From: a virus
Taxonomy: Duplodnaviria > Heunggongvirae > Uroviricota > Caudoviricetes
IMG/VR virus record: IMGVR_UViG_2693429774_000004
Span: 1 to 15,490 of that record
Length of the DNA stretch: 15,490 nt
Strand: one strand, 5' to 3'
Made by a program: the position numbers and the translations under genes. Shown here piece by piece: positions 1 to 15,490 of this stretch. How positions within the stretch are numbered: position 1 is the stretch's first letter; each line of letters begins with the position of its first letter. The notes under the pieces were generated by a model. The model ran no database searches. It saw only the letters and a list, made by a program, of their open reading frames with translations, and had not been told where the DNA came from.

Positions 1-22
1 AAAAACGAGTATTTTTAGTCAT
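1..22 (-). CDS. 5' end of an unidentified ORF running off the left edge (begins MTKNTRF)
   Basis: ATG at 22..20 on the minus strand, preceded by AGGTAAACAGG about 8 nt upstream, lying just downstream of the exo stop. Only 7 codons are in the window. The sequence past the exo stop diverges from what I recall of lambda. Confidence 0.25.
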
Positions 23-89
23 CCTGTTTACCTCTTTCTCAGGAAGTTTAGTCTCCAGGATTCCCGGGGCGGTTCATCGTGAGGATGCG

Positions 90-905
90 TCATCGCCATT
101 GCTCCCCAAATACAAAACCAATTTCAGCCAGTGCCTCGTCCATTTTTTCGATGAACTCCGGCACCATCTCGTCAAAATTCGCCATGTACTTTTCATCCCG
201 CTCAACCACGACATAATGCAGGCCTTCACGCTTCATACGCGGGTCATAGTTGGCAAAGTACCAGGCATCTTTTCGCGTCACCCACATGCTGTACTGCACC
301 TGGGCCATGTAAGCTGACTTTATGGCCTCGAAACCACCGAGCCGGAACTTCATGAAATCCCGGGAGGTAAACGGGCATTTCAGTTCAAGGCCATTGCCGT
401 CACTGCATAAACCATCGGGAGAGCAGGCGGTGCGCATACTTTCGTCGCGATAGATGATCGGGGATTCAATAACATTTACGCCGGAAGTGAACTCAAACAG
501 GGTTCTGGCGTCGTTCTCGTACTGTTTTCCCCAGGCCAGTGCTTTAGCGTTAACTTCCGGAGCCACACCGGTGCAAACCTCGGCAAGCAGGGTGTGGAAG
601 TAGGACATTTTCATGTCAGGCCACTTCTTTCCTGAGCGGGGCTTTGCTATCACGTTGTGAACTTCTGAAGCGGTGATGACGCCGAGCCGTAATTTGTGCC
701 ACGCATCATCCCCCTGTTCGACAGCTCTCACGTCGATCCCGGTAACGATATCCGTCTGATGCGTGAACGTGATGGACGTAACCACCGCGACATGTGTGTA
801 CTGTTCCGCTGGGCCTGCCAGGACAACTTCTGGTCCGGTAACGTGCTGAGTCCGGCCAAACTCCGCGACAAGTGGACCCAGCTCGAAATCAACCGGAACA
901 AGCAA
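90..905 (-). CDS. exoD: Lambda exonuclease (Exo/RedX, YqaJ family) homolog with a replaced N-terminus; possibly a pseudogene
   Basis: ORF-track protein residues about 55-271 ([31 protein letters not shown]...FVFGEQWR) match lambda Exo as I remember it almost residue for residue. The first ~54 codons have no Exo counterpart and are read antisense through the O remnant. Confidence 0.8.
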
Positions 906-980
906 CAGGCTGGCGTGACAGTCGGCAAACCAAAACTCGACCTGACAAACACTGACTGGATTTACGGGGTGGATCTATGA
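696..980 (+). pseudogene. C-terminal remnant of lambda-type replication initiator O; N-terminal DNA-binding domain and ori region absent
   Basis: Translation ends ...[44 protein letters not shown], the C-terminus of lambda O as I recall it. The stop overlaps the P start (ATGA at 977-980). O homology begins only near 745, directly abutting the exo homology on the other strand. Confidence 0.7.
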
Positions 981-1678
981 AAAACATCGCCGCACAGATG
1001 GTTAACTTTGACCGTGAGCAGATGCGTCGGATCGCCAACAACATGCCGGAACAGTACGACGAAAAGCCACAGGTACAGCAGGTAGCGCAGATCATCAACG
1101 GTGTGTTCAGCCAGTTACTGGCAACTTTCCCGGCGAGCCTGGCTAACCGTGACCAGAATGAACTGAACGAAATCCGCCGCCAGTGGGTGCTGGCTTTCCG
1201 GGAAAACGGGATCACCACAATGGAACAGGTTAACGCTGGAATGCGCGTAGCCCGTCGGCAGAATCGACCATTCCTGCCATCACCCGGGCAGTTTGTCGCC
1301 TGGTGCCGGGAAGAAGCATCCGTTACCGCCGGGCTGCCAAACGCCAGCGAGCTGGTTGATATGGTTTACGAGTATTGCCGGAAGCGCGGGCTGTATCCGG
1401 ATGCAGAGTCTTATCCGTGGAAATCAAACGCGCACTACTGGCTGGTTACCAACCTGTATCAGAACATGCGGGCCAATGCGTTGACTGACGCGGAATTACG
1501 GCGCAAGGCTGCCGATGAACTGTCCTGTATGACCGCACGAATTAACCGTGGTGAGGCTATACCTGAACCAGTAAAACAACTTCCTGTCATGGGCGGTAGA
1601 CCTCTAAATCGTGCACAGGCTCTGGCGAAGATCGCAGAAATCAAAGCTAAGTTTGGGCTGAAAGGAGCAAGGGTATGA
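977..1678 (+). CDS. Replication protein P (DnaB helicase loader), lambda gpP homolog, full length
   Basis: 233-aa ORF MKNIAAQMVNFDREQMRRIANNMPEQYDEKPQVQQVAQIINGVF...AKIAEIKAKFGLKGARV is near-identical to lambda P from memory. Start overlaps the O stop; stop overlaps the ren start. Confidence 0.9.
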   Translation: MKNIAAQMVNFDREQMRRIANNMPEQYDEKPQVQQVAQIINGVFSQLLATFPASLANRDQNELNEIRRQWVLAFRENGITTMEQVNAGMRVARRQNRPFLPSPGQFVAWCREEASVTAGLPNASELVDMVYEYCRKRGLYPDAESYPWKSNAHYWLVTNLYQNMRANALTDAELRRKAADELSCMTARINRGEAIPEPVKQLPVMGGRPLNRAQALAKIAEIKAKFGLKGARV

Positions 1679-1977
1679 CGGGCAAAGAGTCAATTATTCA
1701 TTACCTGGGGACTCATAAGAAATTCTGTGCGCAGGACGTTGCCGCGGTAACAGGCGCAACGGTAACCAGCATAAATCAGGCTGCGGCTAAAATGGCGCGG
1801 GCAGGAATCCTAGTCGTTGATGGTAAGGTCTGGCGAACGGTGTATTATCGGTTCGCTACCAGAGAAGAATGGGAAGGAAAGGTGAGCACGAATTTGATTT
1901 TTAAGGAGTGTCGCCAGAGTGCCGCGATGAAACGGGTATTGAGGGTATATAAAAGAACATCAATGGGTACACAATGA
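1675..1977 (+). CDS. Ren-like protein (lambda Ren homolog) with altered C-terminus
   Basis: MTGKESIIHYLGTH...VWRTVYYRFATREEWEGKVSTNLIFKECRQSAAMKRVL matches lambda Ren. The last ~12 residues differ because the AT-rich island starts near 1945. ATG overlaps the P stop (ATGA). Confidence 0.8.
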   Translation: MTGKESIIHYLGTHKKFCAQDVAAVTGATVTSINQAAAKMARAGILVVDGKVWRTVYYRFATREEWEGKVSTNLIFKECRQSAAMKRVLRVYKRTSMGTQ

Positions 1978-2044
1978 TGAAACAGGTGAGTTGAGTTCAA
2001 ACTGTAGTACAATTCTCTCCAGTTTGAACAGGAAAGAATATGCT

Positions 2045-2377
2045 ATGAACCCTTATATTTATCTTGGTGGTGCAATACTTGCAGAGGTCATTGGTACAAC
2101 CTTAATGAAGTTTTCAGAAGGTTTTACACGGTTATGGCCATCTGTTGGTACAATTATTTGTTATTGTGCATCATTCTGGTTATTAGCTCAGACGCTGGCT
2201 TATATTCCTACAGGGATTGCTTATGCTATCTGGTCAGGAGTCGGTATTGTCCTGATTAGTTTACTGTCATGGGGATTTTTCGGCCAACGGCTGGACCTGC
2301 CAGCCATTATAGGTATGATGTTGATTTGTGCCGGTGTGTTGGTTATTAATTTATTGTCACGAAGCACACCACATTAA
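2045..2377 (+). CDS. emrE: Small multidrug resistance (SMR) efflux transporter EmrE
   Basis: Internal Met of the 1991..2377 ORF gives the 110-aa protein MNPYIYLGGAILAEVIGTTLMKFSEGFTRLWPSVGT...LLSRSTPH, recognised as EmrE, with four hydrophobic helices and the conserved membrane-embedded Glu in helix 1. Confidence 0.95.
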   Translation: MNPYIYLGGAILAEVIGTTLMKFSEGFTRLWPSVGTIICYCASFWLLAQTLAYIPTGIAYAIWSGVGIVLISLLSWGFFGQRLDLPAIIGMMLICAGVLVINLLSRSTPH

Positions 2378-2406
2378 AATAATTTGTTTCTAAACGACTA
2401 AAATAT

Positions 2407-2450
2407 GGAGGCTCTTATATTTATATGAGCCTCGTTTTATGCTTTTTGTT
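2407..2450 (+). terminator. Probable intrinsic terminator downstream of emrE
   Basis: GGAGGCTC (2407-2414) pairs with GAGCCTC (2427-2433) around a 12-nt AT loop, followed by GTTTTATGCTTTTTGTT. Confidence 0.5.
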
Positions 2451-2631
2451 AATGTCTTTATTTTTTATGTATTCTTTTGTGCTTTCAAGATTATGGCGTA
2501 AGAAAATTGCAATACGATTATTGTTGTATATTCAAGATAATGTGACCTTAATTGTCTTTTTAAATAAAAATTAAACAAAAATTATATCCCACCACTAAGG
2601 TTTATAAAAGCATACGTTAGCAGGTGTCACC

Positions 2632-4158
2632 ATGAAAAAAGCCATAGCATATATGCGATTTTCATCACCAGGTCAGATGTCTGGTGACTCATTAAACCGA
2701 CAGAGAAGACTTATTGCTGAATGGTTAAAGGTAAATAGTGATTATTATCTTGATACCATAACATATGAAGATTTAGGATTAAGTGCATTCAAAGGAAAGC
2801 ATGCACAATCAGGAGCTTTTTCGGAATTTTTAGATGCTATAGAGCATGGTTATATATTGCCAGGAACTACATTGTTAGTTGAAAGTCTGGACAGACTTTC
2901 AAGAGAAAAAGTCGGTGAAGCGATTGAACGTCTGAAATTGATTTTGAATCACGGTATTGATGTTATAACTCTTTGCGACAATACAGTCTATAATATTGAC
3001 TCTTTGAATGAGCCATATTCATTAATAAAAGCCATACTTATAGCACAAAGGGCAAATGAAGAAAGCGAGATAAAGTCAAGTCGGGTTAAATTATCATGGA
3101 AGAAAAAACGGCAGGATGCAATGGAATCAGGTACGATTATGACGGCGTCTTGTCCGAGATGGCTCTCCTTAGATGACAAAAGAACGGCTTTTGTTCCAGA
3201 CCCCGACAGGGTGAAAACTATTGAGCTAATTTTTAAACTCAGGATGGAAAGGCGCTCATTGAATGCAATAGCCAAGTATTTAAATGATCATGCTGTAAAG
3301 AATTTCTCAGGAAAAGAAAGTGCATGGGGACCTTCTGTAATTGAAAAATTATTAGCGAATAAAGCTCTGATAGGTATATGCGTACCTTCATATCGTGCAA
3401 GAGGGAAAGGGATAAGTGAAATCGCTGGCTATTATCCCAGAGTTATATCAGATGATTTGTTTTACGCTGTACAGGAAATTCGGTTGGCACCTTTTGGTAT
3501 TAGCAATAGTAGCAAGAATCCTATGCTAATAAATCTACTTCGAACAGTTATGAAGTGTGAGGCTTGTGGTAATACCATGATTGTTCATGCGGTATCTGGA
3601 AGTTTGCATGGCTATTATGTTTGTCCGATGAGAAGATTACATCGATGTGACAGGCCATCAATAAAAAGAGATTTGGTTGATTATAATATCATTAATGAAT
3701 TGCTTTTTAATTGTAGCAAAATTCAACCAGTTGAAAACAAGAAAGATGCTAATGAAACTTTAGAGTTAAAAATTATTGAGCTTCAGATGAAAATTAATAA
3801 TTTAATCGTTGCATTGTCTGTCGCGCCTGAAGTTACCGCTATAGCAGAGAAAATAAGACTATTAGATAAGGAATTACGAAGGGCTTCGGTATCATTGAAA
3901 ACTTTGAAGAGTAAAGGTGTAAATTCATTCAGTGATTTTTATGCTATTGACTTAACCAGTAAAAATGGACGAGAGTTATGCCGTACACTTGCCTATAAAA
4001 CATTCGAAAAAATCATAATTAATACGGATAATAAAACCTGTGATATCTATTTTATGAATGGCATTGTTTTTAAACACTATCCTTTAATGAAAGTAATATC
4101 CGCCCAGCAGGCGATAAGTGCTCTCAAATATATGGTTGATGGTGAGATTTATTTCTAA
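2632..4158 (+). CDS. ybcK: Large serine recombinase (resolvase/invertase-type catalytic domain, recombinase domain, zinc ribbon, C-terminal coiled coil)
   Basis: 508-aa ORF. N-terminus AIAYMRFSSPGQ fits the serine-recombinase active-site motif (Y-x-R-x-S). Cys cluster CEACGNTM...YYVCPMRRLHRCD resembles the zinc ribbon of large serine recombinases. Lys/Glu-rich C-terminal segment. Low-GC coding. Confidence 0.88.
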   Translation: MKKAIAYMRFSSPGQMSGDSLNRQRRLIAEWLKVNSDYYLDTITYEDLGLSAFKGKHAQSGAFSEFLDAIEHGYILPGTTLLVESLDRLSREKVGEAIERLKLILNHGIDVITLCDNTVYNIDSLNEPYSLIKAILIAQRANEESEIKSSRVKLSWKKKRQDAMESGTIMTASCPRWLSLDDKRTAFVPDPDRVKTIELIFKLRMERRSLNAIAKYLNDHAVKNFSGKESAWGPSVIEKLLANKALIGICVPSYRARGKGISEIAGYYPRVISDDLFYAVQEIRLAPFGISNSSKNPMLINLLRTVMKCEACGNTMIVHAVSGSLHGYYVCPMRRLHRCDRPSIKRDLVDYNIINELLFNCSKIQPVENKKDANETLELKIIELQMKINNLIVALSVAPEVTAIAEKIRLLDKELRRASVSLKTLKSKGVNSFSDFYAIDLTSKNGRELCRTLAYKTFEKIIINTDNKTCDIYFMNGIVFKHYPLMKVISAQQAISALKYMVDGEIYF

Positions 4159-4356
4159 ATAATGATCTCGGATTTTAAGTTATGCTATGGTGATAAAGTG
4201 CAAGACAGAATTAATTATCTTTGACGAAACTTAATGGGTAATTACTTTGTTTGCTCCCACAAGCGAGTTTTGTACGGCTGTATTGGGGTAGTAAATGAGC
4301 TATACAATCTTAATCATTTGTTAGGTGAGAACTCTTGGTCGCAGATTCAAATACTG

Positions 4357-4406
4357 AAAATACGTGACAAATTATTATGAGCAAAATGGTGTATGTCACG
4401 TATTTT
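4357..4406. promoter_or_regulatory. Perfect 13-bp inverted repeat (AAAATACGTGACA / TGTCACGTATTTT) with 24-bp spacer in the ybcK-ybcL intergenic region
   Basis: Arms at 4357-4369 and 4394-4406 are exact reverse complements. Sits about 220 bp upstream of the ybcL start. Candidate operator or RNA stem-loop. Confidence 0.4.
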
Positions 4407-4622
4407 GAATGGTAGGTTAAAAAATAACACCGACTTTCGTAGGTATTACTAATAATAAAGCAGAGTTTTTAGATAGTATCAATGTGCTTTGTGTATATTG
4501 TGGCAAATAATTGGGTTGGGGGTACAATTGTGATTGCTTTTGCATAAACATTGCGCCTTTATGCATAATGAGATAAAGGAATATCAAATAAAATAACGAT
4601 AGGTCATAACAAAGAGGTTTTT

Positions 4623-5174
4623 ATGAAAACACTTATCGTTTCAACTGTATTGGCATTCATAACATTTTCTGCGCAGGCTGCAGCATTTCAGGTCACTAGT
4701 AATGAAATAAAAACAGGAGAGCAACTTACAACGTCTCATGTCTTTTCTGGATTTGGGTGTGAAGGTGGTAATACATCGCCCTCATTAACCTGGTCTGGTG
4801 TTCCTGAAGGTACCAAAAGCTTTGCCGTAACTGTATATGATCCAGATGCACCTACAGGCAGTGGTTGGTGGCATTGGACTGTTGTTAATATTCCAGCAAC
4901 AATAACATATTTGCCCGTTGATGCAGGGAGACGTGATGGAACAAAACTGCCGACTGGTGCTGTTCAAGGCCGAAATGATTTTGGCTATGCTGGGTTTGGT
5001 GGCGCATGTCCTCCTAAAGGAGATAAACCACATCATTACCAGTTTAAAGTATGGGCTCTAAAAACTGAAAAGATTCCTGTAGATTCTAACTCCAGCGGAG
5101 CGTTAGTTGGTTATATGCTTAATGCTAATAAAATCGCAACCGCTGAGATAACACCAGTTTATGAGATAAAGTAG
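4623..5174 (+). CDS. ybcL: Periplasmic PEBP/RKIP-family protein YbcL with signal peptide
   Basis: 183-aa ORF with N-terminal signal peptide (MKTLIVSTVLAFITFSAQAAA) and PEBP-like core (VTVYDPDAPTGSGWWHWTVVNIP...HHYQFKVWAL). Preceded by GAGG. Confidence 0.9.
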   Translation: MKTLIVSTVLAFITFSAQAAAFQVTSNEIKTGEQLTTSHVFSGFGCEGGNTSPSLTWSGVPEGTKSFAVTVYDPDAPTGSGWWHWTVVNIPATITYLPVDAGRRDGTKLPTGAVQGRNDFGYAGFGGACPPKGDKPHHYQFKVWALKTEKIPVDSNSSGALVGYMLNANKIATAEITPVYEIK

Positions 5175-5183
5175 GGTGAGAGT

Positions 5184-5981
5184 ATGCTGGCAAGAGGTAA
5201 GACTAACTTAAAGATCGAAGAAATACGGATGCATAAACATCATGAGATTCATAGGGTTAAGCCTCTTATGCCAGCTTTGTGTCGTATCCGTCAGGGAAAG
5301 AAAGTTATCAATTGGGAGACGCATACTTTAACTGTTGATAATAATCAAATAATATTATTTCCTTGTGGTTATGAATTTTATATTGAGAATTATCCTGAAG
5401 CAGGGCTTTATCTTGCAGAAATGCTTTACTTACCCATTGATTTAATTGAGAGTTTCCAAAAACTTTATACGGTAACTGATCAAATACGTAACAAAACAAG
5501 TTTCTTTTTACCTCAGAATCCTGAGTTAATATATTGTTGGGAGCAACTAAAAACATCTGTTTCCCGAGGCTTCTCAACTAAAATTCAGGAGCACTTAGCA
5601 ATGGGCGTTCTACTTTCGTTAGGAGTGAATCATGTTAATCATTTACTTTTATCATATAGTAAACAATCATTGATAAGTCGTTGTTATAACCTGCTGCTAT
5701 CCGAACCCGGCACAAAATGGACAGCAAACAAGGTTGCTCGATATCTCTACATTTCTGTTTCTACATTACATCGCCGTCTAGCAAGCGAGGGGGTAAGTTT
5801 CCAAAGTATACTGGACGATGTGAGGTTAAATAATGCGTTGTCTGCTATACAAACGACGGTAAAACCTATAAGCGAGATTGCCAGAGAAAATGGTTATAAG
5901 TGTCCTTCTCGTTTTACTGAAAGATTTCATAATCGTTTTAATATAACACCAAGAGAGATAAGAAAAGCTTCCAGAGAGTAA
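5184..5981 (+). CDS. ybcM: AraC/XylS-family transcriptional regulator
   Basis: 265-aa ORF with a C-terminal AraC-type double helix-turn-helix ([21 protein letters not shown]...[32 protein letters not shown]). Low-GC coding. Confidence 0.85.
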
Positions 5982-6045
5982 AAGTGTTTTAAGAAGGAGC
6001 AATTCTATCGATTTTGATTTTGGGAAATCAACACGGCATAATTAT

Positions 6046-6074
6046 GTCACCGGAGCCTGAACAACTCCGGTGAC
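6046..6074 (+). terminator. Stem-loop at the right boundary of the AT-rich island (possible weak terminator of ybcM)
   Basis: GTCACCGGAG (6046-6055) pairs perfectly with CTCCGGTGAC (6065-6074) around a 9-nt loop, followed by TTCTGCG, only a weak U-tract. Confidence 0.3.
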
Positions 6075-6097
6075 TTCTGCGCTAAACGGGGACGTTT

Positions 6098-6199
6098 ATG
6101 CGCACATACAATCCAAACTCTCTTCTCCCTTCACAGATGCAGAAATGCACCTGCAATTCTTTGCATCTAGCGTTTGACCTCTGCGGAGGTGAAGCGTGA
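6098..6199 (+). CDS. ylcH: Small 33-codon ORF upstream of and overlapping the ybcN start (possibly ylcH)
   Basis: ATG at 6098 to TGA at 6197-6199 ([33 protein letters not shown]). Stop overlaps the ybcN GTG start as GTGA. The name is from memory of a similarly sized K-12 ORF; coding status is uncertain. Confidence 0.3.
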
Positions 6200-6651
6200 A
6201 CCTCTCACAAGACGGCATCAAATTACATCGCGGCAACTTCACCGCTATCGGTCGGCAGATCCAGCCTTATCTGGAGGAGGGCAAATGCTTTCGCATGGTG
6301 CTTAAACCGTGGCGTGAGAAACGCAGTCTTTCCCAGAATGCACTCAGCCACATGTGGTACAGCGAAATCAGTGAATACCTCATCAGCAGGGGTAAAACGT
6401 TCGCCACTCCAGCTTGGGTAAAAGATGCTCTCAAACACACATATCTCGGTTATGAAACCAAAGACCTGGTTGATGTCGTAACCGGTGATATCACCACTAT
6501 CCAGTCGTTACGCCATACCTCCGATCTTGATACCGGAGAGATGTATGTCTTCCTGTGTAAGGTTGAAGCCTGGGCGGTGAATATTGGCTGCCACCTGACT
6601 ATTCCGCAGAGCTGCGAGTTCCAGCTGCTCCGCGACAAGCAGGAGGCGTAA
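6196..6651 (+). CDS. ybcN: NinB/Orf-family recombination protein (lambda NinB homolog)
   Basis: 151-aa ORF from GTG at 6196 with GGAGG 6 nt upstream. Central [16 protein letters not shown] region resembles the lambda NinB core. Stop overlaps the ninE ATG (TAATG). Confidence 0.85.
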
Positions 6652-6821
6652 TGGCTACACCGCTTATTCGTGTCATGAACGGACACATCTACAGAGTATC
6701 AAATCGTCGTAAGCGTAAGCCTGAGCTGAAGCCATCCGAAATACCAACACTGCTCGGATATACCGCTAGCCTGGTTGATAAAAAATGGTTGCGACTGGCA
6801 GCAAGGAGGAATCATGGCTGA
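6651..6821 (+). CDS. ninE: NinE-family small protein
   Basis: 56-codon ORF translated by hand ([56 protein letters not shown]). Coupled to ybcN upstream and overlaps ybcO downstream. Too short for the ORF track. Confidence 0.7.
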   Translation: MATPLIRVMNGHIYRVSNRRKRKPELKPSEIPTLLGYTASLVDKKWLRLAARRNHG

Positions 6822-7104
6822 TTTGAGAAAAGCAGCGCGTGGTCGGGAATGCCAGGTAAGAATCCCTGGCGTATGTAATGGCAATTCTGAAACGTCTGTA
6901 CTGGCACATATCCGGCTGGCTGGATTGTGCGGTACCGGTATCAAACCGCCAGACCTGATTGCCACCATTGCATGTTCTGCCTGCCACGACGAAATCGACC
7001 GCCGCACACATTTTGTCGATGCTGCATATGCAAAAGAATGCGCGCTGGAAGGTATGGCGAGAACACAGGTTATCTGGCTGAAAGAGGGGGTTATTAAGGC
7101 GTGA
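6814..7104 (+). CDS. ybcO: YbcO (DUF1364) putative zinc-dependent nuclease
   Basis: 96-aa protein from the internal Met of the 6775..7104 ORF ([29 protein letters not shown]...), with AGGAGGA 5-11 nt upstream. Contains paired Cys motifs. Stop overlaps the rusA GTG start. Confidence 0.85.
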
Positions 7105-7463
7105 ATACCTACAGTATCACATTACCCTGGCCTCCGAGCAATAATCGCTATTACCGCCATAATCGCGGGCGCACGCACGTCAGTGCAGAGGGGCAGGCAT
7201 ACCGCGATAACGTCGCCCGAATCATTAAAAGCGCAATGCTGGATATCGGCCTGGCTATGCCTGTGAAAATCCGCATTGAGTGCCACATGCCGGATCGCCG
7301 TCGCCGTGACCTGGATAATCTGCAAAAAGCCGCTTTTGACGCACTCACTAAAGCAGGTTTCTGGCTGGATGATGCTCAGGTCGTTGATTACCGCGTTGTG
7401 AAGATGCCTGTTACCAAAGGTGGGAGGCTGGAACTGACCATCACCGAAATGGGGAATGAATGA
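7101..7463 (+). CDS. rusA: Holliday junction resolvase RusA
   Basis: 120-aa protein [37 protein letters not shown]...[10 protein letters not shown], recognised as RusA. GTG start. Confidence 0.92.
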
Positions 7464-7600
7464 TGTTTGAGTTTAATATAGCAGAACTTCTTCGCCACCG
7501 CTGGGGGCGTCTGCGCTTATATCGTTTCCCCGGTTCTGTTTTGACCGATTACCGAATACTGAAGAATTACGCCAAAACCCTGACAGGAGCAGGAGTATGA
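7460..7600 (+). CDS. ylcG: Small nin-region protein (YlcG-like)
   Basis: 46-codon ORF ([46 protein letters not shown]). ATG overlaps the rusA stop (ATGATG). Hand translated. Confidence 0.55.
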
Positions 7601-7685
7601 AGTCAGAGATAACAATCAACTAATACTGTTTTATTGATTTTTGCTTGTAATTGGCGTTCTGGTCTGATTTTTGTGGAGTAAGTTG

Positions 7686-8069
7686 ATGCGTGATATTCAG
7701 ATGGTTCTTGAGCGTTGGGGAGCGTGGGCGGCTAATAATCATGAAGATGTGACCTGGTCGTCCATTGCCGCCGGTTTTAAGGGATTAATTCCTTCAAAAG
7801 TAAAATCTCGCCCGCAATGTTGTGACGATGACGCGATGATCATTTGCGGGTGCATGGCCCGTCTGAAAAAGAACAACAGCGATTTGCACGATTTATTAGT
7901 AGATTATTATGTAGTTGGTATGACATTCATGTCACTGGCAGGTAAGCATTGCTGCTCTGATGGTTATATCGGGAAAAGGTTACAGAAGGCTGAGGGCATA
8001 ATTGAAGGGATGTTAATGGCATTAGATATCCGGTTAGAGATGGATATCGTTGTTAATAACTCTAATTAA
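7686..8069 (+). CDS. quuD: Late-gene antiterminator Q
   Basis: 127-aa protein from the ATG at 7686 ([26 protein letters not shown]...). Cys-rich segment [16 protein letters not shown]...KHCCSDGY is consistent with a Q-type zinc-binding antiterminator. Sits at the nin/late boundary. The ORF track begins at an upstream TTG (7671). Confidence 0.85.
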
Positions 8070-8094
8070 TACGCCAATTATTTACTAAAAGTTA

Positions 8095-8262
8095 TTAAAA
8101 ATGGGGCGTTGAAACGCCCCCAAAAATAAAGGGTAATATATAACAGAAGGTTTGTATAGTTAGAAGCAAGGTTGTGCTTCTAAAGGAAGTGGCTTGAGGG
8201 AGCCACTTATATGTTGGGGAGGCAAAGCCTCCCACAACATATCTTTTAGTAATCAAATTAGA
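8095..8262 (-). ncRNA. ipeX: Candidate small RNA from the nmpC 3' region (possibly IpeX-like), ending at a minus-strand intrinsic terminator
   Basis: On the minus strand the 8103-8120 hairpin is followed by ATTTTTAATAAC, a canonical terminator about 140-160 nt past the nmpC stop. I recall an sRNA named IpeX mapping beside nmpC in DLP12, but I cannot confirm its exact coordinates or strand from memory. Confidence 0.3.
8103..8247 (+). promoter_or_regulatory. Cluster of four stem-loops between quuD and nmpC: candidate late-promoter leader/qut region with terminator
   Basis: Stems at 8103-8120 (GGGGCGTT/AACGCCCC), 8162-8181 (AGAAGCA/TGCTTCT), 8187-8208 (AAGTGGCT/AGCCACTT) and 8211-8240 (ATGTTGGGGAGGC/GCCTCCCACAACAT, one bulge). 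The last is followed by ATCTTTTAG on the plus strand. Confidence 0.4.
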
Positions 8263-9340
8263 ACTGGTAAACCATACCTACAGCAACGATATCATCGGTA
8301 GCAACGCCAGATGCTTTCGTGAAATCGCTCTTATCAATCAGGTTGATTTTGTAGTCAACAAAAGTGGACATATTTTTGTTGAAGTAATAGGTTGCACCTA
8401 CATCAACATATTCAACCAGGTCCTGATCACCCCAAACACCCAAGTCTTTTCCTTTAGAATGCAGGTAAGCAACGGATGGACGCAGGCCGAAGTCGAACTG
8501 ATATTGTGCAACAGCTTCGAAGTTTTGTGCTTTGTTGGCAATATGGTTATTACCAAAAACAGTCATGTTCTGGGTTTCAGAATAGGTGGTGGCCAGATAG
8601 ATGTTGTTCGCATCATATTTCAGACCAGCTGCCCATACTTCAGCATTTTGACCAGAAGCATTCAGACCGTTGTTACCGTAGATAACCTGATTATTAGTGC
8701 GATCAGATTTAGCATAGGTTGCACCTACACCGAATCCTTCATACTCATAAGTAGTGGAGAAACCGAAACCATCACCATTAGCTTCAGTTACGTCAGTGCG
8801 GTCATTTTTACCCTGATACTGAGCAGCAAAGTTCAGACCATCAACCAGACCAAAGAAGTCGTTGTTACGATAAGTTGCAACACCAGTGGTGCGACCAGTC
8901 ATGAACACATCTGTTTGAGTCCAAGTGTCACCACCGAATTCTGGCAGGACGTCAGTCCACGCACCGATGTCGTATGCTACACCGTAGTTACGGCCGTAAT
9001 CGATGGAGCCGTAGTCACCGAATTTCAGGCCAGCGAAGGCAAGACGGGTTTTATCTTTGGAGGAACCTTGAGATTCAGCGCGGTTGCCTTTGAATTCATA
9101 TTCCCACTGACCGAAACCAGTCAGTTGATCGTTGATTTGGGTTTCACCTTTGAAGCCAAGACGGGCATAAGTAGTATCACCATCATCTGCATCATTAGAG
9201 GAGAAGTAGTGCTTAGCATTAACTTTCCCGTACAGATCCAGCTTGTTACTGTCTTTATTATAAATTTCAGCTGCCTGAGCAGACATCGCCATCAGTACTG
9301 ATGCAGCTACAGCAGAAATTGCCACTGTTAATTTTTTCAT
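8258..9340 (-). CDS. nmpC: Outer membrane general porin NmpC (OmpD/OmpC family), apparently intact
   Basis: 360-aa ORF with signal peptide [23 protein letters not shown], porin-typical Gly/Tyr/Asp-rich beta-strand composition and the conserved C-terminal motif VGMVYQF. Confidence 0.92.
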
Positions 9341-9928
9341 CGTGAGCCCTTTTTTTTGAACTATTATTAAAAAATGATGTCACTGCGCGATAAATATTCA
9401 TCTAATCAATGTGATTATTTCAAGATGTAAGTTTTAGTTTCTCATTTAATTTGTGAAGTAGATCTCTATTTTTATCTGAACTTTTTCTATCGAAACCTAT
9501 TTATGGCTCTTATTTGAACAAAAATAAACCTATTAGCTAATTTATATTAATGGCTGTTATTTATGGGGGGTCTATAATTCGATGGTTTAATTTAAATTAA
9601 CTAAAAATAACGCCGGAAATTATTTATTGGTTATTTGTTGAGGTTTTCTTATGTATTTGTGGTGGTGTTTTGAACACTCGGTAGCATTCTCATAAATATC
9701 ATTCAGTGGTTTACGTACGTAAAAAATTGGTTATGCTGTTAAGAGTGGTTACTTCGTCACACAGCTTAAACCCGCCGTCGAGCTGGTTTTTCCATTTTTT
9801 GAGTCTCGATATTAGCTGATAACTCAATACCTGAGTTATTCACTGACTCCGAGTCTGTTACGTTTCTGCTTTTTTGCGATACGTTGTATTCCCTCAATTT
9901 ACACCCGCTTTGTCTGCGAGGTGGGGTT

Positions 9929-10144
9929 ATGAAATCCATGGATAAGTTAACAACGGGTGTCGCCTATGGCACCTCAGCAGGTAGTGCCGGTTACTGGTTT
10001 TTACAGCTGCTCGATAAAGTCACGCCCTCACAGTGGGCAGCAATAGGTGTGCTGGGTAGCCTGGTATTTGGCCTGCTGACGTACCTGACAAACCTTTATT
10101 TCAAGATTAAAGAAGATAAGCGCAAGGCTGCGAGAGGTGAATAA
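9929..10144 (+). CDS. essD: Class II holin / pinholin (phage 21 S-like) with dual-start motif
   Basis: 71-aa protein [71 protein letters not shown]. Met1 and Met4 give the classic antiholin/holin dual start; two TMDs. The ORF track starts at an upstream in-frame Met. Stop overlaps the rrrD ATG. Confidence 0.9.
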
Positions 10145-10641
10145 TGCCTCCATCATTACGAAAAGCCGTTGCTGCTGCTATTGGTGGCGGAGCAATTGCT
10201 ATAGCATCAGTGTTAATCACTGGCCCAAGTGGTAACGATGGTCTGGAAGGTGTCAGCTACATACCATACAAAGATATTGTTGGTGTATGGACCGTATGTC
10301 ACGGGCATACAGGAAAAGACATCATGCTCGGTAAAACGTATACCAAAGCAGAATGCAAAGCACTCTTGAATAAAGACCTTGCCACTGTCGCCAGACAAAT
10401 TAACCCATACATCGAAGTCGATATACCGGAAACAACGCGCGGCGCTCTTTACTCATTCGTTTACAACGTGGGTGCTGGCAATTTCAGAACATCGACGCTT
10501 CTTCGCAAAATAAACCAGGGCGATATCAAAGGCGCATGTGATCAGTTACGTCGCTGGACATATGCTGGCGGTAAGCAATGGAAAGGTCTCATGACTCGTC
10601 GTGAGATTGAGCGTGAAATCTGTTTGTGGGGTCAGCAATGA
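10144..10641 (+). CDS. rrrD: SAR (signal-anchor-release) endolysin, lysozyme of the phage 21 R type
   Basis: 165-aa ORF. N-terminal Gly/Ala-rich weakly hydrophobic segment ([20 protein letters not shown]) typical of SAR domains, followed by a lysozyme catalytic region. Confidence 0.92.
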
Positions 10642-11099
10642 ACAGAGTAACCGCGATTATCTCCGCTCTGGTTATCTGCATCATCGTCTGCCTGTCATGG
10701 GCTGTTAATCATTACCGTGATAACGCCATTACCTATAAAGCCCAGCGCGACAAAAATGCCAAAGAACTGAAGCTGGCGAACGCGGCAATTACTGACATGC
10801 AGATGCGTCAGCGTGATGTTGCTGCGCTCGATGCAAAATACACGAAGGAGTTAGCTGATGCGAAAGCTGAAAATGATGCTCTGCGTGATGATGTTGCCGC
10901 TGGTCGTCGTCGGTTGCACATCAAAGCAGTCTGTCAGTCAGTGCGTGAAGCCACCACCGCCTCCGGCGTGGATAATGCAGCCTCCCCCCGACTGGCAGAC
11001 ACCGCTGAACAGGATTATTTCACCCTCAGAGAGAGGCTGATCACTATGCAAAAACAACTGGAAGGAACCCAGAAGTATATTAATGAGCAGTGCAGATAG
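10638..11099 (+). CDS. rzpD: Spanin inner-membrane subunit Rz (i-spanin)
   Basis: 153-aa protein from the ATG at 10638 ([26 protein letters not shown]...), with an N-terminal TMD and coiled-coil periplasmic region. Start overlaps the rrrD stop. Confidence 0.9.
10858..11040 (+). CDS. rzoD: Spanin outer-membrane lipoprotein subunit Rz1 (o-spanin), embedded in the +1 frame of rzpD
   Basis: 60-aa [27 protein letters not shown]... with a lipobox (VVGC) and proline-rich mature region ([15 protein letters not shown]), lying entirely inside rzpD. Confidence 0.85.
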
Positions 11100-11130
11100 A
11101 GCTGCCCATATCGATGGGCAACTCATGCAA

Positions 11131-11424
11131 TTATTGTGAGCAATACACACGCGCTTCCAGCGGAGTATAAATGCCTAAAGTAATAAAACCGAGCAATCCA
11201 TTTACGAATGTTTGCTGGGTTTCTGTTTTAACAACATTTTCTGCGCCGCCACAAATTTTGGCTGCATCAACAGTTTTCTCCTGTCCAATTCCCGAAACGA
11301 AGAAGTGATGGGTGATGGTTTCCTTTGGTGTTACTGCTGTCGGTTTGTTTCCAACAGTAAACGTCTGTTGAGCACATCCTGTAATAAGCATTGCCAGAGC
11401 GGCAGAAAACAACATTTTTTTCAT
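11131..11424 (-). CDS. borD: Bor-family outer-membrane lipoprotein (serum-resistance protein homolog)
   Basis: 97-aa protein from the internal Met (MKKMLFSAALAMLITGCAQQTFTV...EARVYCSQ) with lipobox LITGC; near-identical to lambda Bor from memory. The ORF track starts 16 codons upstream. Confidence 0.9.
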   Translation of the reverse strand: MKKMLFSAALAMLITGCAQQTFTVGNKPTAVTPKETITHHFFVSGIGQEKTVDAAKICGGAENVVKTETQQTFVNGLLGFITLGIYTPLEARVYCSQ

Positions 11425-11786
11425 CTTATTATCCTGCATTGTTAAAAACGGCAGAATCCTATGTGACAACAATTAAACGATAGTTAAATGGATTGATGAA
11501 AATTAAAACTATATAGGTGTACGCTCAGACTATTGGAGGAAGTTGGGGACACTCAGAATCCTGTGGAATGAAATAAACCGGTCTATCCGTCTATTACCCT
11601 TTTAGCTGCGCTGTATCGTCGCCGTATTCCCGCATTAACCATGACCGTAGCCCGACGGGGAATTCCTTCTGCGTGAGTGTGCGGGAATAATCAAAAACGA
11701 TGCACACCGGGTTTTACTGTGCTGACAGACGCAGGGTTACCCTCATAGTCGCTTTTCCGGTGCGATGGTGGAAGAAACCGGGATGT

Positions 11787-11981
11787 TCATCCATCATCAC
11801 TTTGGATTGATGTATATGCTCTCTTTTCTGACGTTAGTCTCCGACGGCAGGCTTCAATGACCCAGGCTGAGAAATTCCCAGACCCTTTTTGCTCAAGAGC
11901 GATGTTAATTTGTTCAATCATTTGGTTAGGAAAGCGGATGTTGCGGGTTGTTGTTCTGCGGGTTTTGTTCTTCGTTGACAT
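11787..11981 (-). CDS. ylcI: Small ribbon-helix-helix-like protein near the prophage right end (YlcI-like)
   Basis: 64-aa ORF MSTKNKTRRTTTRNIRFPNQMIEQINIALEQKGSGNFSAWVIEACRRRL... Basic N-terminus, then a strand-helix-helix pattern compatible with an RHH fold. The flanking DNA matches the lambda right end as I recall it. Confidence 0.5.
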   Translation of the reverse strand: MSTKNKTRRTTTRNIRFPNQMIEQINIALEQKGSGNFSAWVIEACRRRLTSEKRAYTSIQSDDG

Positions 11982-12180
11982 GAGGTTGCCCCGTATTCAG
12001 TGTCGCTGATTTGTATTGTCTGAAGTTGTTTTTACGTTAAGTTGATGCAGATCAATTAATACGATACCTGCGTCATAATTGATTATTTGACGTGGTTTGA
12101 TGGCGTAGATGCACGTTGTGACATATAGATGATAATTATTATCATTTTGCGGGTCCTTTCCGGCGATCCGACAGGTTACG

Positions 12181-12192
12181 GGGCGGCGACCT
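12181..12192 (+). other. cosN: lambda-type 12-nt cohesive-end sequence
   Basis: GGGCGGCGACCT, preceded by ...CCGACAGGTTACG and followed by CGCGGGTTTTCGCTATTTATGAAAATTTTCCGG, i.e. the junction of lambda right and left ends as I recall them. Confidence 0.85.
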
Positions 12193-12369
12193 CGCGGGTT
12201 TTCGCTATTTATGAAAATTTTCCGGTTTAAGGTGTTTCCGTTCTTCTTCGTCGTAACTTAATGTTTTTATTTAAAATACCCCCTGAAAAGAAAGGAAACG
12301 ACAGGTGCTGAAAACGAGCTTTTGGGCCTCTGTCGTTTCCTTTCTCTGTTTTTGGCCGTGGAATGAACA
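12193..12369 (+). other. cosB region (terminase small-subunit binding sites and IHF site) between cosN and the nohD start
   Basis: Position and near-identity to the first ~180 nt of the lambda left end. Individual R3/R2/R1 sites not mapped. Confidence 0.6.
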
Positions 12370-12511
12370 ATGGAAGTCAACAAAAAGCAGCTGGCTGACA
12401 TTTTCGGTGCGAGTATCCGTACCATTCAGAACTGGCAGGAACAGGGAATGCCCGTTCTGCGAGGCGGTGGCAAGGGTAATGAGGTGCTTTATGACTCTGC
12501 CGCCGTCATAA
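12305..12511 (+). CDS. ybcW: 68-codon ORF overlapping cosB and the 5' end of nohD (YbcW-like); doubtful coding status
   Basis: ORF present in the track. I recall a 68-aa ybcW annotated at this position in K-12, but it lies in a different frame across cosB and nohD and the same DNA in lambda is not considered coding. Confidence 0.15.
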   Translation: MLKTSFWASVVSFLCFWPWNEQWKSTKSSWLTFSVRVSVPFRTGRNRECPFCEAVARVMRCFMTLPPS

Positions 12512-12915
12512 AATGGTATGCCGAAAGGGATGCTGAAATTGAGAACGAAAAGCTGCGCCGGGAAGTTGAAGAACTGCGGCAGGCCAGCGAGACAGATCTC
12601 CAGCCAGGGACTATTGAGTACGAACGCCATCGACTTACGCGTGCGCAGGCCGACGCACAGGAGCTGAAAAATGCCAGAGACTCCGCTGAAGTGGTGGAAA
12701 CCGCATTCTGTACTTTCGTGCTGTCGCGGATCGCAGGTGAAATTGCCAGTATTCTCGACGGGATCCCCCTGTCGGTGCAGCGGCGTTTTCCGGAACTGGA
12801 AAACCGACATGTTGATTTCCTGAAACGGGATATCATCAAAGCCATGAACAAAGCAGCCGCGCTGGATGAACTGATACCGGGGTTGCTGAGTGAATATATC
12901 GAACAGTCAGGTTAA
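12370..12915 (+). CDS. nohD: Terminase small subunit Nu1 homolog (cos-binding), full length
   Basis: 181-aa ORF MEVNKKQLADIFGASIRTIQNWQEQGMPVLRGGGKGNEVLYDSAAVIKWYAERDAEIENEKLRREVEELRQ...GLLSEYIEQSG, essentially lambda Nu1, with a winged-HTH N-terminus. Confidence 0.93.
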   Translation: MEVNKKQLADIFGASIRTIQNWQEQGMPVLRGGGKGNEVLYDSAAVIKWYAERDAEIENEKLRREVEELRQASETDLQPGTIEYERHRLTRAQADAQELKNARDSAEVVETAFCTFVLSRIAGEIASILDGIPLSVQRRFPELENRHVDFLKRDIIKAMNKAAALDELIPGLLSEYIEQSG

Positions 12916-13135
12916 CAGGCTGCGGCATTTTGTCCGCGCCGGGCTTCGCTCACTGTTCAGGCCGGAGCCACAGACCGCCGTTGAATGGGCGGATGCTAAT
13001 TACTATCTCCCGAAAGAATCCGCATACCAGGAAGGGCGCTGGGAAACACTGCCCTTTCAGCGGGCCATCATGAATGCGATGGGCAGCGACTACATCCGTG
13101 AGGTGAATGTGGTGAAGTCTGCCCGTGTCGGTTAA
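12890..13135 (+). pseudogene. N-terminal 81-codon stub of terminase large subunit A
   Basis: [81 protein letters not shown] matches the lambda gpA N-terminus, then stops at 13133-13135 where homology ends. Start overlaps the nohD 3' end as in lambda. Confidence 0.85.
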
Positions 13136-13185
13136 CCGCGCTGACAGACAATACGCAGGGGGCAGCAGGTCTTGAGTTATACGAG

Positions 13186-14088
13186 GTGTATAACAACGGA
13201 TATCCAACAGCGTATGGAAATATCATTCACCTGAAAGGGATGACAGCCGTTGGCGAAGGTGAGTTACTCATCGGCTGGAGTGGTACAAGCGGTGCTCATG
13301 CTCCGGCATTTATTCGTTCACGACGGGATACGACCGACGCAAACTGGTCGCCGTGGGCGCAGCTTTACACCTCGGCTCATCCTCCTGCAGAGTTTTATCC
13401 AGTCGGTGCACCAATCCCGTGGCCATCAGATACCGTTCCGTCTGGTTATGCCCTGATGCAGGGGCAGACTTTTGACAAATCTGCATACCCGAAACTTGCA
13501 GTTGCTTATCCGTCAGGCGTGATCCCTGATATGCGTGGCTGGACGATTAAGGGCAAGCCCGCCAGTGGTCGGGCCGTATTATCTCAGGAACAGGACGGCA
13601 TTAAATCGCACACCCACAGCGCCAGCGCATCCAGTACGGATTTGGGGACGAAAACCACATCGTCGTTTGATTACGGAACCAAATCCACGAATAACACCGG
13701 GGCGCATACCCATAGTATTAGCGGGACCGCAAATAGTGCCGGCGCGCACCAACACAAGAGTTCCGGTGCATTTGGTGGCACGAACACGAGCATTTTCCCT
13801 AATGGTTATACCGCGATTTCAAATCCAAGCGCGGGGATTATGAGCACAACAAGCGGTAGTGGCCAGACTCGTAATGCAGGGAAGACATCATCAGATGGTG
13901 CTCATACCCACTCGCTGTCCGGCACTGCTGCAATCGCAGGCGCACATGCACATACTGTCGGTATTGGTGCTCATACGCACTCCGTTGCGATTGGCTCACA
14001 TGGACACACCATCACCGTTAACGCTGCGGGTAACGCGGAAAACACCGTCAAAAACATCGCATTTAACTATATTGTGAGGCTTGCATAA
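13186..14088 (+). pseudogene. C-terminal fragment of a side tail fibre gene (lambda Stf / T4 gp37-like distal domain)
   Basis: 300-aa ORF ending ...[14 protein letters not shown] like lambda Stf, with seven His-x-His motifs. No N-terminal tail-attachment region. The frame is open from about 13117; the track start at 13186 is GTG. Confidence 0.85.
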
Positions 14089-14669
14089 TGGCATTCAGAA
14101 TGAGTGAACAAGCACGGACCATAAAAATTTATAATCTGCTGGCCGGAACTAATGAATTTATTGGTGAAGGTGACGCATATATTCCGCCTCATACAGGTCT
14201 GCCAGCAAACAGTACCGATATTGCACCACCAGATATTCCGGCAGGCTTCGTGGCTGTTTTCAACAGTGATGAGGCATCGTGGCATCTCGTTGAAGACCAT
14301 CGGGGTAAAACGGTTTATGACGTGGCTTCCGGCGACGCGTTATTTATTTCTGAACTCGGTCCGTTACCGGAAAATGTTACCTGGTTGTCGCCGGGAGGGG
14401 AATATCAGAAGTGGAACGGCACAGCCTGGGTGAAGGATACGGAAGCAGAAAAACTGTTCCGGATCCGGGAGGCAGAAGAAACAAAAAACAGCCTGATGCA
14501 GGTAGCCAGTGAGCATATTGCGCCACTTCAGGATGCTGTAGATCTGGAAATCGCAACGGAGGAAGAAACCTTGTTGCTGGAAGCCTGGAAAAAGTATCGG
14601 GTGTTGCTGAACCGTGTTGATACATTAACTGCACCGGATATTGAATGGCCAGTAGCACCTATAGGGTAA
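14088..14669 (+). CDS. tfaD: Tail fibre assembly protein Tfa
   Basis: 193-aa [57 protein letters not shown]... near-identical to lambda Tfa from memory. ATG overlaps the stf stop (TAATG). Confidence 0.9.
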
Positions 14670-14754
14670 ATTCGTAATGATTACCTAAATACGTTATTCT
14701 TTTGTTAAAAAAGTGATTTTGCTATAGGTAGGGAGTATGTTCTTGGATTAAGAA

Positions 14755-14786
14755 TAAAAAATCGCCATGAAAGAGCTTCATGGCGA
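14755..14786 (-). terminator. Perfect 10-bp stem-loop with adjacent A6/T6 tract, terminator-like in minus orientation
   Basis: TCGCCATGAA (14762-14771) pairs with TTCATGGCGA (14777-14786) around a 5-nt loop. AAAAAA lies immediately upstream on the plus strand, which is a U-tract after the hairpin on the minus strand. Confidence 0.3.
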
Positions 14787-15418
14787 GTACATAAACGTAC
14801 AAAATGTGATGAAAGTAGAGTGGCGTAAGCCACTATATTAAGATATGACAATAGCGAAGAAAAGTAAATAACATTTCATGGACGTTTAATTGTTAATTAT
14901 AAAAACTAGAGTGCCCGATATTGTTTATCTTGCTTTAAAATAATGTACTCAAACCAAATTTTTGAGCTAAAAGCTCAAATAATATAAATGCAATAATAAT
15001 GTTTAATAAGACAATTAGCTTGCTTTGTATTTTCATTTCGGAATACTGTTAAGTAACTTTGATGACCCTAACAATAGATCGGAATTTTCTTAGAGTCAAT
15101 GGTCACTGTTTTTGCTTGCAAAGCAAATGTTTTGGTGGTTATAAGTTGTCTTAATATAGTCACGCATGCAACTTGTTCCATGCGGAGATTAAAGATTGGA
15201 ATATAACGCGAAGATGGAATTAAATTACATTTGCAATAATCAATTTATTATTACTCAATAATTACCGATATTATTATTGTAAATTAATCATTAGAGTGCA
15301 AAAAGAAATGTAACGGCAAAATAAGAGGACGATAGCTGAGAAAAAAGCGTGCTTTCCCAATCTGGGGCAAATCACGTCTGAATGACACCTGAAAACAGGT
15401 GGTAGCCTCAAGAAGGCT

Positions 15419-15490
15419 GGTGATGCTGCCAACTTACTGATTTAGTGTATGATGGTGTTTTTGAGGTGCTCCAGTGGCTTCTGTTTCTAT
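15419..15490 (+). mobile_element. IS1 left end (terminal inverted repeat and start of insA), truncated by the window edge
   Basis: GGTGATGCTGCCAACTTACTGATTTAGTGTATGATGGTGTTTTTGAGGTGCTCCAGTGGCTTCTGTTTCTAT matches the IS1 terminus as I remember it. insA appears to start at the GTG at 15474 (V/M-A-S-V-S-I...). Confidence 0.85.

Follow-up and report, generated by a model that had tools for sequence, protein, structure and literature searches.

A deletion scar joining 5'-truncated exo to the 3' end of O in defective lambdoid prophages of Escherichia coli

In bacteriophage lambda, pL drives exo, whose start overlaps the bet stop, and the C-terminal region of the replication initiator O contacts P. 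Lambda is intact and viable, with pL, pR, cI, N and four ori iterons. Like the locus described below, the cryptic prophage DLP12 of E. coli K-12 joins two 5'-truncated genes, exo on the minus strand and a replication gene on the plus strand (exoD-peaD, b0539/b4508). The whole MG1655 element, which lies at argU, is annotated as intD, xisD', exoD', 'peaD, renD::IS3 and emrE onward. A defective prophage at icd that has persisted after deletions with McrBC-type cargo also recalls e14 and other cryptic prophages described as 'grounded' (PMC6379469). Such persistence is usually explained by the loss of dangerous inducible functions (Ramisetty and Sudhakari 2019, PMC6379469).

The undeleted DLP12-like and icd-site prophages, for instance those of strain 442/2 at argU (L002) and of GCA_024856525 at icd (L015), have the same P, exo, ren, emrE and ybcK modules as the DNA analysed here and are the best models of its state before deletion. 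Relatives with an identical P run in the order exo (226 aa)-bet-gam-kilR-variable cargo-S24/XRE repressor-YdaS-YdaT-O (339 aa)-P-ren-emrE, and one relative that retains the interval sits at icd with a similar left arm (loci L009-L012 and L015 were examined). Exo starts with MTPDIILQR in all the intact relatives, overlapping the bet stop. These prophages differ from lambda in the immunity module and have no rex. In contrast to the DNA analysed here, they keep bet, gam, kilR, the S24/XRE repressor, YdaS/YdaT and the 339-aa O.

The window, that is, the whole 15,490-nucleotide stretch of DNA that was analysed, belongs to a DLP12-like lambdoid prophage of E. coli, of which it covers the early-right and late region, as indicated by its ORF list, by Pfam and by the PGAP annotation of relatives. 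From the left, it contains truncated exo (minus strand), a 3' piece of O, P, ren, emrE, ylcJ, ybcK, ybcL and ybcM, followed by ybcN, ninE, ybcO, rusA, ylcG, quuD, an intact nmpC/ompC-like porin gene (minus strand), essD and rrrD, and then by rzpD, bor/iss, ylcI, nohD, a terminase fragment, a tail-fibre fragment and tfa. Complete genomes matched the window at 99.4-99.7% identity over 743-13134 and 743-15490, respectively. The features that bear on the join between exo and O are as follows.

1-76, minus strand: terminal 76 bases of an IS3-family insertion sequence, with the transposase orfA start at 22 (MTKNTRF...)
90-744, minus strand: 5'-truncated exo (lambda exonuclease, YqaJ family), with codons 10-226 and the stop retained
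743-744, no strand: deletion junction, where TA is common to both parents and the breakpoint is ambiguous by 2 bp
745-905, minus strand: antisense-O extension of the exo frame, codons 1-54 of the ORF, codon 54 straddling the junction
745-980, plus strand: 3' fragment of O (replication initiator), lambda codons 222-299, 78 codons
977-1678, plus strand: replication protein P, full length at 233 aa, 97.9% identical to lambda P
1675-1977, plus strand: ren, 100 aa, 87% identical to lambda Ren over 92 residues
1969-2049, no strand: switch of parent prophage, from the icd-site scar element to an attLambda-site element, located by mismatch maps
15419-15490: left end of IS1, running to the end of the window

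The IS3-family end at 1-76 is 100% identical to the IS copies in loci L016, L020 and L028 and 97% identical to that in L029, where the PGAP annotation reads IS3 family transposase. The terminal inverted repeat of this IS lies at about 52-76, and these bases match its opposite inverted repeat too. The insertion point lies 14 nt past the exo stop, where a DUF1317/orf60a-like gene is disrupted. Related prophages have identical copies of this IS at other sites, and so do Stx1a phages. Beyond exo the window has 89 bases only, occupied by the IS, so that the left arm lies outside our view. Since both of its ends are the ends of repeats, the window looks like a short-read contig broken at IS elements. 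Among the other genes, the nmpC/ompC-like porin gene (8258-9340, minus strand) is intact and encodes 360 aa (Porin_1, E 3e-152); the K-12 DLP12 copy is broken by IS5. Rfam gave a full-length match to IS009 (228 bits, 14431-14629, plus strand) inside the tail-fibre assembly gene and nothing else at the gathering threshold on the window.

BLASTN of window 1-2100 against lambda gave two alignments. In the first, window 76-744 corresponds to lambda 31334-32002 (exo) on the minus strand, ungapped and at 98.1% nucleotide identity; in the second, window 743-1950 corresponds to lambda from 39348 onward (the 3' end of O, all of P and most of ren) at 93.8%. The flanking genes as a whole are 94-98% identical to those of lambda at the nucleotide level, with exo, O, P and ren in the same order and orientation. 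The undeleted prophage of strain 442/2 gave the identical two-block pattern. In three-line displays of the window against each of these two references, the parent changes at 744/745: the exo parent is followed up to ...GATCCCGGTA and the O parent from TAACGATATCC... onward. The original prediction had exo running to about 744 and O from about 745, which these alignments make exact to the base. They also fix the breakpoint against lambda exo and O, with TA as the only microhomology. The partial 'replication protein' pseudogene that PGAP annotates in strain FORC 064 begins exactly at the junction base.

Both flanks run base for base into exo and O, colinear with the intact relatives. The 2-bp overlap is expected by chance about 1 in 16 times, unlike the flank homologies, which are far beyond chance. 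In the three-line displays there was no IS sequence, inverted repeat, att-like core or foreign sequence at the junction. Illegitimate joining is indicated because nothing foreign, no IS and no att sequence lies at the join and because two ambiguous bases are about what chance gives. Deletion by a mobile element or a site-specific recombinase (IS-adjacent, or by aberrant Int or YbcK) had to be weighed here, as IS elements have been active in this region, with IS3-family copies at several positions and IS1 at the right end, and the serine recombinase ybcK is encoded nearby. A join that holds no IS, inverted repeat or att-like core makes this origin very unlikely, and we rejected IS-mediated and site-specific deletion on that ground.

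The lambda-equivalent gap is 7,347 bp (lambda 32003-39349). In lambda this interval contains bet, gam, kil, cIII, ea10, ral, sieB, N, nutL, the pL operators, rexB, rexA, cI, the pR operators, cro, nutR, cII and the first 221 codons of O with ori; the four ori iterons (39034-39118) fall inside it. The equivalent interval in the closer undeleted E. coli prophages is 4,401-6,850 bp. Because these closest relatives carry a different immunity module, the real loss was probably 4.4-6.9 kb rather than the 7.35 kb of lambda. TBLASTN of the window gave no significant match to lambda bet, gam, kil, cIII, N, rexA/B, cI, cro or cII (best E 0.02-0.2), nor to the S24/XRE repressors, YdaS, YdaT, KilR, Bet and Gam of the relatives' module. 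With the other lambda proteins of the gap and with the relatives' SecB/MqsA cargo, cro-like HTH protein and 339-aa O, only the exo, O, P and ren pieces were found in the window. Two Bet proteins, as possible annealase partners of Exo, had no match in the window either (best E 0.23), and no repeat family with three or more copies, as an iteron-like array would form, is present in it. A bet/gam or cI homologue elsewhere, which would have spoken against the deletion, was thus not found in the window by TBLASTN. The claim that everything lambda has between exo and O is absent was right in that the interval is gone by both TBLASTN and BLASTN. Its list of lambda genes (cIII, N, rex, cI, cro, cII) was borrowed by analogy; the functional classes lost match, and the genes actually lost were probably not lambda's own.

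We surveyed 5,426 complete E. coli genomes with a 301-bp probe across the junction. The probe was covered end to end in 23 genomes, 22 of them at 99.7% identity or more and one at 97%, and about 3,470 further complete genomes matched one half of it only. The copies mostly have 0-1 substitutions in 301 bp. The exact 94-aa ORF that crosses the junction on the plus strand is indexed in 636 blocks of a public assembly collection. No record among 50,697 phage records spans the junction, 213 of them matching one half, and the exact 40-mer of the junction is absent from all GTDB species-representative genomes. The absence from phage records fits non-viability. In all 14 assemblies whose context was examined, the scar lies at icd, and the left arm is constant: int, xis, DUF4222, TraR-like, DndB-like (DGQHR), DUF1317 and exo'. 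The likeness to K-12 e14 lies in this icd site and in the pattern of decay.

The right arms of the icd-site scar elements show at least three further nested deletions. One variant retains P, ren, emrE and ybcK onward to the tail-tip and tail-fibre genes; another has an IS21 insertion; and in another P ends at window-equivalent 1075, where a tail-fibre fragment is fused to it. Since one junction is shared and the right arms differ, the deletion between exo and O is older than the right-arm losses. McrBC-type genes follow the right arm in all the icd-site scar assemblies examined. As separate observations, the DndB-like (DGQHR) gene lies about 1.2 kb to the left of exo', between the TraR-like gene and DUF1317 (L001, L004, L005, L008 and others), and the icd-site scar elements have an AAA-ATPase/McrC pair at their right end; it is possible that these are defence cargo retained in the remnant.

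The appearance of the window as a short-read contig with an IS at both ends, together with a suspicious switch of parent at 1969-2049, would suit an assembly artefact, a draft contig in which parts of two prophages had been joined by mistake. For 744/745 this reading is refuted by the recurrence of the junction in independent complete genomes: it is identical in the 23 complete genomes and in many assemblies, in a constant gene context, and window 76-1968 differs from the icd-site scar elements by 2 mismatches only. The chance that it is an artefact is close to nil. As the identical junction recurs in independent genomes and is absent from the phage records, it is a real, inherited deletion scar.

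The second join in the window is of another kind. Window 2050-15490 has 2 mismatches to the prophage at the attLambda site (ybhC/bioA) of Z1323HEC0011-type strains, which shares with the window its terminase and tail truncations and its IS1. Both parent prophages reside together in several complete genomes. The hybrid ren/emrE join (1800-2330) is in none of the 5,426 complete genomes, the best match being 99.2% over 531 bp, and the whole window was found intact in no complete E. coli genome searched. Either real recombination or a mis-join during assembly may account for the hybrid join, and the 13 kb to the right of ren may belong to another prophage. The attLambda-site parent retains a repressor, a cro-like gene, YdaT and the full 339-aa O, the last of which presumably implies an origin. 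This prophage also has a scar of its own: in L003 (CP148385, 2049-3209) an integrase without its N-terminus abuts gam without its C-terminus, and xis through exo as well as bet are lost there. The scar and the orphaned P and ren are solid in spite of the parent switch. The claim that the DNA can neither replicate by itself nor be repressed by its own cI accordingly needs dividing: TBLASTN and the repeat search found no cI homologue or ori in the window, and as a statement about the whole element the claim may not hold, as the right part may belong to the repressor-bearing attLambda-site prophage.

As shown in the list above, exo has lost its 5' end. The missing part is the first 26 nt, encoding MTPDIILQR, and residues 10-226 of Exo were found by TBLASTN (E 2e-150). 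The full YqaJ domain is present (Pfam PF09588, E 3.7e-29, profile positions 2-149 of 150). The catalytic residues D119, E129 and K131 are conserved, and so are W24, R28, R45, K49, K76, L78, E85 and R137, whose roles we took from PMC7496540. The remnant differs from lambda Exo at 5 positions, all conservatively. Judged by this comparison, all residues known to be relevant to function are intact and the catalytic core is complete.

The exo frame stays open across the junction and forms a 271-aa ORF (90-905, minus strand, TTG start) of 54 antisense-O codons and 217 exo codons. The proposal that its first 54 or so codons are antisense O was borne out, 745-905 being the O coding strand reversed. 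That the frame is open for 271 codons might suggest that the 54 codons are a native alternative N-terminus of Exo, or that the join is a natural module boundary of a functional phage. The test for a native N-terminus of the exo family was negative: the 54 codons have nearly the nucleotide sequence of the O 3' end, other lambdoid phages and prophages match window 743-2000 at 93.8-97.5% identity with their O-P-ren segments, and the O part is matched at 100% in many E. coli genomes. The Pfam match in the 271-aa ORF begins at residue 69 and residues 1-68 have no Pfam family; the intact relatives have the MTPDIILQR start instead. A module boundary is contradicted by the phage records, none of which holds the junction. 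Either version of this explanation is hardly credible.

Upstream of the junction, the only canonical starts in the exo frame are TTG 905 and GTG 785. Neither is preceded by a Shine-Dalgarno sequence, there is no ATG in this frame at or above the junction, and the next in-frame ATG is Met53 of Exo. The native start overlapping bet is missing from the window, so that the gene is not complete. Annotation pipelines have treated the remnant in different ways. PGAP, under the name 'lambda exonuclease family protein', calls it as 219 aa or 227 aa with ATC starts at window 749 and 773 (L001 20150 and L005 12174), and other callers give a 174-aa exo product starting at Met53. These choices of start are inconsistent, homology-driven and poorly supported. 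A crude consensus scan of 1-2700 for promoters and terminators gave nothing relevant to exo or P, with no promoter-like site facing exo in 745-2460. On these signals the 271-aa 'chimeric exo' is best regarded as a mechanical ORF without a credible start signal. Because pL and the bet-overlapping start are gone and no promoter-like site faces exo in 745-2460, we infer that the remnant is expressed little or not at all. Lambda Exo with an N-terminal His tag is active (PMC6393309). Since the core is undamaged and such an N-terminal tag is tolerated, an exo product initiated upstream of the junction by way of read-through transcription could in principle be active; the Met53 form would lack the 5'-phosphate pocket.

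On the plus strand, O has lost 221 codons. TBLASTN found O residues 221-299 (E 9e-49), residue 221 being mismatched. The O frame is open upstream as far as GTG 696 within antisense exo, which gives the 94-aa ORF, called by several pipelines, of 16 antisense-exo codons and the last 78 residues of O. This ORF has no Pfam domain, the full O of the relatives matching PF04492, and the N-terminal iteron-binding domain (Phage_rep_O) is lost from O in the window. PGAP annotates 744-980 as a partial 'replication protein', 'incomplete; missing N-terminus', that is, as a pseudogene. The stop of O overlaps the start of P as ATGA. P matches PF06992 (Phage_lambda_P, E 8e-62), and the exact protein is widespread, being indexed in 10,626 blocks. 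The ren gene is annotated 'protein ren' or 'phage exclusion protein Ren' in relatives. As had been predicted, P and ren are intact and stand without an initiator or origin: TBLASTN recovered both at full length, and the O N-terminus and the iterons are absent. As far as can be judged from the DNA of the window, both genes are orphaned, with no pR, no initiator and no cis origin.

An exo core and a P gene without damage leave room for domestication, in which an altered Exo, or the 94-aa O stub coupled to P, would be expressed and benefit the host. The stub lies within the region that contacts P and shares the ATGA overlap with the P start, and the scar persists in many genomes while the right arm decays. 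A more specific version is that the 94-aa ORF, expressed at a low level by coupling to P, might act as a decoy for P or disturb the O-P-DnaB assembly of superinfecting lambdoid phages. If this were true, carriers would gain exclusion at the level of replication, and retention of the junction during erosion of the right arm would be accounted for. Set against domestication are the lack of a promoter, Shine-Dalgarno sequence or ATG for either product, and the presence of carriers that deleted most of P yet kept the scar; with so few substitutions among copies of the probed 301 bp (one copy at 97% apart), the intactness may equally be youth. K-12 DLP12 has lost still more of exo and half of P. 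We therefore regard domestication as improbable, and the decoy as slightly more doubtful again.

The deletion in K-12 DLP12 resembles that in the window but has other end points, as compared from the RefSeq annotation and by alignment to the window. As in the window, the recombination, immunity and ori interval is wholly lost and the join has a 2-bp overlap, and DLP12 shares the right arm of the window (ren-emrE-ylcJ-ybcK-ybcL-ybcM-...-nohD). Its breakpoints are at window-equivalent 369/1367 and not at 744/745 (L027 2585-3275). K-12 retains about the last 93 codons of exo (exoD, equivalent to window 76-369), and its peaD starts at window 1367, which leaves out the O stub together with codons 1-130 of P; ren is split by IS3. 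The K-12 element is at argU and the window-type scar is at icd. From these alignments, the K-12 scar would be either an independent event or a later deletion that erased an earlier scar.

The explanation we favour, with a probability of about 0.93, is a simple internal deletion closed by illegitimate end joining at a 2-bp coincidence, which left an inert remnant. The deletion took out all the DNA from codon 9 of exo, which reads leftward, to codon 222 of O, which reads rightward, and homology-independent joining would have fused exo to O at the chance TA overlap. In relatives this stretch carries bet, gam, kil, accessory genes, the repressor, cro/cII-type regulators, pL and pR, as well as the N-terminal domain of O with the ori iterons. 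Both divergently transcribed genes have lost their 5' ends, as a deletion between them predicts. The exo remnant keeps a complete catalytic core, but pL, the start codon coupled to bet and the partner protein Bet are all gone, and what is left of O is a C-terminal stub of 78 residues that has no start itself. By analogy with lambda, the genes of the remnant would be essentially untranscribed and untranslated. In lambda terms, Kil, early transcription dependent on N and the firing of the origin in situ all go with a deletion of this kind. The loss of inducible replication and of killing functions may then have let the remnant persist. The 2-bp overlap by itself does not reveal the mechanism.

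The scar is ordinary prophage decay, a further example of a well-known kind, and PGAP already flags the pseudogene. The finding matters little beyond correct annotation and the marking of lineages. For annotation, exo here should be given as a pseudogene or remnant and not as a 271-aa protein, current callers being divided among three poorly supported starts. As a shared feature, the junction can conveniently mark one clonal lineage of defective prophages at icd and gives an order to their decay, with the deletion between exo and O first and the losses in the right arm later. Together with the scar of K-12 DLP12, it points to repeated loss of one recombination, immunity and origin block in lambdoid prophages, a pattern that selection against inducible replication and killing functions would be expected to produce.

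Follow-up and report, generated by a model that had tools for sequence, protein, structure and literature searches.

The AT-rich cargo between ren and ybcN in the window, by which we mean the whole 15,490-nucleotide stretch of viral DNA analysed here, is very probably the moron region, already known for its accessory genes, of a lambdoid E. coli prophage of the DLP12 type. The finding of an island is genuine yet ordinary; this AT-rich accessory block has long been annotated in the DLP12-type prophage. Positions 1940-6045 are 99.7% identical in nucleotide sequence to prophage DLP12 of E. coli K-12, with gene order kept, and annotated E. coli loci at this identity include those of K-12 MG1655 and BL21, the annotated order being intD ... 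ren-emrE-ylcJ-ybcK-ybcL-ybcM-ybcN-ninE-ybcO-rusA. Deposited phage genomes match the island at 100%, as exemplified by phage record PhiR70_1. A sequence-only reading of the window had proposed a moron cluster, or the remnant of a second mobile element, inserted into the nin region; the comparisons below show that the island is no single insertion but is composed of three or more modules, each with a history of its own.

Boundaries and gene content of the island

The edges of the island (Table 1) were set by comparing the window with eight loci of other cargo, where blastn alignments break at 1941/1950 and 6012/6013, and the comparison with island-free relatives that the sequence-only reading had suggested thereby fixed the boundaries. 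On the left, homology to five other lambdoid phages stops at 1941-1950, within the final ~11 codons of ren, and an alignment of six phages was alike through position 1941 and unrelated beyond it. This agreed with the earlier estimate that ren homology ends around 1945. On the right, homology restarts at 6012/6013 in every comparator. Phage-like sequence had indeed been expected to resume here, but near 6045, ~30 bp too late. The lower GC content of the island relative to its phage flanks (36% vs 51-53%), also noted from the sequence, held as well: GC is 0.361 at 1942-6012 versus 0.53 at 1-1941 and 0.506 at 6013-7600, and GC3 is 0.26-0.33 for the island genes versus 0.44-0.68 for P, ybcN, ybcO and rusA.

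Table 1. Features of the island and its flanks, in window coordinates.
Feature	Position	Strand	Basis or remark
ren	1675-1977	+	PHROG 142 Ren-like, 2e-41; final ~11 codons (1942-1977) are an island-linked allele
AT-rich cargo island	1942-6012		comparative blastn breakpoints and GC
emrE module	1942-2385	+	leader with 13-bp-stem hairpin, then emrE
emrE	2045-2377	+	Pfam Multi_Drug_Res PF00893, 2e-35, residues 3-94
ybcK module	2386-4199	+	ylcJ, ybcK leader, ybcK
Intrinsic terminator after emrE	2408-2450	+	stem-loop 2408-2433 plus U-rich tail
ylcJ	2425-2574	+	Pfam YlcJ, 2e-35
ybcK leader sigma-70 promoter, predicted	2542-2570	+	GTGACC-17-TAAAAA
ybcK	2632-4158	+	Pfam Resolvase, Recombinase and Zn_ribbon_recom; large serine recombinase
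Spacer segB (268 bp)	4200-4467		only in the ybcK plus ybcLM arrangement
ybcLM module	4468-6012	+	promoter, ybcL, ybcM
ybcLM promoter, predicted	4500-4528	+	GTGGCA-17-TACAAT; promoter scan, agrees with genomic-SELEX (PMC3946193)
ybcL	4623-5174	+	Pfam PBP/PEBP PF01161, 7e-42
ybcM	5184-5981	+	Pfam HTH_18/AraC, 9.5e-17, residues 185-261
Conserved backbone joint	6013-6198	+	outside the island; right of every cargo type
Joint promoter, predicted	6014-6042	+	TTGATT-17-CATAAT; TTGAT-N8-ATCAA overlaps the -35
Joint hairpin	6046-6074	+	10-bp stem, -18.3 kcal/mol, z = -5.2
ylcH	6098-6199	+	inside the conserved joint
ybcN	6196-6651	+	NinB/Orf type; PHROG 72, 6e-52; first backbone gene past the island

Pfam searches confirmed emrE, ybcK, ybcL and ybcM, the four genes named previously, but the count of four did not stand, as the small ylcJ had been missed. 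EmrE (~110 aa, SMR type) matched PHROG 1395 QacE (4e-58) and is identical to a protein named EmrE in RefSeq; it is an SMR multidrug transporter, and is listed as an accessory gene of temperate lambda-like coliphages (PMC6969025). Its gene is preceded by a leader hairpin (1995-2029, 13-bp stem, -13.4 kcal/mol), and the in silico promoter scan gave no convincing emrE promoter. The hairpin at 2407-2450, described as terminator-like before, is convincing as a canonical intrinsic terminator downstream of emrE: the stem-loop folds at -13.6 kcal/mol (z = -3.1), and the sequence after it reads GUUUUAUGCUUUUUGUU. YbcL has an N-terminus (MKTLIVSTVLAFITFSAQAAA) that looks signal-like when judged by eye rather than by a predictor, and it belongs to the PEBP/RKIP family, probably as a secreted form (see also PMC4810123). 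YbcM is an AraC/XylS regulator with a C-terminal double helix-turn-helix, for which ChIP-exo DNA binding upstream of ybcLM, autoregulation and an oxidative-stress phenotype were reported (PMC8464067). EmrE, YbcK, YbcL and YbcM had no match among the PADLOC models, and the island proteins of the window did not qualify as members of a defence island.

The hairpin at 6046-6074 had been assigned to the island as one of its own terminator-like hairpins. The hairpin is real, but it has no U-tract, and it lies in backbone that is conserved across phages with quite different cargo, so it does not count as a terminator of the island. The phage 82 record X92588 annotates this joint with a putative promoter and a 'possible regulator-binding site', and PhiR26_1 has a second copy of the joint within its cargo. 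The downstream gene, which had been called ninB, is the YbcN allele of NinB outside the island, and it scores below the Pfam NinB cut-off.

A cargo slot with interchangeable, modular content

Between the same flanks, close relatives carry other genes or tR2 only. The slot reads ren-tR2-ninB in ev243, and in lambda-like phages it is a ~70-bp spacer with tR2 alone; the earlier wording that the island replaces the ren-ninB interval was thus right in placing cargo there but loose. PhiR26_1 holds PD-lambda-1 (as annotated) plus Rha, PhiR30_1 an acyltransferase and a lipoprotein, and PhiR5_1 Rha. In Perceval and LF82 emrE-ybcK is followed by an alpha/beta hydrolase, while emrE-ybcK is all that an O157:H7 prophage at icd carries there. 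BstA occurs in one variant (PADLOC 3.6e-121), an esterase is among the alternative cargoes, and the FDAARGOS_1266 prophage has the same flanks with different content or none. Most of the phages with alternative cargo are E. coli phages that share a single backbone type, so that a hot-spot is demonstrated for that lineage only. Close relatives lack the island's content in this slot, and its base composition deviates from that of the surrounding phage genome, in line with the moron cluster that had been proposed.

Within the slot, emrE lies upstream of ybcK in all IMG/VR ybcK loci reaching that far (78/80), and ren precedes emrE wherever the contig extends. The emrE-ylcJ-ybcK trio is constant, whereas what lies between ybcK and the joint varies, with at least 10 distinct sets of cargo, and the block 901-4199 is common to the Perceval, Turner, E2 and O157 loci. 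A segment of ~124 bp past the ybcK stop codon co-travels with the gene. In all non-window variants the trio ends on the right at one and the same joint, stop+124, where the sequence passes into the interior of an rha gene; this is a replacement and is typical of illegitimate recombination. The spacer segB, with a perfect 13-nt inverted repeat (4357-4369/4394-4406; fold -18.7 kcal/mol, z = -5.3), was present neither at the fliE locus nor in the other ybcK variants compared.

Among E. coli genomes, the most numerous class (~2,310 genomes, best match 90-95% identical) has emrE-ybcL-ybcM beside fliE without positions 2386-4467, as seen in the locus examined, that of OV24. Homology of this ~2.0-kb cluster to the emrE module spans 1968-2384, and its ybcLM module is 89.5% identical to that of the window. 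Conceivably, a phage could have captured emrE-ybcL-ybcM from this chromosomal locus, which would mean a host origin without exchange among phages, and the fixed site and the size of the class speak for it. However, the OV24 cluster stays homologous for another ~190 bp, into the nin joint with its promoter, hairpin and ylcH, and IS and truncated genes flank it, because of which it resembles a prophage relic. The cluster is also AT-rich like the island, and therefore not native E. coli DNA either. We consider such a capture highly improbable. Where the window and the fliE copy differ by the ybcK indel, the two junctions have only the 6-bp AATAAT in common; the indel is either an insertion into emrE-ybcLM or a deletion from emrE-ybcK-ybcLM.

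The recombinase YbcK and site-specific alternatives

YbcK matched Pfam Resolvase (5e-19), Recombinase (2e-14) and Zn_ribbon_recom (8e-8), which together identify it as a large serine recombinase with catalytic domain, Recombinase domain and zinc ribbon. Its profile matched A118 integrase 4KIS and SPbeta SprA, and was aligned to the A118 integrase C-terminal domain of 4KIS over residues 188-475; a single-sequence PDB search at 1e-5 gave no match. Residues Y7, R9, S11, Q15, D87, R88 and R91 are invariant across 10 homologues down to 29% identity, as are all four zinc-binding Cys. The dN/dS is ~0.08 (52 alleles), and 84/85 loci carry an intact gene. YbcK is not a decaying remnant but an intact recombinase of the phage-integrase type under selection. 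Because this purifying selection is strong, YbcK has some function, and a pure passenger label is incomplete.

Relatives of YbcK (50-59% identity) are located at prophage ends beside host DNA in Atlantibacter, Erwinia and Yersinia; the Atlantibacter relative is 540 bp away from the 3' end of ssrA and the Erwinia relative adjoins lepA. A metagenomic lambdoid contig (L018) has a 2,980-bp LSR-KGG-DinI block between ~200-bp direct repeats, which correspond to the 5' part of a DUF1367 nin gene and are 86% identical to each other. A Pantoea prophage has a 42%-identical homologue between replication genes and Q.

The island had also been viewed as the possible remnant of a second mobile element. The comparison did not support this: the recombinase is intact and under strong purifying selection, neither the island nor the ybcK module shows att-like or repeat termini, recombinase-free cargo has the same edges, and the island occurs in deposited phage genomes, some of them isolated temperate coliphages with the emrE-ybcK part (PMC6969025). 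Alternatively, the island or its emrE-ylcJ-ybcK core could be a small integrative element that YbcK inserted site-specifically and that might still move between phages. The retention of every catalytic and zinc-ribbon residue under purifying selection would fit this, as would the location of relatives where integrases sit, the invariable company of the three genes and the insertion-like appearance of the L018 block between its repeats. However, searches for terminal inverted or direct repeats at 1942, ybcK stop+124 and 6012 gave none above chance, and yielded neither cognate att sites beside ybcK nor hybrid attL/attR at the ends of an element. The flanking direct repeats for which the sequence-only reading had proposed a search are absent. 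Such absence is no proof, because the sites of this recombinase family are degenerate. Against an integrative element also stand the slot edges, which are identical for cargo without any recombinase, the replacement joint into rha at the right end of the trio, and the occurrence of emrE-ybcLM without ybcK. Across 85 loci and a search of E. coli, ybcK was separated from ren-emrE only where an IS element had cut it. Among the IMG/VR loci and E. coli classes, it follows ren-emrE-ylcJ wherever the contig extends, so that no block with constant ends turned up in different contexts, and the L018 repeats, at 86% identity, could be a recombination scar. We found no evidence of YbcK having built or moving the island, and judge this reading rather improbable.

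YbcK might also serve the phage itself as a functional second integrase, or as another kind of recombinase, for an alternative attachment site or DNA rearrangement, in which case ybcK at least would not be cargo. The selection on YbcK and its intactness favour this, together with the PHROG 95 'integrase' match (4.5e-120), the presence of ybcK in temperate coliphages that have been isolated, Perceval and 4A7 among them (PMC6969025), the equivalent position of the Pantoea homologue and the post-stop segment that moves with the gene. On the other hand, phages with ybcK also have a tyrosine integrase and excisionase, most lambdoids are without ybcK, no E. coli prophage was found with ybcK at the prophage-host junction, and its GC3 (0.28) is like that of the cargo and unlike that of the backbone. 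This alternative seems unlikely to us, and equally doubtful is an active YbcK that is selected in the early-right operon of lambdoids with a tyrosine integrase and acts at an unseen site. If true, YbcK could offer the phage a second way to integrate, or it could carry the emrE-ylcJ-ybcK cassette, or cargo beside it, from one phage genome to another, and the LSR-cargo block of L018 would be one such event.

Assembly, expression and comparison with known systems

Our preferred reading remains the known accessory region, occupying a slot bounded on the left by the ren 3' end and on the right by the promoter/hairpin joint before ylcH-ybcN, which in related phages is empty or filled with unrelated accessory or defence genes. 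Ordinary lambdoid mosaic recombination, with homologous exchange in the conserved flanks and illegitimate joints internally, would have assembled emrE, ylcJ-ybcK, the 268-bp spacer and the ybcLM operon stepwise rather than by a single insertion. We infer, with support from the literature, that the island genes are prophage-borne host-fitness genes transcribed apart from the phage programme. The emrE unit would be closed by its own intrinsic terminator, the ybcK leader would combine a sigma-70 promoter with the Rho-dependent terminator reported there (PMC4150792), ybcLM would use its own sigma-70 promoter under YbcM autoregulation, and H-NS would bind the AT-rich DNA. EmrE would export cationic drugs, YbcM would be a stress-linked regulator and YbcL a periplasmic PEBP. 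These expression and fitness claims are taken from the K-12 literature on the 99.7%-identical locus, for which genomic-SELEX promoters of ybcK and ybcLM, and H-NS, have been published (PMC3946193). The ybcK and ybcLM promoters predicted by our scan agree with the published ones; overall, the scan was not above shuffles (18 sites vs 15.7 expected). The window prophage is defective, with structural and morphogenesis genes deleted after 13134. Because cI, pR and N have been lost, no upstream phage promoter can drive the island, and independent transcription hence matters.

The window shares renD-emrE-ylcJ-ybcK-ybcL-ybcM-ylcH-ybcN with DLP12 of K-12, and both are alike downstream (ninE-ybcO-rusA-ylcG-quuD-porin-essD-rrrD-rzpD-bor). 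In the window P and ren are intact and nothing interrupts the porin gene, unlike in DLP12 of K-12, where an IS3 lies in ren and P is truncated. Specific to the window are the deletions at exo|O (joint 743/744) and of the morphogenesis genes. YbcK resembles the A118/LI integrase, SPbeta SprA, phiC31 and Bxb1 in its resolvase-recombinase-zinc ribbon order, and large serine integrases in its Ser nucleophile and its conserved Arg/Asp; by profile, residues 141-475 match 4KIS and 9DXH. Unlike such integrases, it is encoded inside a prophage with its own tyrosine integrase, and no attP, attL or attR was found. As in the P2/P4 hot-spots (PMC9122126), fixed flanks enclose interchangeable content; in contrast to them, the slot lies in the lambdoid early-right operon, the island's proteins in the window have no PADLOC match, and defence genes occupy the slot only in other phages (PD-lambda-1, as annotated, and BstA). 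Like phage morons, a concept introduced by Juhala et al. in 2000 and reviewed since (PMC3594210), the island consists of extra units between conserved genes that are missing in close relatives, deviate in composition and have their own promoter (predicted, PMC3946193) or terminator. Unlike a classical moron, it is a multi-unit mosaic including a recombinase gene rather than one promoter-gene-terminator cassette.

The prophage and its low-GC block

E. coli chromosomes matched the window at up to 99.7% identity across 95% of its length. In the best match, the RefSeq order runs from a replication protein, P, ren, emrE, ylcJ, ybcK, ybcL, ybcM, a 33-aa ORF and ybcN to ninE, ybcO, rusA, ylcG, quuD, a porin gene, essD, rrrD, rzpD, iss/bor, nohD and a truncated terminase, which is the gene order of the cryptic lambdoid prophage DLP12. 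The interval claimed as a cargo island in a sequence-only reading of this DNA is present at 99.7% identity in K-12 MG1655 and BL21; it is the accessory region annotated for DLP12, which is already known and belongs to textbook K-12 annotation. Compared with the full-length relative PhiR70_1, 5.9 kb are absent between exo and O (joint 743/744), including bet, gam, kil, cI, cro, cII and the 5′ part of O, and the head and tail genes are gone after 13134, i.e. past the start of the large terminase gene. With this exo-O deletion and the loss of head and tail genes, the prophage is a defective relic.

The GC content was 0.53 to the left of the island (1-1941), 0.361 within it (1942-6012) and 0.506 to its right (6013-7600). 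Likewise, GC3 was lower in emrE, ylcJ, ybcK, ybcL and ybcM (0.26-0.33) than in P, ybcN, ybcO and rusA (0.44-0.68). This agreed with the sequence-only reading, which had described the block as clearly lower in GC, and the four genes named there were borne out by Pfam as an SMR pump (emrE), a 508-aa protein with resolvase, recombinase and zinc-ribbon domains (ybcK), a PEBP protein with a signal-like N-terminus (ybcL) and an AraC-type regulator (ybcM). At the left edge, five other lambdoid phages align through ren to 1941 and are then all mutually divergent, while at the right edge homology returns at 6012/6013 in eight independent comparators (blastn). The left edge originally proposed (~1945) was therefore correct to within a few bases, but the right one (6045) was off by ~30 bp. 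Direct or inverted repeats at the island edges, of which flanking direct repeats had been considered from the outset, were not found beyond chance. When the right-hand ends of the ybcK module were aligned locally to the left end, the match was likewise no better than in shuffles. No RNA family fell inside the island when the entire window was scanned with Rfam, and none of the island proteins matched a known defence system in PADLOC.

Elsewhere in the window, an uninterrupted OmpC/NmpC-type porin gene lies between quuD and essD on the opposite strand and, with the AT-rich sequence upstream of it, is another moron-like unit. In K-12 this gene is interrupted by IS5. A full-length Rfam match to IS009 overlaps the 3′ part of the tail-fibre-assembly gene, and the AT-rich stretch that follows this gene extends, in the closest genome, to an IS1 copy starting at the window end.

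Features of the window and of related loci, and contents of the interval between ren and the nin joint (window coordinates unless a locus is named)
Locus	Feature	Coordinates	Description
Window	emrE stem-loop	2408-2433	followed by GUUUUAUGCUUUUUGUU
Window	ylcJ, fifth island gene	2425-2574	49 aa, hydrophobic
Window	SELEX-matching promoter	2542-2570	GTGACC-17-TAAAAA
Window	SELEX-matching promoter	4500-4528	GTGGCA-17-TACAAT
Window	inverted repeat	4357-4406	perfect, 13 nt (AAAATACGTGACA...TGTCACGTATTTT), 24-nt centre; -18.7 kcal/mol, z = -5.3
Window	nin joint	6013-6198	TTGAT-N8-ATCAA overlapping -35; TTGATT-17-CATAAT promoter (6014-6042); 10-bp hairpin (6046-6074); ylcH
Window	porin gene	8258-9340 (-)	OmpC/NmpC-type
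Window	stretch upstream of porin gene	9340-9800	non-coding, 30% GC
Window	IS009 (RF02111)	14431-14629 (+)	227.9 bits, E = 2e-56
Window	stretch after tail-fibre-assembly gene	14670-15470	~800 bp, ~31% GC, without long ORF
E. coli OV24 (L009)	emrE-ybcL-ybcM cluster adjoining fliE	8001-10154	~2.0 kb, ~90-92% identical to island
PhiR26_1 (L005)	second joint copy	3572-3726	80% identical
Metagenomic lambdoid contig (L018)	LSR-KGG-DinI block	7652-10831	2,980 bp; LSR (large serine recombinase) is a YbcK homologue, 59% identity
ev243, lambda-like (ninB directly after)	ren-joint content		tR2-type terminator only
PhiR26_1	ren-joint content		PD-lambda-1, Rha, small gene
PhiR30_1	ren-joint content		acyltransferase + lipoprotein
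PhiR5_1	ren-joint content		small ORFs, Rha, 169-aa gene
FDAARGOS_1266 prophage	ren-joint content		inverse autotransporter + alpha/beta hydrolase
Perceval, 4A7, LF82	ren-joint content		emrE-ylcJ-ybcK + alpha/beta hydrolase
O157:H7 prophage at icd	ren-joint content		emrE-ylcJ-ybcK alone

Interchangeable cargo between constant flanks

The suggestion that the island is a moron cluster held up, as the same flanks recur in relatives with a different content or with only a tR2-type terminator between them. In one further cargo variant (IMG/VR locus L083 and relatives), a 309-aa BstA homologue (PADLOC 3.6e-121) is located between ybcK and the nin joint. A Pfam search with several alternative-cargo proteins, including those of 118, 169 and 260 aa encoded after ybcK, gave no match. 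Constant flanks with interchangeable content are what characterises a moron or accessory hot-spot whose edges are fixed.

Two terminator-like hairpins had been attributed to the island itself. The left one, noted at 2407-2450, is indeed a standard intrinsic terminator, which serves emrE. The right one has a strong stem without a U-run and lies in a block that is kept to the right of every cargo type, and it is therefore assigned to the backbone rather than to the island. Among the collected variants of this hairpin, most substitutions in the 5′ arm replace C by T and so retain G·U pairs, which hints at a structure acting at the RNA level. The arms of the dyad in the same joint are conserved and its centre is variable; the phage 82 record X92588 annotates a putative promoter and a 'possible regulator-binding site' here. 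The second copy of the joint in PhiR26_1 is positioned between two cargo modules.

The assembly of the island was examined in 80 IMG/VR loci encoding YbcK at 97-100% identity. In all 78 loci whose contig reaches there, emrE was located upstream of ybcK, and ren preceded emrE wherever the contig extended far enough. The distance from ybcK to the joint took at least 12 values, equivalent to at least 10 different contents, and the ybcLM form was the commonest arrangement after ybcK (27-28 loci). All non-window variants had a 124-bp tail after the ybcK stop in common, past which they continue mid-rha, homologous to PhiR5_1 (L003) from position 3050 onward. This joint appears to stem from one ancestral illegitimate event that replaced the left part of a Rha-type cargo. 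Integron-like cassette capture was rejected, since a single joint in all non-window variants fits one illegitimate event instead. A recombination hot-spot ~70-85 bp past the ybcK stop, where the O157 and window variants break, was likewise dismissed because most of the 80-locus set has the longer tail. The 'minimal' form in O157 arose by deletion, and an IS2 insertion accounts for one 'variant'. The island is a mosaic.

Among complete E. coli genomes, the largest class (about 2,310 of 5,426) had a best match that was 90-95% identical, and every listed member of this class, as well as the examined locus in strain OV24, carries emrE-ybcL-ybcM without ybcK. Homology of the window with the OV24 cluster spans 1968-2384 and 4468-6198, and the matching part ends ~190 bp inside the phage nin joint. 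Because of this nin-joint sequence, the widespread fliE-adjacent cluster looks like a recombinase-free remnant of the same slot, and it is probably an old prophage relic, which is a modestly useful result. Compared with the fliE copy, the window has an indel at 2386-4467, a segment that contains a 268-bp spacer besides the emrE terminator, ylcJ and ybcK. Since only the 6-bp AATAAT is common to both of its junctions, the segment is compatible with either insertion or deletion.

YbcK as an integrase-type recombinase

The ybcK gene was intact in 84 of 85 loci, with a median dN/dS of 0.08 among 52 distinct alleles. The active-site residues Y7, R9, S11, Q15, D87, R88 and R91 and the four cysteines that bind zinc do not vary, even in homologues of only 29% identity. 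PHROGs classes YbcK as 'integrase', and the family profile aligns to the C-terminal domain of the A118 integrase and to SPbeta SprA; a single-sequence PDB search gave nothing at 1e-5, so that the structure match needed the profile. Homologues with 50-59% identity border host genes at the ends of prophages in Atlantibacter (540 bp from the ssrA 3′ end), Erwinia (adjoining lepA) and Yersinia, which are the positions of true integrases. In E. coli, a function as prophage integrase was rejected, as ybcK is never found at a prophage-host junction and the O157, C325 and CE10 loci are internal or IS-cut. The ybcK-bearing phages also carry a tyrosine integrase and an excisionase.

No att-like terminal repeats of the island or the ybcK module were found, and with the intact gene and its low dN/dS, the reading of the island as the remnant of a second mobile element does not hold. 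The idea that YbcK moved the island is unsupported. Other homologues reside in the nin region of lambdoid prophages, namely in Pantoea and on the metagenomic contig L018. There, a stretch of ~200 bp from the 5′ end of a DUF1367 nin gene stands on both sides of the recombinase block as direct repeats, which are 86% identical. Either an insertion or a scar left by recombination could explain this arrangement, and the same region also has a SIR2-domain gene upstream. The K-12 y-gene ybcK encodes an intact serine recombinase of the integrase type on which purifying selection is strong, and it is a well-defined and inexpensive object for bench work.

Expression of the island and its place among known systems

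Our account of how the island most probably functions draws on publications about the near-identical K-12 locus and on sequence features of the window. Since pR and N have been lost from the prophage, the island genes would be expressed only from their own promoters. In K-12, both the emrE-ybcK and the ybcK-ybcL spacer were found by genomic SELEX to have sigma-70 promoters and to be bound by H-NS (PMC3946193). These promoters correspond to two motifs in the window, of which GTGGCA-17-TACAAT was also found by an in-silico promoter scan. A terminator in the ybcK leader depends on Rho and NusG (PMC4150792). The DNA upstream of ybcLM is bound by YbcM, and survival in H2O2 falls when ybcM is deleted (PMC8464067). 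YbcL is a periplasmic RKIP homologue whose UPEC allele suppresses neutrophil migration (PMC4810123). Earlier work drew attention to EmrE, an SMR efflux pump, as an accessory gene in temperate lambda-like coliphages (PMC6969025). The inverted repeat in the ybcK-ybcL spacer occurs only in the ybcK plus ybcLM arrangement and could act as a terminator in both directions or bind a protein.

The junction between ren and ylcH-ybcN is a fixed-edge slot in this lineage, which also carries anti-phage BstA and PD-lambda-1. In this respect, the slot of the DLP12 island resembles the variable hot-spots of other temperate phages, and the island itself fits the moron concept.

Follow-up and report, generated by a model that had tools for sequence, protein, structure and literature searches.

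YbcK, a large serine recombinase that behaves as cargo of lambdoid prophages in Escherichia coli

Large serine recombinases (LSRs) are prized genome-engineering tools, and their presence in a mobile element is normally taken as the marker of that element's integrase. The attP site of an LSR usually adjoins its gene, and true integrases sit at the last-gene position before the host DNA. The LSRs TnpX and TndX (of Tn4451 and Tn5397) move small elements by a circular intermediate, using a GA dinucleotide. We analysed a stretch of 15,490 nucleotides of DNA of a tailed phage (Caudoviricetes), hereafter the window, in which the recombinase gene ybcK lies within a defective lambda-like prophage. The gene is a single long open reading frame (ORF) that starts with ATG, and its parts are the following:

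2632 to 4158, plus strand: the ybcK ORF, encoding an LSR of 508 residues (ORF list, Pfam, PHROG 95, AlphaFold model with Foldseek).
2641 to 3114, plus strand: the N-terminal catalytic (resolvase-type) domain, residues 4–161, with the nucleophile S11 (PF00239 and invariant residues).
3202 to 3483, plus strand: the recombinase domain (RD), residues 191–284 (PF07508 and alignment to the A118 profile).
3535 to 3912, plus strand: the zinc-ribbon domain with an inserted coiled coil, residues 302–427 (PF13408, cysteines and AlphaFold model).

YbcK is a large serine recombinase of the phiC31/Bxb1/A118 type: it has a catalytic domain, then an RD, then a four-Cys zinc ribbon with an inserted coiled coil. 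Pfam assigns residues 4–161 to Resolvase (PF00239, 5e-19), 191–284 to Recombinase (PF07508, 2.2e-14), and 302–357 to Zn_ribbon_recom (PF13408, 8e-08). The serine motif reads A-I-A-Y-M-R9-F-S11-S-P-G-Q15, and both the catalytic residues (R9, S11, Q15, D87, R88, R91) and the zinc ligands (C309, C312, C331, C339) are invariant in an alignment of 24 homologues with identities down to 28%. In the AlphaFold model (pLDDT 82), the long helices spanning residues 346–427 (346–364, 368–397 and 401–427) form the coiled coil. The best Foldseek matches are full-length serine integrase–att complexes (E = 9e-18), and PhiC31 and Bxb1 are also matched, although identity to these solved structures is just 13–25%. 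A search of the PDB sequences with the single YbcK sequence gave no match, and the family profile was therefore needed to find the A118 integrase; it matches residues 189–476 (3e-16), i.e., the RD–ZD and the C-terminal region, and aligns the two coiled coils. The protein belongs to PHROG 95 'integrase' (4.5e-120) and also matches PHROG 125 'DNA invertase' (1.3e-21). Its only NCBIfam match is XisF; the score of 47 bits is far below the cut-off of 375, and YbcK is therefore no member of that family. The original prediction had read a catalytic serine motif, a zinc ribbon, and a coiled-coil tail from the sequence, and had placed the protein in the phiC31/Bxb1 class. Pfam, the invariant residues, and the AlphaFold helices confirm the former, the fold and profile matches show the latter to be correct, and careful alignment finds the catalytic serine and arginines (S11, R9, R88, R91) retained in the 24 homologues. 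In the literature searched, we came across no experimental work on YbcK as a recombinase.

YbcK is not the integrase of the prophage that carries it. Four isolated lambda-like phages (PhiR70_1, PhiR68_2, 4A7, and 1W) carry ybcK, and PhiR70_1, the sole one of the four that was inspected, has a tyrosine Int/Xis pair. Prophages with ybcK occupy three attachment sites, namely lambda attB (ybhC/ybhB), icd, and argU, and have a tyrosine integrase at all three; hence, YbcK does not set the integration site. A tyrosine integrase adjoins every related prophage that we examined, these being relatives rather than the exact genome of the window. The recombinase gene itself is internal to the prophage, between ren/emrE and ybcN, and neither marks a prophage boundary nor accounts for the choice of site. 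The prophage of the window is indeed cryptic, as had been proposed. Compared with the intact phage PhiR70_1, it is missing almost all head and tail genes, and its immunity region is gone, owing to a junction at around position 743 that joins a fragment of exo to the 3' part of O.

The surroundings of ybcK contain the following parts:

2045 to 2377, plus strand: emrE, the cargo gene that nearly always lies 5' of ybcK in the sampled prophage copies of E. coli (annotations, upstream colinearity, PHROG 1395).
2384 to 2631, plus strand: the AT-rich leader of ybcK with the annotated small ORF ylcJ, always travelling with ybcK in E. coli.
2408 to 2447, plus strand: a hairpin past emrE that resembles an intrinsic terminator, with GAGGCTC, a 12-nt loop, GAGCCTC, and a T run (palindrome scan and sequence).
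4159 to 4235, plus strand: the 3' flank of ybcK, with the extended -10-like element TGCTATGGT (comparison past the stop codon in 86 loci).
4168 to 6012, plus strand: a hypervariable cargo slot (homology to other ybcK loci stops at 4167 and restarts at 6012–6037).
6014 to 6074, plus strand: the conserved right border of the slot, with a promoter-like TTGATT-17-CATAAT and then the hairpin GTCACCGGAG...CTCCGGTGAC (kept in 9 of 9 cargo variants).

With a GC content of 35%, against approximately 50% for the phage backbone, ybcK is low in GC and behaves as a cargo cassette of a single gene in the accessory slot between ren and ninB, which holds other genes in phages devoid of ybcK. It has the distinct composition, variable presence, and own regulatory signals of morons and hot-spot cargo. 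The leader accompanies ybcK wherever the sampled related loci extend far enough upstream and is covered by the matches in E. coli genomes; it is missing from the fliE–yedK locus discussed below. The hairpin within it is a putative terminator, judging by its shape and by its location past the emrE stop codon at 2377. The 3' flank, roughly 70% identical between the two groups of ybcK alleles in the 86 loci compared, probably acts as the promoter for the cargo downstream. A promoter scan also matched the right border, at 6014–6042, a segment that includes the palindrome TTGATTT/AAATCAA. The cargo slot of the window contains ybcL (4623–5174) and ybcM (5184–5981), and nine alternative gene sets fill it, the defence gene BstA among them. 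BstA is the sole match to a PADLOC model, with none for YbcK, EmrE, YbcL, or YbcM. Counting homologues, the cargo found next to this recombinase gene includes emrE, BstA, an O-acyltransferase, umuDC, and dinI.

A widespread chromosomal remnant of this region, at fliE–yedK, has kept emrE, ybcL, ybcM, and a porin gene, whereas ybcK and the phage genes are gone; this suggests that the host gains nothing from ybcK. We considered this 'empty' arrangement as a possible att scar and rejected it: the borders of the ybcK cassette have only an AATAAT microhomology, which on its own fits a microhomology deletion. A 34-nt remnant of ybcK in strain LR-50 was traced to a deletion mediated by IS1.

Homologues of YbcK extend this picture to other elements. 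Proteins 42–60% identical to it are encoded directly past the replication genes in five lambdoid lineages, and others in an accessory cluster past the tail-fibre genes, at the end of the prophage or close to it. One homologue lies in the variable gpS–gpV slot of a P2-like phage and another on a plasmid-like element. A low-GC single gene within a backbone of 48–60% GC is found in 13 of 15 contexts, and the only DNA common to different contexts is the ORF itself with approximately 70 nt before it and 10 nt past it. The homologues of Atlantibacter, Erwinia, Ewingella, and locus L109, viewed with flanks of up to 10 kb, are the terminal prophage gene beside host DNA (e.g., 540 bp from ssrA), so some members of the family may be ordinary integrases. 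Several homologues have a -35-like TTCACA some 60–75 nt upstream. The palindromes found upstream of homologues (TGTTCA-N5-TGAACA and TGAGCGCGCTCA) were rejected as common recombination sites: they are lineage-specific and, since they overlap the TTCACA, probably operators or promoters. A partial duplication of DUF1367 flanking the recombinase block of one locus (L161) resembled the footprint of an integration but was likewise discarded: with only 82.5% identity between the copies and no att features at the junction, we took it for a mosaic joint. The original prediction had missed this context, in which ybcK is one cargo item of a phage accessory slot and its homologues occupy similar slots of unrelated phages.

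We found ybcK in 1,427 of 5,426 complete E. coli genomes (near full-length in 1,400 of these), with a median of one copy and a maximum of two. When genome contigs were searched with the YbcK protein alone, the matches were confined to E. coli, a single Atlantibacter locus, and one fragment. The gene is intact in 122 of 123 sampled full-length copies and the median dN/dS over 57 alleles is 0.077, values that indicate strong purifying selection. Part of this signal could reflect the hitch-hiking of a young, recombining phage module.

The search for substrates of YbcK near its gene gave negative results. There are no direct or inverted repeats involving the ybcK flanks, either in 1900–6300 or in the whole window. 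A scan for imperfect palindromes with a central dinucleotide (20+2+20), an approach suggested in the original prediction, found numbers in the window close to those of shuffled controls and no att-like dyad above chance in the leader or the 3' flank. The comparison of the cargo borders for half-site symmetry or shared motifs revealed only the promoter-like and hairpin elements. The top match of the scan is the following:

2879 to 2902, no strand: a perfect 11+2+11 palindrome, TTGAAAGTCTG-GA-CAGACTTTCAA, in the codons of VESLDRLS.

We judged it to be an accident of a quasi-palindromic coding motif rather than a recombination site, as it is unconserved in 13 homologous genes, which score 7–13 of 20 and have no long contiguous arms. 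The second-best palindrome of the window, at 2408–2447, was rejected as an att site because its form and place are those of the emrE terminator. These repeat searches and scans agree with the original prediction, in which no sites resembling attB/attP or hix could be identified by eye on the flanks of the island. More generally, this analysis found no substrate site, rearrangement, or phenotype for YbcK.

How can the integrity of the gene be reconciled with its position? The original prediction had offered a relic integrase of a decayed element. A remnant of a former integration module, decaying and now without function, would fit the defective prophage of the window, the transcriptional silencing of ybcK in K-12, and its losses at fliE–yedK and, via IS1, in one strain. 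These observations are outweighed by the intact copies, the low dN/dS, the catalytic and zinc residues that are invariant across genera, and the carriage by isolated phages, which contradict decay and make it highly improbable. The other earlier suggestion was an active invertase or excisionase with a site elsewhere. An active enzyme whose site lies elsewhere would agree with all of our observations; the local version of the suggestion would be a switch that flips or removes the neighbouring genes. The serine recombinases PinQ and PinR, of other E. coli cryptic prophages, do invert prophage DNA. YbcK is nevertheless an LSR of 508 residues, against approximately 190 for a small invertase of the Hin/Pin type, and flanking inverted or direct repeats are absent from ybcK and its neighbours. 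Comparisons of the plus-strand flanks revealed a colinear order and not one inverted arrangement among 86 related loci. A role as invertase of the nearby DNA is thus unsupported, and we regard such a local switch as barely credible. It is also very unlikely that YbcK captures cassettes by inserting or exchanging the variable genes just downstream, in the manner of an integron integrase. The nine gene sets that follow ybcK within the same conserved borders (4167 and 6012–6037) suggest such a process, as does the drop in similarity, 9 nt past the stop codon, to the 3' flank as it stands in the window. Yet the junctions of the variants lie at several different positions, and most variants share a 107-residue P22_AR_C gene and diverge only past it. 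Moreover, the cargo ends have no common motif, the two borders have no dyad relationship, and the same slot varies in phages without ybcK, all of which fits ordinary phage mosaicism at a hot spot.

Two further explanations were considered. YbcK might be a secondary phage integrase acting in cis, with an attP beside its gene (in 2384–2631 or 4159–4235) and a second attB in the chromosome. The usual adjacency of attP and LSR gene, the constant association of ybcK with its leader and some 75 nt of 3' flank, and the homologues that are terminal beside host DNA all speak for it. We consider it unlikely. In all sampled E. coli loci of sufficient length, ybcK is internal (P–ren–emrE on one side, ybcN on the other), and no sampled prophage is permuted at ybcK. 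Moreover, neither flank has an att-like dyad above chance, and the DNA common to homologue contexts extends no further than some 70 nt before the ORF and 10 nt past it. Alternatively, the gene and its short ends might be a minimal element, TnpX-like or of a homing type, that inserts into permissive phage sites. This would explain the discrete low-GC gene in 13 of 15 contexts, the copy of the P2-like phage, which lies alone and on the opposite strand between gpV and gpS, and the single lineage (76% nucleotide identity) that has copies in a nin region and at the end of a prophage, the homology between them being restricted to -68..+9. Against it, E. coli genomes have a median of one copy (two at most), and the gene is in the same place in nearly all sampled loci; the ends have neither conserved terminal motifs nor target duplications; ordinary cargo genes give the same pattern without self-mobility; and unrelated cargo fills the gpS–gpV slot in other phages. 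The polymorphic insertion sites and conserved termini of TnpX-like elements are not seen across the contexts of ybcK, and we think this explanation quite unlikely.

We therefore favour, with a confidence slightly better than even, that ybcK encodes a catalytically competent LSR carried as cargo and acting on sites outside the window, and thus in trans. The low-GC transcription unit would consist of the leader, the ORF, and the short 3' flank, placed between ren and the ninB-like ybcN of a phage of the DLP12/lambda type, and its product would neither integrate the carrying prophage nor act on its own flanking DNA. By analogy with solved LSRs, YbcK dimers would use their recombinase and zinc-ribbon domains to bind two different sites of approximately 40–50 bp, and synapsis would be licensed by the coiled coils. 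S11 would then cut the DNA in a staggered manner about a central dinucleotide, and a rotation of the subunits would exchange the strands in one direction only. That the protein is functional and trans-acting is suggested by its conservation. The main beneficiary of this activity would be the phage rather than the host. Among specific roles, a spare or secondary function in integration and recombination is the most plausible; it is itself tentative, and we would not expect it to be the correct one.

Expression would follow the phage cycle. As ybcK shares its strand with O, P, ren, and Q, the N-antiterminated early-right transcription would run through it, a timing taken from gene order only; in the lysogen, the gene would be kept silent. 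In K-12, the untranslated region 5' of ybcK contains a Rho-dependent terminator, tybcK, that silences the gene (PMC4150792), and ybcK lies within chromatin bound by polyP/Hfq (PMC10954037).

A broader proposal, which we find rather doubtful, is that YbcK-type proteins are a clade of free-standing LSRs, carried as single-gene cargo in accessory or defence hot spots of unrelated temperate phages of Enterobacterales and occasionally by plasmids, and acting in trans on the DNA of competitors, hosts, or incoming cargo. If true, they would be enzymes of conflict or gene shuffling and not the integrases of their carriers. In any case, a well-conserved LSR of the best-studied bacterium is clearly not the integrase of its element and appears to be selected as phage-borne cargo, a warning that LSR genes are unsafe for calling prophage boundaries. 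The sites of YbcK, once found, would provide a unidirectional recombinase native to E. coli. They would also reveal why a temperate phage benefits from carrying a second, unlinked recombinase, be it for alternative integration, recombination between phages, or conflict.

Among known systems, the large serine integrases of phages (Int of A118/LI, PhiC31, Bxb1, and TP901-1) have the same four-part architecture and catalytic residues as YbcK. In contrast to them, ybcK lies away from the edge of the element and has no adjacent attP/attB pair, its phages integrate through their own tyrosine Int/Xis, and no RDF partner was identified for YbcK. The domesticated or developmental LSRs XisF and SpoIVCA also have the same domain order, but an interrupted host gene is not evident around ybcK. 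The small invertases PinE, PinQ, and PinR share with YbcK the serine-recombinase catalytic domain and the residence in cryptic prophages of E. coli. YbcK differs from them in having recombinase, zinc-ribbon, and coiled-coil domains instead of a C-terminal HTH, and its gene has neither an invertible tail-fibre segment nor flanking inverted repeats. The single-gene cassette pattern fits TnpX/TndX loosely, although ybcK in E. coli shows no polymorphism of copy number or insertion site and no conserved element ends. Phage morons and hot-spot cargo (the lambda ren–nin region, tail-end conversion loci, P2-like slots) are likewise low-GC and discrete, with their own promoter-like sequences and a variable presence between conserved phage genes. 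Such cargo normally consists of genes for host fitness or defence, whereas ybcK encodes a site-specific recombinase.

The gene ybcK is a single long open reading frame, and its product is a canonical large serine recombinase, as established by its Pfam domains, invariant residues, family profile and fold matches. The gene and the domains of YbcK are the following:

2632..4158, + strand: ybcK, 508 aa
YbcK residues 4-161: Resolvase (Pfam, 5e-19)
YbcK residues 191-284: Recombinase (Pfam, 2.2e-14)
YbcK residues 302-357: Zn_ribbon_recom (Pfam, 8e-08)

The original prediction had named this class from a catalytic serine motif, a zinc ribbon and a coiled-coil tail, and all three were borne out. Across 24 aligned homologues (identity as low as 28%), R9, S11, Q15, D87, R88 and R91 are invariant, as are C309, C312, C331 and C339 of the zinc-ribbon region; the nucleophile is S11, within YMRFSSPGQ. 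A search of PDB sequences with the single YbcK sequence gave no match. The family profile matches the A118/LI integrase over residues 189-476 (3e-16), and also the TP901-1 catalytic domain and the PhiC31 integrase. The AlphaFold model (mean pLDDT 82) has coiled-coil helices at 346-427, and Foldseek aligned this model best with serine integrase-att complexes at full length (E = 9e-18), with PhiC31 and Bxb1, and with the LI integrase bound to DNA. NCBIfam returned only XisF, below threshold (47 bits, where the cut-off is 375), PADLOC gave no match for YbcK, and a search of the literature library used here found no test of its recombinase activity.

The prophage in the window is of DLP12/lambda type and defective; a cryptic prophage had been proposed. 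Relative to the intact phage PhiR70_1, it has lost almost every head and tail gene and the entire immunity region (gam, kil, cI, cro, cII), and an exo fragment (76-744) runs straight into the 3' part of the replication gene O at about 743. A full-length Rfam match to IS009 (RF02111, 228 bits) lies at 14431-14629 (+), where it overlaps the 3' part of a tail-fibre-assembly-like ORF close to the prophage end. The gene order is O'/P/ren, emrE, ylcJ, ybcK, ybcL, ybcM, ybcN, ninE, ybcO, rusA, ylcG, quuD, a porin gene and lysis genes. The block from about 2000 to 6000 has a GC content of 32-41%, and both sides have 48-56%. P-ren-emrE-ylcJ precedes ybcK in nearly all sampled loci with enough upstream sequence: 66 are fully colinear with the window and one diverges inside emrE. 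The gene is always internal in its prophages, which occupy these sites:

between ybhC and ybhB/bioA (the lambda attB): tyrosine recombinase alongside
adjoining icd: tyrosine recombinase alongside
adjoining argU: tyrosine recombinase alongside, intD

YbcK is not the integrase of its own prophage. The suggestion that it is the relic integrase of a decayed element is contradicted by the selection acting on the gene, and we regard it as highly improbable. The median dN/dS is 0.077 (57 nucleotide alleles, 1,210 pairs), and 122 of the 123 full-length copies in related loci fetched from genomes and IMG/VR are intact. The alleles of the window and of locus L003 differ by 38 synonymous and 13 non-synonymous changes. 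DNA of ybcK occurs in 1,427 of 5,426 complete E. coli genomes, with a near full-length copy in 1,400 and at least 95% identity in 1,410. The isolated phages PhiR70_1, PhiR68_2, 4A7 and 1W also carry it (97-100% amino-acid identity); in PhiR70_1, the sole one inspected, the lambda-like genome is complete and encodes an integrase and an excisionase of its own.

No cognate site is recognisable in the window around ybcK, in line with what had been noted by eye. Repeat searches of 1900-6300 and of the whole window revealed no direct or inverted repeat involving the flanks of the gene, and a palindrome scan (20-nt arms, 2-nt core) gave counts near those of Markov-shuffled controls. The top palindrome is a perfect 11+2+11 (24 bp, 2879-2902, TTGAAAGTCTG-GA-CAGACTTTCAA, GA core) within the coding stretch of the catalytic VESLDRLS motif. 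Both E. coli alleles compared (window and L003) share it, and the 13 homologous genes that retain the same peptide do not preserve it, so we put it down to chance in a quasi-palindromic motif. The second-best (2408-2433) is the putative emrE terminator hairpin. The idea of an invertase or excisionase of nearby DNA thus finds no support, and a local invertase, which would need inverted repeats at these flanks, is barely credible. Of the options first raised, the survivor is that YbcK may act on a site elsewhere.

Lambdoid prophages differ from one another between ren and ybcN, some phages holding only small unknown ORFs there, and the homology limits of this interval lie at about 1947-1968 (left) and 6012-6037 (right). 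Just 3' of ybcK, 4168-6012 is a hypervariable accessory stretch between conserved borders. Comparison of 86 ybcK loci revealed nine gene sets at this position, plus two IS-disrupted versions (loci with alternative cargo: L003, L004, L005, L032, L065, L067, L069, L070, L082, L083).

Gene sets found 3' of ybcK
Set 1: ybcL-ybcM (window 4168-6012)
Set 2: alpha/beta hydrolase
Set 3: 107-aa P22_AR_C protein, then 260-aa protein
Set 4: 107-aa P22_AR_C protein, then 168-aa protein
Set 5: 107-aa P22_AR_C protein, then 118-aa protein
Set 6: 107-aa P22_AR_C protein, then BstA, an abortive-infection gene (PADLOC, 3.6e-121)
Set 7: 107-aa P22_AR_C protein, then 83-aa protein
Set 8: lone 63-aa ORF
Set 9: pair of 90-aa and 105-aa ORFs

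The stretch has the look of a hot spot for phage defence or cargo. About 75 nt 3' of the ybcK stop are conserved (roughly 70% between two allele groups) and resemble a promoter. The right border (6014-6074) has a promoter-like TTGATT-17-CATAAT including the palindrome TTGATTT/AAATCAA, then a perfect 10-bp hairpin; it lies upstream of a 33-aa ORF and ybcN, every cargo variant retains it, and it may serve as a terminator or as a regulated promoter of the nin region. Variant junctions fall at several different positions and the cargo ends compared have no common motif. We therefore read the variation as ordinary hot-spot mosaicism, not as cassette insertion by YbcK, and the same evidence makes a cargo-capture enzyme very unlikely.

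Many E. coli genomes fall in the 90-95% identity band (2,553 records), and in every sampled row of it emrE, ybcL and ybcM occur without ybcK. At the single locus inspected, on an E. coli chromosome (L002 6001-9818), these genes and a porin gene lie between fliE and yedK. The locus corresponds to window 1968-2383, 4523-6198 and 7971-9670, and lacks 2384-4522 (ylcJ and ybcK) and 6199-7970 (ybcN to quuD), so that ybcK and all the phage genes are neatly missing; the ybcK borders have nothing in common but an AATAAT microhomology. The locus looks like a domesticated prophage remnant that retained cargo only. The retention of host-useful cargo and the loss of ybcK along with phage genes suggest that ybcK serves the phage, not the host. 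Since ybcK shares its strand with O, P, ren and Q, we predict that it is read mainly under active N antitermination. The K-12 ybcK leader contains a Rho- and NusG-dependent terminator (PMC4150792), and the gene is within a polyP-dependent Hfq-bound region (PMC10954037).

Homologues of YbcK (42-60% identical, 505-522 aa) are found across Enterobacterales. In five lambdoid lineages the gene is directly 3' of the replication genes, before Q; elsewhere it is in an accessory cluster that follows the genes for tail fibres and their assembly, at the prophage end or close to it.

Contexts of ybcK and its homologues (L-numbers are loci)
Post-replication: E. coli; Atlantibacter (L021, L161; DinI, DUF1367, NinG downstream); L115; L108 (opposite strand); Pantoea dispersa
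Tail end: Yersinia; Atlantibacter (540 bp from ssrA); Erwinia; Ewingella; Pantoea (with O-acyltransferase); L110/L111 (after umuDC); L109 (adjoining yedK-like gene)

A P2-like phage has a lone homologue, encoded on the opposite strand, between gpV and gpS, a slot that in other phages has unrelated cargo or is empty. Two homologues are directly beside P2-like prophage ends (L007 8001-10232, L106 3922-6574), one adjoining ogr and the other separated by 110 bp from the stop codon of a P2-type tyrosine integrase gene; this points to prophages in tandem or to a common region of insertion. The family is not restricted to phages, since a 50%-identical homologue is on a plasmid- or ICE-like element (L157 8145-11530), near TraD and a MobA/MobL relaxase; a 555-aa gene that faintly matches Shufflon_N is divergent from it. 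SOS-related genes (umuD/umuC, dinI, yedK-like SRAP gene) are repeated neighbours (L110, L111, L017, L155, L021, L161, L109), which might point to co-regulation or to a common pool of cargo. In the lambdoid prophage of L161 (homologue 59% identical), a recombinase-KGG-DinI block lies between a DUF1367 5' fragment and a full copy (9623-9851 and 12609-12831; 82.5% identical over 229 bp). This duplication is probably a mosaic joint and could be an old insertion scar.

The recombinase gene has a GC content of 35-43%, against 48-60% in its flanks, in 13 of 15 contexts, and the DNA common to different contexts spans only about -70 to +10 of the ORF (L013 and L021, for example, share 76% identity between -68 and roughly the stop codon, +0 to +3). 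The family thus behaves as a cargo cassette of a single gene. Comparing the ends across contexts gave no conserved motif at the termini; upstream there are just a -35-like TTCACA and palindromes that are lineage-specific, and we consider a self-mobile cassette quite unlikely. Some prophage-terminal homologues could be true integrases. For YbcK itself, a role in secondary integration or recombination in general ranks first among the specific roles, as a tentative possibility, and its specific form, a secondary integrase with attP adjoining ybcK, is unlikely. The best-supported reading of these sequence comparisons is that YbcK would be a functional, phage-selected, trans-acting large serine recombinase carried as hot-spot cargo: a known kind of enzyme in an unusual cargo role.

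Follow-up and report, generated by a model that had tools for sequence, protein, structure and literature searches.

The region between ybcK and ybcL of a DLP12-type prophage contains a perfect 13-bp inverted repeat (positions 4357–4406 of the window, i.e., the whole 15,490-nucleotide stretch of viral DNA analyzed here) that is a genuine feature, lacks annotation, and is restricted to one prophage lineage. The repeat lies close to the right edge of a segment carrying ylcJ and ybcK, and it is most likely an element of an ordinary kind, a hairpin at the end of a phage moron, in non-canonical form. Morons, as defined in phages HK97 and HK022, are accessory genes with their own promoter and a factor-independent terminator that are inserted between genes adjacent in related phages. 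We tentatively propose that the repeat closes the ylcJ-ybcK transcript as a weak terminator-like or 3′-end-protecting hairpin; termination or protection is what we infer from the sequence and predicted fold, the location inside an indel, and where the neighboring promoters lie. The first-pass annotation, made from the letters alone, had placed the repeat in the control of ybcL. This assignment is corrected here: the promoter and the start site of ybcL-ybcM both lie downstream of the repeat.

The RefSeq annotation of the matching region identifies the window as a DLP12-type lambdoid prophage with the gene order replication gene P, ren, emrE, ylcJ, ybcK, ybcL, ybcM, ylcH, ybcN, ninE, ybcO, rusA, ylcG, quuD, nmpC/ompC, essD, and rrrD. 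In window coordinates, emrE ends at 2377, followed by ylcJ (2425–2574), ybcK (2632–4158, plus strand), ybcL (4623–5174), and ybcM (5184–5981). The ybcK product is a 508-aa large serine recombinase with the Pfam domains Resolvase, Recombinase, and Zn_ribbon_recom (PHROG 95, “integrase”), and residues R9, S11, and Q15 of its catalytic motif do not vary across the family. YbcL belongs to the PEBP family, and YbcM is a regulator of the AraC family. PADLOC defence models returned no matches to YbcK, YlcJ, YbcL, or YbcM. The host prophage itself integrates by a tyrosine integrase, IntD, at argU. The 464-bp ybcK-ybcL intergenic region, at 33% G+C, matches both the E. coli RM14723 chromosome and the inducible phage PhiR70_1 at 100% identity, and K-12 MG1655 at 99.6%. 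Farther along the window, a 10-bp perfect repeat lies downstream of ybcLM (6046–6074), and nmpC has a canonical terminator at 8120–8103.

The arms of the repeat, AAAATACGTGACA (4357–4369) and TGTCACGTATTTT (4394–4406), are exact reverse complements separated by the 24-bp spacer AATTATTATGAGCAAAATGGTGTA (4370–4393), as the first-pass annotation had described. The arms cannot be extended in either direction, and the spacer is devoid of dyad symmetry (3/12 positions, i.e., chance level), so that the symmetry is confined to two half-sites with centers 37 bp, or 3.5 helical turns, apart. The repeat begins 199 bp past the ybcK stop codon and leaves 93 bp between its right end and the ybcLM −35 box. 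Its significance was assessed with dinucleotide-preserving shuffles of both the 464-bp intergenic region and the whole window. A perfect repeat of at least 13 bp with a spacer of at most 60 bp was reached in 2 of 3000 shuffles of the intergenic region and was contained in 14 of 1000 shuffles of the 15.5-kb window. The original claim that perfect 13-mers do not arise by chance in 460 bp therefore holds as a statement of local rarity. Extrapolating from the window rate, however, a few to several comparable repeats are expected by chance in each 4.6-Mb E. coli genome, and rarity alone is thus no proof of function.

Sequence variation around the repeat says little. Among 46 related sequences, the left arm is invariant, and the 464-bp intergenic region contains 18 variable sites, none of which falls within 4323–4411. 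The probability of zero variation is about 0.13 for the 50 bp of the repeat and 0.02 for the 89-bp gap, an interval that was picked after viewing the data, and the absence of polymorphism is only weak evidence of constraint. Searches against Rfam at gathering and at permissive thresholds gave only chance hairpin-like matches.

Comparison across E. coli places the repeat inside a discrete indel. In 2631 of 5426 complete genomes, emrE lies directly next to ybcL-ybcM and the ylcJ-ybcK segment is missing. In these empty loci, such as that of ETEC1749, which are typically located between fliE and yedK, 168 bp separate emrE from ybcL-ybcM. Alignment of empty loci with the window matches to position ~2384 and becomes unambiguous again from ~4465. 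The missing plus-strand segment of ~2.04 kb (2382–4416, with a right edge between 4416 and 4464) comprises ylcJ, ybcK, and the 258–306 bp that follow ybcK, including the repeat, which sits 10–58 bp inside the right edge. A short direct repeat marks both ends: the left copy, TTAAAATAA, occupies 2373–2381, and the right copy, TTAAAAAATAA, occupies 4417–4427 and begins 10 bp past the right arm. Empty loci retain a single copy, TTAAAAAATAA. Two histories fit this arrangement, namely an insertion in the DLP12 lineage or a loss elsewhere by slippage between the direct repeats. In either case, ylcJ, ybcK, and the tail form a discrete 2-kb indel within the emrE-ybcLM accessory block of DLP12-type prophages.

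The repeat-bearing form occurs in 675 E. coli genomes, always in the same context, and near-identical copies are also present in three phage records, 39 viral contigs, and about 22 metagenome contigs. Over a 161-bp region around the repeat, all 675 copies are at least 98% identical, a uniformity that precludes a covariation or conservation test. The first-pass annotation had named conservation across strains as a check; the repeat is near-identical in its 675 carriers and absent from the 2631 emrE-ybcLM loci. The 258-bp tail has no homologue elsewhere in the databases searched. A third arrangement retains ylcJ and a ybcK with an in-frame deletion of 30 aa, loses homology to the window at ~4167–4199, and continues into an antirepressor fragment with no repeat; the tail and ybcK thus do not always go together. 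Two further leads were set aside. The indel junctions were used to reconstruct a terminal inverted repeat or att dyad, but its local alignment score was not significant (149/2000 shuffles); the sequence AATAATTTGT at 2378–2387 does recur inverted at 4367–4376, and TGTCACG lies in the last codons of emrE. Environmental contigs that match the arm pattern carry full palindromes of the form TTGTCACGTA(A/T)TACGTGACAA, in pairs and in high-G+C genomes. The E. coli site does not possess the outer halves of these palindromes, and we regard the match as coincidental.

The capacity to form a hairpin, which the first-pass annotation had raised as one of its two options, is borne out by the predicted fold. 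The minimum free energy structure of the plus-strand RNA (4352–4414) extends the 13-bp stem by five outer base pairs (4352–4356 with 4410–4414) and by an inner helix of 6 bp, in which 4373–4378 pairs with 4386–4391, three of the pairs being G·U, and closes a 7-nt loop. At −18.9 kcal/mol (z = −3.2), this fold is stable, and it still forms when 262 nt (4159–4420) are folded together. The minus strand reaches −14.9 kcal/mol (z = −3.8) with a loop that stays open. The perfect stem contains only four G-C pairs in its 13 bp, all of them within a 9-bp core, and is opened by AAAA and closed by UUUU, after which the sequence continues GAAU. A T-rich tail, TTTTGAAT (4403–4410, plus strand, five T in eight positions), overlaps the base of the stem and is mirrored by the A-tract at 4357–4360.

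Intrinsic terminators combine a G+C-rich stem of ~5–14 bp with a loop of 3–8 nt, rarely exceeding 13 nt, and a U-tract directly after the stem. The repeat possesses the U-tract, with TTTTGAAT satisfying the T-tract rule of a terminator scan. Its 24-nt loop lies outside the canonical range and is reduced to 7 nt only through the G·U-rich inner helix together with a 3×2 internal loop, and its stem is moderately AT-rich. These features count against a terminator, and the consensus scan rejected the repeat on its loop limit of 3–8 nt.

The location of the hairpin between two transcription units argues for a role at the end of the first. Genomic SELEX with RpoD holoenzyme identified a sigma-70 promoter for ybcK, GTGACC-17-TAAAAA (2542–2570, plus strand), a call that reports binding rather than activity in vivo, and a constitutive promoter for ybcLM in the intergenic region, GTGGCA-17-TACAAT (4500–4528, plus strand), the repeat lying between these two units (PMC3946193). 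As we envisage it, the ylcJ-ybcK transcript would have the repeat as its final structured element. The plus-strand RNA would then present the 13-bp stem, lengthened by 5 bp at its base and 6 bp at its top, with an A-tract on the 5′ side and UUUUGAAU on the 3′ side. Such a hairpin could stop or slow transcription begun at the ybcK promoter ahead of the separate ybcLM promoter, or it could shield the 3′ end of the ybcK mRNA. If it terminates, its effect on ybcL would be limited to insulation from upstream read-through. The resulting layout of promoter, gene, and hairpin would be that of a phage moron.

Several observations favor this 3′-end hairpin. The fold is stable and unusual on both strands, with five T in eight positions and AAAA/TTTT ends on the arms. 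Of the features that define a moron, the segment shows the location between genes that are adjacent elsewhere, emrE and ybcL in the 2631 genomes above, and a promoter of its own as judged from SELEX binding. Other accessory units in the window, ybcLM and nmpC, likewise end in hairpins (6046–6074 and 8120–8103, respectively). Evidence against it comes from the ybcK variant with the 30-aa deletion, which keeps ylcJ-ybcK and has no repeat, and from RNA 3′-end mapping. In the accessible portions of the Term-seq (PMC7815308) and TRS (PMC10687069) tables, no RNA 3′ end is found near U00096.3 570676 (5704xx–5707xx), and the only ybcK entry is an internal 3′ end at 568940. For a region that is poorly expressed and was scored as H-NS-associated in the SELEX study, the missing 3′ end in these portions is weak negative evidence.

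Nearly as likely as the moron-end hairpin is a neutral origin, a possibility we take seriously: the repeat might be a functionless quasi-palindrome that arose by chance or mutation in poorly expressed, AT-rich DNA of horizontal origin. Imperfect palindromes can be made perfect by template-switch correction as DNA replicates. The shuffles of the window (14/1000) extrapolate to several such repeats per genome, so that some will turn up in any scan of many windows. The repeat is confined to one nearly clonal sequence family, and no independent lineage has kept it; nor is there an equivalent beside YbcK homologues at 38–61% identity. One contig tolerates an IS1 element inserted 36 bp to the left of the repeat. 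Furthermore, no transcript end or start site in the available parts of the mapping tables, and no Rfam family, maps to it. Against neutrality stand the local rarity of the repeat (2/3000 shuffles), the lack of polymorphisms across 4323–4411, and its position between two transcription units, with A and T tracts on its flanks that chance alone would not call for.

A third explanation, which we consider improbable, is that the 50-bp dyad serves YbcK as an attP-like or autoregulatory DNA site, in which case an int-attP cassette would reside inside a prophage that integrates through the tyrosine integrase IntD. The overall size of ~50 bp, the outer symmetry, and the adjacency to a recombinase gene resemble attP sites such as that of phiC31. 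The recombinase retains all three domains of its family and an intact catalytic motif, and the dyad (4357–4406), symmetric only in the outer 13 bp of each half, lies 199 bp from its gene. Moreover, the repeat is never found without ybcK and is missing from ybcLM loci that have no ybcK, and a perfect repeat with a ~25-bp spacer elsewhere in the window, cosB R2/R1, serves protein binding in these phages. The internal structure of the dyad fits a recombinase substrate poorly, however. Its outer symmetry of 13/13 contrasts with chance-level agreement in the inner 24 bp (3/12), and its exact center at 4381–4382 is a palindromic GC and would confer no polarity, an objection that applies only if crossover is exactly central.

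The surroundings of the dyad and of YbcK homologues weigh further on the negative side. No second copy or half-site beyond chance was detected in the window or in a 10.5-kb flank from a phage record, and the indel junctions rebuild no dyad. Among 17 loci of YbcK homologues (37–60% identity), no consistent dyad was found, the flanks not being alignable. Homologues at 37–61% identity are either passengers of nin regions (L006, L091) or lie next to tRNA 3′-end sequences at the ends of prophages (L185, L187). Durrant et al. (PMC10083194, cluster10915) predicted an att pair for the YbcK family with a shared 26-bp core, a common core of a kind typical of tyrosine integrases. That core resembles the att core of a tyrosine integrase residing in the same element, and the pair therefore says nothing about YbcK’s own site. 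Taken together, the evidence leans against the dyad being a YbcK site. This is nevertheless the only reading of wider interest: if true, DLP12-type prophages would carry a second, silent cassette of serine integrase and att site beside their tyrosine integrase, and the orphan ybcK of K-12 would gain a substrate, possibly as a native integrase-site pair.

The proposal of the first-pass annotation that the repeat acts as an operator upstream of ybcLM, bound by the AraC-family protein YbcM or by a host factor that regulates these genes, is very unlikely. In its favor, the repeat does lie in the ybcK-ybcL intergenic region, an AraC-type regulator is encoded two genes downstream, and the region was bound by RNA polymerase and scored as H-NS-associated in SELEX (PMC3946193). 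The position of the ybcLM promoter and start site speaks against it. Cappable-seq (PMC4782308) reports, in the available part of its table, a plus-strand start at 570094 in U00096.2. Taking the intergenic region as ~569652–570115 in U00096.2, this start corresponds to window position ~4601, 21 nt before the ybcL ATG, and the same part of the table lists no plus-strand start between 568538 and 570094. The repeat thus lies 93 bp upstream of the −35 box and, by the start listed there, 195 bp upstream of the ybcL start, hence outside the leader. Promoter and mapped start are both located downstream of the repeat, in DNA common to loci without it, including the 2631 genomes that have ybcLM and its promoter; the repeat is therefore neither an operator nor a leader hairpin of ybcL, and, judged from genome content, ybcLM can do without it in about half of the E. 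coli genomes examined. In addition, a half-site distance of 37 bp without inner symmetry (3/12) does not fit a simple dimeric operator. Operators of the phage’s own repressor were also considered and rejected, the arm motif not being found on inspection of the cI-cro operator region (L001, 863–968).

Two smaller features noted alongside the repeat fare little better as elements of ybcL control. The 12-codon mini-ORF MSKMVYVTYFEW is present as described (plus strand, 4377–4415, ATG at 4377, stop codon at 4413–4415), but no Shine-Dalgarno sequence precedes its ATG (GTGACAAATTATT), and a G>A change at 4412 converts its Trp codon TGG to TGA and shortens it in 7 of 46 related sequences. We judge it not to be a gene. 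A leader peptide or attenuator was rejected on the same features together with its location upstream of the ybcL start site. A 48-aa ORF at 4234–4380, annotated in phage records and ending in an ATGA that overlaps the mini-ORF start, was also not retained as a gene; it belongs to no PHROG family and has homologues only in the same three phage records. None of the local small ORFs tested had a family match. The second palindrome, TGCATAAA (4541–4548) and TTTATGCA (4558–4565), likewise exists, at about −60 to −36 of the ybcL start mapped by Cappable-seq, but its 8 bp are the norm in shuffles and it is polymorphic. In 27 of 45 relatives the palindrome is disrupted by a G at position 4546, position 4549 also varies, and only TGCAT/ATGCA is kept in paralogous emrE-ybcL loci. 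If either palindrome touches ybcL control, this weak and polymorphic one is the better placed.

The least probable alternative is a minus-strand promoter with the right arm as −35 (GTGACA) and the spacer as −10 (AATAAT), which would yield an RNA antisense to the ybcK 3′ region: the match at 4371–4399 (GTGACA-17-AATAAT) reaches 10/12 with a 17-bp spacing in a promoter scan, but the window contains no more such matches than its shuffles (33 versus 33.7), no start numbered 5698xx appears in the available part of the Cappable-seq table (PMC4782308), and no plausible minus-strand ORF or RNA family was found.

These results separate the repeat from a gene that has attracted attention in its own right. 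YbcL has been studied in uropathogenic E. coli. For ybcK, which is an intact large serine recombinase gene in K-12, the repeat is the only candidate cis site beside it.

Comparison with known systems delineates how far the 3′-end hairpin of ylcJ-ybcK resembles established elements. In phage lambda, the sib/tI retroregulation hairpin lies downstream of int. Likewise, the recombinase gene ybcK is followed, after a few hundred bp, by a long hairpin, whose full stem, with the outer 5 bp that require 4410–4414, would form only in read-through transcripts. We offer this as pure analogy, one that does not extend to RNase III cleavage or differential read-through. Another counterpart is found within the window itself: the R2/R1 sites of lambda cosB, bound by the small terminase subunit gpNu1, occupy 12289–12345 as perfect 16-bp arms around a 25-bp spacer. 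Their geometry is almost identical to that of the repeat at 4357–4406, whereas the sequences are unrelated, and cosB is annotated in phage records together with its named binding protein, while the repeat has no known ligand. With the attP sites of large serine integrases such as phiC31 and Bxb1, the repeat shares a length of ~50 bp, the strongest symmetry in its outer parts, and a place beside a recombinase gene. It differs from them in its asymmetric inner half-sites, its GC center, and its lack of a known partner site or product, and the prophage here uses a tyrosine integrase at argU.

Other parallels exist among elements at transcript ends. Like bidirectional intrinsic terminators, the repeat has a symmetric AAAA-stem…stem-TTTT organization and is stable on both strands; in contrast to them, it has no convergent minus-strand gene, a far longer loop, and no mapped 3′ end in the accessible portions of the Term-seq and TRS tables. 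The favored reading draws on phage morons. The ylcJ-ybcK hairpin departs from the canonical moron terminator in its 24-nt loop, its moderately AT-rich stem, and its run of only four consecutive U, and the direction of the event is either insertion here or deletion between the TTAAAA(AA)TAA repeats elsewhere. In line with a moron, however, ylcJ-ybcK lies between emrE and ybcL, has a SELEX-supported promoter, and carries a T-tract hairpin near the edge of the segment.

The 2.04-kb segment carrying ylcJ and ybcK is bracketed by short direct repeats, TTAAAATAA at window positions 2373-2381 and TTAAAAAATAA at 4417-4427, and loci that lack the segment hold a single copy (positions 4925-4945 of the compared locus L086). 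As judged from sequence, two histories are compatible with this arrangement: insertion of the segment, with target duplication or at a microhomology, or its loss by slippage deletion. Within the segment, ybcK also occurs in a variant form. Two E. coli contigs, L088 and L089, match window 1598-4199 and encode a protein of 478 aa that lacks 30 aa through an in-frame deletion (window 3171-3250). From around window 4167-4199, the DNA 3' of this variant is replaced by a C-terminal fragment of a P22 antirepressor, and the prophage that holds it has gam and recT genes. Other copies of the region are interrupted: contig L110 (10745-11381) carries an IS1 copy with its breakpoint at window 4321, 36 bp left of the 4357-4406 inverted repeat, and the alignment of contig L121 is broken within ybcK and ybcL, at window 3533 and 4696-4699, possibly by insertions.

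Homologues of the large serine recombinase YbcK lie in diverse surroundings in other genomes. A lambdoid nin region (L091) encodes a homologue with 59% identity, enclosed together with KGG-domain and dinI genes by a 181-bp direct repeat (5671-5851 and 8651-8831), both copies of which represent the 5'-terminal part of a DUF1367 gene and share 86% identity at the DNA and 97% at the protein level. The sequence suggests that the block entered via recombination inside the DUF1367 gene. In Ewingella and Yersinia, the homologues are located at prophage ends and directly adjoin tRNA 3'-end sequences (L187, ca. 10090-10130; L185, ca. 9700-9765). Since these tRNA ends are typical att cores of tyrosine integrases, the serine recombinase appears to be carried as cargo and not to act as the integrase of the prophage. 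In Citrobacter koseri (L188, 6145-9530), a homologue with 50% identity is divergently oriented beside the gene for a 555-aa protein, whose sole domain match is a faint Shufflon_N, and TraD and MobA genes are present in the same region. A large-scale recombinase catalogue (PMC10083194, supplementary file 3) includes a YbcK-family enzyme as cluster10915 (class 'Other', 103 members). The attB and attP sites predicted for it have a 26-bp core, ACAGGAATCGTATTCGGTCTCTTTTT, in common. This core resembles an att core that belongs to a co-resident tyrosine integrase; its assignment to the YbcK family is probably a mis-assignment.

Further potential RNA structures flank the genes of the window. Directly 3' of emrE, the hairpin GAGGCTC-N12-GAGCCTC, followed by GTTTTATGCTTTT, spans 2408-2432; because the start codon of ylcJ (2425) falls within it, the hairpin may sequester the ylcJ ribosome-binding region or, as a second role, act as emrE terminator. 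A perfect 10-bp inverted repeat, GTCACCGGAG-N9-CTCCGGTGAC, with a weak T-tract lies 65 bp 3' of ybcM (6046-6074) and is likely the end-of-unit hairpin of ybcLM. A full-length Rfam match (227.9 bits) at 14431-14629 corresponds to IS009 (RF02111), a candidate small RNA originating from K-12 intergenic screens.

The arm pattern of the 4357-4406 repeat is also matched by ca. 20 unrelated environmental metagenome contigs, most of them high-G+C, including L143, L144, L145, L155, L159-L161, L165, L166, L169-L171, L175, L134, and L132. There, the pattern makes up the inner half-sites of a pair of full palindromes, TTGTCACGTA(A/T)TACGTGACAA, that are intergenic and spaced ca. 45 bp centre to centre. 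Every spacer and flank differs, and no common theme was seen among the adjoining genes. The paired palindromes resemble a protein-binding site or repeat element conserved in another bacterial group. Immediately upstream of nohD, two 16-bp arms in the window, AGAAAGGAAACGACAG and CTGTCGTTTCCTTTCT (12289-12304 and 12330-12345), form a perfect inverted repeat around a 25-bp spacer. Long-spacer perfect repeats of the window can be protein-binding sites, with this pair serving as positive control: to within 1 bp, it coincides with the gpNu1-binding sites R2 and R1 annotated in cosB of phage 434.

Follow-up and report, generated by a model that had tools for sequence, protein, structure and literature searches.

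The small RNA IpeX was reportedly found by Castillo-Keller, Vuong and Misra in 2006 (J Bacteriol 188:576) to affect OmpC and OmpF, and not OmpA. It is described as a 167-nt RNA of the DLP12 prophage that is made from the phage porin promoter within the porin transcript and subsequently processed (PMC12197685), and repression of both ompC and ompF has been ascribed to it (PMC3333887; PMC7177473; PMC5069750). Expression in K-12 is listed for ipeX by RNA-seq studies, and according to reviews it is for K-12 ipeX that a lowering of OmpC in trans by the 166-nt RNA has been reported. Published statements on the role of Hfq disagree, IpeX being termed Hfq-independent in one case (PMC8313858) and dependent on Hfq for at least some targets in another (PMC5069750), and reviews from 2013, 2023 and 2025 state that it has no complementarity to ompC or that it does not base-pair (PMC3617542; PMC10690425; PMC12197685), from which they take its action to be indirect. 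With the 3′ UTR-derived small RNAs CpxQ, DapZ and MalH, IpeX shares its position at the end of a coding transcript, the use of the parent mRNA terminator and an unpaired seed stretch, and like them it is reported as processed from a longer RNA; unlike them it is carried horizontally on a prophage and has three extra stable hairpins.

The four-hairpin interval between quuD and nmpC

The window analysed here, the whole 15,490-nt stretch of IMG/VR record IMGVR_UViG_2693429774_000004, comes from a DLP12-like lambdoid prophage of E. coli. Several E. coli chromosomes are 100% identical to it over an 801-base stretch around the four-hairpin interval and carry the annotations ylcG, quuD and 'porin OmpC', and the gene order of K-12 DLP12 is kept (ybcK, ybcL, ybcM, ybcN, ninE, ybcO, rusA, ylcG, quuD, nmpC on the opposite strand, essD, rrrD, rzpD). 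A sequence-only reading of the window had described four consecutive stem-loops at 8070-8257 between Q and nmpC. The flanking genes are as described, a gene for a Q-family antiterminator ending at 8069 and a complete porin gene on the minus strand, and all four stem-loops, here termed A to D, are present at the coordinates below.

7686-8069, plus strand: quuD, gene for a Q-type antiterminator (PF06530), convergent with nmpC
8258-9340, minus strand: nmpC/lc-type porin gene (PF00267 full length, 360 aa), whose transcript would carry IpeX
8095-8260, minus strand: assigned to the IpeX RNA (166 nt, against 167 nt in K-12), a porin mRNA 3′ UTR that opens at the first stop-codon base and closes with the U-run of the terminator
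8097-8120, minus strand: hairpin A with its U-run (8097-8101), intrinsic terminator of nmpC/IpeX according to the terminator scan
8103-8110/8113-8120, minus strand: hairpin A, 8 bp, GC-rich (-13.9 kcal/mol, z = -3.4)
8122-8159, minus strand: AU-rich unpaired linker CUAUACAAACCUUCUGUUAUAUAUUACCCUUUAUUUUU, the proposed seed (IpeX nt 102-139, 38 nt; unpaired probability ~0.5-0.9)
8160-8168/8175-8183, minus strand: hairpin B, a perfect 9-bp stem with a 6-nt loop
8187-8194/8201-8208, minus strand: hairpin C, a perfect 8-bp stem with a 6-nt loop
8209-8242, either strand: hairpin D, 15 bp with one bulge (with CTTTT extending to 8247), the 5′-proximal hairpin of IpeX on the minus strand

Supplementary file 1 of PMC8313858 gives K-12 ipeX as positions 574365-574531 of NC_000913.3 on the reverse strand (167 nt). 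The element is absent from the K-12 RefSeq feature table; the stop codon of K-12 nmpC occupies 574529-574531, so that ipeX begins at the first base of that codon. The gcvB coordinates in the same supplement fit what we take to be the NC_000913.3 numbering. By alignment, K-12 ipeX maps to 8095-8260 of the window on the minus strand with a single 1-nt indel and 95.9% identity. The sequence-only reading had named an IpeX RNA beside nmpC, and this comparison with published coordinates shows that ipeX and the interval coincide almost exactly; it had also taken the minus strand of the interval for the nmpC 3′ UTR ending in a strong terminator, in agreement with the scan, which calls hairpin A and the following AUUUUUAAU (AUUUUU on the RNA) an intrinsic terminator. 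The four-hairpin interval is thus very probably, judged from its sequence, the IpeX sRNA of a DLP12/PA-2-type lambdoid prophage, an element that is itself already known. Its transcript, its processing and its effect on OmpC are taken from the literature on K-12 and PA-2 and would apply to the window copy by virtue of this similarity.

The IpeX copies of K-12, PA-2 and 434B are mutually identical. The K-12/PA-2 form shares with the window its locus, strand, ends, size and four hairpins at ~96% identity, and seven small sequence differences separate the K-12 and window copies. The 5′ end of the linker has C in the window and U in K-12, and the window linker is the more open of the two. K-12 nmpC is interrupted by IS5 58 nt before its stop codon, whereas the nmpC of the window is intact and has no IS5. 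At gathering thresholds no family in Rfam 15 matches the interval, and hits at E <= 10 are at chance level only. In the window as a whole the sole Rfam hit at gathering threshold is IS009 (RF02111, 227.9 bits) at 14431-14629 on the plus strand; it lies wholly within a 193-aa ORF (14088-14669), and this match to an 'RNA family' may be coding sequence.

Folding of each strand, which the sequence-only reading had proposed, gives the 188-nt interval an energy of -67.5 kcal/mol on the minus strand (z = -8.7) and of -71.6 kcal/mol on the plus strand (z = -9.1), with none of 200 dinucleotide shuffles as good in either case. Sequence variation was followed in 28 distinct variants from 180 loci, in which paired cells make up 97.6% and a single pair is changed on both sides; because these variants are 92-100% identical, covariation is nearly uninformative and the helices are not provable by it. 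Across them the stem of hairpin A is nearly invariant, and in hairpin B six variants have G.U in place of A-U, which preserves pairing on the minus strand alone. The apical C-G pair of hairpin D is replaced in E. albertii by U-A, a compensatory change, and a double change in strain SaT040 keeps hairpin D as a one-bulge helix. One-sided changes that keep G.U pairs amount to 13 cells on the minus strand and seven on the plus strand, an asymmetry of G.U versus A.C that leans weakly to the minus strand.

All four hairpins are bracketed by a 10-bp inverted repeat at 8082-8091 and 8243-8252 (TTACTAAAAG / CTTTTAGTAA), which is the closing helix of the minimum-energy fold on both strands. Its left arm (8082-8091) lies beyond the 3′ end of IpeX, so that this pairing is possible only in a plus-strand or read-through RNA.

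The late promoter region and the porin cassette

The late leaders of lambdoid phages (lambda 6S RNA, phage 21, 933W) resemble the interval in lying just after Q and in having a stable plus-strand hairpin followed by a T-run. The sequence-only reading had interpreted the plus strand in these terms, as a Q-dependent late promoter with a leader of ~180 nt containing qut and a terminator tR′ formed by hairpin D and TCTTTT. It is true that pR′ of lambda, 21 and 933W directly follows or overlaps the end of Q, the 933W annotation placing a putative pR′ across the Q stop codon together with a putative qut and a possible terminator, and that hairpin D is stable on the plus strand (-22.7 kcal/mol, z = -5.6) and is followed by a short T-run (CTTTT, 8243-8247). 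The promoter scan, however, found no sigma-70-like promoter in 8070-8257, and the 86-nt pR′/qut/terminator segment of 933W aligns elsewhere, at 9709-9791 between the porin and holin genes (holin gene start at 9929), with a local score of 41 compared with 12.8 +/- 1.2 and a maximum of 18 for shuffled 933W queries. Within 8040-8290 the best score of the same segment is 7-10, which is background. The homologous region contains the following elements.

9709-9791, plus strand: late regulatory region pR′-qut-tR′, by homology to the annotated pR′/qut/terminator of 933W
9710-9715 and 9732-9737, plus strand: putative -35 (TTTACG) and -10 (TATGCT) of pR′
within 9709-9791, plus strand: conserved TAAGAGTGGTTAC block, by homology to 933W
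9769-9791, plus strand: tR′, by homology to 933W

The aligned window sequence reads GTTTACGTACGTAAAAAATTGGTTATGCTGTTAAGAGTGGTTAC...AACCCGCCG...GGTTTTT, and K-12 and the functional phage 4A7 retain this late segment ahead of the holin gene. For pR′/QBE of phage 21 there is no counterpart in the window, the interval included, which is expected because the window Q is only distantly related to Q21 (E = 7.6e-8 for QuuD); to Q of the Stx phage 933W, QuuD is 79% identical over 126 residues, and the two diverge only after the motif RLEMD. Unlike the lambdoid late leaders, the four-hairpin interval thus has neither a promoter nor similarity to 933W or phage 21 nor the TAAGAGTGGTTAC block, whereas promoter, 933W similarity and TAAGAGTGGTTAC are found together at 9709-9791. 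Homology places the true late promoter region of this prophage type there, downstream of the porin cassette, and a late promoter, leader and terminator in the interval itself is a very improbable interpretation.

Hairpin D and its T-run are real, but without a promoter they are not tR′. The plus-strand scan does not call them a terminator, the bulge being the reason, and they are plausibly at most a terminator that would stop transcription leaving Q before its antisense entry into nmpC; such a terminator would plausibly shield nmpC from convergent read-through. Two further combinations were considered as late promoters within the interval and rejected, TTGAAA (8109-8114) with TAATAT (8134-8139) on account of the 19-nt spacer and TATAGT (8155-8160) on account of the missing -35.

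Relative to 933W, the window has a 1.66-kb cassette (8046-9708) between the body of Q and pR′, with its right border at 9708/9709, which supplies Q with a new end of 8 codons and holds IpeX and the porin gene together with its control region. It was either inserted in this lineage or lost from that of 933W. The layout of Q, IpeX, porin on the minus strand and holin is common to K-12 DLP12, PA-2, 434B, phage 4A7 and many genomes.

A number of side observations concern this region. In the stem of tR′ position 9784 is T in the window but G in K-12, phage 4A7 and 933W, and the T variant is present in 28 of 88 loci; the hairpin is lost in the window fold (-8.4 kcal/mol, not better than shuffles), and this T could, if the fold is a guide, raise the basal expression of the lysis genes. 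IS5-family elements recur at the IpeX locus (L002, 4592-5786; L003, 3252-4446; L093, 2494-3668), IS5 lying in codon 346 of nmpC in both K-12 and phage 434B, and in strain JB2 ISKpn26 sits where the porin gene and most of IpeX would be expected, leaving only 42 nt from the IpeX 3′ part. E. coli FDAARGOS_1283 (L091, 2098-4743) has tRNA-Ile and tRNA-Arg genes after Q, IpeX and porin, as in Stx phages, and no holin gene directly next to them, a context from which the porin cassette appears to move between differing late-region backgrounds. In phage 1H12 (L008, 3001-4059) residues 1-120 of Q are 88% identical and the region downstream differs, containing a likely promoter and a terminator and, on the opposite strand, a lipocalin gene (blc); by its position this blc appears to be another moron in the same slot after Q.

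Complementarity of the IpeX linker to the ompC leader

Among the unpaired parts of IpeX the linker is the best conserved, and in RNAduplex it forms two helices with the ompC leader. Linker positions 8138-8152 (IpeX AACCUUCUGUUAUAU) pair with ompC AUAUAACAGAGGGUU at -21..-7, giving 15 bp with one G.U that cover the Shine-Dalgarno sequence, and positions 8124-8132 (IpeX CCUUUAUUU) pair with AAAUAAAGG of the K-12 leader at -31..-23, giving 9 bp. The resulting 9 + 15 bp cover both the Shine-Dalgarno sequence and the site of MicC, with a duplex energy of -26.4 kcal/mol as against -26.5 for MicC(1-30):ompC. This energy is matched by none of 2,000 dinucleotide shuffles of the linker (mean -14.8, sd 2.8), and the 15-bp helix is reached by five of the 2,000; one of 100 mononucleotide shuffles equals the duplex energy, and the pairing is AU-rich. 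A natural background was drawn from 82 enterobacterial loci as 16,268 141-nt windows (mean -11.5, sd 3.2), where apart from the antisense strand of IpeX itself nearly all of the best matches are leaders that share GGCAUAUAACAGAGGGUUA and lie directly upstream of ompC-type porin genes. By these duplex predictions the unpaired linker is complementary to the translation-initiation region of ompC beyond chance. Singletons aside, the IpeX bases that pair do not vary, the one seed change of E. albertii giving a G.U pair, and an ompC leader of at least 99% identity is found in 5368 of the 5426 E. coli genomes.

Cofolding gives a ddG of -24.0 with ompC, -19.8 with ompF and -10.0 with ompA for IpeX of the window, and of -18.4, -14.3 and -10.9 respectively for IpeX of K-12, in which the C-to-U change lets part of the linker self-fold. 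The predicted ranking is therefore ompC over ompF over ompA. The match to ompF itself (10 + 5 + 4 bp over the Shine-Dalgarno sequence and AUG) is no better than that of shuffles (z = -0.3), and the leader of nmpC has no match to the linker.

A close counterpart of this seed is that of MicC (Rfam RF00121), a chromosomally encoded repressor of ompC, which as read from K-12 begins GUUAUAUGCCUUUAUUG. The linker contains GUUAUAU and CCUUUAUU, nucleotides 1-7 and 9-16 of MicC, with AUUAC in place of G8, and its pairing reaches 8 nt further toward the start codon. IpeX and MicC thus share two seed blocks, the same part of the ompC leader and the same predicted duplex energy. They differ in that the IpeX seed is internal and adjoins the terminator whereas that of MicC lies at the 5′ end, and in that IpeX is the 3′ UTR of a prophage mRNA with its blocks split by AUUAC whereas MicC is a free-standing gene. 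The covariance model of MicC finds no match in IpeX, either at the gathering threshold or at E <= 10, and there is no overall homology between the two. Read on the plus strand, 8122-8152 (AAAAATAAAGGGTAATATATAACAGAAGGTT) resembles the ompC leader (AAATAAAGGCATATAACAGAGGGTT), and a porin leader copied in inverted orientation may be the origin of the IpeX seed.

This MicC-like match of IpeX to the ompC ribosome-binding site has apparently been overlooked so far. The supplements of CLASH data do not mention ipeX and ompC is absent from the target lists in the supplements of PMC8313858. The longest uninterrupted Watson-Crick run in the linker:ompC duplex, which has one G.U pair, is 10 bp, and the pairing could have escaped word-based searches because a run of this length is shorter than the usual search words.

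We propose the following model. Porin gene nmpC would be transcribed leftward to end at hairpin A and its U-run, and the last 166 nt (8260 to 8095, minus strand) would consist of an AU-rich 5′ stretch, hairpins D, C and B, the unpaired 38-nt linker and the terminator. Hairpins D, C and B would shield the 5′ end left by processing and hold the linker unpaired, a functional role that for B and C is only proposed. The linker would act as a MicC-like antisense seed on the ompC leader at -31..-7 and occlude the Shine-Dalgarno sequence together with the MicC site, so that initiation of translation is blocked; the lesser match over the Shine-Dalgarno sequence and AUG of ompF would give a weaker effect there. 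A lysogen would thereby swap the porins of its host for that of the phage. That direct pairing of linker and ompC is the mechanism of IpeX we consider somewhat better than an even bet. The reading as a whole, to which we give a probability of about 0.55, is that IpeX is an ordinary antisense RNA with a split MicC seed extended over the ompC Shine-Dalgarno sequence, rather than one acting by the unexplained 'novel mechanism' assigned to it since 2006, and that the prophage silences OmpC, and more weakly OmpF, by direct pairing as the leader of its own porin escapes.

Alternative explanations, distribution and implications

The most serious alternative, although a distinctly less likely one, is that IpeX is real but acts indirectly, through titration of an RNA-binding protein or RNase or through envelope stress, with the complementarity to ompC a relic or a coincidence. 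The denial of base pairing or complementarity in reviews (PMC12197685; PMC3617542; PMC10690425), the description of the RNA as Hfq-independent (PMC8313858), the three stable hairpins, which could act as decoys for a protein, and the lack of significance of the ompF match all speak for it. Independence from Hfq is nevertheless compatible with a long duplex, and coincidence sits uneasily with a match that falls exactly on the Shine-Dalgarno sequence and the validated MicC site, equals MicC in energy, and is better than all 2,000 dinucleotide shuffles and essentially all natural windows except ompC leaders.

Two further possibilities would dispense with a trans-acting RNA altogether. The hairpins might serve solely as convergent terminators or insulators between Q and the porin gene, given that A is a minus-strand terminator, that D is a plausible one on the plus strand, and that palindromic stems fold on both strands. 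A pair of terminators would leave hairpins B and C and the conserved 38-nt linker unexplained, and publications assign a trans effect on OmpC and OmpF to the IpeX sequence (PMC3333887; PMC12197685; PMC7177473; PMC5069750); with the excess of G.U-preserving changes on the minus strand as weak additional evidence, we regard this explanation as improbable. A small protein is harder still to credit. The mechanical ORF listing contains a 53-aa ORF on the minus strand at 8095-8256, and a few records annotate a 'hypothetical protein', but this ORF has a TTG start and crosses four hairpins and a terminator, and natural indels of 1-2 nt break its frame with the hairpins kept. Antisense pairing through the linker remains our preferred reading.

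Of 5426 complete E. coli genomes, 2511 (~46%) carry IpeX, nearly always beside a porin gene, and it also occurs in 36 phage records, among them isolated temperate phages with the order Q, IpeX, porin on the minus strand and holin; PA-2 and a sequenced 434 isolate are among the temperate phages that carry it. A nhmmer search of 80 porin loci, with one genome per species, found no IpeX outside E. coli and E. albertii, and in the same 80 loci none beside the related chromosomal porins of Citrobacter, Salmonella and Enterobacter. In a scan of viral contigs, every porin returned was 99-100% identical to that of the window.

The interval is now placed exactly as IpeX in the window, for an RNA that has no family in Rfam 15, and the late promoter of this prophage type is moved to a position downstream of the porin cassette. 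If the pairing proposed here is true, a split duplex of 24 bp covering the MicC site and the Shine-Dalgarno sequence would make the mechanism of IpeX a conventional one, and the RNA would be a clear case of a phage-borne mimic of a host sRNA seed situated in the 3′ UTR of a lysogenic-conversion gene. Such seed mimicry would then bear on superinfection exclusion and on porin-dependent antibiotic permeability.

Follow-up and report, generated by a model that had tools for sequence, protein, structure and literature searches.

By its translated sequence, the porin gene under study is an intact allele of NmpC/Lc, the lambdoid-prophage porin that is often annotated OmpD or OmpC, and it occupies a self-contained, reverse-oriented cassette that separates Q from the late promoter pR'. 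The explanation that best accounts for the data, to which we give a probability of roughly 0.8, is that of an autonomous, intact prophage porin whose cassette diverges from pR'. According to this model, the porin would be expressed in the lysogen from its own promoter and under host control, which would comprise the regulators reported for the K-12 promoter (CRP, OmpR, IHF, MprA and RyhB) together with its responses to pH and temperature. The late promoter would fire rightward from near 9744 into essD-rrrD-rzpD and, since this start points away from nmpC, Q-modified polymerase would never cross the porin gene. All positions refer to the window, that is, the whole stretch of 15,490 nucleotides that was analysed (IMG/VR record IMGVR_UViG_2693429774_000004, positions 1 to 15,490), and the features on which the argument is built are collected in Table 1.

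Table 1. Features of the porin cassette and its neighbourhood, in window coordinates
Feature	Position	Strand	Description and basis
quuD, Q-type late antiterminator	7686-8069	+	127 aa; Phage_antitermQ, E 1e-53
Porin cassette as a mosaic unit	about 8046-9708	-	1.66 kb; terminators, CDS, promoter and 28%-GC upstream region; pairwise BLAST breakpoints
Intrinsic terminator of the porin transcript	8093-8120	-	GGGGCGTTTCAACGCCCC followed by ATTTTT; terminator scan
Four strong hairpins	8095-8244	both	located between the stop codons of Q and porin; form the cassette's 3' end
Porin gene (nmpC/lc allele)	8258-9340	-	360 codons + TAA; mature protein of 337 aa
Signal peptide	9272-9340	-	23 codons, ends AQA, cleaved before AEIYNK; mature PDB chains start at query residue 24
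SigmaE-like motif	9357-9384	+	TGAACTA (9357-9363), 16 nt, TCACT (9380-9384); read from sequence; implied start near 9390
Candidate nmpC promoter	9394-9423	-	-35 TTGAAA (9423-9418), 18-nt spacer, -10 GAATAT (9399-9394); relaxed hexamer scan; inferred start near G9388
Putative CRP site	9449-9469	-	exact match to the site annotated in PA-2 lc (J02580 1363-1383)
Late promoter module pR'	9709-9791	+	homology to H-19B/VT1-Sakai and PhiR40_1
pR' -35	9710-9715	+	TTTACG; overlapped by the 14-bp palindrome TTTACGTACGTAAA
pR' -10	9732-9737	+	TATGCT; 16-nt spacer from the -35
Conserved box	9740-9752	+	TAAGAGTGGTTAC
pR' predicted start	A9744	+	homology to a PR' start mapped by dRNA-seq
Terminator-like hairpin	9771-9791	+	CCCGC/GCTGG with a T5 run
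Lysis cassette essD (holin), rrrD (lysozyme), rzpD (spanin)	9929-11099	+	Pfam Phage_holin_2_1, Phage_lysozyme and Phage_lysis; RefSeq annotation
essD	9929-10144	+	

A reverse-oriented cassette in a defective prophage

The 2.6 kb around the porin (window 7600-10200) are 100% identical to a RefSeq E. coli chromosome, where the order is replication genes, ren, emrE, ybcK, ybcL, ybcM, ybcN, ninE, ybcO, rusA, ylcG, quuD, porin (reverse), essD, rrrD, rzpD, iss/bor, ylcI and nohD, with truncated terminase and tail genes downstream of nohD. The host element is a defective DLP12-like lambdoid prophage, and nmpC is a lysogenic-conversion ('moron') gene carried by it. The porin sits in the slot characteristic of Lc and NmpC, on the opposite strand between quuD (Q) and the S-R-Rz lysis genes, and essD-rrrD-rzpD are the first genes of the late operon. 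QuuD matches the solved Q21 weakly and is 81% identical in amino acids to the Q protein of H-19B, from which it diverges after the LEMD residues (about 117-120). As the earlier note had claimed, there is no insertion sequence in or near nmpC: in the identical RefSeq record none was found between the replication genes and an IS1, and this nearest element has its left end at window 15419, 6 kb from nmpC. An Rfam scan gave no matches in the Q-to-essD region.

The limits of the cassette are given by the points at which homology to other phages is lost and regained. On the left, homology of Q to H-19B, PhiR40_1 and 1H12 stops at 8018-8045, at the LEMD codons, a breakpoint that is also seen in PhiR40_1 and 1H12; on the right, homology picks up again at 9709 with pR'. 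The two flanks of the porin gene, 8046-8257 and 9341-9708 (the latter with 28% GC), do not occur without the porin in the phage collection. The ends of the cassette were searched for target-site duplications and for inverted repeats, and nothing beyond short repeats at chance level was found. Related phages also have other reverse-oriented cargo at the Q-to-pR' junction. In PhiR40_1, Q of the same type and the same pR' module enclose an unrelated reverse ORF of 148 aa; in 1H12, Q is followed by a lipocalin gene in reverse orientation; and in SfII the pR' module, which in that phage abuts the holin gene, has reverse ORFs immediately upstream. 1H12 was considered as a full example of this slot and set aside as partial support, since the conserved box is absent: its Q gene is 89% identical in DNA, and only the palindrome and the -10 are kept. 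The link between Q and promoter is thus not uniform across the phage family.

The hairpins and terminators at 8093-8244 are the porin's own 3' signals. The hairpin cluster has a minimum free energy of -61.9 kcal/mol, with z-scores of -7.1 on the + strand and -6.6 on the - strand, and is bracketed by a 14-nt inverted repeat (8082-8095 and 8239-8252). Transcription could also reach it from the left. During lytic growth of intact relatives, N-antiterminated transcripts from the early promoter pR might continue past Q and produce antisense RNA over nmpC, a prospect that we consider possible but doubtful. Q and the nin-region genes before it, all on the + strand, point straight at the 3' end of the porin, and on this strand the cluster would be a weak barrier, as a short U-rich stretch (AUAUCUUUU) follows its last hairpin and none of the others. 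In phage lambda, moreover, N-modified polymerase reads through the terminators beyond Q. However, the N gene, the nut site and pR are all absent from the window, and the prophage, with its truncated terminase and tail genes, is defective. Antisense transcription of this kind would not be Q-driven, and it is compatible with an autonomous porin in the lysogenic state.

Probable expression of nmpC and the candidate divergent promoters

A consensus promoter and terminator scan of 7400-10200 returned the porin terminator only, with no promoter in either intergenic region, and a relaxed scan provided the candidate nmpC promoter of Table 1, with a score of 8/12. In K-12, PnmpC has been placed within -199 to -1 relative to the start codon, and its start has been mapped to a G (PMC11677980). 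The proximal promoter region (130 bp) is about 97-100% identical in K-12, PA-2 and PhiR70_1, although the coding sequences of the alleles differ by 10%. The centre of the putative CRP site would be about 71 nt upstream of the candidate nmpC start.

Would an intact nmpC be silent all the same? A quiescent gene, making no contribution to the outer membrane of the source strain under normal conditions, seems unlikely to us. Certainly, the upstream region has 28% GC, which is typical of H-NS-bound DNA, and the title of a 1998 paper by Prilipov et al. reportedly calls nmpC a quiescent porin gene. PnmpC is also reported to be repressed by OmpR, IHF and MprA (PMC11677980). Nevertheless, the same promoter is active in K-12, where it is reportedly activated by CRP and is the source of the only detectable IS5 fusion mRNA (PMC11677980), and a shift to 37 C raises nmpC mRNA in that strain 16.5-fold (PMC8544407). 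Likewise, the lysogen of strain LF82 transcribes the copy in prophage Perceval at a level 10-fold above that of the prophage background (PMC9928086), and excision of an insertion sequence from nmpC restored its expression and altered cefotaxime/beta-lactam phenotypes (2026 bioRxiv preprint). Because expression is documented for these relatives, that is, for Perceval, the K-12 promoter and the IS-excised gene, the intact nmpC is likely to be expressed in the source strain as well, and the suggestion of the earlier note that the strain may express a prophage-encoded porin is plausible in the light of the Perceval lysogen and the active K-12 promoter. If expressed, an extra porin can affect the antibiotic permeability and the phage and colicin sensitivity of the carrier strain. 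On superinfection exclusion by PA-2 Lc, a literature search gave nothing usable.

The region upstream of nmpC may contain a further promoter in the opposite direction. A K-12 fragment drives a lysis-operon reporter, and the operon is reportedly controlled by the DLP12 Q protein and RpoE (PMC7918800). This fragment corresponds to window 9268-10052, the forward primer matching 9268-9287, in the signal-peptide codons of the porin, and the reverse primer lying inside essD; its label, '-121 to +650', places +1 near 9389, which the sigmaE-like motif of Table 1 fits. We infer from this a second rightward promoter of the lysis cassette, outside the porin CDS and with a start near 9390. The motif and the candidate nmpC promoter would stand back-to-back (starts near 9390 on the + strand and at G9388 on the - strand), the recognition hexamers of each being located in the leader of the other. 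It is conceivable, if rather improbable, that envelope stress moves polymerase from the porin promoter to that of the lysis cassette, so that porin shut-off would be coupled to the lysis genes by promoter occlusion and not by head-on collision in the CDS.

The probable late promoter lies beyond the porin

Does late transcription cross nmpC? The earlier note had placed the porin gene inside the late operon, with Q-driven transcription running head-on through it. The claim is not borne out, as the window has a single pR' homologue, located on the essD side of nmpC and pointing away from it. When the nmpC-essD intergenic region was searched against phages, the segment 9709-9791 matched several hundred records that have no porin, H-19B and VT1-Sakai included (77% identity over 83 nt, E 4e-12), and the match to PhiR40_1 was closer (85.5%, E 7e-22). 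In H-19B and VT1-Sakai the matching bases are the very 3' end of Q, and in VT1-Sakai they are annotated as 'putative late promoter', 'putative Q-utilization' and 'rho-independent terminator for pR' transcript'. For the Sakai Stx1 phage, dRNA-seq and Term-seq put the PR' start 258 nt upstream of tR' (PMC7547250). As the U-run of the second annotated terminator of VT1-Sakai ends at position 1793 of the locus (L005), the start falls on A1536, seven bases after the -10 TATCAT and equivalent to window A9744. Taken together, this homology (77-86% over 83 nt) and the annotation and dRNA-seq of another phage argue that 9709-9791 is the pR' of the prophage.

The module is kept in K-12 DLP12, PhiR70_1, PA-2, PhiR40_1 and H-19B; it scores 8/12 and was missed by the consensus promoter scan. 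Its box TAAGAGTGGTTAC and the palindrome-bearing motif GTTTACGNNCGTAAAAA have one copy each in the window, and no second copy of the box or the palindrome was found near Q or, in particular, in 8070-8257. A G-to-T change at 9784, here and in PA-2, weakens the hairpin that follows the promoter; the leader has a minimum free energy of -8.4 kcal/mol vs -18.9 for an equally long segment of K-12 that is shifted by 14 nt. The hairpin may therefore not act as the effective tR' of the window allele.

The arrangement in which pR' would lie just downstream of Q, with Q-antiterminated polymerase transcribing nmpC antisense and coupling porin expression to late-gene activity, is in our opinion very improbable. 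It is suggested by the gene order Q(+), nmpC(-), S(+), by the fact that pR' abuts Q in lambda, H-19B and the Stx phages, and by a terminator-like hairpin located about 130 nt after Q in 1H12. However, the segment between Q and nmpC (8046-8257) consists of the porin terminators, and 8070-8257 has neither a pR' homologue nor the box; in the phage collection the terminator cluster within it occurs solely where the porin does. Reverse cargo separates Q from this module in further phages that have the Q type of the window. Genes of the late operon such as stx are downstream of the pR' start, which is not the case for nmpC: the porin cassette and pR' diverge and are roughly 290 bp apart. In this phage family, then, the porin is better described as an autonomous cassette between Q and the late promoter than as a late-operon gene like stx.

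Identity of the porin and comparison with known systems

The porin ORF has an ATG start and zero internal stops, both in the ORF list and in its translation. The statement that the gene is intact, with a complete signal peptide and a C-terminal Phe motif, agrees with the translation, the Porin_1 match and the alignment to PDB chains, and retranslation of the 360 open codons revealed no frameshift or premature stop. NmpC matches Pfam Porin_1 (PF00267) end to end (positions 1-337 of 337, E 3e-152) and passes the NCBIfam porin OmpC subfamily cut-off (514.7 bits vs 484). Residue 1 of the mature OmpC, OmpK36, PhoE and OmpF chains in the PDB corresponds to NmpC residue 24 (AEIYNKD...), and the alignments extend to the last residue. 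The loop-3 constriction motif PEFGG (LPEFGGDTW) is kept in the alignments to solved porins, and the protein ends in VYQF, the terminal Phe being typical of outer-membrane barrels. These features identify NmpC as a classical general diffusion porin of the OmpC/OmpF/PhoE type, a member of the general bacterial porin family, and its end-to-end homology to solved porins leads us to expect a trimeric 16-stranded beta-barrel with pore activity. A 280-aa ORF antisense to the gene (8459-9301, + strand) has no Pfam match and was judged to be a shadow ORF; its length was equalled by only 4 of 500 synonymous shuffles.

The window protein has 90.7% amino acid identity to each of reconstructed K-12 NmpC and PA-2 Lc. 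Residues 1-147 are identical to reconstructed K-12 NmpC, and the allele differences, with two short deletions, fall in three stretches of the C-terminal half. A reading of the gene as core chromosomal ompC, to which the RefSeq label 'ompC: porin OmpC', the PGAP gene name and the subfamily score would point, is hardly credible, given that quuD and essD flank it within a DLP12-like prophage, that it is 90.7% identical to both NmpC and Lc, and that 42 phage records, including complete lambdoid phage genomes and PA-2 lc, have this porin in the same slot.

How common is the intact gene? As the earlier note had stated, the K-12 copy is disrupted by an insertion sequence: in MG1655 the annotation gives nmpC (b0553) as a pseudogene interrupted by IS5B. 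The insertion follows codon 346, with CTAA as target, and the ORF as it stands ends within the element. At this position the window reads ACGAAA, uninterrupted. Among 5,426 complete E. coli genomes, about 2,501 carry at least 80% of nmpC in one place. Integrity was sampled on evenly spaced rows of the ranking of these genomes; in 35 of the 43 rows that cover more than half of the gene the match is full-length, in a single piece and annotated as a porin, and the remaining 8, truncated or IS-split, include named K-12 and B laboratory derivatives. The exact 360-aa protein is present on at least 1,000 contigs. The porin carriers among phages include P1-like phages, with an 82% homologue, and the record of phage 434, in which the porin is annotated with an IS5 insertion after codon 346. 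Natural E. coli isolates commonly have nmpC intact, and it is broken mainly in laboratory strains. An intact prophage nmpC/lc is therefore already known and nothing unusual; natural E. coli and lambdoid phages normally have it in this form, studies of its expression and regulation go back to the 1980s, and its presence here carries little weight as a discovery.

Full-length homology relates the window protein to OmpC, OmpF, PhoE and OmpK37 (E from about 1e-135 to 1e-115), with which it shares PEFGG and the C-terminal YQF. The loop lengths differ, with gaps at the loop-4/5 region in the alignments to OmpK37 and OmpC, and the window gene is prophage-borne. Closer relatives are found in phages. 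The lc gene of PA-2 (J02580) lies beside the lysis genes in the same slot and orientation, and has the same signal-peptide length (a 69-nt sig_peptide is annotated, that is, 23 aa) and an identical CRP-site sequence; its upstream region, with the pR' module and the G-to-T terminator variant, shows 94.9% identity. The two proteins differ around precursor residues 180-190, 215-232 and 262-267, presumed to be surface loops, and the window allele is 5 aa shorter. The complete lambdoid phage PhiR70_1 has a 100%-identical porin and the emrE-through-Rz module in the same order as the window.

K-12 DLP12 shares with the window the prophage type and the order of genes; identity on the Q side is 97.7%, and the pR' module and the proximal promoter are almost unchanged. 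Identity of the coding sequences is about 90%, the K-12 gene is split where that of the window is continuous, and K-12 has a perfect GCGGG terminator stem after pR', which the window does not. In Perceval, an inducible lambdoid prophage of the AIEC strain LF82 (OV696612), the Q-porin-S arrangement is the same and the porin is 94.7% identical; its expression as a moron in the lysogen was shown by RNA-seq (PMC9928086). Perceval is a complete phage with a different allele, whereas the window prophage is defective. Finally, the stx genes of H-19B, VT1-Sakai and 933W are, like the window porin, cargo between Q and S of a lambdoid phage, and H-19B resembles the window prophage further in its Q protein, close to QuuD, and in a homologous pR' module. 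However, stx is in the sense orientation, downstream of pR'/tR' and dependent on Q, whereas the porin is reversed, upstream of pR' and provided with what is probably its own promoter.

Candidate promoters beside the porin gene

The region upstream of the prophage porin gene nmpC carries a sigmaE-like motif and a candidate nmpC promoter (see table). The hexamers of each are set inside the leader of the other. The 130-bp promoter region is approximately 97-100% identical in K-12 and in PA-2 and PhiR70_1, two phages with a porin in the same slot; by contrast, the coding sequence is 10% different.

To the right of this region, the -35 of the late promoter pR' is overlapped by a perfect 14-bp palindrome, TTTACGTACGTAAA. 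Its counterpart in the Stx phage H-19B, TTTACGATCGTAAA, is likewise perfectly palindromic but centred elsewhere, and that of phages PhiR40_1 and 1H12 is TTTACAATCGTAAA. Q, or some other factor that acts as a dimer, may bind at this palindrome. The stem of the terminator-like hairpin reads CCCGC/GCTGG in the window and PA-2, whereas K-12 and PhiR70_1 have CCCGC/GCGGG. The predicted stability of the leader is -8.4 kcal/mol in the window versus -18.9 in K-12, the K-12 segment being offset by 14 nt. On these predictions, a weaker leader hairpin could make read-through in the direction of the lysis genes leakier.

Features of the window, by position
Feature	Position	Strand	Remarks
Four-hairpin cluster	8082-8252		Flanked by the stop codons of Q and the porin
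Antisense open frame across porin CDS	8459-9301	+	Inside a 347-codon stop-free antisense run
Candidate nmpC promoter	within 9357-9423	-	Start near 9388; back-to-back with sigmaE-like motif
SigmaE-like motif	within 9357-9423	+	Sequence motif TGAACTA, 16 nt, TCACT; start near 9390
Palindrome over pR' -35	9710-9723		
Terminator-like hairpin 3' of pR'	9771-9791		Variant base 9784
Iss/Bor lipoprotein gene	11131-11424	-	Difference from K-12 DLP12
RF02111 (IS009) match	14431-14629	+	Tail-fibre-assembly gene region
Left end of IS1 element	15419-15490		Window stops inside IS1

Hairpins and an open frame around the porin gene

Between Q and the porin, four strong hairpins follow one another (z about -7). 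A 14-nt inverted repeat (8082-8095 / 8239-8252) brackets the cluster, which therefore looks like a structured element in its own right. On the strand opposite the porin, the length of the long open frame was matched in only 4 of 500 synonymous-codon shuffles, and the frame gave no Pfam match; we read it as a shadow ORF.

The prophage and its relatives

The Rfam match in the tail-fibre-assembly region is full-length and scores 227.9 bits (gathering score, 117). Beyond the prophage remnant, the identical RefSeq genome continues with IS1, an AraC-family regulator, transposase fragments and finally ybhB-bioA. This order suggests that the DNA on the right-hand side of the prophage has undergone an IS-associated rearrangement. 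Compared (at 977-1977 of the window) with K-12 DLP12, in which IS3 interrupts renD, this prophage has kept its replication genes and an uninterrupted ren, and it lacks ybcV and ybcW.

A porin approximately 82% identical to the window protein is present in the records of P7 (AF503408), which is a P1-like phage, phi456 (OR339795) and JL22 (ON018986), two of the three records being about 100 kb; the porin family is thus cargo beyond lambdoid phages too. Related phages differ in the reverse-oriented cargo that they hold where Q adjoins the late promoter: 1H12 (L009, 505-662 and 2383-2420) carries the lipocalin Blc and has kept only the palindrome and the -10 of the pR' module, and PhiR40_1 (L007, 1090-1536) carries a 148-aa ORF without assignment.

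Follow-up and report, generated by a model that had tools for sequence, protein, structure and literature searches.

The window analysed here, the whole of a 15,490-nucleotide stretch of DNA, carries a complete phage-21-type lysis cassette in a prophage remnant that can no longer make particles. We consider it likely that the element arose recently, by two deletions, from a phage type still in circulation, and that its cassette is intact for lack of time to decay; this is ordinary retention. A sequence-only reading of the same DNA had taken the persistence of a lethal module in such an element as a sign of selection at the level of the host. That suggestion found no support, since every gene spared by the deletions is intact, the element is young, and the annotation of a sister remnant shows no lysis genes. 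Host-level selection is not needed to explain this window.

By its sequence the element is a DLP12-family lambdoid prophage remnant of E. coli, and the cassette is its late lysis operon, essD-rrrD-rzpD/rzoD. ORF reading returned four lysis genes over 9929–11099, essD, rrrD and rzpD with rzoD embedded, exactly the interval first proposed. All lie on the plus strand: essD (9929–10144) encodes a class II holin of the phage 21 type with a dual start (71/68 aa; Pfam PF04971, 121 bits); rrrD (10144–10641) a 165-aa signal-anchor-release (SAR) endolysin, a GH24 lysozyme (PF00959, 154 bits); rzpD (10638–11099) the 153-aa i-spanin Rz, the inner-membrane subunit (PF03245, 183 bits); and rzoD (10858–11040) the 60-aa o-spanin Rz1, an outer-membrane lipoprotein (PF06085, 70.6 bits). 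Against curated Pfam cut-offs of 26 (Phage_holin_2_1), 22.3 (Phage_lysozyme), 25.4 (Phage_lysis/Rz) and 27.9 bits (Rz1), all four matches are far beyond chance, and the EssD match covers positions 1–63 of the 64 in the PF04971 profile ('Bacteriophage P21 holin S'). The essD stop shares one base with the rrrD ATG (TAATG), the rrrD stop and the rzpD ATG overlap as ATGA, and rzoD lies entirely within rzpD in the +1 frame (offset 1). The earlier description of a Met1/Met4 dual start, Rz1 in the +1 frame, full-length ORFs and start/stop overlaps was therefore confirmed to the base. The ORF lister also offered a GTG at 10626 as an alternative Rz start; the ATG at 10638 is the start in phage 21, PhiR34_1 and mEp332. 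The window is chromosomal DNA of E. coli; copies with 100% identity are named essD, rrrD and rzpD in RefSeq, where they lie beside iss/bor. The cassette and its surroundings gave no Rfam matches.

We compared the encoded proteins among six sequences: the window, phage 21, phage 434B, K-12 DLP12 and two plaque-forming phages, PhiR34_1 and mEp332. EssD begins MKSMDK, with in-frame ATGs for Met1 and Met4 and Lys2 between them, giving a 71-aa product from Met1 and a 68-aa product from Met4 (9938–10144). The same two S products are annotated in the phage 21 and 434 records, and by this likeness the Met1 product would be the antiholin and the Met4 product the pinholin. The first transmembrane domain (TMD1, residues 8–28) is 57% Gly/Ala/Ser/Thr and falls under the hydropathy threshold; TMD2 (residues 31–60) is strongly hydrophobic and keeps G40, S44 and G48, which form the G40xxxS44xxxG48 face whose significance we assume from the literature on S21. 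EssD is identical at 71/71 positions to S of PhiR34_1, mEp332 and 434B and to K-12 EssD, and at 61/71 to phage 21 S. It is predicted to form lethal, depolarizing pinholes, the protein being identical to S of plaque-forming phages.

The catalytic triad of RrrD (E35/D44/T50) is present, its SAR segment (residues 8–26), which stands in place of a cleaved signal peptide, is 63% Gly/Ala/Ser/Thr, and residues 1–90 are identical to R21. The protein matches PDB 3HDE (phage 21 R) at 163/165 positions, and 4ZPU (K-12 RrrD) also at 163/165. Among the six sequences, its change private to the window is K91E; position 91 is T in distant solved lysozyme homologues and appears from the alignments to be a variable rather than a conserved site. 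Rz has a hydrophobic N-terminal TMD within residues 1–27 as well as Cys99 and Cys152, and is identical to PhiR34_1 Rz at 151/153 positions, with R42K and R125Q private to the window. Rz1 carries a VVGC lipobox that includes Cys20, and Thr-Ser follows at +2/+3; Cys29 is present too, and the mature part is rich in proline (10 of 41 residues). Rz1 is 59/60 identical to phage 21 Rz1 and 59/60 to that of PhiR34_1, with G52R private to the window. A single base change at 11011 gives both Rz R125Q and Rz1 G52R. The sequence-only reading had named inactivating substitutions, in the TMDs of the holin or at the catalytic residues of the endolysin, as its own refutation; we looked for them and found none. 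The cassette is complete as a phage-21-type module, with pinholin/antiholin, SAR endolysin and an embedded two-component spanin, and no disabling change is visible in it.

Because these proteins are nearly identical to the phage 21 system, in which the lysis mechanism is established, the same sequence of events can be proposed for the window. The 68-aa pinholin would build up in the inner membrane, as in phage 21; the weakly hydrophobic TMD1 would then exit the bilayer and TMD2 would assemble small pinholes, collapsing the membrane potential, a step that the 71-aa Met1 product with its extra Lys2 would delay. Depolarization would free the tethered SAR endolysin to the periplasm, where it would refold and cut peptidoglycan via E35/D44/T50, and the Rz–Rz1 spanin would then disrupt the outer membrane. 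Expression would normally require Q (QuuD) at the late promoter.

The expected activator of the cassette, quuD, lies upstream on the plus strand (7686–8069) and encodes a Q-type late antiterminator (PF06530, Phage_antitermQ, 181 bits) with one amino-acid difference from K-12 QuuD, whose allele works in phage 434B according to the 434B record. The late promoter pR' and terminators are expected in the quuD–porin intergenic region (8070–8257), where several inverted repeats can be read from the sequence. A consensus scan found no sigma-70-like site between quuD and essD, the sole terminator-like hairpin called in that interval is on the minus strand (8120–8103), and the 434B record holds no annotation of pR' for this Q type. 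Across 1–7700, promoter-like matches were no commoner than in shuffled sequence. Between Q and the holin, in antisense orientation, is an intact nmpC/ompC-type porin gene (8258–9340, minus strand, 360 aa; Porin_1, 507 bits), likewise intact in the viable phage PhiR34_1 and interrupted by IS5 in K-12; a late transcript would need to read antisense through it. The 588-bp intergenic region upstream of essD (9341–9928) is AT-rich, 90.7% identical to K-12 and, unlike its counterpart in phage 21, free of tRNA genes. On the other side of the cassette, the bor/iss lipoprotein gene (11131–11424, minus strand; Lambda_Bor, 107 bits; iss in RefSeq) is convergent with Rz.

The history of the element can be read against a near-complete DLP12-type prophage at argU in RM14723, which has an exact copy of the cassette (0/1,171 differences). 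That prophage has an integrase, exo-bet-gam, a repressor, O-P, the emrE-to-Q block, the porin gene, the lysis genes and a full terminase-to-tail-fibre set; two of its genes, a Z-type and a J-type tail gene, are annotated as frameshifted. RrrD K91E and the spanin change of the window occur together in this prophage as well, which, given its two frameshifted tail genes, is not a proven viable phage. Aligned with RM14723, the window shows two deletions, of 4.4 kb and 20.8 kb. The joint of the first, at 742–744, has a 2-bp overlap: window 76–744 corresponds to 5971–6639 of the RM14723 locus (L010), and the sequence from 743 onwards corresponds to that from 11039 onwards. By the RM14723 annotation, this deletion removes the immunity and early-promoter region, with bet, gam, kil, cro, the gene for a cI-type repressor and the portion of O that encodes its N-terminus. 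The 742/743 joint was found in 23 genomes. The second, the morphogenesis deletion, is joined at 13127–13134 through an 8-bp microhomology, GTCGGTTA (window 743–13134 matches L010 11039–23427, and window 13127–13724 matches L010 44215–44812), and takes out everything between codon 81 of the terminase A gene and the final third of the tail-fibre gene. This joint is uninterrupted in 4/5,426 complete genomes, and in 6/5,426 at an 80% coverage threshold.

Around the second joint, all on the plus strand, remain an intact nohD, the small terminase gene (Nu1; 12370–12915; Phage_Nu1, 336 bits), with three nucleotide differences from PhiR34_1; an 81-aa stub of the terminase large subunit A (12890–13135), annotated 'missing C-terminus', in which homology to phage A ends at 13134; a C-terminal remnant of the side tail-fibre gene (13135–14088, or about 13127–14088; Pfam Collar and Phage_fiber), annotated 'missing N-terminus'; and an intact tail-fibre assembly gene, tfa (14088–14669; Caudo_TAP, 144 bits). 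The assertion that no virion genes are left in the element holds in practice but not to the letter, as nohD, tfa and the two stubs survive; its inability to make particles is borne out by the 20.8 kb terminase-to-tail-fibre deletion. The window is itself recombinant, following an icd-site remnant from 76 to about 2050 and a lambda attachment site remnant over 1969–15490, and both remnants coexist in strain Z1323HEC0011. It contains neither end of the element; as to integration at argU/intD, the near-complete relative is at argU. We infer that the cassette is tolerated in this state by being silent and cost-free: because the deletion at 742/743 took the repressor and early-promoter region, Q is probably not made and the cassette would stay unexpressed.

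Against PhiR34_1, window 743–13134 forms a single 12.4 kb alignment at 98.6% identity in which 21/21 complete genes are intact in the window, so decay of the element has been by large deletions and not by point mutations. Within this block nohD serves as an internal control, being useless without terminase A and yet intact, and tfa, outside the block, is likewise full-length. Because these two genes are equally intact though useless, the cassette is not specially preserved; in a test of little power, its preservation did not exceed that of its spared neighbours. The element is also young, with 2 mismatches over 1969–15490 (~13,500 bases) against the closest genome that has the morphogenesis deletion, and because it is too young, intactness is uninformative about host selection. 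Simulated random substitutions disrupted one or more of the four cassette ORFs in 6.2% of cases. If all 7 window-private changes post-date the defect, the probability of the cassette staying intact is ~0.64. About 0.2 substitutions are expected to have arisen since the shared deletion, and for that number simple arithmetic gives ~0.99. Of the private changes, 4 are synonymous and 3 nonsynonymous, where neutrality would predict 22% synonymous (binomial p ~0.05). This excess is a weak hint of constraint that may pre-date the defect, and 7 changes give no power for detecting relaxed constraint.

The cassette is common well beyond this element. It is present at ≥80% of its length in 3,587/5,426 genomes, two thirds of complete E. 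coli genomes, and in an evenly spaced sample 19/19 full-length copies were exactly 1,171 bp, with no indel. At least 8 genomes, from a variety of hosts, have the window allele at 100% identity. The window cassette is 99.1% identical to that of viable phages and 97.0% to that of K-12 DLP12, and the nmpC-lysis-bor block as a whole is 92.5% identical to K-12 between flanks at 98.5–99.2%, a pattern suggesting that the block was replaced by recombination and was not maintained vertically. The module is exchanged with living phages, phage 434B being a further case with the exact cassette of K-12. A review (PMC6379469, drawing on De Paepe et al. 2014) describes how lambdoid phages recombine with remnants of prophages, and recombination with incoming lambdoid phages could refresh lysis modules.

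A different explanation, essentially that of the sequence-only reading and of the published K-12 DLP12 model, is that the module has been domesticated, with the host selecting low, regulated expression for the trimming of non-recyclable peptidoglycan, for the modulation of outer-membrane vesicles, for biofilm or for autolysis. We regard this as unlikely for the window, although some observations would fit it. The cassette survives in three remnants with independent deletions and distinct joints (at argU in K-12, in the window type, and at the lambda attachment site in ML35); set against these is the icd-site sister remnant in Z1323HEC0011, which has the left-hand joint and the P-ren-emrE block but no annotated lysis genes. 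A comparison of window and K-12 gives no amino-acid change in essD and, in rrrD, 14 synonymous against 2 nonsynonymous codon differences. This pattern is indicative of purifying selection, but a period of residence in functional phages would produce it just as well, the viable ones carrying 99% identical copies. The domestication argument also has to accommodate a cassette that is no different from its useless neighbours, an element whose youth empties intactness of meaning, and the drop in identity across nmpC-lysis-bor, which speaks for recombinational replacement. More doubtful still is an early stage of the same process, in which a cassette orphaned by the loss of immunity would be kept by the host as an envelope or vesicle module, with K91E and the change at 11011 attenuating its lethality.

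It is also conceivable, and least probable of all, that the cassette is full-length but crippled, RrrD K91E, Rz R42K or the change at 11011 weakening or abolishing lysis, so that it would be harmless rather than silent. The idea draws on three nonsynonymous changes seen in the window only, among six sequences, one of which alters both spanin subunits. The catalytic residues, SAR segment, lipobox and cysteines are all untouched, however, while position 91 is variable and R42K is conservative. The same allele, moreover, recurs without a difference in at least 8 genomes, one of them that of the near-complete prophage, and the holin, lethal on its own, has the same sequence as the holin of plaque-forming phages.

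That a lethal module is intact in a dead prophage does not by itself argue for host selection; three comparisons are needed first: with neighbouring genes that have lost their purpose, with the age of the inactivating deletion, and with the copies in viable phages. Here all three make retention of the cassette unremarkable. The literature already covers the genes themselves, their structures (4ZPU, 3HDE), the mechanism and the host role proposed for them. In particular, the host-role hypothesis has already been proposed and tested for K-12 DLP12, and the idea raised for the window is not new. Deleting the K-12 DLP12 lysis operon raises vesicle production (PMC7918800); earlier work is reported to give the module roles in cell-wall maintenance and biofilm, and its lysis genes are described as responding to a Q-like factor, RpoE, Hha and stress (PMC7918800; PMC2408971). 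On these grounds a host benefit is plausible.

Among known systems, K-12 DLP12 (qsr') has the same four genes, essD-rrrD(ybcS)-rzpD-rzoD, with the same lengths, overlaps and embedded Rz1. Identities to the window are 71/71 for EssD, 163/165 for RrrD, 145/153 for Rz and 58/60 for Rz1, with cassette DNA at 97.0%; the Rz start is GTG in K-12 and ATG in the window. The two elements share as neighbours quuD, the antisense nmpC porin gene, bor, ylcI and nohD, and the window follows the DLP12 order emrE-ybcK-ybcL-ybcM-ybcN-ninE-ybcO-rusA-ylcG-quuD-nmpC-essD-rrrD-rzpD-bor-ylcI-nohD, with flanks 98.5–99.2% identical. The lesions of K-12, IS3 in ren (renD) and IS5 in nmpC, are absent from the window, as are ybcV-ybcW, and the K-12 joints aaaD'|tfaD' and exoD'|peaD' differ from both window joints. 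The matching element of the closest genome is at the lambda attachment site, whereas K-12 DLP12 is at argU. Given an intact ren, an intact porin gene and two joints unlike those of K-12, we assign the window element to the DLP12 family as a member distinct from the K-12 element itself. A terminase breakpoint (13134) common to K-12 was considered and rejected: the K-12 terminase fragment is ~64 bp longer and joins tfaD directly, and the K-12 and window deletions are for this reason independent. We also gave up using the K-12 joint to mark an old, defective lineage, since the 368 genomes that have it may be mostly K-12 derivatives and it offered no deep lineage for a test; its three full-length sampled matches were all 100% identical, one of them from an O16:H48 genome. 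The K-12 DLP12 and phage 434B cassettes differ at 0/1171 bases, and the 434B record describes a crossover in ylcG and carries K-12 nmpC::IS5.

Phage 21, with its S71 antiholin and S68 pinholin, R21, Rz and Rz1, has the same architecture and the same MKSM dual start. Its R is identical to that of the window at 163/165 positions, Rz at 148/153 and Rz1 at 59/60, while S differs at 10/71 positions and the cassette as a whole at 69/1,171 bases. The phage 21 Q gene is different, being annotated as weakly similar to the K-12 prophage antiterminator, and phage 21 has two tRNA genes between pR' and S where the window has the porin gene.

Close known systems also include the viable DLP12-type lambdoid phages PhiR34_1, PhiR68_2, mEp332 and ev207/ev243. 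Of these, mEp332 has been titred by plaque assay (PMC3442831), and the PhiR panel, with PhiR68.2 named, has been tested by efficiency of plating (bioRxiv 10.1101/2025.11.03.685801). The viable phages and the RM14723 prophage still have an immunity region and a full complement of head and tail genes, where the window has its 4.4 kb and 20.8 kb deletions. PhiR34_1 is otherwise collinear with the window through O, emrE, ybcK-ybcN, rusA, Q, the porin gene, S-R-Rz, bor and Nu1, and its cassette differs from that of the window at 11/1,171 bases.

Sequence comparison of the window with two DLP12-like remnants of E. coli strain Z1323HEC0011 shows it to be a clean recombinant of the two. From position 76 to approximately 2050, the window follows the remnant at the icd site (L006) with 2 mismatches, and from 1969 to 15490 it follows the remnant at the lambda attachment site (L002), also with 2 mismatches, placing the crossover between the two remnant types within ren/emrE. 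Both remnants are present together in this one strain. This mosaic structure implies recombination between prophages, possibly a rearrangement of the chromosome; the alternative is a chimeric assembly.

The icd-site remnant (locus 16500–23600) carries the same joint between exo and the truncated O gene as the window (approximately 742–744), followed by the P-ren-emrE-recombinase block, and then passes abruptly to a fragment of a tail-tip gene and to tfa; an AAA ATPase gene and mcrC come next. The annotation of this locus includes no Q, porin or lysis genes. A third remnant, that of strain ML35 at the lambda attachment site, has decayed differently: its lysis cassette is 100% identical to that of the window, an IS5-like element splits its porin gene, portal, protease and gpJ fragments remain, and its nin region is truncated.

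Within the cassette, a single G-to-A change at 11011 alters both overlapping spanin genes (Rz R125Q and Rz1 G52R). The window is alone in carrying it among the six sequences compared (the window, phage 21, 434B, K-12 DLP12, PhiR34_1 and mEp332), and the A allele is found in at least eight complete genomes.

At the right end, Rfam IS009, a small-RNA candidate first reported in work on E. coli, has a strong match at 14431–14629 (228 bits versus a gathering score of 117) that falls within the tail-fibre assembly gene. The annotation of the closest genome has no genes in the stretch corresponding to 14670–15490. In that genome an IS1A copy begins at the point matching the window's final 17 bases (15474–15490), and the window may therefore end at a repeat-induced assembly break.

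An intact OmpC/NmpC-type porin gene (8258–9340, minus strand, 360 amino acids) separates the Q gene from the holin gene and is antisense to both, so that transcription of the porin gene would run head-on into any late transcript. Several closely spaced inverted repeats between quuD and the porin 3' end (8100–8235) may include the terminator(s) of the late operon and that of the porin gene; the scan called only one of them, on the minus strand (8120–8103). Whereas the porin gene of K-12 DLP12 is disrupted by IS5, it is intact in PhiR34_1 and other viable phages, as in the window, and is thus a normal phage cargo gene. The 'host-like' DLP12 genes (2045–5981), namely emrE (SMR efflux), ylcJ, ybcK (serine recombinase), ybcL (PEBP family) and ybcM (AraC family), are likewise phage cargo rather than gains that followed prophage decay: viable PhiR34_1 has all five, collinear with and nearly identical to those of the window.

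Follow-up and report, generated by a model that had tools for sequence, protein, structure and literature searches.

The cos-nohD-aaaD region of the DLP12 prophage of E. coli K-12 and the nohA-stfQ-tfaQ region of Qin are the closest described counterparts of the locus analysed here. The cos and nu1 of the K-12 DLP12 homologue function in lambda, and recombination between the two clusters at cos (De Paepe et al. 2014). Among lambda × K-12 DLP12 recombinants selected by the ybcV marker, which lies left of cos, the right-hand junctions fell next to cos in 10 of 19 cases and right of cos in 3 of 19; the recombinants tested were all active, carriers of the DLP12 nu1 included (De Paepe et al. 2014). 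Terminase cutting of the chromosomal DLP12 cos in situ was deduced in that work, not directly shown. Genes to the left of cos enter phage genomes through homologous recombination, and such recombinants have been measured (De Paepe et al. 2014); in one published instance, ~5.5 kb in the Q-lysis region of phage 434B derive from DLP12, having displaced the phage's own sequence.

Packaging that begins in situ at a prophage cos, as described for docL and passive prophages, starts from a chromosomal site with terminase supplied in trans and runs one way from cosB into host DNA. The docL particles were reportedly described by Sternberg and Weisberg in 1975. Terminase binds cosB, nicks cosN, keeps the cosB-bearing end and packages toward Nu1, with termination requiring both cosQ and cosN (Feiss 2015). 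An infecting phage whose specificity matches a prophage cos and whose packaging starts there yields a tailless particle or, upon a downstream crossover, a recombinant; in the former case the motor stalls on the full head and the particle, lacking a tail, is non-infectious (Feiss 2015). A third group, the cos-type PICIs, comprises chromosomal elements without capsid genes whose cosN is usable by a lambda-like helper; these elements excise, replicate and use Rpp to retarget the helper TerS to a different cosB.

Here, we describe a lambda-type cos in a virus record (IMG/VR IMGVR_UViG_2693429774_000004), of which the window, meaning the whole analysed stretch of 15,490 nucleotides, covers positions 1 to 15,490. 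We consider it likely that the window carries the packaging module of a decayed DLP12-type prophage, the cos of which could be used by a helper of lambda packaging specificity, with dead-end particles or recombinant phages as the result.

Results and discussion

Gene order and decay of the prophage

Judged by its gene order and by alignment to complete genomes, the window represents a defective lambdoid prophage of the DLP12 type from an E. coli chromosome. The order emrE-ybcK-ybcL-ybcM-ybcN-ninE-ybcO-rusA-ylcG-quuD-porin-essD-rrrD-rzpD-bor-ylcI-nohD is found in the annotation of a 99.7%-identical genome and of K-12, and the likeness to K-12 DLP12 extends from emrE through quuD, the porin gene, essD/rrrD/rzpD, bor and ylcI to cos, nohD and a stub of the large terminase gene A. 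The closest complete E. coli genome (Z1323HEC0011, NZ_CP148385.1) covers window positions 743-15490 at 99.7% identity, and none of the complete genomes spans the entire window. A prophage at argU in strain 442/2, which possesses complete terminase, head and tail genes, is 99.4% identical over 743-13134, and by this alignment the window is a deletion derivative of a phage such as the 442/2 prophage. Toward the left end, at 76-980, a near-full-length exo runs into the 3' end of O (junction 743/744); the deletion that joined them took out most of O together with bet, gam, kil and the immunity region. An element beside icd in GCA_974490405.1 has the exo::O junction too.

DLP12 is characterised by integration at argU with intD; the window includes neither end of the element, and its relatives reside at argU, at att-lambda or adjoining icd. 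In NZ_CP148385.1, the element lies between ybhC and ybhB/bioA, which is att-lambda, unlike K-12 DLP12 at argU; the nearest complete genomes share this att-lambda location. The NZ_CP148385.1 element is oriented like a lambda prophage, with lambda att cores at positions 3704-3718 and 27135-27149 of locus L001, one perfect and one with 1 mismatch. Further differences from K-12 DLP12 are found within the prophage: P is full length, and the right side consists of a Qin-type stf'/tfa pair followed by IS1. The nmpC-like porin gene (8258-9340, - strand) is intact at 360 aa and without IS5, unlike in K-12. The porin-to-bor segment, 8316-11478, is 92.5% identical to K-12 DLP12, as against 99.2% for 1764-8296. 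At 11478-11770, the window lacks ybcV and ybcW, two genes found between bor and ylcI in both lambda and K-12 DLP12, ~1.3 kb being replaced by ~0.3 kb.

Window 11819-14652, which spans cos, noh, the A stub, stf' and tfa, is 98% identical to Qin prophages, the remainder of the window being DLP12-type; unlike Qin, everything left of 11478 is of DLP12 type. The junction joining A codon 81 to stf' lies within this block and is shared, with 98% identity over 11819-14652, by the Qin of strain S3 and one IMG/VR contig. This distribution suggests that co-resident cryptic prophages exchanged the cos-to-tfa block.

A complete lambda-type cos

A complete lambda-type cos, made up of cosQ, cosN and cosB (R3-I1-R2-R1), occupies window 12151-12345. 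Its subsites are listed below, with bp numbered from the start of the cohesive end (bp 1) in the lambda records PV340536.1 and DE3.

12151-12157, + strand: cosQ (GGGTCCT), packaging-termination subsite; identical to lambda, 23 bp upstream of the cohesive-end sequence
12179-12194, + strand: cosN nicking site; identical to lambda, with the cohesive-end 12-mer GGGCGGCGACCT at 12181-12192
12180/12181 (top strand) and 12192/12193 (bottom strand): predicted cosN nicks
12230-12245, + strand: cosB R3 (lambda bp 50-65), AGGTGTTTCCGTTCTT; T for C at bp 53 (12233)
12250-12288, + strand: I1 region, the interval between R3 and R2; two changes relative to lambda, at bp 73 (12253) and bp 102 (12282)
12289-12304, - strand: cosB R2, an inverted copy reading AGAAAGGAAACGACAG on the + strand; identical to lambda
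12330-12345, + strand: cosB R1, CTGTCGTTTCCTTTCT; identical to lambda

I1 is the IHF site, with its core presumably within 12250-12288. The cosN site consists of the 12 bp and two flanking bp on each side, and R3 of bp 50-65 (Murialdo & Feiss 2022); the role of cosQ is the termination of packaging (Feiss 2015). The pattern GGGTCCT-N23-GGGCGGCGACCT occurs a single time in the window, at 12151-12192 and with 0 mismatches, against a chance expectation of 0.01. The alignment of the site to lambda is gap-free, and the two sequences agree at every base over lambda bp -16 to +52. The 189 bp that separate cosN from the Nu1 ATG contain 6 changes relative to lambda, at bp 53, 73, 102, 134, 144 and 175 (window 12233, 12253, 12282, 12314, 12324 and 12355), of which the C to T change at bp 53 is the only one inside any R site. 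R3, I1, the inverted R2 and R1 stand at lambda spacing from cosN and the R sequences are those of lambda specificity; the 7-bp cosQ and the 12-base cohesive end within a partly symmetric cosN are both present, and the Nu1 ATG, at 12370, is at the lambda distance from cosN. Over a longer interval, 12000-13134, the window is 98.1% identical to lambda and 99.5% identical to phage PhiR34_1, and all phage matches end at 13134. The first-pass annotation of this DNA had described a lambda-like cos with its cohesive end at 12181/12192, and the identity of cosQ, cosN, R2 and R1 to lambda bears this out.

Nu1, the gpA stub and the deletion junction

The cos is followed by the genes and gene fragments listed below.

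12370-12915, + strand: nohD, full-length Nu1 (small terminase subunit), 181 aa; Pfam and lambda alignment
12890-13135, + strand: truncated A gene (terminase large subunit) encoding gpA residues 1-81, ended by a TAA stop that the junction creates
13134-13135, no strand: deletion junction between A codon 81 and a tail-fibre 3' fragment; alignment with lambda, K-12 DLP12 and the intact 442/2 prophage
13186-14088, + strand: 3' fragment of a side tail-fibre gene of the Qin stfQ type; Pfam Collar and Phage_fibre
14088-14669, + strand: tail-fibre assembly gene (tfa); Pfam Caudo_TAP and annotation
15419-15490, + strand: left end of IS1, cut by the window end; annotation and sequence match

The NohD protein covers the whole Pfam Phage_Nu1 profile (PF07471, 1-164 of 164, E 3.9e-101) and agrees with lambda Nu1 at all but two residues, the changes being A75T and L132I; both the winged HTH at the N-terminus and the region at the C-terminus that binds gpA are present. 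No residue differs from lambda Nu1 within 1-74, the segment that contains the recognition helix (17-24) and wing (31-39) (Murialdo & Feiss 2022). The identical protein is encoded by the isolated phages Kati and 2H10 and by the apparently intact prophage of strain 442/2. The winged HTH (residues 1-55, window 12370-12534) matches the PADLOC model mad1, a component of MADS defence, with E 1e-11; this match is a resemblance at the level of the domain only.

A lambda terminase holoenzyme, with an intact gpA of 641 aa carrying ATPase and endonuclease, is not encoded in cis: gpA residues 1-81 are all that the window holds, and the annotation of the closest genome labels the stub an incomplete terminase large subunit. 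The tail-fibre fragment downstream is annotated as a pseudogene without its N-terminus and is 98% identical to the Qin of strain S3 and of K-12. Between tfa and IS1, 14670-15418 is ~750 bp of AT-rich DNA with no annotated gene and no K-12 DLP12 match. That nohD is a full-length Nu1, that the large terminase is reduced to an 81-codon stub, and that capsid and tail-shaft genes are gone had all been noted in the first-pass annotation, and each statement holds up in the window: 179 of the 181 Nu1 residues are those of lambda across the full profile, the stub is exactly gpA residues 1-81, and what follows it is only the tail-fibre fragment, tfa and the IS1 end.

K-12 DLP12 is 98.5% identical over window 11770-13134 and has the same T53 in R3, but the A stub in the window ends ~60 bp earlier; as the stubs end at different points, the two junctions are independent. 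K-12 Qin has its right-hand edge, at 13133, in common with the window, yet carries an additional 234-bp deletion, which took away the A stub along with the 3' end of nu1, and has C53/A54 in R3. The exact A(81)::stf' junction was found in 4 of 5,426 complete E. coli genomes; in a fifth genome, the junction query aligned solely in two joined pieces that spanned a longer interval.

Probable competence of the site for a lambda-type terminase

The cos and Nu1 of the window are almost certainly functional for a terminase of lambda specificity, a judgement for which we rely on the identical alleles of isolated phages and on the published lambda × K-12 DLP12 recombinants. From these we infer that this particular copy of cos would be cleaved. 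Over lambda bp -55 to +200, bp 53 is the only position at which the window and phage PhiR34_1 differ; G73 and C102 are common to the isolated phages PhiR34_1, 2H10 and PhiR42_1, and every base that differs from lambda is found in isolated lambdoid phages.

The T at bp 53 deserves scrutiny, since R3 is the most critical of the R sites and C53 is conserved in lambda R1, R2 and R3; the site might be a dead relic in which terminase can no longer bind or cut on account of C53T, acting by itself or together with the five further cosB differences. The TerS contacts are at bp 55-63, and the damaging changes known are at bp 56, 58 and 59 (Murialdo & Feiss 2022). The contact segment, window 12235-12243, is unaltered, and bp 53 lies outside it. 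T53 occurs in isolated phage 2H10, and as 2H10 also encodes the identical Nu1, this phage pairs the exact TerS of the window with a T53 R3. The K-12 DLP12 cos region, which has T53 as well, works in active lambda recombinants. The allele is moreover frequent beside intact terminase genes: it was found in 90 IMG/VR stretches, in 26 of which a 181-aa Nu1 and a 641-aa A gene follow. With the remaining differences being common to phages PhiR34_1 and PhiR42_1, a cos killed by its R3 change is scarcely credible, and we rejected this reading on the natural alleles and the published evidence.

Direction of packaging and a cos that is solitary in related genomes

Given a site that terminase would probably use, we asked which DNA it could move. 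Packaging from the window cos runs rightward from 12181. The emrE (2045-2377), porin (8258-9340) and bor (11131-11424) genes all lie to its left, and as packaging runs away from them, they are not packaged from this cos. A rightward headful would take in bio, uvrB and moa, to about rhtA, in the closest complete genome, and appY, ompT, cus and the ent/fep cluster in a K-12-like context. Productive packaging requires a second cosQ and cosN in the same orientation, 38-51 kb away; a cos phage depends on two cos sites, and the tail cannot attach where uncut DNA protrudes. A search of two related contexts, Z1323HEC0011 and K-12, to ~55 kb on each side revealed no second cos; a 12-mer with one mismatch was detected at +54.7 kb, without a cosQ. 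Chi sites (GCTGGTGG), sought for a possible protection of the unpackaged left end, are absent from both strands of window 1-15490, which is not significant with 0.39 expected by chance.

These observations bear on the proposal of the first-pass annotation that a helper phage could in principle cut this cos and form transducing particles that move emrE, nmpC, bor and neighbouring genes. Its premises are sound in part. The cos and Nu1 are intact, which makes initiation by a helper plausible, and helper terminase can package chromosomal DNA between two cos sites, the published cos-to-cos units from tandem prophages yielding 1-4 virions per cell. Furthermore, with its cosQ and cosN the site could serve as a terminator and close a chromosome begun at an upstream cos 38-51 kb leftward, one that would contain the genes in question. 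However, packaging that starts at this cos heads away from emrE, nmpC and bor, so that their mobilization from it is not supported; the tandem prophages provide a second cos, unlike the contexts examined here, where the cos is solitary within ~55 kb upstream and downstream; and packaging from a single cos leads to tailless particles. Productive transfer of the adjacent DNA is therefore unlikely, even where initiation occurs. In purified lambda particles, sequencing reads derive almost only from lambda and its own +/-25 kb flanks, and packaging from a cryptic cos is not noticeable; these reads are consistent with a dead-end outcome, and equally with no initiation at all. Taken together, we regard the transducing-particle reading as very unlikely.

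On each sequence feature examined, the module falls within the lambda cos and Nu1 families, and the element differs from a satellite. It resembles cos-type PICIs in being a chromosomal element without capsid genes that has a cosN usable by a lambda-like helper. SaPIs encode their own small terminase subunit (TerS), as does the element in the window. Unlike PICIs, it has an ordinary lambda cosB, no Rpp-like gene was identified in it, and it is evidently a deletion derivative of a full phage. We rejected assignment to the PICIs or other satellites: the window shows no excision and replication module and no integrase, and a cos-bounded unit of capsid-compatible length is absent in two related genome contexts. 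The earlier description of a packageable element consequently fails in the satellite sense, the immunity region, bet/gam and most of O being deleted.

Prevalence of orphan cos-Nu1 modules

Of 5,426 complete E. coli genomes, 4,595 (85%) hold lambda-type cos-Nu1 DNA, with 8,867 matching places in all, and 3,348 (62%) hold an internal segment of the lambda-type A gene, with 4,740 places. As matches to cos-Nu1 outnumber those to A, many genomes hold cos-Nu1 without a neighbouring large terminase gene; ~4,000 copies appear to lack an adjoining A gene, a rough figure in that any megablast match was counted. Many E. coli genomes also carry a potential donor of lambda-type terminase.

The abundance of the module invites the idea that selection keeps the orphan cos-Nu1-A' unit to divert or poison the terminase of superinfecting lambda-type phages and thereby lower their burst size, either by wasting proheads on chromosomal DNA or by having NohD and the 81-aa gpA N-terminal fragment titrate their partners in non-productive complexes. 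The N-terminus of gpA is the Nu1-binding domain. Initiation at a prophage cos does cut viable progeny (Feiss 2015), the count of cos-Nu1 places exceeds that of the internal A segment as given above, and K-12 DLP12, K-12 Qin and the window represent three different junctions that all retain cos. Were the idea true, the module would be a cheap decoy at the level of packaging, not neutral debris. Against it, there is no sign of selection and few genomes share the exact junction; some related loci have a disrupted Nu1, and K-12 Qin is without the 3' end of nu1 and the stub; and a PADLOC scan returned no defence-system match for the A stub and only an HTH domain model for Nu1. At most one to a few chromosomal cos copies would also have to compete with hundreds of phage genomes, in a cell already committed to lysis once terminase is made. 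We find nothing in favour of the decoy reading beyond the abundance of the module and hold it to be highly unlikely.

A model for the fate of the module

The reading that we prefer, a packaging module left over in a decayed prophage, can be laid out as a sequence of events. A lambdoid prophage has lost its head and tail genes by a deletion from A codon 81 into a tail-fibre gene, and a second deletion has removed the immunity region, bet/gam and most of gene O. The module comprising cosQ-cosN-cosB, nu1/nohD and the 5' end of A would have stayed intact through recent descent and not through a demonstrated host function. When a helper with lambda packaging specificity grows in such a cell, candidates being lambda, 434, phi80 or a phage with an N15-type terminase, its terminase and IHF would bind R3, R2 and R1, and terminase would nick at 12180/12181 and 12192/12193. 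Translocation would then run rightward, beginning with nohD and the A stub and going on over tfa and IS1 to the flanking host genes, until the full head stalls the motor and leaves a tailless, non-infectious, docL-like particle. The stall is to be expected because a second cos is absent from the packaging range in the related genomes examined. The genetic consequence that is realised is probably homologous recombination between the element and the infecting phage, with crossovers concentrated at cos, which would yield viable mosaic phages carrying the cos, the nu1 or left-side genes of the element. The integrity of the sequence, the equivalence of its bases to natural alleles, the solitary cos in related genomes and the history of decay are observed here; the dead-end outcome is what we infer from them.

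Significance

A prophage cos usable by a helper has been published before, and the present finding is an ordinary and already known one. Its useful correction concerns direction: the DNA packaged from this cos is that to the right, not that on the emrE, porin and bor side. The relevance of such a site would lie in the acquisition of cryptic-prophage genes by lambdoid phages through cos-stimulated recombination and in the wasting of capsids on chromosomal DNA in some helper infections, both of which earlier work on K-12 DLP12 has described. The importance of the window is limited to indicating, on the strength of its sequence, that a widespread class of prophage remnants probably keeps a working packaging signal.

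Follow-up and report, generated by a model that had tools for sequence, protein, structure and literature searches.

How did the start of a terminase large subunit gene come to lie against the distal third of a side tail fibre gene, and does the point at which the two meet reflect selection for a functional unit or the way in which the DNA broke? The junction in question lies in a window (the whole stretch of DNA that was analysed) of 15,490 nucleotides, and a search with 2.5 kb around the junction gave 100% matches to three complete E. coli genomes. The RefSeq annotation of a 100% identical genome, NZ_CP148405, reveals that the window corresponds to the right half of a cryptic lambdoid prophage of the DLP12 type, which in that strain is located at att-lambda, between ybhC and ybhB. 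The annotated genes run in the order O, P, ren, emrE, ybcK, ybcL, ybcM, ybcN, ninE, ybcO, rusA, ylcG, and quuD, followed by an intact porin gene, essD, rrrD, rzpD, iss/bor, ylcI, and nohD, and then, 3' of nohD, by two pseudogenes, a tail fibre assembly gene, IS1, and appY. The assignment to the DLP12 type is based on the emrE...nohD...appY gene order in this annotation and on BLAST matches to K-12 DLP12. The segment that holds cos, nu1, the A stub, stf', and tfa is located directly downstream of the lysis genes in the late-operon orientation, and its cos, nu1, and tfa are all intact (Table 1).

Table 1. Features around the junction, with their positions in the window, strand, and the basis of each assignment
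Feature	Position	Strand	Basis
cosN cohesive-end sequence GGGCGGCGACCT, intact	12181..12192	+	direct read; cosQ-side and cosB flanks lambda-like
nohD, the nu1 terminase small subunit gene, intact, 181 aa	12370..12915	+	Pfam Phage_Nu1; RefSeq nohD
A', remnant of gpA (terminase large subunit), codons 1-81, with a TAA made by the junction	12890..13135	+	translation; lambda homology to nt 955
GTCGGTTA, imperfect 8-bp repeat containing the crossover	13127..13134	+	three-way alignment of window, lambda A, and PhiR42_1 stf
CGGTTAACCG, perfect 10-bp palindrome made by the join, absent from both parents	13129..13138		direct read; pattern scan
stf', C-terminal 317 codons (Stf 710-1025) plus stop	13135..14088	+	translation; collinear with PhiR42_1 stf from L002 position 2507
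tfa, tail fibre assembly chaperone, intact, 193 aa	14088..14669	+	Pfam Caudo_TAP; sequence read
AT-rich DLP12-type sequence 3' of tfa	14670..15418		common to the DLP12 prophage of RM10410; not Qin type
IS1 left end, cut by the window end	15419..15490	+	IS1A transposase annotated just past here in the identical genome

The left flank of the junction is closely related to phage lambda. Positions 12201-13134 align to lambda nt 21-955 with 98.6% identity, the nu1/A overlap included, and the nohD product covers positions 1-164 of 164 of the Pfam Phage_Nu1 profile (E=3.9e-101). The lambda A homology ends at 13134, which corresponds to codon 81 plus two bases. An earlier note, made from the sequence alone, had described gpA homology that ends in ...VVKSARVG and is followed at once by a stop at 13133-13135, and this was confirmed by translation and by the lambda alignment. 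A functional gpA has about 641 amino acids and features an ATPase domain and a C-terminal endonuclease domain. The open frame in the window is not a functional gpA, since it holds the first 81 codons only; its match to the Pfam GpA_ATPase profile is confined to positions 3-39 of 247 and falls below the cut-off. Nucleotide collinearity with lambda A from the start codon, together with the overlap with nu1, identifies it as a gpA remnant, and PGAP annotates it as a pseudogene with a missing C-terminus.

The right flank is derived from a side tail fibre gene. Stf homology begins at 13133, at codon 709/710 of a 1025-residue Stf, and from there the window follows, in collinear order, stf of phage PhiR42_1 (PV340562) and then an intact tfa. 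At the DNA level the remnant is 95-97% identical to stf of phage PhiR42_1 and of phage mEp460. Pfam finds a Collar domain (E=9.8e-12) and the fibre repeat, and this content, with the collinear homology, identifies the remnant as the C-terminal, receptor-binding part of Stf. A functional Stf also has an N-terminal tail-attachment domain, a shaft, and a start codon. The remnant is not a functional Stf, because the homology starts only at codon 709/710 and no start codon is supplied; there is no ribosome-binding site at the junction either, and PGAP annotates the gene as a pseudogene with a missing N-terminus. The product of tfa matches positions 1-130 of 131 of Caudo_TAP (PF02413, E=3.9e-42), which places it among the Tfa proteins. 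The tfa frame overlaps the stf stop codon, and a GAGG ribosome-binding site is located 8 nt upstream of its ATG. The earlier description of a C-terminal part of Stf followed by an intact tfa is thus upheld by the PhiR42_1 alignment and the Pfam content. Its statement that the Stf frame opens about 50 bp after the stop is incorrect: the frame is open from 13102, being closed 11 codons upstream of the junction, the Stf homology starts at the junction itself, and 13186 is the first in-frame GTG. Positions 13136-13185 encode Stf residues 710-726 and not a different, continuous tail protein.

Beyond tfa the window follows the DLP12 type. Homology to Qin stops at 14670, the place that is occupied by pinQ in the Qin type. 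BLAST aligns 13391-15418 of the window with one of the fetched loci, L007, at 97.4%, and a terminator scan placed a minus-strand terminator-like hairpin at 14762-14786 in the AT-rich sequence. The 72 nt of IS1 at the window end match at 100% a sequence that lies beside an IS1B transposase gene annotated in another fetched locus (L010).

Alignment of the window with lambda A and with stf-tfa set the crossover at the dinucleotide TA at 13133-13134, which is shared by the A and Stf homologies with zero bases intervening. This TA forms the right edge of an 8-bp repeat, which reads GTCGGTTA in lambda A and GTCGGGTA in intact stf, so that the two copies are identical at 7 of 8 positions. The TAA stop at 13133-13135 is a product of the join, and the A frame differs from the Stf frame, which excludes an encoded fusion protein. 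On the lambda coordinate scale approximately 20-21 kb were lost, from A codon 82 through J and lom to the first 709 codons of stf. The earlier reading of the locus as a deletion scar in which A codon 81 is joined to the distal third of stf is therefore supported by both flank alignments, and the head and tail genes of the lambda-like morphogenetic region are indeed absent, with about 20 kb missing. Reading of the junction sequence and a search for Pin-type sites revealed no IS element, att site, or pix site at the junction, and a promoter and terminator scan found neither element there. The collinear flanks and the TA overlap within a 7/8 repeat, with no IS end and no Pin-type site at the join, are those of a short-homology illegitimate deletion. 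Judged from these alignments, the window scar is an illegitimate-recombination deletion at a short imperfect repeat and is ordinary in kind. It is very probable that the scar of about 20 kb was made by one illegitimate event, the stf endpoint of which fell at a deletion hot spot located directly after the motif GGTCGGGTA.

The decay of DLP12 and Qin prophages is well known, and the window scar is one more allele of this decay, both of its stubs being RefSeq pseudogenes already. The closest relative in K-12 is the nohA-stfQ-tfaQ segment of Qin (b1548-b1546), which occurs in approximately 360 of 5,426 complete E. coli genomes. This segment has the same stf breakpoint to the nucleotide (..TA/ACCGCGCTGACAG, with the slash marking the breakpoint here and below), carries the same C-terminal 317 codons of Stf and the same tfa at about 97.7% identity, and is joined out of frame, as in the window. 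Unlike the window, its left end is at nu1 codon ~177 (GAATA-TA), there is no A stub, the C-terminus of nohA is altered, and pinQ lies 3' of tfa where the window has appY-side sequence. The K-12 DLP12 segment nohD-aaaD'-tfaD' shares the backbone of the window (emrE, ybcK...rusA, quuD, essD, rrrD, nohD, appY), and likewise has an intact cos and nu1 followed by a shortened A. Its scar, however, joins A at codon ~103 to tfa at codon ~50 with a TTAT/ATAT microhomology, so that all of stf and part of tfa are lost, and K-12 DLP12 is located at argU, whereas the prophage of the strain identical to the window is at att-lambda.

The earlier note had proposed a survey of strains for longer or shorter remnants, and many such variants were found. 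The stf endpoint is kept with other left ends, at U codon 72 in NCCP12480 and in the tape measure gene in 2017.11.01CC. Other remnants join A up to codon 395 to stf codon 698, A codon 350 to another stf family, and A codon 81 to stf codon 661, or are composite (A312-Z30...U72-stf709, A81-L...J...stf, and A56-A390..415-stf709). Six strains with longer remnants (DLI.5a, NCCP12480, RM10410, ETEC4073, 65COLEC, and EC21Z-048) show the same kind of illegitimate junctions at the same loci as the window, and several of them reuse the A81 or stf709 endpoint; unlike the window, they have retained between 312 and 395 codons of A or pieces of Z, U, L, and J. Since strains keep differing remnants, the decay of these prophages must have run separately in many lineages.

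The exact window junction is present in four of the 5,426 genomes and at two different prophage loci: in Qin in S3, and in a DLP12-type prophage in Z1323CEC0018, Z1323HEC0011, and TUM3755. The same 100 nt of junction are found in these four independent complete genomes and in one IMG/VR contig (L064), and the junction is thus neither a chance feature nor an assembly artefact. Because the identical junction occurs in Qin as well as in the DLP12-type prophage, the window scar may have been imported by homologous recombination, that is, made once elsewhere, for example in Qin, and then copied into the DLP12-type prophage through the homology of nu1 and stf'-tfa. These sequences are ~98% identical between the two loci over 2.3 kb, and in the L064 contig the junction is identical while the 3' end of tfa differs, which shows reassortment around the junction. 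Both endpoints are reused and have 7/8 identity, however, so that the same join could also arise twice independently, and copying is judged to be a real possibility that falls somewhat short of an even chance.

To determine how the stf endpoint is used elsewhere, a 25-mer just right of the junction was used as bait in IMG/VR, metagenomes, and genome representatives. Most of the baited loci have an intact stf upstream (..AAAAGGTCGGGTA/ACCGCG..), and the rest have varied non-stf sequence joined at the same nucleotide. Some loci were fetched as apparent variants, most came from unbiased pattern scans, and together they give, for this Stf type (family 1), 143 loci in which stf is intact and 34 in which it is truncated at the site, the latter falling into 20 junction sequence classes. 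The breakpoint pattern recurs in an allele that has G at +1. A second Stf type with an unrelated C-terminus (family 2, ..NGRV/PSARKVNGK.., intact form ..AATGGTCGGGTA/CCTTCTGCC..) has seven foreign partners joined at the same TA, with 14 intact loci, 8 truncated loci, and 7 junction classes; some of the junction classes could be nested derivatives rather than independent events. In all, approximately 25 different upstream phage genes are joined at the stf endpoint, the position of which varies by 2 nt at most. Among the partners, the following were identified: nu1 (two sites), A (three sites), the portal gene B, another portal gene, a prohead protease gene, E (two sites), Z, U, the end of a V-like gene, the tape measure gene, L, I, and the end of lom. 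The truncated alleles are spread over many right-hand haplotypes, which have identical counterparts among the intact alleles, and the deletion events were therefore independent and recent. The assembly of one locus, L079, is full of homopolymer frameshifts.

The sole sequence that the two Stf families have in common at this place is the 9-mer GGTCGGGTA, which lies on the deleted side directly before the breakpoint and was found elsewhere only once in 2.4 Mb of fetched loci. On the partner side, TA is present at the join in 9 of the 11 partners with a known parent against a chance expectation of 1/16, the exceptions being B and U, and G is enriched at position -4. Every identified left partner, of which there are at least 19, lies upstream and in direct orientation, so that only deletions and no inversions are observed, and four of the junction products are perfect palindromes of 8-10 bp. 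The A end is reused as well: the A81 site GTCGGTTA has at least four right partners, which in other strains include lambda L, sequence lying upstream of K, and stf codon 661, and a site at nu1 codon ~171 is reused with three partners. Taken together, these results place the stf end, and to a lesser degree the A end, on a sharp recurrent breakpoint, and for the stf end, where at least 25 independent deletions of other prophages stop as well, they suggest an unrecognised fragile or enzyme-cut site. No description of an stf breakpoint hot spot was found in the literature searched. The window scar itself is of little weight, and the recurrent pattern weighs more: of the prophages sampled with this Stf type, about one in four is truncated at one and the same nucleotide.

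This distribution bears directly on the earlier statement that exactly the tip and its chaperone had been retained. The structure is as stated; the idea of purposeful retention is weakened, as the endpoint is a hot spot of approximately 25 deletions that are mostly out of frame. A selective account would hold that the endpoints are random and that their apparent precision comes from selection to keep a functional unit of Stf tip and Tfa. In nearly all truncated alleles tfa is intact and the C-terminal Stf frame stays open over 300-317 codons, incomplete prophages are enriched for tail fibre genes (PMC7744054), and chimeras with the Stf C-terminus of the cryptic prophage e14 block T2 adsorption (PMC12529663), all of which would agree with such selection. 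Selection at the protein level is, however, unable to fix an endpoint within 2 nt, and the majority of the junctions neither keep the frame nor supply a start codon. Endpoints further upstream would keep the unit too, yet only three other stf truncations (L006, L028, and L184) are seen in the 2.1 kb upstream of the site, and in one locus (L168) the site serves as a left endpoint, with a deletion that destroys the tip. The endpoint distribution already contradicts random endpoints under selection, which we regard as very improbable. Reuse of the site by ~25 deletions, mostly out of frame, argues instead that the precise stf endpoint reflects how the break forms.

Self-targeting by a type I-E CRISPR-Cas system was considered as a source of fixed right ends and variable left ends, as an AAG PAM lies to the left of the breakpoint at a distance of 6 nt. 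The nick made by Cas3 falls 7-11 nt into the protospacer, and degradation then proceeds only towards the PAM side. The geometry of family 1, AAAAG followed by GTCGGGTAACC, would fit with the breakpoint at protospacer positions 6-9, and so would the direction and the length range of the deletions. A spacer in the tested register is present in no array of the 5,426 genomes, the best array matches being chance matches, and the reuse of the A81 left endpoint would be left unexplained. Additionally, family 2 has AAT and not AAG before GGTCGGGTA and yet has the same hot spot, which essentially refutes the idea; it is the least credible of the explanations considered.

Several candidate determinants of the breakpoint were examined, most of which were rejected. 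The Pin/Gin/Hin/Cin recombination site is 26 bp long with the core AAACCnnGGTTT. No match resembling this core was found in the stf-tfa-pin region of PhiR42_1 even with one mismatch allowed, and the pix sequence TTCTCCCAAACCAA (PMC12529663) does not match, so a Pin/Gin-type crossover was discarded. A weak resemblance to the left arm of a Pin-type site can be seen at the family 1 breakpoint and is absent in family 2. The inverted-repeat search at the breakpoint gave nothing convincing, and folding of the two DNA strands yielded z-scores of -0.7 and -1.1, neither of them significant, so that a hairpin or cruciform is not supported. A BstEII-type site (GGTNACC) or the quasi-palindrome CGGgTAaCCG is missing from the TAG allele and from family 2, both of which have the same hot spot. 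The right-hand motif TAACCGCG was prompted by a site at lambda Z codon 29; the right side of family 2 differs from it, and the Z codon 29 case is therefore just an 8-nt microhomology. Selection for an in-frame TAA stop or a fusion does not agree with the frames in K-12 and at lambda E. A likeness to lambda cosN (AGGTCG...GTAACC), noted by eye, is a weak lead and is given no weight as evidence, since the nick positions do not coincide and family 2 is without it. Gyrase sites stimulated by quinolones are cut before G (PMC6379681), and the gyrase cleavage motif matches only half of the breakpoint site.

The most likely mechanism, as we infer it, is a break followed by resection and joining. A break or nick would arise in stf just after the GGTCGGGTA motif, the upstream side of the break would be resected, and the ends would be sealed at whichever TA or GnTA microhomology could be used first. 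In the case of the window the partner would be the near-identical motif in A, itself a reused endpoint, so that two copies of the motif would have been joined directly. The upstream position and direct orientation of all left partners fit resection and joining and not a recombination that is capable of inversion, and the lack of inversions speaks against a recombinase of the conservative type acting on a palindromic TA core. E. coli end joining normally degrades both ends, and the near-perfect preservation of the right end would therefore need a protection step.

A dedicated sequence-specific enzyme that cuts after GTCGGKTA-like motifs, either a homing-type or other nuclease or an HUH-like enzyme that nicks and joins, would make the window scar a ligation of a cut in A to a cut in stf, and in the other alleles the strong stf site would be paired with weaker GnTA pseudo-sites. 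The endpoint is nucleotide-precise in two Stf families whose only common sequence is the 9-mer, the motif is found at either end of the window scar with 7/8 identity, each of these ends is reused, and the exclusively direct-orientation products are those predicted by strand-specific joining; the frequent TA and the G at -4 in the partners also favour cutting at related sites. The same likeness among the partner motifs is equally expected from plain microhomology, however, and the B and U partners lack the TA. The site is unlike the crossover sites of Pin, Gin, and Hin (compare pix in PMC12529663), the BstEII-type GGTNACC is absent from the G allele and the partner sites, and no candidate enzyme gene was found. 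On balance a dedicated enzyme is considered unlikely, although clearly more credible than either selection or CRISPR self-targeting.

Known systems show parts of the same pattern. Int-promoted lambda deletions with one end fixed at att likewise have one fixed endpoint and varied, weakly site-like partners, and illegitimate recombination at the nicks of rolling-circle origins (M13, pC194) shows the same fixed end and variable partner. The enzyme and the site are known for both, whereas the breakpoint here is a 9-mer inside a tail fibre gene, unlike the att, M13, and pC194 sites. The invertible segments of Mu (G), P1 (C), and e14 (P), which are acted on by Gin, Cin, and Pin, also recombine where the constant part of a fibre gene meets its variable tip, and Qin-type relatives have a pin gene beside tfa. 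The window has no pin gene, and unlike these segments the breakpoint has no Pin-type site and yields deletions only.

A wider proposal is that GGTCGGGTA, at the boundary between the Stf shaft and the exchangeable module, would be the cleavage or nicking site of a candidate enzyme in the phage and prophage pool of E. coli that normally drives the exchange of tip and chaperone between lambdoid phages, and that the many scars in cryptic prophages, that of the window among them, would be its misrepair products. This is a speculative proposal and is judged to be somewhat less likely again than a dedicated enzyme as such. The candidate enzyme could act as a homing-type or competition nuclease or by nicking and joining and, if the proposal is true, it would be a major directed route of prophage decay. 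A specific cut would explain why fibre tips and chaperones are over-represented in cryptic prophages, would supply a mechanism for module exchange at the shaft/tip boundary, and would offer one short motif as a handle to engineer or block host-range swaps. If the sequence is merely fragile, it is nonetheless among the sharpest natural deletion hot spots observed in E. coli and a convenient system in which to study Ku-less end joining.

The earlier note also proposed that the remnant serves as a cassette for host-range exchange with incoming phages, and this is plausible. Lambda gains markers from the tfaQ region of Qin and the stfR region of Rac at approximately 2e-6 per phage, and from the R-cos-nu1-A region of DLP12 about a hundred times more frequently (PMC3945230). 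Over its first 560 nt the stf remnant shows no difference from 20 alleles that are intact in phages or prophages. The cassette idea is reasonable on account of this precedent for marker pick-up and of the identity to intact alleles. The remnant could donate tip and chaperone sequence to phages by homologous recombination, which would be a consequence of its survival and need not be the reason for it.

The 9-mer GGTCGGGTA, which directly precedes the breakpoint at stf codon 709/710 (stf709), is also found in a second Stf tip family (NGRV/PSARKVNGKAL, the slash marking the breakpoint). In this family the 9-mer is again located directly 5' of the breakpoint, and seven different left partners are present (comparison loci L007, L222, L253, L255, L257, L264, and L272). 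The codons of GGTCGGGTA are identical in both Stf contexts, which are otherwise unrelated. The stf709 TA serves as a left endpoint in only one case, locus L168 (9144-9400), where stf is intact as far as GGTCGGGTA and is there joined to mid-tfa, with the tip deleted. The K-12-type junction is also present in a species-representative genome (L079, CP178306.1) with only ~93% identity. Most of the differences are indels in homopolymers, and all of the ORFs are disrupted by them, so the low identity probably reflects errors in this assembly and not true divergence.

Left endpoints are also reused. The A codon 81 site, GTCGGTTA/TTCC (window 13127-13134), is used repeatedly in other strains, and its other right partners are lambda L codon 2, a position upstream of K (lambda nt 14246), and stf codon 661 (L011, L182, and L184). 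A second left endpoint with reuse is found at approximately codon 171 of nu1 (CTGATA/CCGG), the partners of which are stf709 and two J sites. One candidate enzyme considered for the TA-centred joins was YbcK, the large serine recombinase encoded in the window, but no connection to the joins was found.

The features beside the junction and elsewhere in the window are collected in the table. Since cosN, cosB, and nu1 are all intact, a helper lambdoid terminase could still cut the prophage and start packaging at this position. In published crosses with lambda, DLP12 recombines most readily in this cos-nu1 region (PMC3945230).

Features of the window
Feature	Position	Strand	Remarks
ybcK	2632-4158		large serine recombinase of 508 aa; lies within the prophage's emrE-ybcM insertion
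porin gene (nmpC/ompC-like)	8258-9340	minus	360 aa; intact
cosN, cosB, and nu1	12181-12915		all intact, nu1 full-length; adjoin the dead A stub
IS1	15419-15490		in the AT-rich DLP12-type spacer from tfa to appY (spacer 14670-15418)

The Stf remnant is itself a mosaic. Its central stretch (window 13725-13890) is unlike the type found in phage PhiR42_1 and cuts every phage BLAST match into two pieces. A second sharp mosaic boundary is located at the 3' end of tfa, after ..DIEWP, where more than 20 different continuations are found across the loci.

The window is contained within a DLP12-type prophage at 1392480-1416063 of NZ_CP148405.1 (loci L285 and L001). In this window-identical genome the prophage occupies att-lambda, between ybhC and ybhB, whereas DLP12 of K-12 is located at argU. 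At the left end of the prophage a partial integrase gene lies directly against a partial gam gene, and this junction is a further deletion scar. At the other end, beyond appY, the prophage is flanked by IS fragments. The prophage porin gene is uninterrupted in the window, whereas it is interrupted by IS5 in K-12 DLP12. The tfa-appY spacer is the same in strain RM10410, which is collinear with the window as far as 15418.

Follow-up and report, generated by a model that had tools for sequence, protein, structure and literature searches.

Organization of the stf–tfa locus

The analysed window (the whole stretch of 15,490 nt) belongs to a cryptic lambdoid prophage of E. coli. Its segment 12800–14700 was 100% identical to three complete chromosomes, e.g., NZ_CP148405.1, in which the genes follow a DLP12-like order (emrE, ybcK–ybcO, rusA, quuD, porin, essD-rrrD-rzpD, iss/bor, and nohD). 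After nohD, that record carries a terminase large-subunit fragment, a truncated tail protein, a tail-fibre assembly gene, and IS1. The right-hand part of the window contained the following features:

12370–12915 (+): nohD, lambda Nu1-type terminase small-subunit gene (RefSeq annotation of NZ_CP148405.1)
12890–13135 (+): fragment of the terminase large-subunit gene A, 81 codons and TAA (ORF list)
13127–13134 (no strand): deletion junction, 7-of-8-nt microhomology GTCGGtTA common to gene A and stf
13135–14088 (+): 5'-truncated stf (StfQ-like), 317 codons and stop (ORF, homology)
14088–14669 (+): tfa, intact tail-fibre assembly chaperone gene, 193 aa (Pfam Caudo_TAP PF02413, E = 3.9e-42)
15419–15490: left end of IS1 (GGTGATGCTGCCAACTTACTGAT...; IS1A in RefSeq)

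On translation, the open frame at 13135–14085 (+) gave 317 aa with the C-terminus IVRLA, and its stop codon closes at 14088. The start codon of tfa overlaps this stop (TAATG). Of the 1025 codons of the PhiR42_1 stf gene, only the last ~318 are left, starting at about codon 707, which agrees with the description of the gene as a tail-fibre remnant in the initial annotation. In the identical record NZ_CP148405.1, PGAP labels the gene “phage tail protein, missing N-terminus” and the gene A fragment “incomplete, missing C-terminus.” The N-terminal attachment and shaft part of a functional full-length Stf is absent; functional lambdoid stf genes are encoded after J and lom, whereas the remnant follows the terminase-A fragment.

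The window is 100% identical to lambda nu1/A at 12850–13134 (J02459, 671–955), where the lambda match stops, and the match to PhiR42_1 stf begins at 13127. The two matches overlap in the microhomology and thus point to a single illegitimate deletion. This microhomology-mediated event removed the DNA from A codon 82 through about stf codon 707 and joined the stf remnant, out of frame, to the terminase-A fragment. The TAA of that fragment occupies 13133–13135, in a reading frame different from that of the remnant. No credible start was found for the stf remnant, as the first in-frame candidates, GTG at 13186 and ATG at 13240, both lack a well-spaced Shine-Dalgarno sequence. The promoter scan detected no sigma-70-like site directly upstream of the remnant, the nearest one on the + strand being located at 12116–12145, before nohD. 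The remnant cannot make a virion-attached fibre, and the HxH motif that it carries is an intact fossil.

Domain structure of the stf remnant

The product of the remnant was divided into five segments. The limits of both collar parts follow the gp37 collar (D10, residues 811–881 and 1010–1026) as defined in PMC6957217.

13135–13389 (+), aa 1–85: pre-collar shaft segment
13390–13605 (+), aa 86–157: collar part 1, equivalent to gp37 811–881, no HxH
13606–13755 (+), aa 158–207: outgoing needle arm, HxH 1–3
13756–13902 (+), aa 208–256: hypervariable head (putative receptor-binding tip), no HxH
13903–14034 (+), aa 257–300: returning needle arm, HxH 4–7
14035–14085 (+), aa 301–317: collar part 2, C-terminal strand, equivalent to gp37 1010–1026, no HxH

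At the nucleotide level, the pre-collar segment shows 100% identity to PhiR42_1 stf, and its 80–85 residues share 69–76% amino acid identity with the tail-fibre proteins of P1, D6, and SSU5. Over 13135–13389, the segment is unrelated to lambda, T4, or ev099. Judging from these matches, a mosaic joint is located just upstream of the collar. The Pfam Collar domain (PF07484) was detected at aa 91–138 with 45.1 bits (cutoff 24; E = 9.8e-12). The Phage_fiber family (PF03335), a 14-residue repeat, reached 23.2 bits (cutoff 20) over three stretches, the best of which, aa 186–199, lies around GAHTHS.

Conservation was evaluated on 120 cluster representatives drawn from a search of 5.8 billion proteins. 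At most positions of aa 208–250, the residue of the window was matched in 5–55% of the representatives, and in the flanks in ~97–100%. The nucleotide identity of the head was 0.1–0.5 to PhiR42_1, lambda, and T4, and 97–100% to ev099. The C-terminal 16 residues are identical in the window, lambda, and T4.

HxH motifs and homology with the T4 gp37 tip

Translation recovered all seven HxH motifs that had been proposed between 13609 and 14007, in the proposed order and at the same coordinates. Each of them aligned with an HxH motif of T4 gp37:

13609–13617 (+): HxH 1, HTH, gp37 H883/885
13705–13713 (+): HxH 2, HTH, gp37 H915/917
13747–13755 (+): HxH 3, HQH, gp37 H929/931
13903–13911 (+): HxH 4, HTH, gp37 H966/968
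13945–13953 (+): HxH 5, HAH, gp37 H980/982
13972–13980 (+): HxH 6, HTH, gp37 H989/991
13999–14007 (+): HxH 7, HGH, gp37 H998/1000

The motifs had been described as GAHTHS-type and regularly spaced. GAHxH occurs in five of the seven, the remaining two being KSHTH and GSHGH. The spacing (32, 14, 52, 14, 9, and 9 residues) is not regular. All 14 histidines in the C-terminal 168 aa of the frame belong to HxH motifs. Histidine was present at each of the 14 positions in 118–120 of the 120 representatives, and all 14 are invariant in the alignment of the window, PhiR42_1, ev099, lambda Stf, and T4 gp37.

In a phmmer search against the PDB, aa 87–317 of the remnant matched chain A of 2XGF (28–242) with E = 5.9e-83. 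This structure comprises residues 785–1026 of T4 gp37, the receptor-binding tip, and gaps in the alignment were confined to one collar residue and a central block of indels in the head. The HxH motifs of gp37 start at 883, 915, 929, 966, 980, 989, and 998, at intervals of 32, 14, 37, 14, 9, and 9. The spacing is therefore the same as in the window except across the head, which is 15 residues longer in the window, and the layout of three motifs before the head and four after it is shared. The identity between the window tip and T4 gp37 was ~65% (tblastn). Thus, the resemblance to the histidine region of the T4 long-tail-fibre tip noted in the initial annotation reflects true homology, with 7/7 motifs aligned; a literature search found no paper using the term “His box.” At the sequence level, the remnant belongs to the gp37/Stf tip family in every respect compared, and it differs from a functional member only in not being full length.

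According to two reports on gp37, its needle contains seven His-bound iron atoms along the axis, and H929 and H931 are essential, as alanine at either position abolishes plaque formation (PMC6957217; PMC11705849). We consider it very likely that the seven HxH motifs of the window represent the metal-binding ladder of a T4-gp37-type tip and that the gene harbouring them is a 5'-truncated lambdoid stf, an allele of StfQ. From the homology to the gp37 structure, we infer that the product of the window would form a trimer and bind iron. The assignment of the metal as iron, as against zinc or some other ion, follows T4 and is accordingly presumptive for the window tip.

By homology with gp37, the fibre tip would be built of three intertwined chains. 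Each chain would leave the collar (aa 86–157), run outward along a thin needle through HxH 1–3 to the head (aa 208–256), and return along the needle through HxH 4–7 into the collar (aa 301–317). At each of the seven levels, the HxH motifs of three chains would supply six imidazoles that octahedrally coordinate one iron on the three-fold axis, and the axial ions would rivet the needle together; thus, the histidines would be structural. Receptor specificity would reside in the variable head, between HxH 3 and HxH 4, and folding of the tip would need the Tfa chaperone encoded directly downstream. An AlphaFold2 monomer model of aa 87–317 based on an alignment of 55 sequences was unusable (mean pLDDT 45.4, pTM 0.18), as expected because the predicted fold is an intertwined trimer.

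The T4 tip shares with the window the collar domain, the seven aligned motifs, the identical C-terminal residues, and a chaperone gene directly downstream. However, the head of the window is unrelated in sequence and longer, so the two tips probably differ in receptor specificity; the window encodes a chaperone of the lambda-Tfa type, whereas that of T4 is gp38; and the window gene, unlike gp37, lacks an upstream shaft and is a prophage fragment rather than part of a fibre. The Collar domain (PF07484) also links the remnant to further fibres, such as the T4 short tail fibre gp12 and the short tail fibre of PDB 9CUY (chain c, E = 6e-8). In gp12, Zn is coordinated by HxH on the trimer axis. Such fibres have a single metal site in contrast to the ladder of seven, and their homology with the remnant is limited to the collar.

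Comparison with lambda Stf and K-12 StfQ

The collar and needle of lambda (Ur-lambda) Stf are 69% identical to those of the window at the amino acid level, the nucleotide identity reaches 87–95% in the flanks and tfa, and the stf–tfa arrangement is alike; the segment 13951–14650 is 94.7% identical to lambda stf-3'/tfa. Lambda Stf differs in being full length, following J and lom, and in its head sequence. It also contains eight HxH motifs, owing to an extra 9-aa unit, IGAHQHPVV, and a 10-aa SFDYGTK(T)TG unit duplicated relative to the window and T4; the extra units occupy alignment columns 211–220 and 327–335. With the eighth motif, an additional metal site is predicted, and the two additions show that changes in unit number occur in the family. 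HxH motifs in lambda fibres were noted previously (PMC11705849), and lambda Stf binds OmpC (PMC11338833).

A close known counterpart is StfQ of E. coli K-12 (b1547, cryptic prophage Qin), to which the product of the window is identical at 314 of 317 residues; at the nucleotide level, 97.7% identity extends through tfaQ. On the right-hand side, both deletions end at the same point. However, K-12 lacks 236 nt corresponding to window positions 12899–13134, and this second deletion occurred at a TA microhomology (K-12 Qin locus 5840–5850). As a result, the K-12 remnant is fused in frame to the GTG start of gene A and annotated as a 320-aa CDS, whereas in the window the A fragment and its stop codon precede the remnant. 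The prophage backbones also differ, that of the window being DLP12-like. Among 5426 complete genomes, the K-12-type junction was found in ~360 and the window-type junction in 4–5. The window appears to preserve the rarer, intermediate state.

The three differences between the window and K-12 StfQ are K173 (E in K-12; codon 13651–13653), P231 (L; 13825–13827), and I267 (S; 13933–13935). The last of them lies just before HxH 5, and isoleucine at this position was found in none of the 120 representatives, essentially all of which have serine. I267 may represent a substitution private to a copy that no longer functions.

Mosaicism, DNA repeats, and alternative explanations

The window is 100% identical to PhiR42_1 stf from 13135 to ~13704 and diverges from it between HxH 2 and approximately HxH 4. 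Identity to ev099 is 97–100% over 13405–15418, through tfa; a literature search on phage ev099 yielded no relevant paper. These patterns indicate that the tip has been exchanged as a cassette within conserved flanks. Homologous recombination in the stf–tfa region between lambda and Qin has been measured experimentally at ~2e-6 (PMC3945230).

The region had also been described as a set of short imperfect direct repeats. Short repeats do exist, but they are weak: no exact direct repeat exceeds 12 nt (13896/13965), an imperfect one matches at 17 of 18 nt at best, and the search returned only families of 12–18 nt. Tandem Repeats Finder detected no tandem array in 13100–14700. When synonymous codons were permuted with the protein kept, a repeat of at least 12 nt appeared in 161 of 1000 permutations; the DNA repetition is therefore a by-product of the peptide motif. 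The related proposal of slippage or recombination gains little from this copy, since the peptide motif accounts for its short repeats, although relatives do vary in unit number, as the eighth motif of lambda illustrates.

The simplest alternative to a metal-binding ladder would be that the cluster of HxH motifs arose by chance, as a functionless by-product of a low-complexity sequence rich in Gly, Ala, Ser, Thr, and His. The compositional bias on which it relies is genuine, as claimed in the initial annotation, with A, G, T, and S making up 153 of the 317 residues. However, composition-preserving shuffles of the 317 aa gave a mean of 0.86 HxH motifs and reached seven in only one of 200,000 cases; furthermore, every motif aligns with one of a solved structure, and the histidines are invariant among phages that share only 55% identity overall. 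This explanation is already refuted. It is also conceivable that the motifs matter mainly as DNA, the short repeats serving as sites of crossover or slippage for head swaps or motif duplication. The mosaic structure of the window, PhiR42_1-like before ~13704, divergent beyond it, and ev099-like over 13405–15418, is consistent with this, as are the extra HxH unit and the duplicated SFDYGTK unit of lambda Stf. Work by Tetart et al., in J Mol Biol in 1996 and 1998, reportedly described duplications and swaps mediated by His boxes in the gp37 of T-even phages, which we also count in its favour. Against it, the repeats do not exceed 12 nt when exact, form no tandem array, and give no signal beyond that of the peptide motif; ordinary homologous recombination at any point of the long conserved flanks in the collar and needle would account equally well for the breakpoints; no recombination hotspot was found among lambda–Rac stf recombinants (PMC3945230); and protein function is the better explanation of why the histidines are invariant. 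We therefore regard a primarily DNA-level role as rather unlikely.

A further possibility is that the truncated tip and Tfa are co-expressed and that the tip plays a role for the host, e.g., by masking an outer-membrane receptor against adsorption of T-even or lambdoid phages. The reading frame, all of the motifs, and tfa are intact, and in the K-12-type Qin, present in the ~360 complete genomes mentioned above, the 236-nt deletion puts the remnant in frame with the start of gene A. The comparable T4 fragment 785–1026 folds when it is produced with its chaperones, and this was also counted in favour. A precedent exists in StfE2 of prophage e14, a chimeric cryptic-prophage protein with a claimed receptor-blocking defence, which is reported to block adsorption of T2; however, its domain is different (gp53-like) (PMC12529663). 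Moreover, the remnant has neither a signal peptide nor an export route, and its intact state would follow equally well from a recent origin or from gene conversion with live phages as donors, which fits its 97–100% identity to ev099 and PhiR42_1. Since the window version is not in frame with the A fragment and has no good start, receptor masking is unlikely here. A host-level role of the expressed tip is, on balance, very improbable. We would likewise give very little weight to the broader proposal that the tip and chaperone cassette has been kept because it is used, as a putative Tfa-folded, iron-stapled trimer interfering with adsorption in the manner of StfE2, especially in the K-12-type in-frame variant.

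In E. coli, the same Stf tip is found in numerous independent chimeric ORFs, joined directly to pieces of other phage genes. Among these partners are Nu1, Lom, a ClpP-type protease, portal, and terminase A, the last of them fused at two separate positions. Deletions that end within stf are therefore common. These ORFs were considered as a sign of selective retention, and this was rejected, since a tip-based search combined with ORF callers introduces an ascertainment bias.

Significance of the remnant and downstream region

The HxH ladder of the window is real, explained, and already known, and it is an ordinary feature of a cryptic-prophage remnant. Ladders of the gp37 type have been structurally characterised since 2010, are covered by the Pfam families Collar and Phage_fiber, and have been noted in lambda Stf. 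The window copy is itself an allele of stfQ, a known gene of K-12. Its importance beyond correct annotation is small. The useful result is that the domains of the remnant are mapped precisely, from the collar and outgoing arm to the hypervariable head and returning arm. Together with tfa, the remnant forms an intact, recombination-ready host-range module, and a fossil tip of this kind can still matter as a recombination template for incoming lambdoid phages.

Several additional observations concern the surroundings of the remnant. In NZ_CP148405.1, the right end of the prophage adjoins ybhB-bioABFCD (the lambda attachment region) rather than argU/ompT, as in the DLP12 of K-12; a DLP12-like gene set at ybhB-bio suggests a hybrid or relocated prophage. 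The Rfam family RF02111 (“IS009”) matched at 14431–14629 (+) with 227.9 bits (gathering threshold 117), wholly inside the tfa coding sequence. IS1 starts exactly where the homology to ev099 ends (15418), so its insertion site lies in the AT-rich cargo region that follows tfa. This AT-rich region also contains a strong terminator-like hairpin with 11 pairs and a T-run at 14762–14786 (− strand), facing leftwards, which suggests a leftward-transcribed cargo gene, the 5' part of which may have been disrupted by IS1.

Follow-up and report, generated by a model that had tools for sequence, protein, structure and literature searches.

A conserved accessory stretch behind tfa of a lambda-like prophage with a candidate YncL-related small gene, a structured RNA block and an IS1-associated deletion

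Morons of lambdoid phages, such as lom and bor of lambda, are autonomous promoter-gene-terminator units located between conserved genes. Esr41 and DicF are small RNAs (sRNAs) encoded by prophages. Simple insertion of IS1 generates a 9-bp direct duplication of the target. In E. coli K-12, YncL (b4598) is a stress-induced small inner-membrane protein of 31 aa. Production of YncL leads to depolarisation of the membrane, described as sublethal, and to condensation of the nucleoid (PMC12542507). PatE of E. coli O157:H7 (z0321, OI-8/CP-933H) is a prophage-encoded AraC-like activator of acid resistance (PMC10877973).

We analysed a window of 15,490 nt (IMG/VR record IMGVR_UViG_2693429774_000004) and in particular its right end, between the tail fibre assembly gene tfa and an IS1 end. 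The stretch 14670-15418 is probably the conserved accessory right-arm region of a lambda-like phage of the ev099/mEp332 type, now part of a defective prophage, which would carry a leftward moron and in which IS1 would have replaced the next 550 bp. This moron would be self-contained and consist of a promoter, a 33-codon gene, a poorly conserved spacer of about 100 nt and an RNA block ending in an intrinsic terminator (Table 1). Like the lambdoid morons, the module lies between the tail-fibre genes and the att/int end, has a candidate consensus promoter and an intrinsic terminator, and shows a G+C content well below that of its neighbours (0.30, compared with 0.48 for tfa). It is likewise present in some and absent from other related prophages, with a recombination breakpoint at the module boundary. 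It was found behind tfa in four different prophage contexts; O157 Sp1 lacks it despite sharing the right-hand module. In contrast to the described morons, it is smaller, comprising a 33-codon gene and a conserved non-coding RNA block, and its expression from the repressed prophage is a prediction.

Table 1. Positions of the features at the right end of the window
Feature	Position	Strand	Details
tfa (tail fibre assembly gene)	14088..14669	+	ORF, 193 aa; PHROG 105; left boundary of the stretch
Segment A, tfa-linked module	14670..15247		many genomes, ~95.5% identical over query positions 1-578
Most conserved block of the stretch	14745..14838	-	hairpins and terminator; candidate 3'-UTR element or ~85-nt sRNA
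Predicted Rho-independent terminator, leftward	14752..14786	-	10-bp stem 14762-14786 with 5-nt loop, then UUUUUUAUUC (14761-14752)
33-codon YncL-like gene	14935..15036	-	ATG 15036-15034, TAA 14937-14935; coding 15036-14938; MKIQSKLIVLLNIIIAFILFELLAQKFGLSTLF
Candidate sigma-70-like promoter of the small gene	15071..15099	-	TTGACT, 17 nt, TATTGT; consensus match
Third conserved island	15141..15215		12% divergence from L011, 44% in adjacent spacer
Segment B, very AT-rich linker	15248..15333		G+C 0.256; ev099-type arrangement only
Segment C, 85-bp element	15334..15418		many lambdoid prophage right ends, beside tRNA-Ser attR
IS1 left end	15419..15490	+	starts with the terminal inverted repeat at 15419; truncated by the window edge

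The tfa product matched the PHROG 105 tail fiber assembly family with an E-value of 1e-99, and the gene is annotated as tail fiber assembly protein in relatives. The IS009 family (RF02111), inside tfa, was the sole nearby Rfam match above threshold. The stretch 14670-15418 has a G+C content of 0.318, lower than that of tfa (0.483) and of the whole window (0.441), and the longest complete ORFs from 14670 to the window end encode 52 and 48 aa. This confirmed the original prediction of an AT-rich stretch holding no ORF of 60 codons or more after tfa. The structural features that it had named were recovered as well, namely a perfect 10-bp stem at 14762-14786 (TCGCCATGAA/TTCATGGCGA), further hairpins, two of which adjoin it at 14787-14800 and 14819-14834, and an IS1 end, where the left repeat GGTGATGCTGCCAACTTACTGAT occupies 15419-15441 and 72 nt of the element extend to the window end.

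All 749 bp of 14670-15418 aligned end to end with the IS1-free phages ev099, mEp332 and PhiR70_1 at 98.8-99.5% identity. The proposal that the stretch is the decayed remnant of genes normally found right of tfa is contradicted by this collinearity with deposited phages, and also by the small gene under apparent purifying selection inside it. The stretch rather appears to be an intact cargo region common to viable lambda-like phages. Its three segments differ in distribution. Segment A also follows tfa in prophage remnants that are Qin-like (ydfJ), Rac-like (trkG) or sit-adjacent, and homology to these copies stops at about 15247, where the linker begins. Segment C gave matches of 93-100% identity limited to query positions 665-749 in many genomes; in ev099 and in a serU-integrated prophage (L003) it runs on as TGGAATATTC... 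into the 3' half of tRNA-Ser. The stretch is carried by 280 genomes and the module was found in 828 of 5426 genomes. The module is annotated in none of them, and the 33-codon gene has no annotation in the 828 genomes and four phage records. A search of species-representative genomes with a 22-nt core (21 specified bases) gave six matches, in Vibrio and Clostridia, which we attribute to chance, with nothing aligned beyond the pattern, and a literature search by sequence string gave no match.

An alignment of the 33-codon gene showed an intact reading frame of equal length in all 36 distinct variants. Its variable columns fall mainly on third codon positions (13, compared with eight first and two second positions), and pN/pS was 0.16 (11 synonymous and seven nonsynonymous changes), 0.05 and 0.06. 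This pattern indicates a real protein-coding gene under purifying selection. A Shine-Dalgarno sequence was not recognisable upstream of it. Other ORFs of the region behaved differently: a 37-aa minus-strand ORF from 15181 (annotated in PhiR70_1), a 35-aa plus-strand ORF from 15099 and a 48-aa minus-strand ORF from 14851 all acquire stops or frameshifts in diverged variants. A 55-aa ORF annotated in ev099, which spans Segment C and the IS1 site, belongs to no PHROG family, and homology to other prophages ends inside it. A promoter for a leaderless mRNA just upstream of the small-gene ATG was considered and rejected, as it is not conserved in L011, the most diverged copy.

These comparisons bear on the possibility that the stretch is a functionless spacer, comparable to the "junk" of the phage b-region, whose conservation is merely apparent and stems from recent ancestry or recombinational exchange. 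Most copies of the stretch are indeed 93-100% identical, and mosaicism is evident: the variant L043 combines the L011 and L042 types, with a recombination breakpoint at the terminator. The lack of hairpin covariation, of a Shine-Dalgarno sequence and of any annotation in 828 genomes also fits a spacer. However, within a single pairwise comparison of the window with L011, divergence alternates between 7-18% in islands and 37-45%, together with indels, in the spacers between them. Neither the excess of synonymous changes in the small gene nor its strong third-position bias is a pattern that recombination alone yields, the three other ORFs of similar size do not survive in these variants, and the peptide has a specific match to a profile that shuffled sequences lack. 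We therefore regard a functionless spacer as unlikely.

That match was obtained in a search of 18,950 NCBIfam models, among which YncL (NF000537) was the only one to recognise the 33-aa peptide (E 1.3e-5). The score of 25 bits lies below the curated equivalog cut-off of 35 bits and the alignment covers model positions 1-28 of 30. Two natural variants also matched the model, compared with none of eight shuffled sequences. BLASTP against K-12 YncL showed 11 identical and 18 similar residues of 28 (E 2e-7), the peptide being hydrophobic and the match based on about 28 residues. Both proteins have a short basic N-terminus, one hydrophobic helix and then a K/R-F-G motif; the phage peptide differs in length (33 aa, compared with 31) and in its C-terminal tail. 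Their genes differ in context as well, yncL being located between patD and ortT and preceded by a Shine-Dalgarno sequence, whereas the phage gene lies in the accessory region downstream of tfa and has none. The peptide is best read as a paralogue or relative of YncL rather than an equivalog. With a GRAVY of 1.51 and a best 19-residue hydropathy window of 2.54 (2.15 for YncL), it is predicted to be a single-helix inner-membrane protein, which by analogy would have a YncL-like depolarising activity. A HMMER search of 1.84 billion representatives returned the peptide itself and one 43-aa variant only, both without a name.

The sequence beyond the right edge of the window comes from relatives with 99.7% identity to it between position 743 and the window end. 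The window part of IS1 is 100% identical to IS1A copies and includes the GTG start of insA at 15474 with the first 17 nt of this gene. In near-identical relatives the element is a complete IS1A of 768 bp that ends with ...GAGTCATTACC (L001, L002, L005 and L007) and is annotated as "IS1A family transposase, programmed frameshift", in agreement with the -1 frameshift between insA and insB'. It is flanked by AAGAAGGCT on the left and CTTATTGGC on the right, so that the 9-bp target-site duplication sought around it is absent. In ev099, ...AAGAAGGCT and CTTATTGGC... are exactly 550 bp apart, and in those relatives that extend beyond the window precisely these 550 bp are replaced by IS1. In IS1-free phages this segment consists of an att-arm-like stretch, the 3' half of a tRNA-Ser gene with the chromosomal DNA flanking it, and the sequence upstream of an AraC regulator gene. 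The left junction is unbroken in L003 and the right junction in O157 Sp1; some of the missing DNA belongs to the universal tRNA-Ser locus, which was matched in 5423 genomes.

The missing duplication thus points to a deletion or recombination event and does not argue against the identity of the element as IS1; the junction is best described as an IS1-associated deletion. End-to-end alignment of the stretch with IS1-free relatives was accordingly observed, but not the simple insertion of IS1 without loss of flanking DNA that had been paired with it. Synthetic junction queries detected no simple insertion with a duplication at either junction in 5426 genomes, and the direction and mechanism of the deletion are for that reason inferred. 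An adjacent deletion promoted by IS1 may have produced it, or two IS1 copies may have recombined. Such events resemble the present locus in the complete 768-bp element, the unduplicated flanks and the loss of a defined 550-bp neighbour, and further variants of this locus have other IS1 end-points; an intermediate with the 9-bp duplication is the element of the comparison that was not found in the 5426 genomes. The other IS1 positions and other left flanks (L005, L007) imply repeated IS1 activity here. A junction-specific query detected the same IS1 junction in at least 79 complete E. coli genomes, and it occurs in 12 IMG/VR contigs and on differing prophage backbones; the IS1-free form was present in 101 genomes. 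The suggestion that IS1 marks a strain-specific rearrangement of the right arm therefore holds for the rearrangement, given the missing duplication and the missing 550 bp, but not for its restriction to one strain.

In the relatives, the gene of the AraC regulator begins 206 bp past IS1, outside the window; its distance is 975 bp with IS1, compared with 757 bp in IS1-free phages. The regulator is identical in 246 of 247 aa to ECs_0287 of O157 Sakai, located on Sp1, is followed by the same IS3-family remnant as there and is YdeO-like according to NCBIfam. It is probably PatE. This assignment equates ECs_0287 with z0321, which we infer from each being the AraC regulator of the same prophage (PMC10877973). 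The copy of the relatives differs from that of O157:H7 in lying at att-lambda, with IS1 replacing the native 550 bp upstream. On the preferred reading, a complete IS1 would thus have taken the place of ancestral phage sequence and would now stand 206 bp before a patE-type gene.

The proximity of this gene raises the possibility that the stretch is a long, H-NS-silenced AT-rich control region of the patE-type regulator, which IS1 has uncoupled from it. Such a role would suit the low G+C content, a position upstream of the gene with shared orientation, which is seen in IS1-free phages as well as, across IS1, in the relatives, and a rightward consensus promoter-like site at 15224-15251. The regulator on O157 Sp1, however, is preceded by the same ~640 bp of upstream DNA, and nothing there is similar to 14670-15418. 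Since Sp1 has both the gene and its upstream DNA without the stretch, the latter is not the native control region. Segment A also follows tfa in prophages that have no such regulator, and the tRNA-Ser relic and captured chromosomal DNA that intervene in IS1-free phages mark the junction of separate modules. This explanation is consequently very unlikely. The original prediction of a regulatory region upstream of a gene that IS1 displaced applies loosely, in that the AraC gene lies behind IS1, and fails as far as a native control region is concerned.

Transcription and translation of the leftward moron that we favour, the membrane action of its product and any sRNA role are predictions from sequence. 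The candidate promoter of the small gene matches nine of 12 consensus positions, where the scanned region contains five such sites and 3.9 would be expected by chance. In a variant of 75% identity its -35 element is unchanged and the -10 element is TATCGT, which retains the key T, A and final T. At the other end of the module, a T-run follows the hairpin at 14762-14786 on the minus strand only (TCGCCATGAAGCTCTTTCATGGCGA TTTTTTATTC), which identifies it as a putative leftward terminator and not a plain palindrome. Nine of the 10 pairs of its stem are invariant in 12 distinct variants. It would halt the leftward transcript before this runs antisense into tfa. A second terminator-like hairpin (14979-14961), located within the small gene, has a disrupted stem in L011; we took it as a chance occurrence.

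On the minus strand, the RNA block that ends in this terminator has AGUGGC-UUAC-GCCACU (14834-14819) as its 5' hairpin; a U-rich single-stranded linker leads from there to a GUAC hairpin (14800-14787), and the terminator hairpin forms the 3' end. An 89-nt segment with these hairpins folds at -27.1 kcal/mol, compared with -10.1 +/- 2.6 kcal/mol for shuffled sequences (z -6.6), and is thus more structured than chance. The block diverges by 7% from L011 and both of its flanks by 37-45%, a conservation that may alternatively stem from recent recombinational exchange among mosaic phages. Two one-sided changes in the stems produce G.U pairs in the minus-strand RNA and mismatches on the plus strand; compensatory changes were not seen in the hairpins, the sequences of which barely vary. 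The block may act as a stabilising or regulatory 3' UTR, or may give rise to an sRNA released from the 3' UTR. It resembles Hfq-type and 3'-UTR-derived sRNAs, including prophage-encoded ones such as Esr41 and DicF, in its length of ~85 nt and in its architecture, in which a 5' stem-loop is followed by U-rich single-stranded RNA and by a strong, U-tailed terminator; it is also the best conserved part of its region. Unlike them, this candidate sRNA falls into no Rfam family: in Rfam 15 no known sRNA family matched at its gathering threshold, the scores being 22.8 of 90 bits for MicC, 20.3 of 60 for Aar and 15.6 of 102 for Esr41. A candidate separate sRNA promoter (TTTACT-17-TATCTT) has lost the first -10 base in four of 16 distinct block variants.

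That peptide and RNA form a type I toxin-antitoxin pair, the hairpin-linker-terminator RNA being the antitoxin, would accord with the toxin-like size and hydrophobicity of the peptide, with the depolarisation that YncL causes when produced and with the adjoining, highly conserved structured RNA of sRNA-like architecture, but is very unlikely, because RNA and gene lie on the same strand and the RNA is hence not antisense, its best duplex with the 5' region of the mRNA (-17.9 kcal/mol) does not differ from the shuffle mean (-18.1 kcal/mol; 243 of 500 shuffles as good), YncL depolarisation is described as sublethal and a separate promoter for the RNA is doubtful (on YncL: PMC12542507).

If the moron is expressed as proposed, its peptide would, by analogy with YncL, insert into the inner membrane and lower the membrane potential, which would alter the physiology of the lysogen. 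A more far-reaching version is conceivable, although we hold it to be doubtful: an accessory module of two parts behind tfa, in which a YncL-paralogous membrane-depolarising micro-protein and a conserved Hfq-type sRNA, derived from the 3' UTR or from its own promoter, together retune the membrane potential or stress state of the lysogen. If this were true, the two-part module would act in ~15% of sequenced E. coli, for example in tolerance or exclusion of other phages. Taken by itself, the rearrangement by IS1 is routine; it does illustrate the spread of one IS1 allele, with 550 bp lost just upstream of the gene of a probable acid-resistance regulator, among at least 79 sequenced E. coli on differing prophage backbones. 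Of more use is the finding that a stretch taken as empty by every annotation holds a small gene with a clear coding signature and an apparent relation to YncL, adjoined by a strongly conserved RNA element. Their expression would make the gene a phage-borne copy of a host stress micro-protein, and the pair a further case of small-protein and sRNA cargo overlooked by gene callers.

Two further elements lie between the small gene and IS1. The third conserved island contains no ORF that is intact across the variants; it holds an inverted repeat, CGCATG-N10-CATGCG (15163-15184). Segment C contains two small hairpins, at 15386-15401 and 15404-15418, the second of which stops exactly at the IS1 junction.

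The region between tfa, which ends at position 14669, and IS1 has the properties originally predicted from the sequence: it contains no complete ORF of 60 codons or more, its G+C content is low (0.318 vs 0.483 in tfa), a perfect 10-bp stem lies at 14762-14786 as one of three neighbouring hairpins, and the IS1 terminal repeat starts at 15419. It is not, however, a decayed remnant of genes, as had been suggested, since all 749 bp are present in the IS1-free lambda-like phages ev099, mEp332 and PhiR70_1 with 98.8-99.5% identity. Sequence comparison points to a mosaic of three segments, A, B and C. Copies of segment A at 57 loci yielded 36 distinct sequences (75-100% identity to the window), which were aligned; comparison of the window with the most distant copy, L011, revealed a sharply uneven divergence along the segment.

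Features of the region between tfa and IS1 and of the preceding genes. Positions are those of the window; differences are those between the window and L011.
Feature	Position	Strand	Differences	Description
Terminase/side tail fibre	12890-14088			Fragment of the terminase large subunit and, almost directly behind it, the C-terminal part of the side tail fibre (partial in the annotation of L002, a relative of the window)
RF02111 'IS009' match	14431-14629	plus		Full-length Rfam match, 227.9 bits vs gathering score 117
Segment A	14670-15247			Behind tfa in several unrelated prophage settings (Qin-like remnant at ydfJ, Rac-like remnant at trkG, site beside sitABCD)
Segment B	15248-15333			Confined to the ev099-type arrangement
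Segment C	15334-15418			85-bp element that many lambdoid prophages carry at their right end, beside the tRNA-Ser attR
Spacers	14670-14744, 14876-14934, 15101-15140		37-45%	With indels
Structured RNA block	14745-14838	minus	7%	Most conserved island, downstream of the small gene
33-codon ORF	14935-15036	minus	18%	YncL-like
ORF leader and promoter	15037-15100		19%
Third island	15141-15215		12% (44% next to it)	Holds the inverted repeat CGCATG-N10-CATGCG

The 33-codon ORF (MKIQSKLIVLLNIIIAFILFELLAQKFGLSTLF) is intact and of equal length in every variant (36 distinct copies). Three other small ORFs of the region were rejected, as they are destroyed in variants that keep this one. Of the differences between the window and L011, 11 are synonymous and 7 nonsynonymous (pN/pS 0.16), pN/pS against the variants L042 and L043 was 0.05-0.06, and the variable columns fall on third, first and second codon positions in 13, 8 and 2 cases, respectively. 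A search of NCBIfam with the peptide detected a single model, YncL (E 1.3e-5), which was also matched by two natural peptide variants, while eight shuffled versions matched nothing; BLASTP alignment with K-12 YncL showed 11/28 identities (E 2e-7). The model score lies below the NCBI equivalog cut-off, which explains the absence of the gene from PGAP annotation, and among ~15 billion proteins it is represented by three sequences in two unnamed clusters. A consensus promoter (TTGACT-17-TATTGT) is located 28 nt upstream, with its key bases kept in the distant variant. What weakens the gene call most is that no Shine-Dalgarno sequence was found upstream of the ORF.

Heat and stationary phase induce YncL, and cells that produce it have a lower membrane potential, condense their nucleoids and synthesise less protein (PMC12542507). 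RseP has YncL among its substrates (PMC10470546). Reasoning from YncL to the peptide, one may speculate that a phage-borne relative could shift the energetic state of the lysogen. A further connection of prophage RNAs with genes of YncL type comes from RIL-seq data, which list the chromosomal yncL among the targets of KilS, an sRNA derived from the 3' UTR of kilR in the Rac prophage (PMC8175672).

On the minus strand, the RNA block is predicted to fold into a 5' hairpin, a U-rich single-stranded stretch, a short GUAC hairpin and the 10-bp stem followed by UUUUUUAUUC. The joint folding energy of the three adjacent hairpins is far beyond that of shuffled sequences (z -6.6), and the stem together with UUUUUUAUUC has the form of a textbook intrinsic terminator that would act leftward only. 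The stems show few changes, two of which give G.U pairs in the minus-strand RNA and mismatches on the plus strand; compensatory double changes were absent among the variants, so that covariation is uninformative. Since a separate promoter, which can be drawn for an sRNA of ~85 nt, is damaged in several variants, and Rfam revealed only sub-threshold similarities to sRNAs of like general build, we prefer to read the block as a putative conserved 3' UTR from which an sRNA may derive. A role as antitoxin of the peptide mRNA was not supported, complementarity being no better than that of shuffles. In the third island no ORF survives in the variants; read by eye from the alignment, the variant changes in its inverted repeat would sit better with an RNA on the plus strand or with a binding site for a protein.

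Taken together, the low G+C content, promoter, small gene, conserved 3' RNA and terminator would fit a phage moron. Related prophages differ in whether they carry this moron-like unit, which has the tail-fibre genes on one side and the att end on the other; in L043, a chimera of the L011 and L042 types, a recombination breakpoint coincides with its edge. Of 5426 complete E. coli genomes, 828 carry the module and none has it annotated, and a search with its exact 22-nt core (21 specified bases) detected no copy in representative genomes of other species. An unannotated YncL-like gene with a conserved RNA tail would be a modest addition to small membrane proteins and phage morons.

The window contains the first 72 nt of IS1. 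What lies to the right was read from relatives, three complete genomes with 99.7% identity to the window from position 743 to its end; the last 821 nt of the window are exactly common to many more genomes. The relatives carry, in rightward order, a full 768-bp IS1A, 206 bp further on a gene for a YdeO-like AraC-family regulator of 247 aa, IS3-family fragments, and attR with ybhB. The regulator is identical at 246 of 247 aa to ECs_0287 of Sp1, a prophage of O157 Sakai. As Sp1 corresponds to OI-8/CP-933H, whose AraC regulator z0321 is the acid resistance activator PatE (PMC10877973), this near-identity and the prophage correspondence make the gene very probably patE.

The same regulator gene is found further on in the IS1-free records of ev099, mEp332 and PhiR70_1. 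In ev099, exactly 550 bp lie between ...AAGAAGGCT and CTTATTGGC...: ~110 bp of AT-rich sequence, the 3' half of a tRNA-Ser gene, ~290 bp that in 5423 of 5426 genomes match the chromosomal DNA flanking this tRNA gene, and ~100 bp contiguous with the regulator module in O157. From its sequence we take the tRNA gene to be serU; ARAGORN detected no complete tRNA within the 550 bp. The left junction is unbroken in L003, a prophage integrated at that tRNA-Ser gene, and the right junction in O157 Sp1, which argues that the IS1-free order is ancestral and that the IS1 allele lost the 550 bp. The proposal that the region is the regulatory region of a displaced gene is weak: a regulator gene exists, but the region is not its native upstream DNA.

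No 9-bp target-site duplication surrounds IS1, as the flanks differ (AAGAAGGCT left vs CTTATTGGC right), and a simple insertion with duplication at either junction was found in no complete genome. Loss of 550 bp without duplication would fit an IS1-promoted adjacent deletion in either direction; IS1-IS1 recombination would give the same result. The predicted IS1 rearrangement is therefore right in substance, with 550 bp lost and unlike flanks, but it is not strain-specific: the exact IS1 junction occurs in at least 79 complete E. coli genomes, the IS1-free arrangement in 101, and at least 80% of the 749 bp in 280. Of the IMG/VR contigs retrieved, the IS1 junction is present in 12 and the IS1-free form in seven. 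Backbones carrying the junction include a complete lambda-like prophage (strain 104) and a defective DLP12-like hybrid resembling the window. The IS1 event itself is ordinary biology.

IS1 has been repeatedly active at this locus, because L007 combines an identical right junction with a different left flank and L005 (isolate F404) has other IS1 end-points. In L005 (5632-6399), IS1 follows after 631 bp of the region and on its right borders the regulator ORF near codon 13; the regulator is annotated there as a shorter, 235-aa AraC protein. This is a further IS1-associated deletion, by which the regulator was probably inactivated or re-started. In ev099 (L010, 5750-6299), as in L008 and L009, the tRNA-Ser 3' half and ~290 bp of bacterial flank lie in the phage right arm, so that the phage genome record includes host DNA. 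They are left over either from imprecise excision at an earlier time or from recombination involving a prophage integrated at that tRNA gene.

As a defective lambdoid prophage of DLP12 type, the window comprises ybcK, ybcM, a porin gene, lysis genes, nohD, the terminase fragment that runs into the C-terminal part of the side tail fibre, and then tfa; in the closest complete genomes the prophage site is att-lambda, between ybhC and ybhB. One deletion apparently took out all head genes and most tail genes and so rendered the prophage defective. The RF02111 match falls entirely within the tfa coding sequence, which suggests that what this family captures is a conserved stretch of tail-fibre-assembly genes or pseudogenes rather than an independent RNA gene. 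Matches to the best full-length relatives begin at 743 and leave out the first ~740 bases of the window; other genomes match from position 76 or 1 and end at 13134, and no complete genome was found in which the left and right ends are combined exactly as in the window. In the left arm of L002, outside the window (L002 4980-6490), a SecB-like chaperone gene lies beside an MqsA-family antitoxin gene, an arrangement reminiscent of tripartite toxin-antitoxin-chaperone systems.
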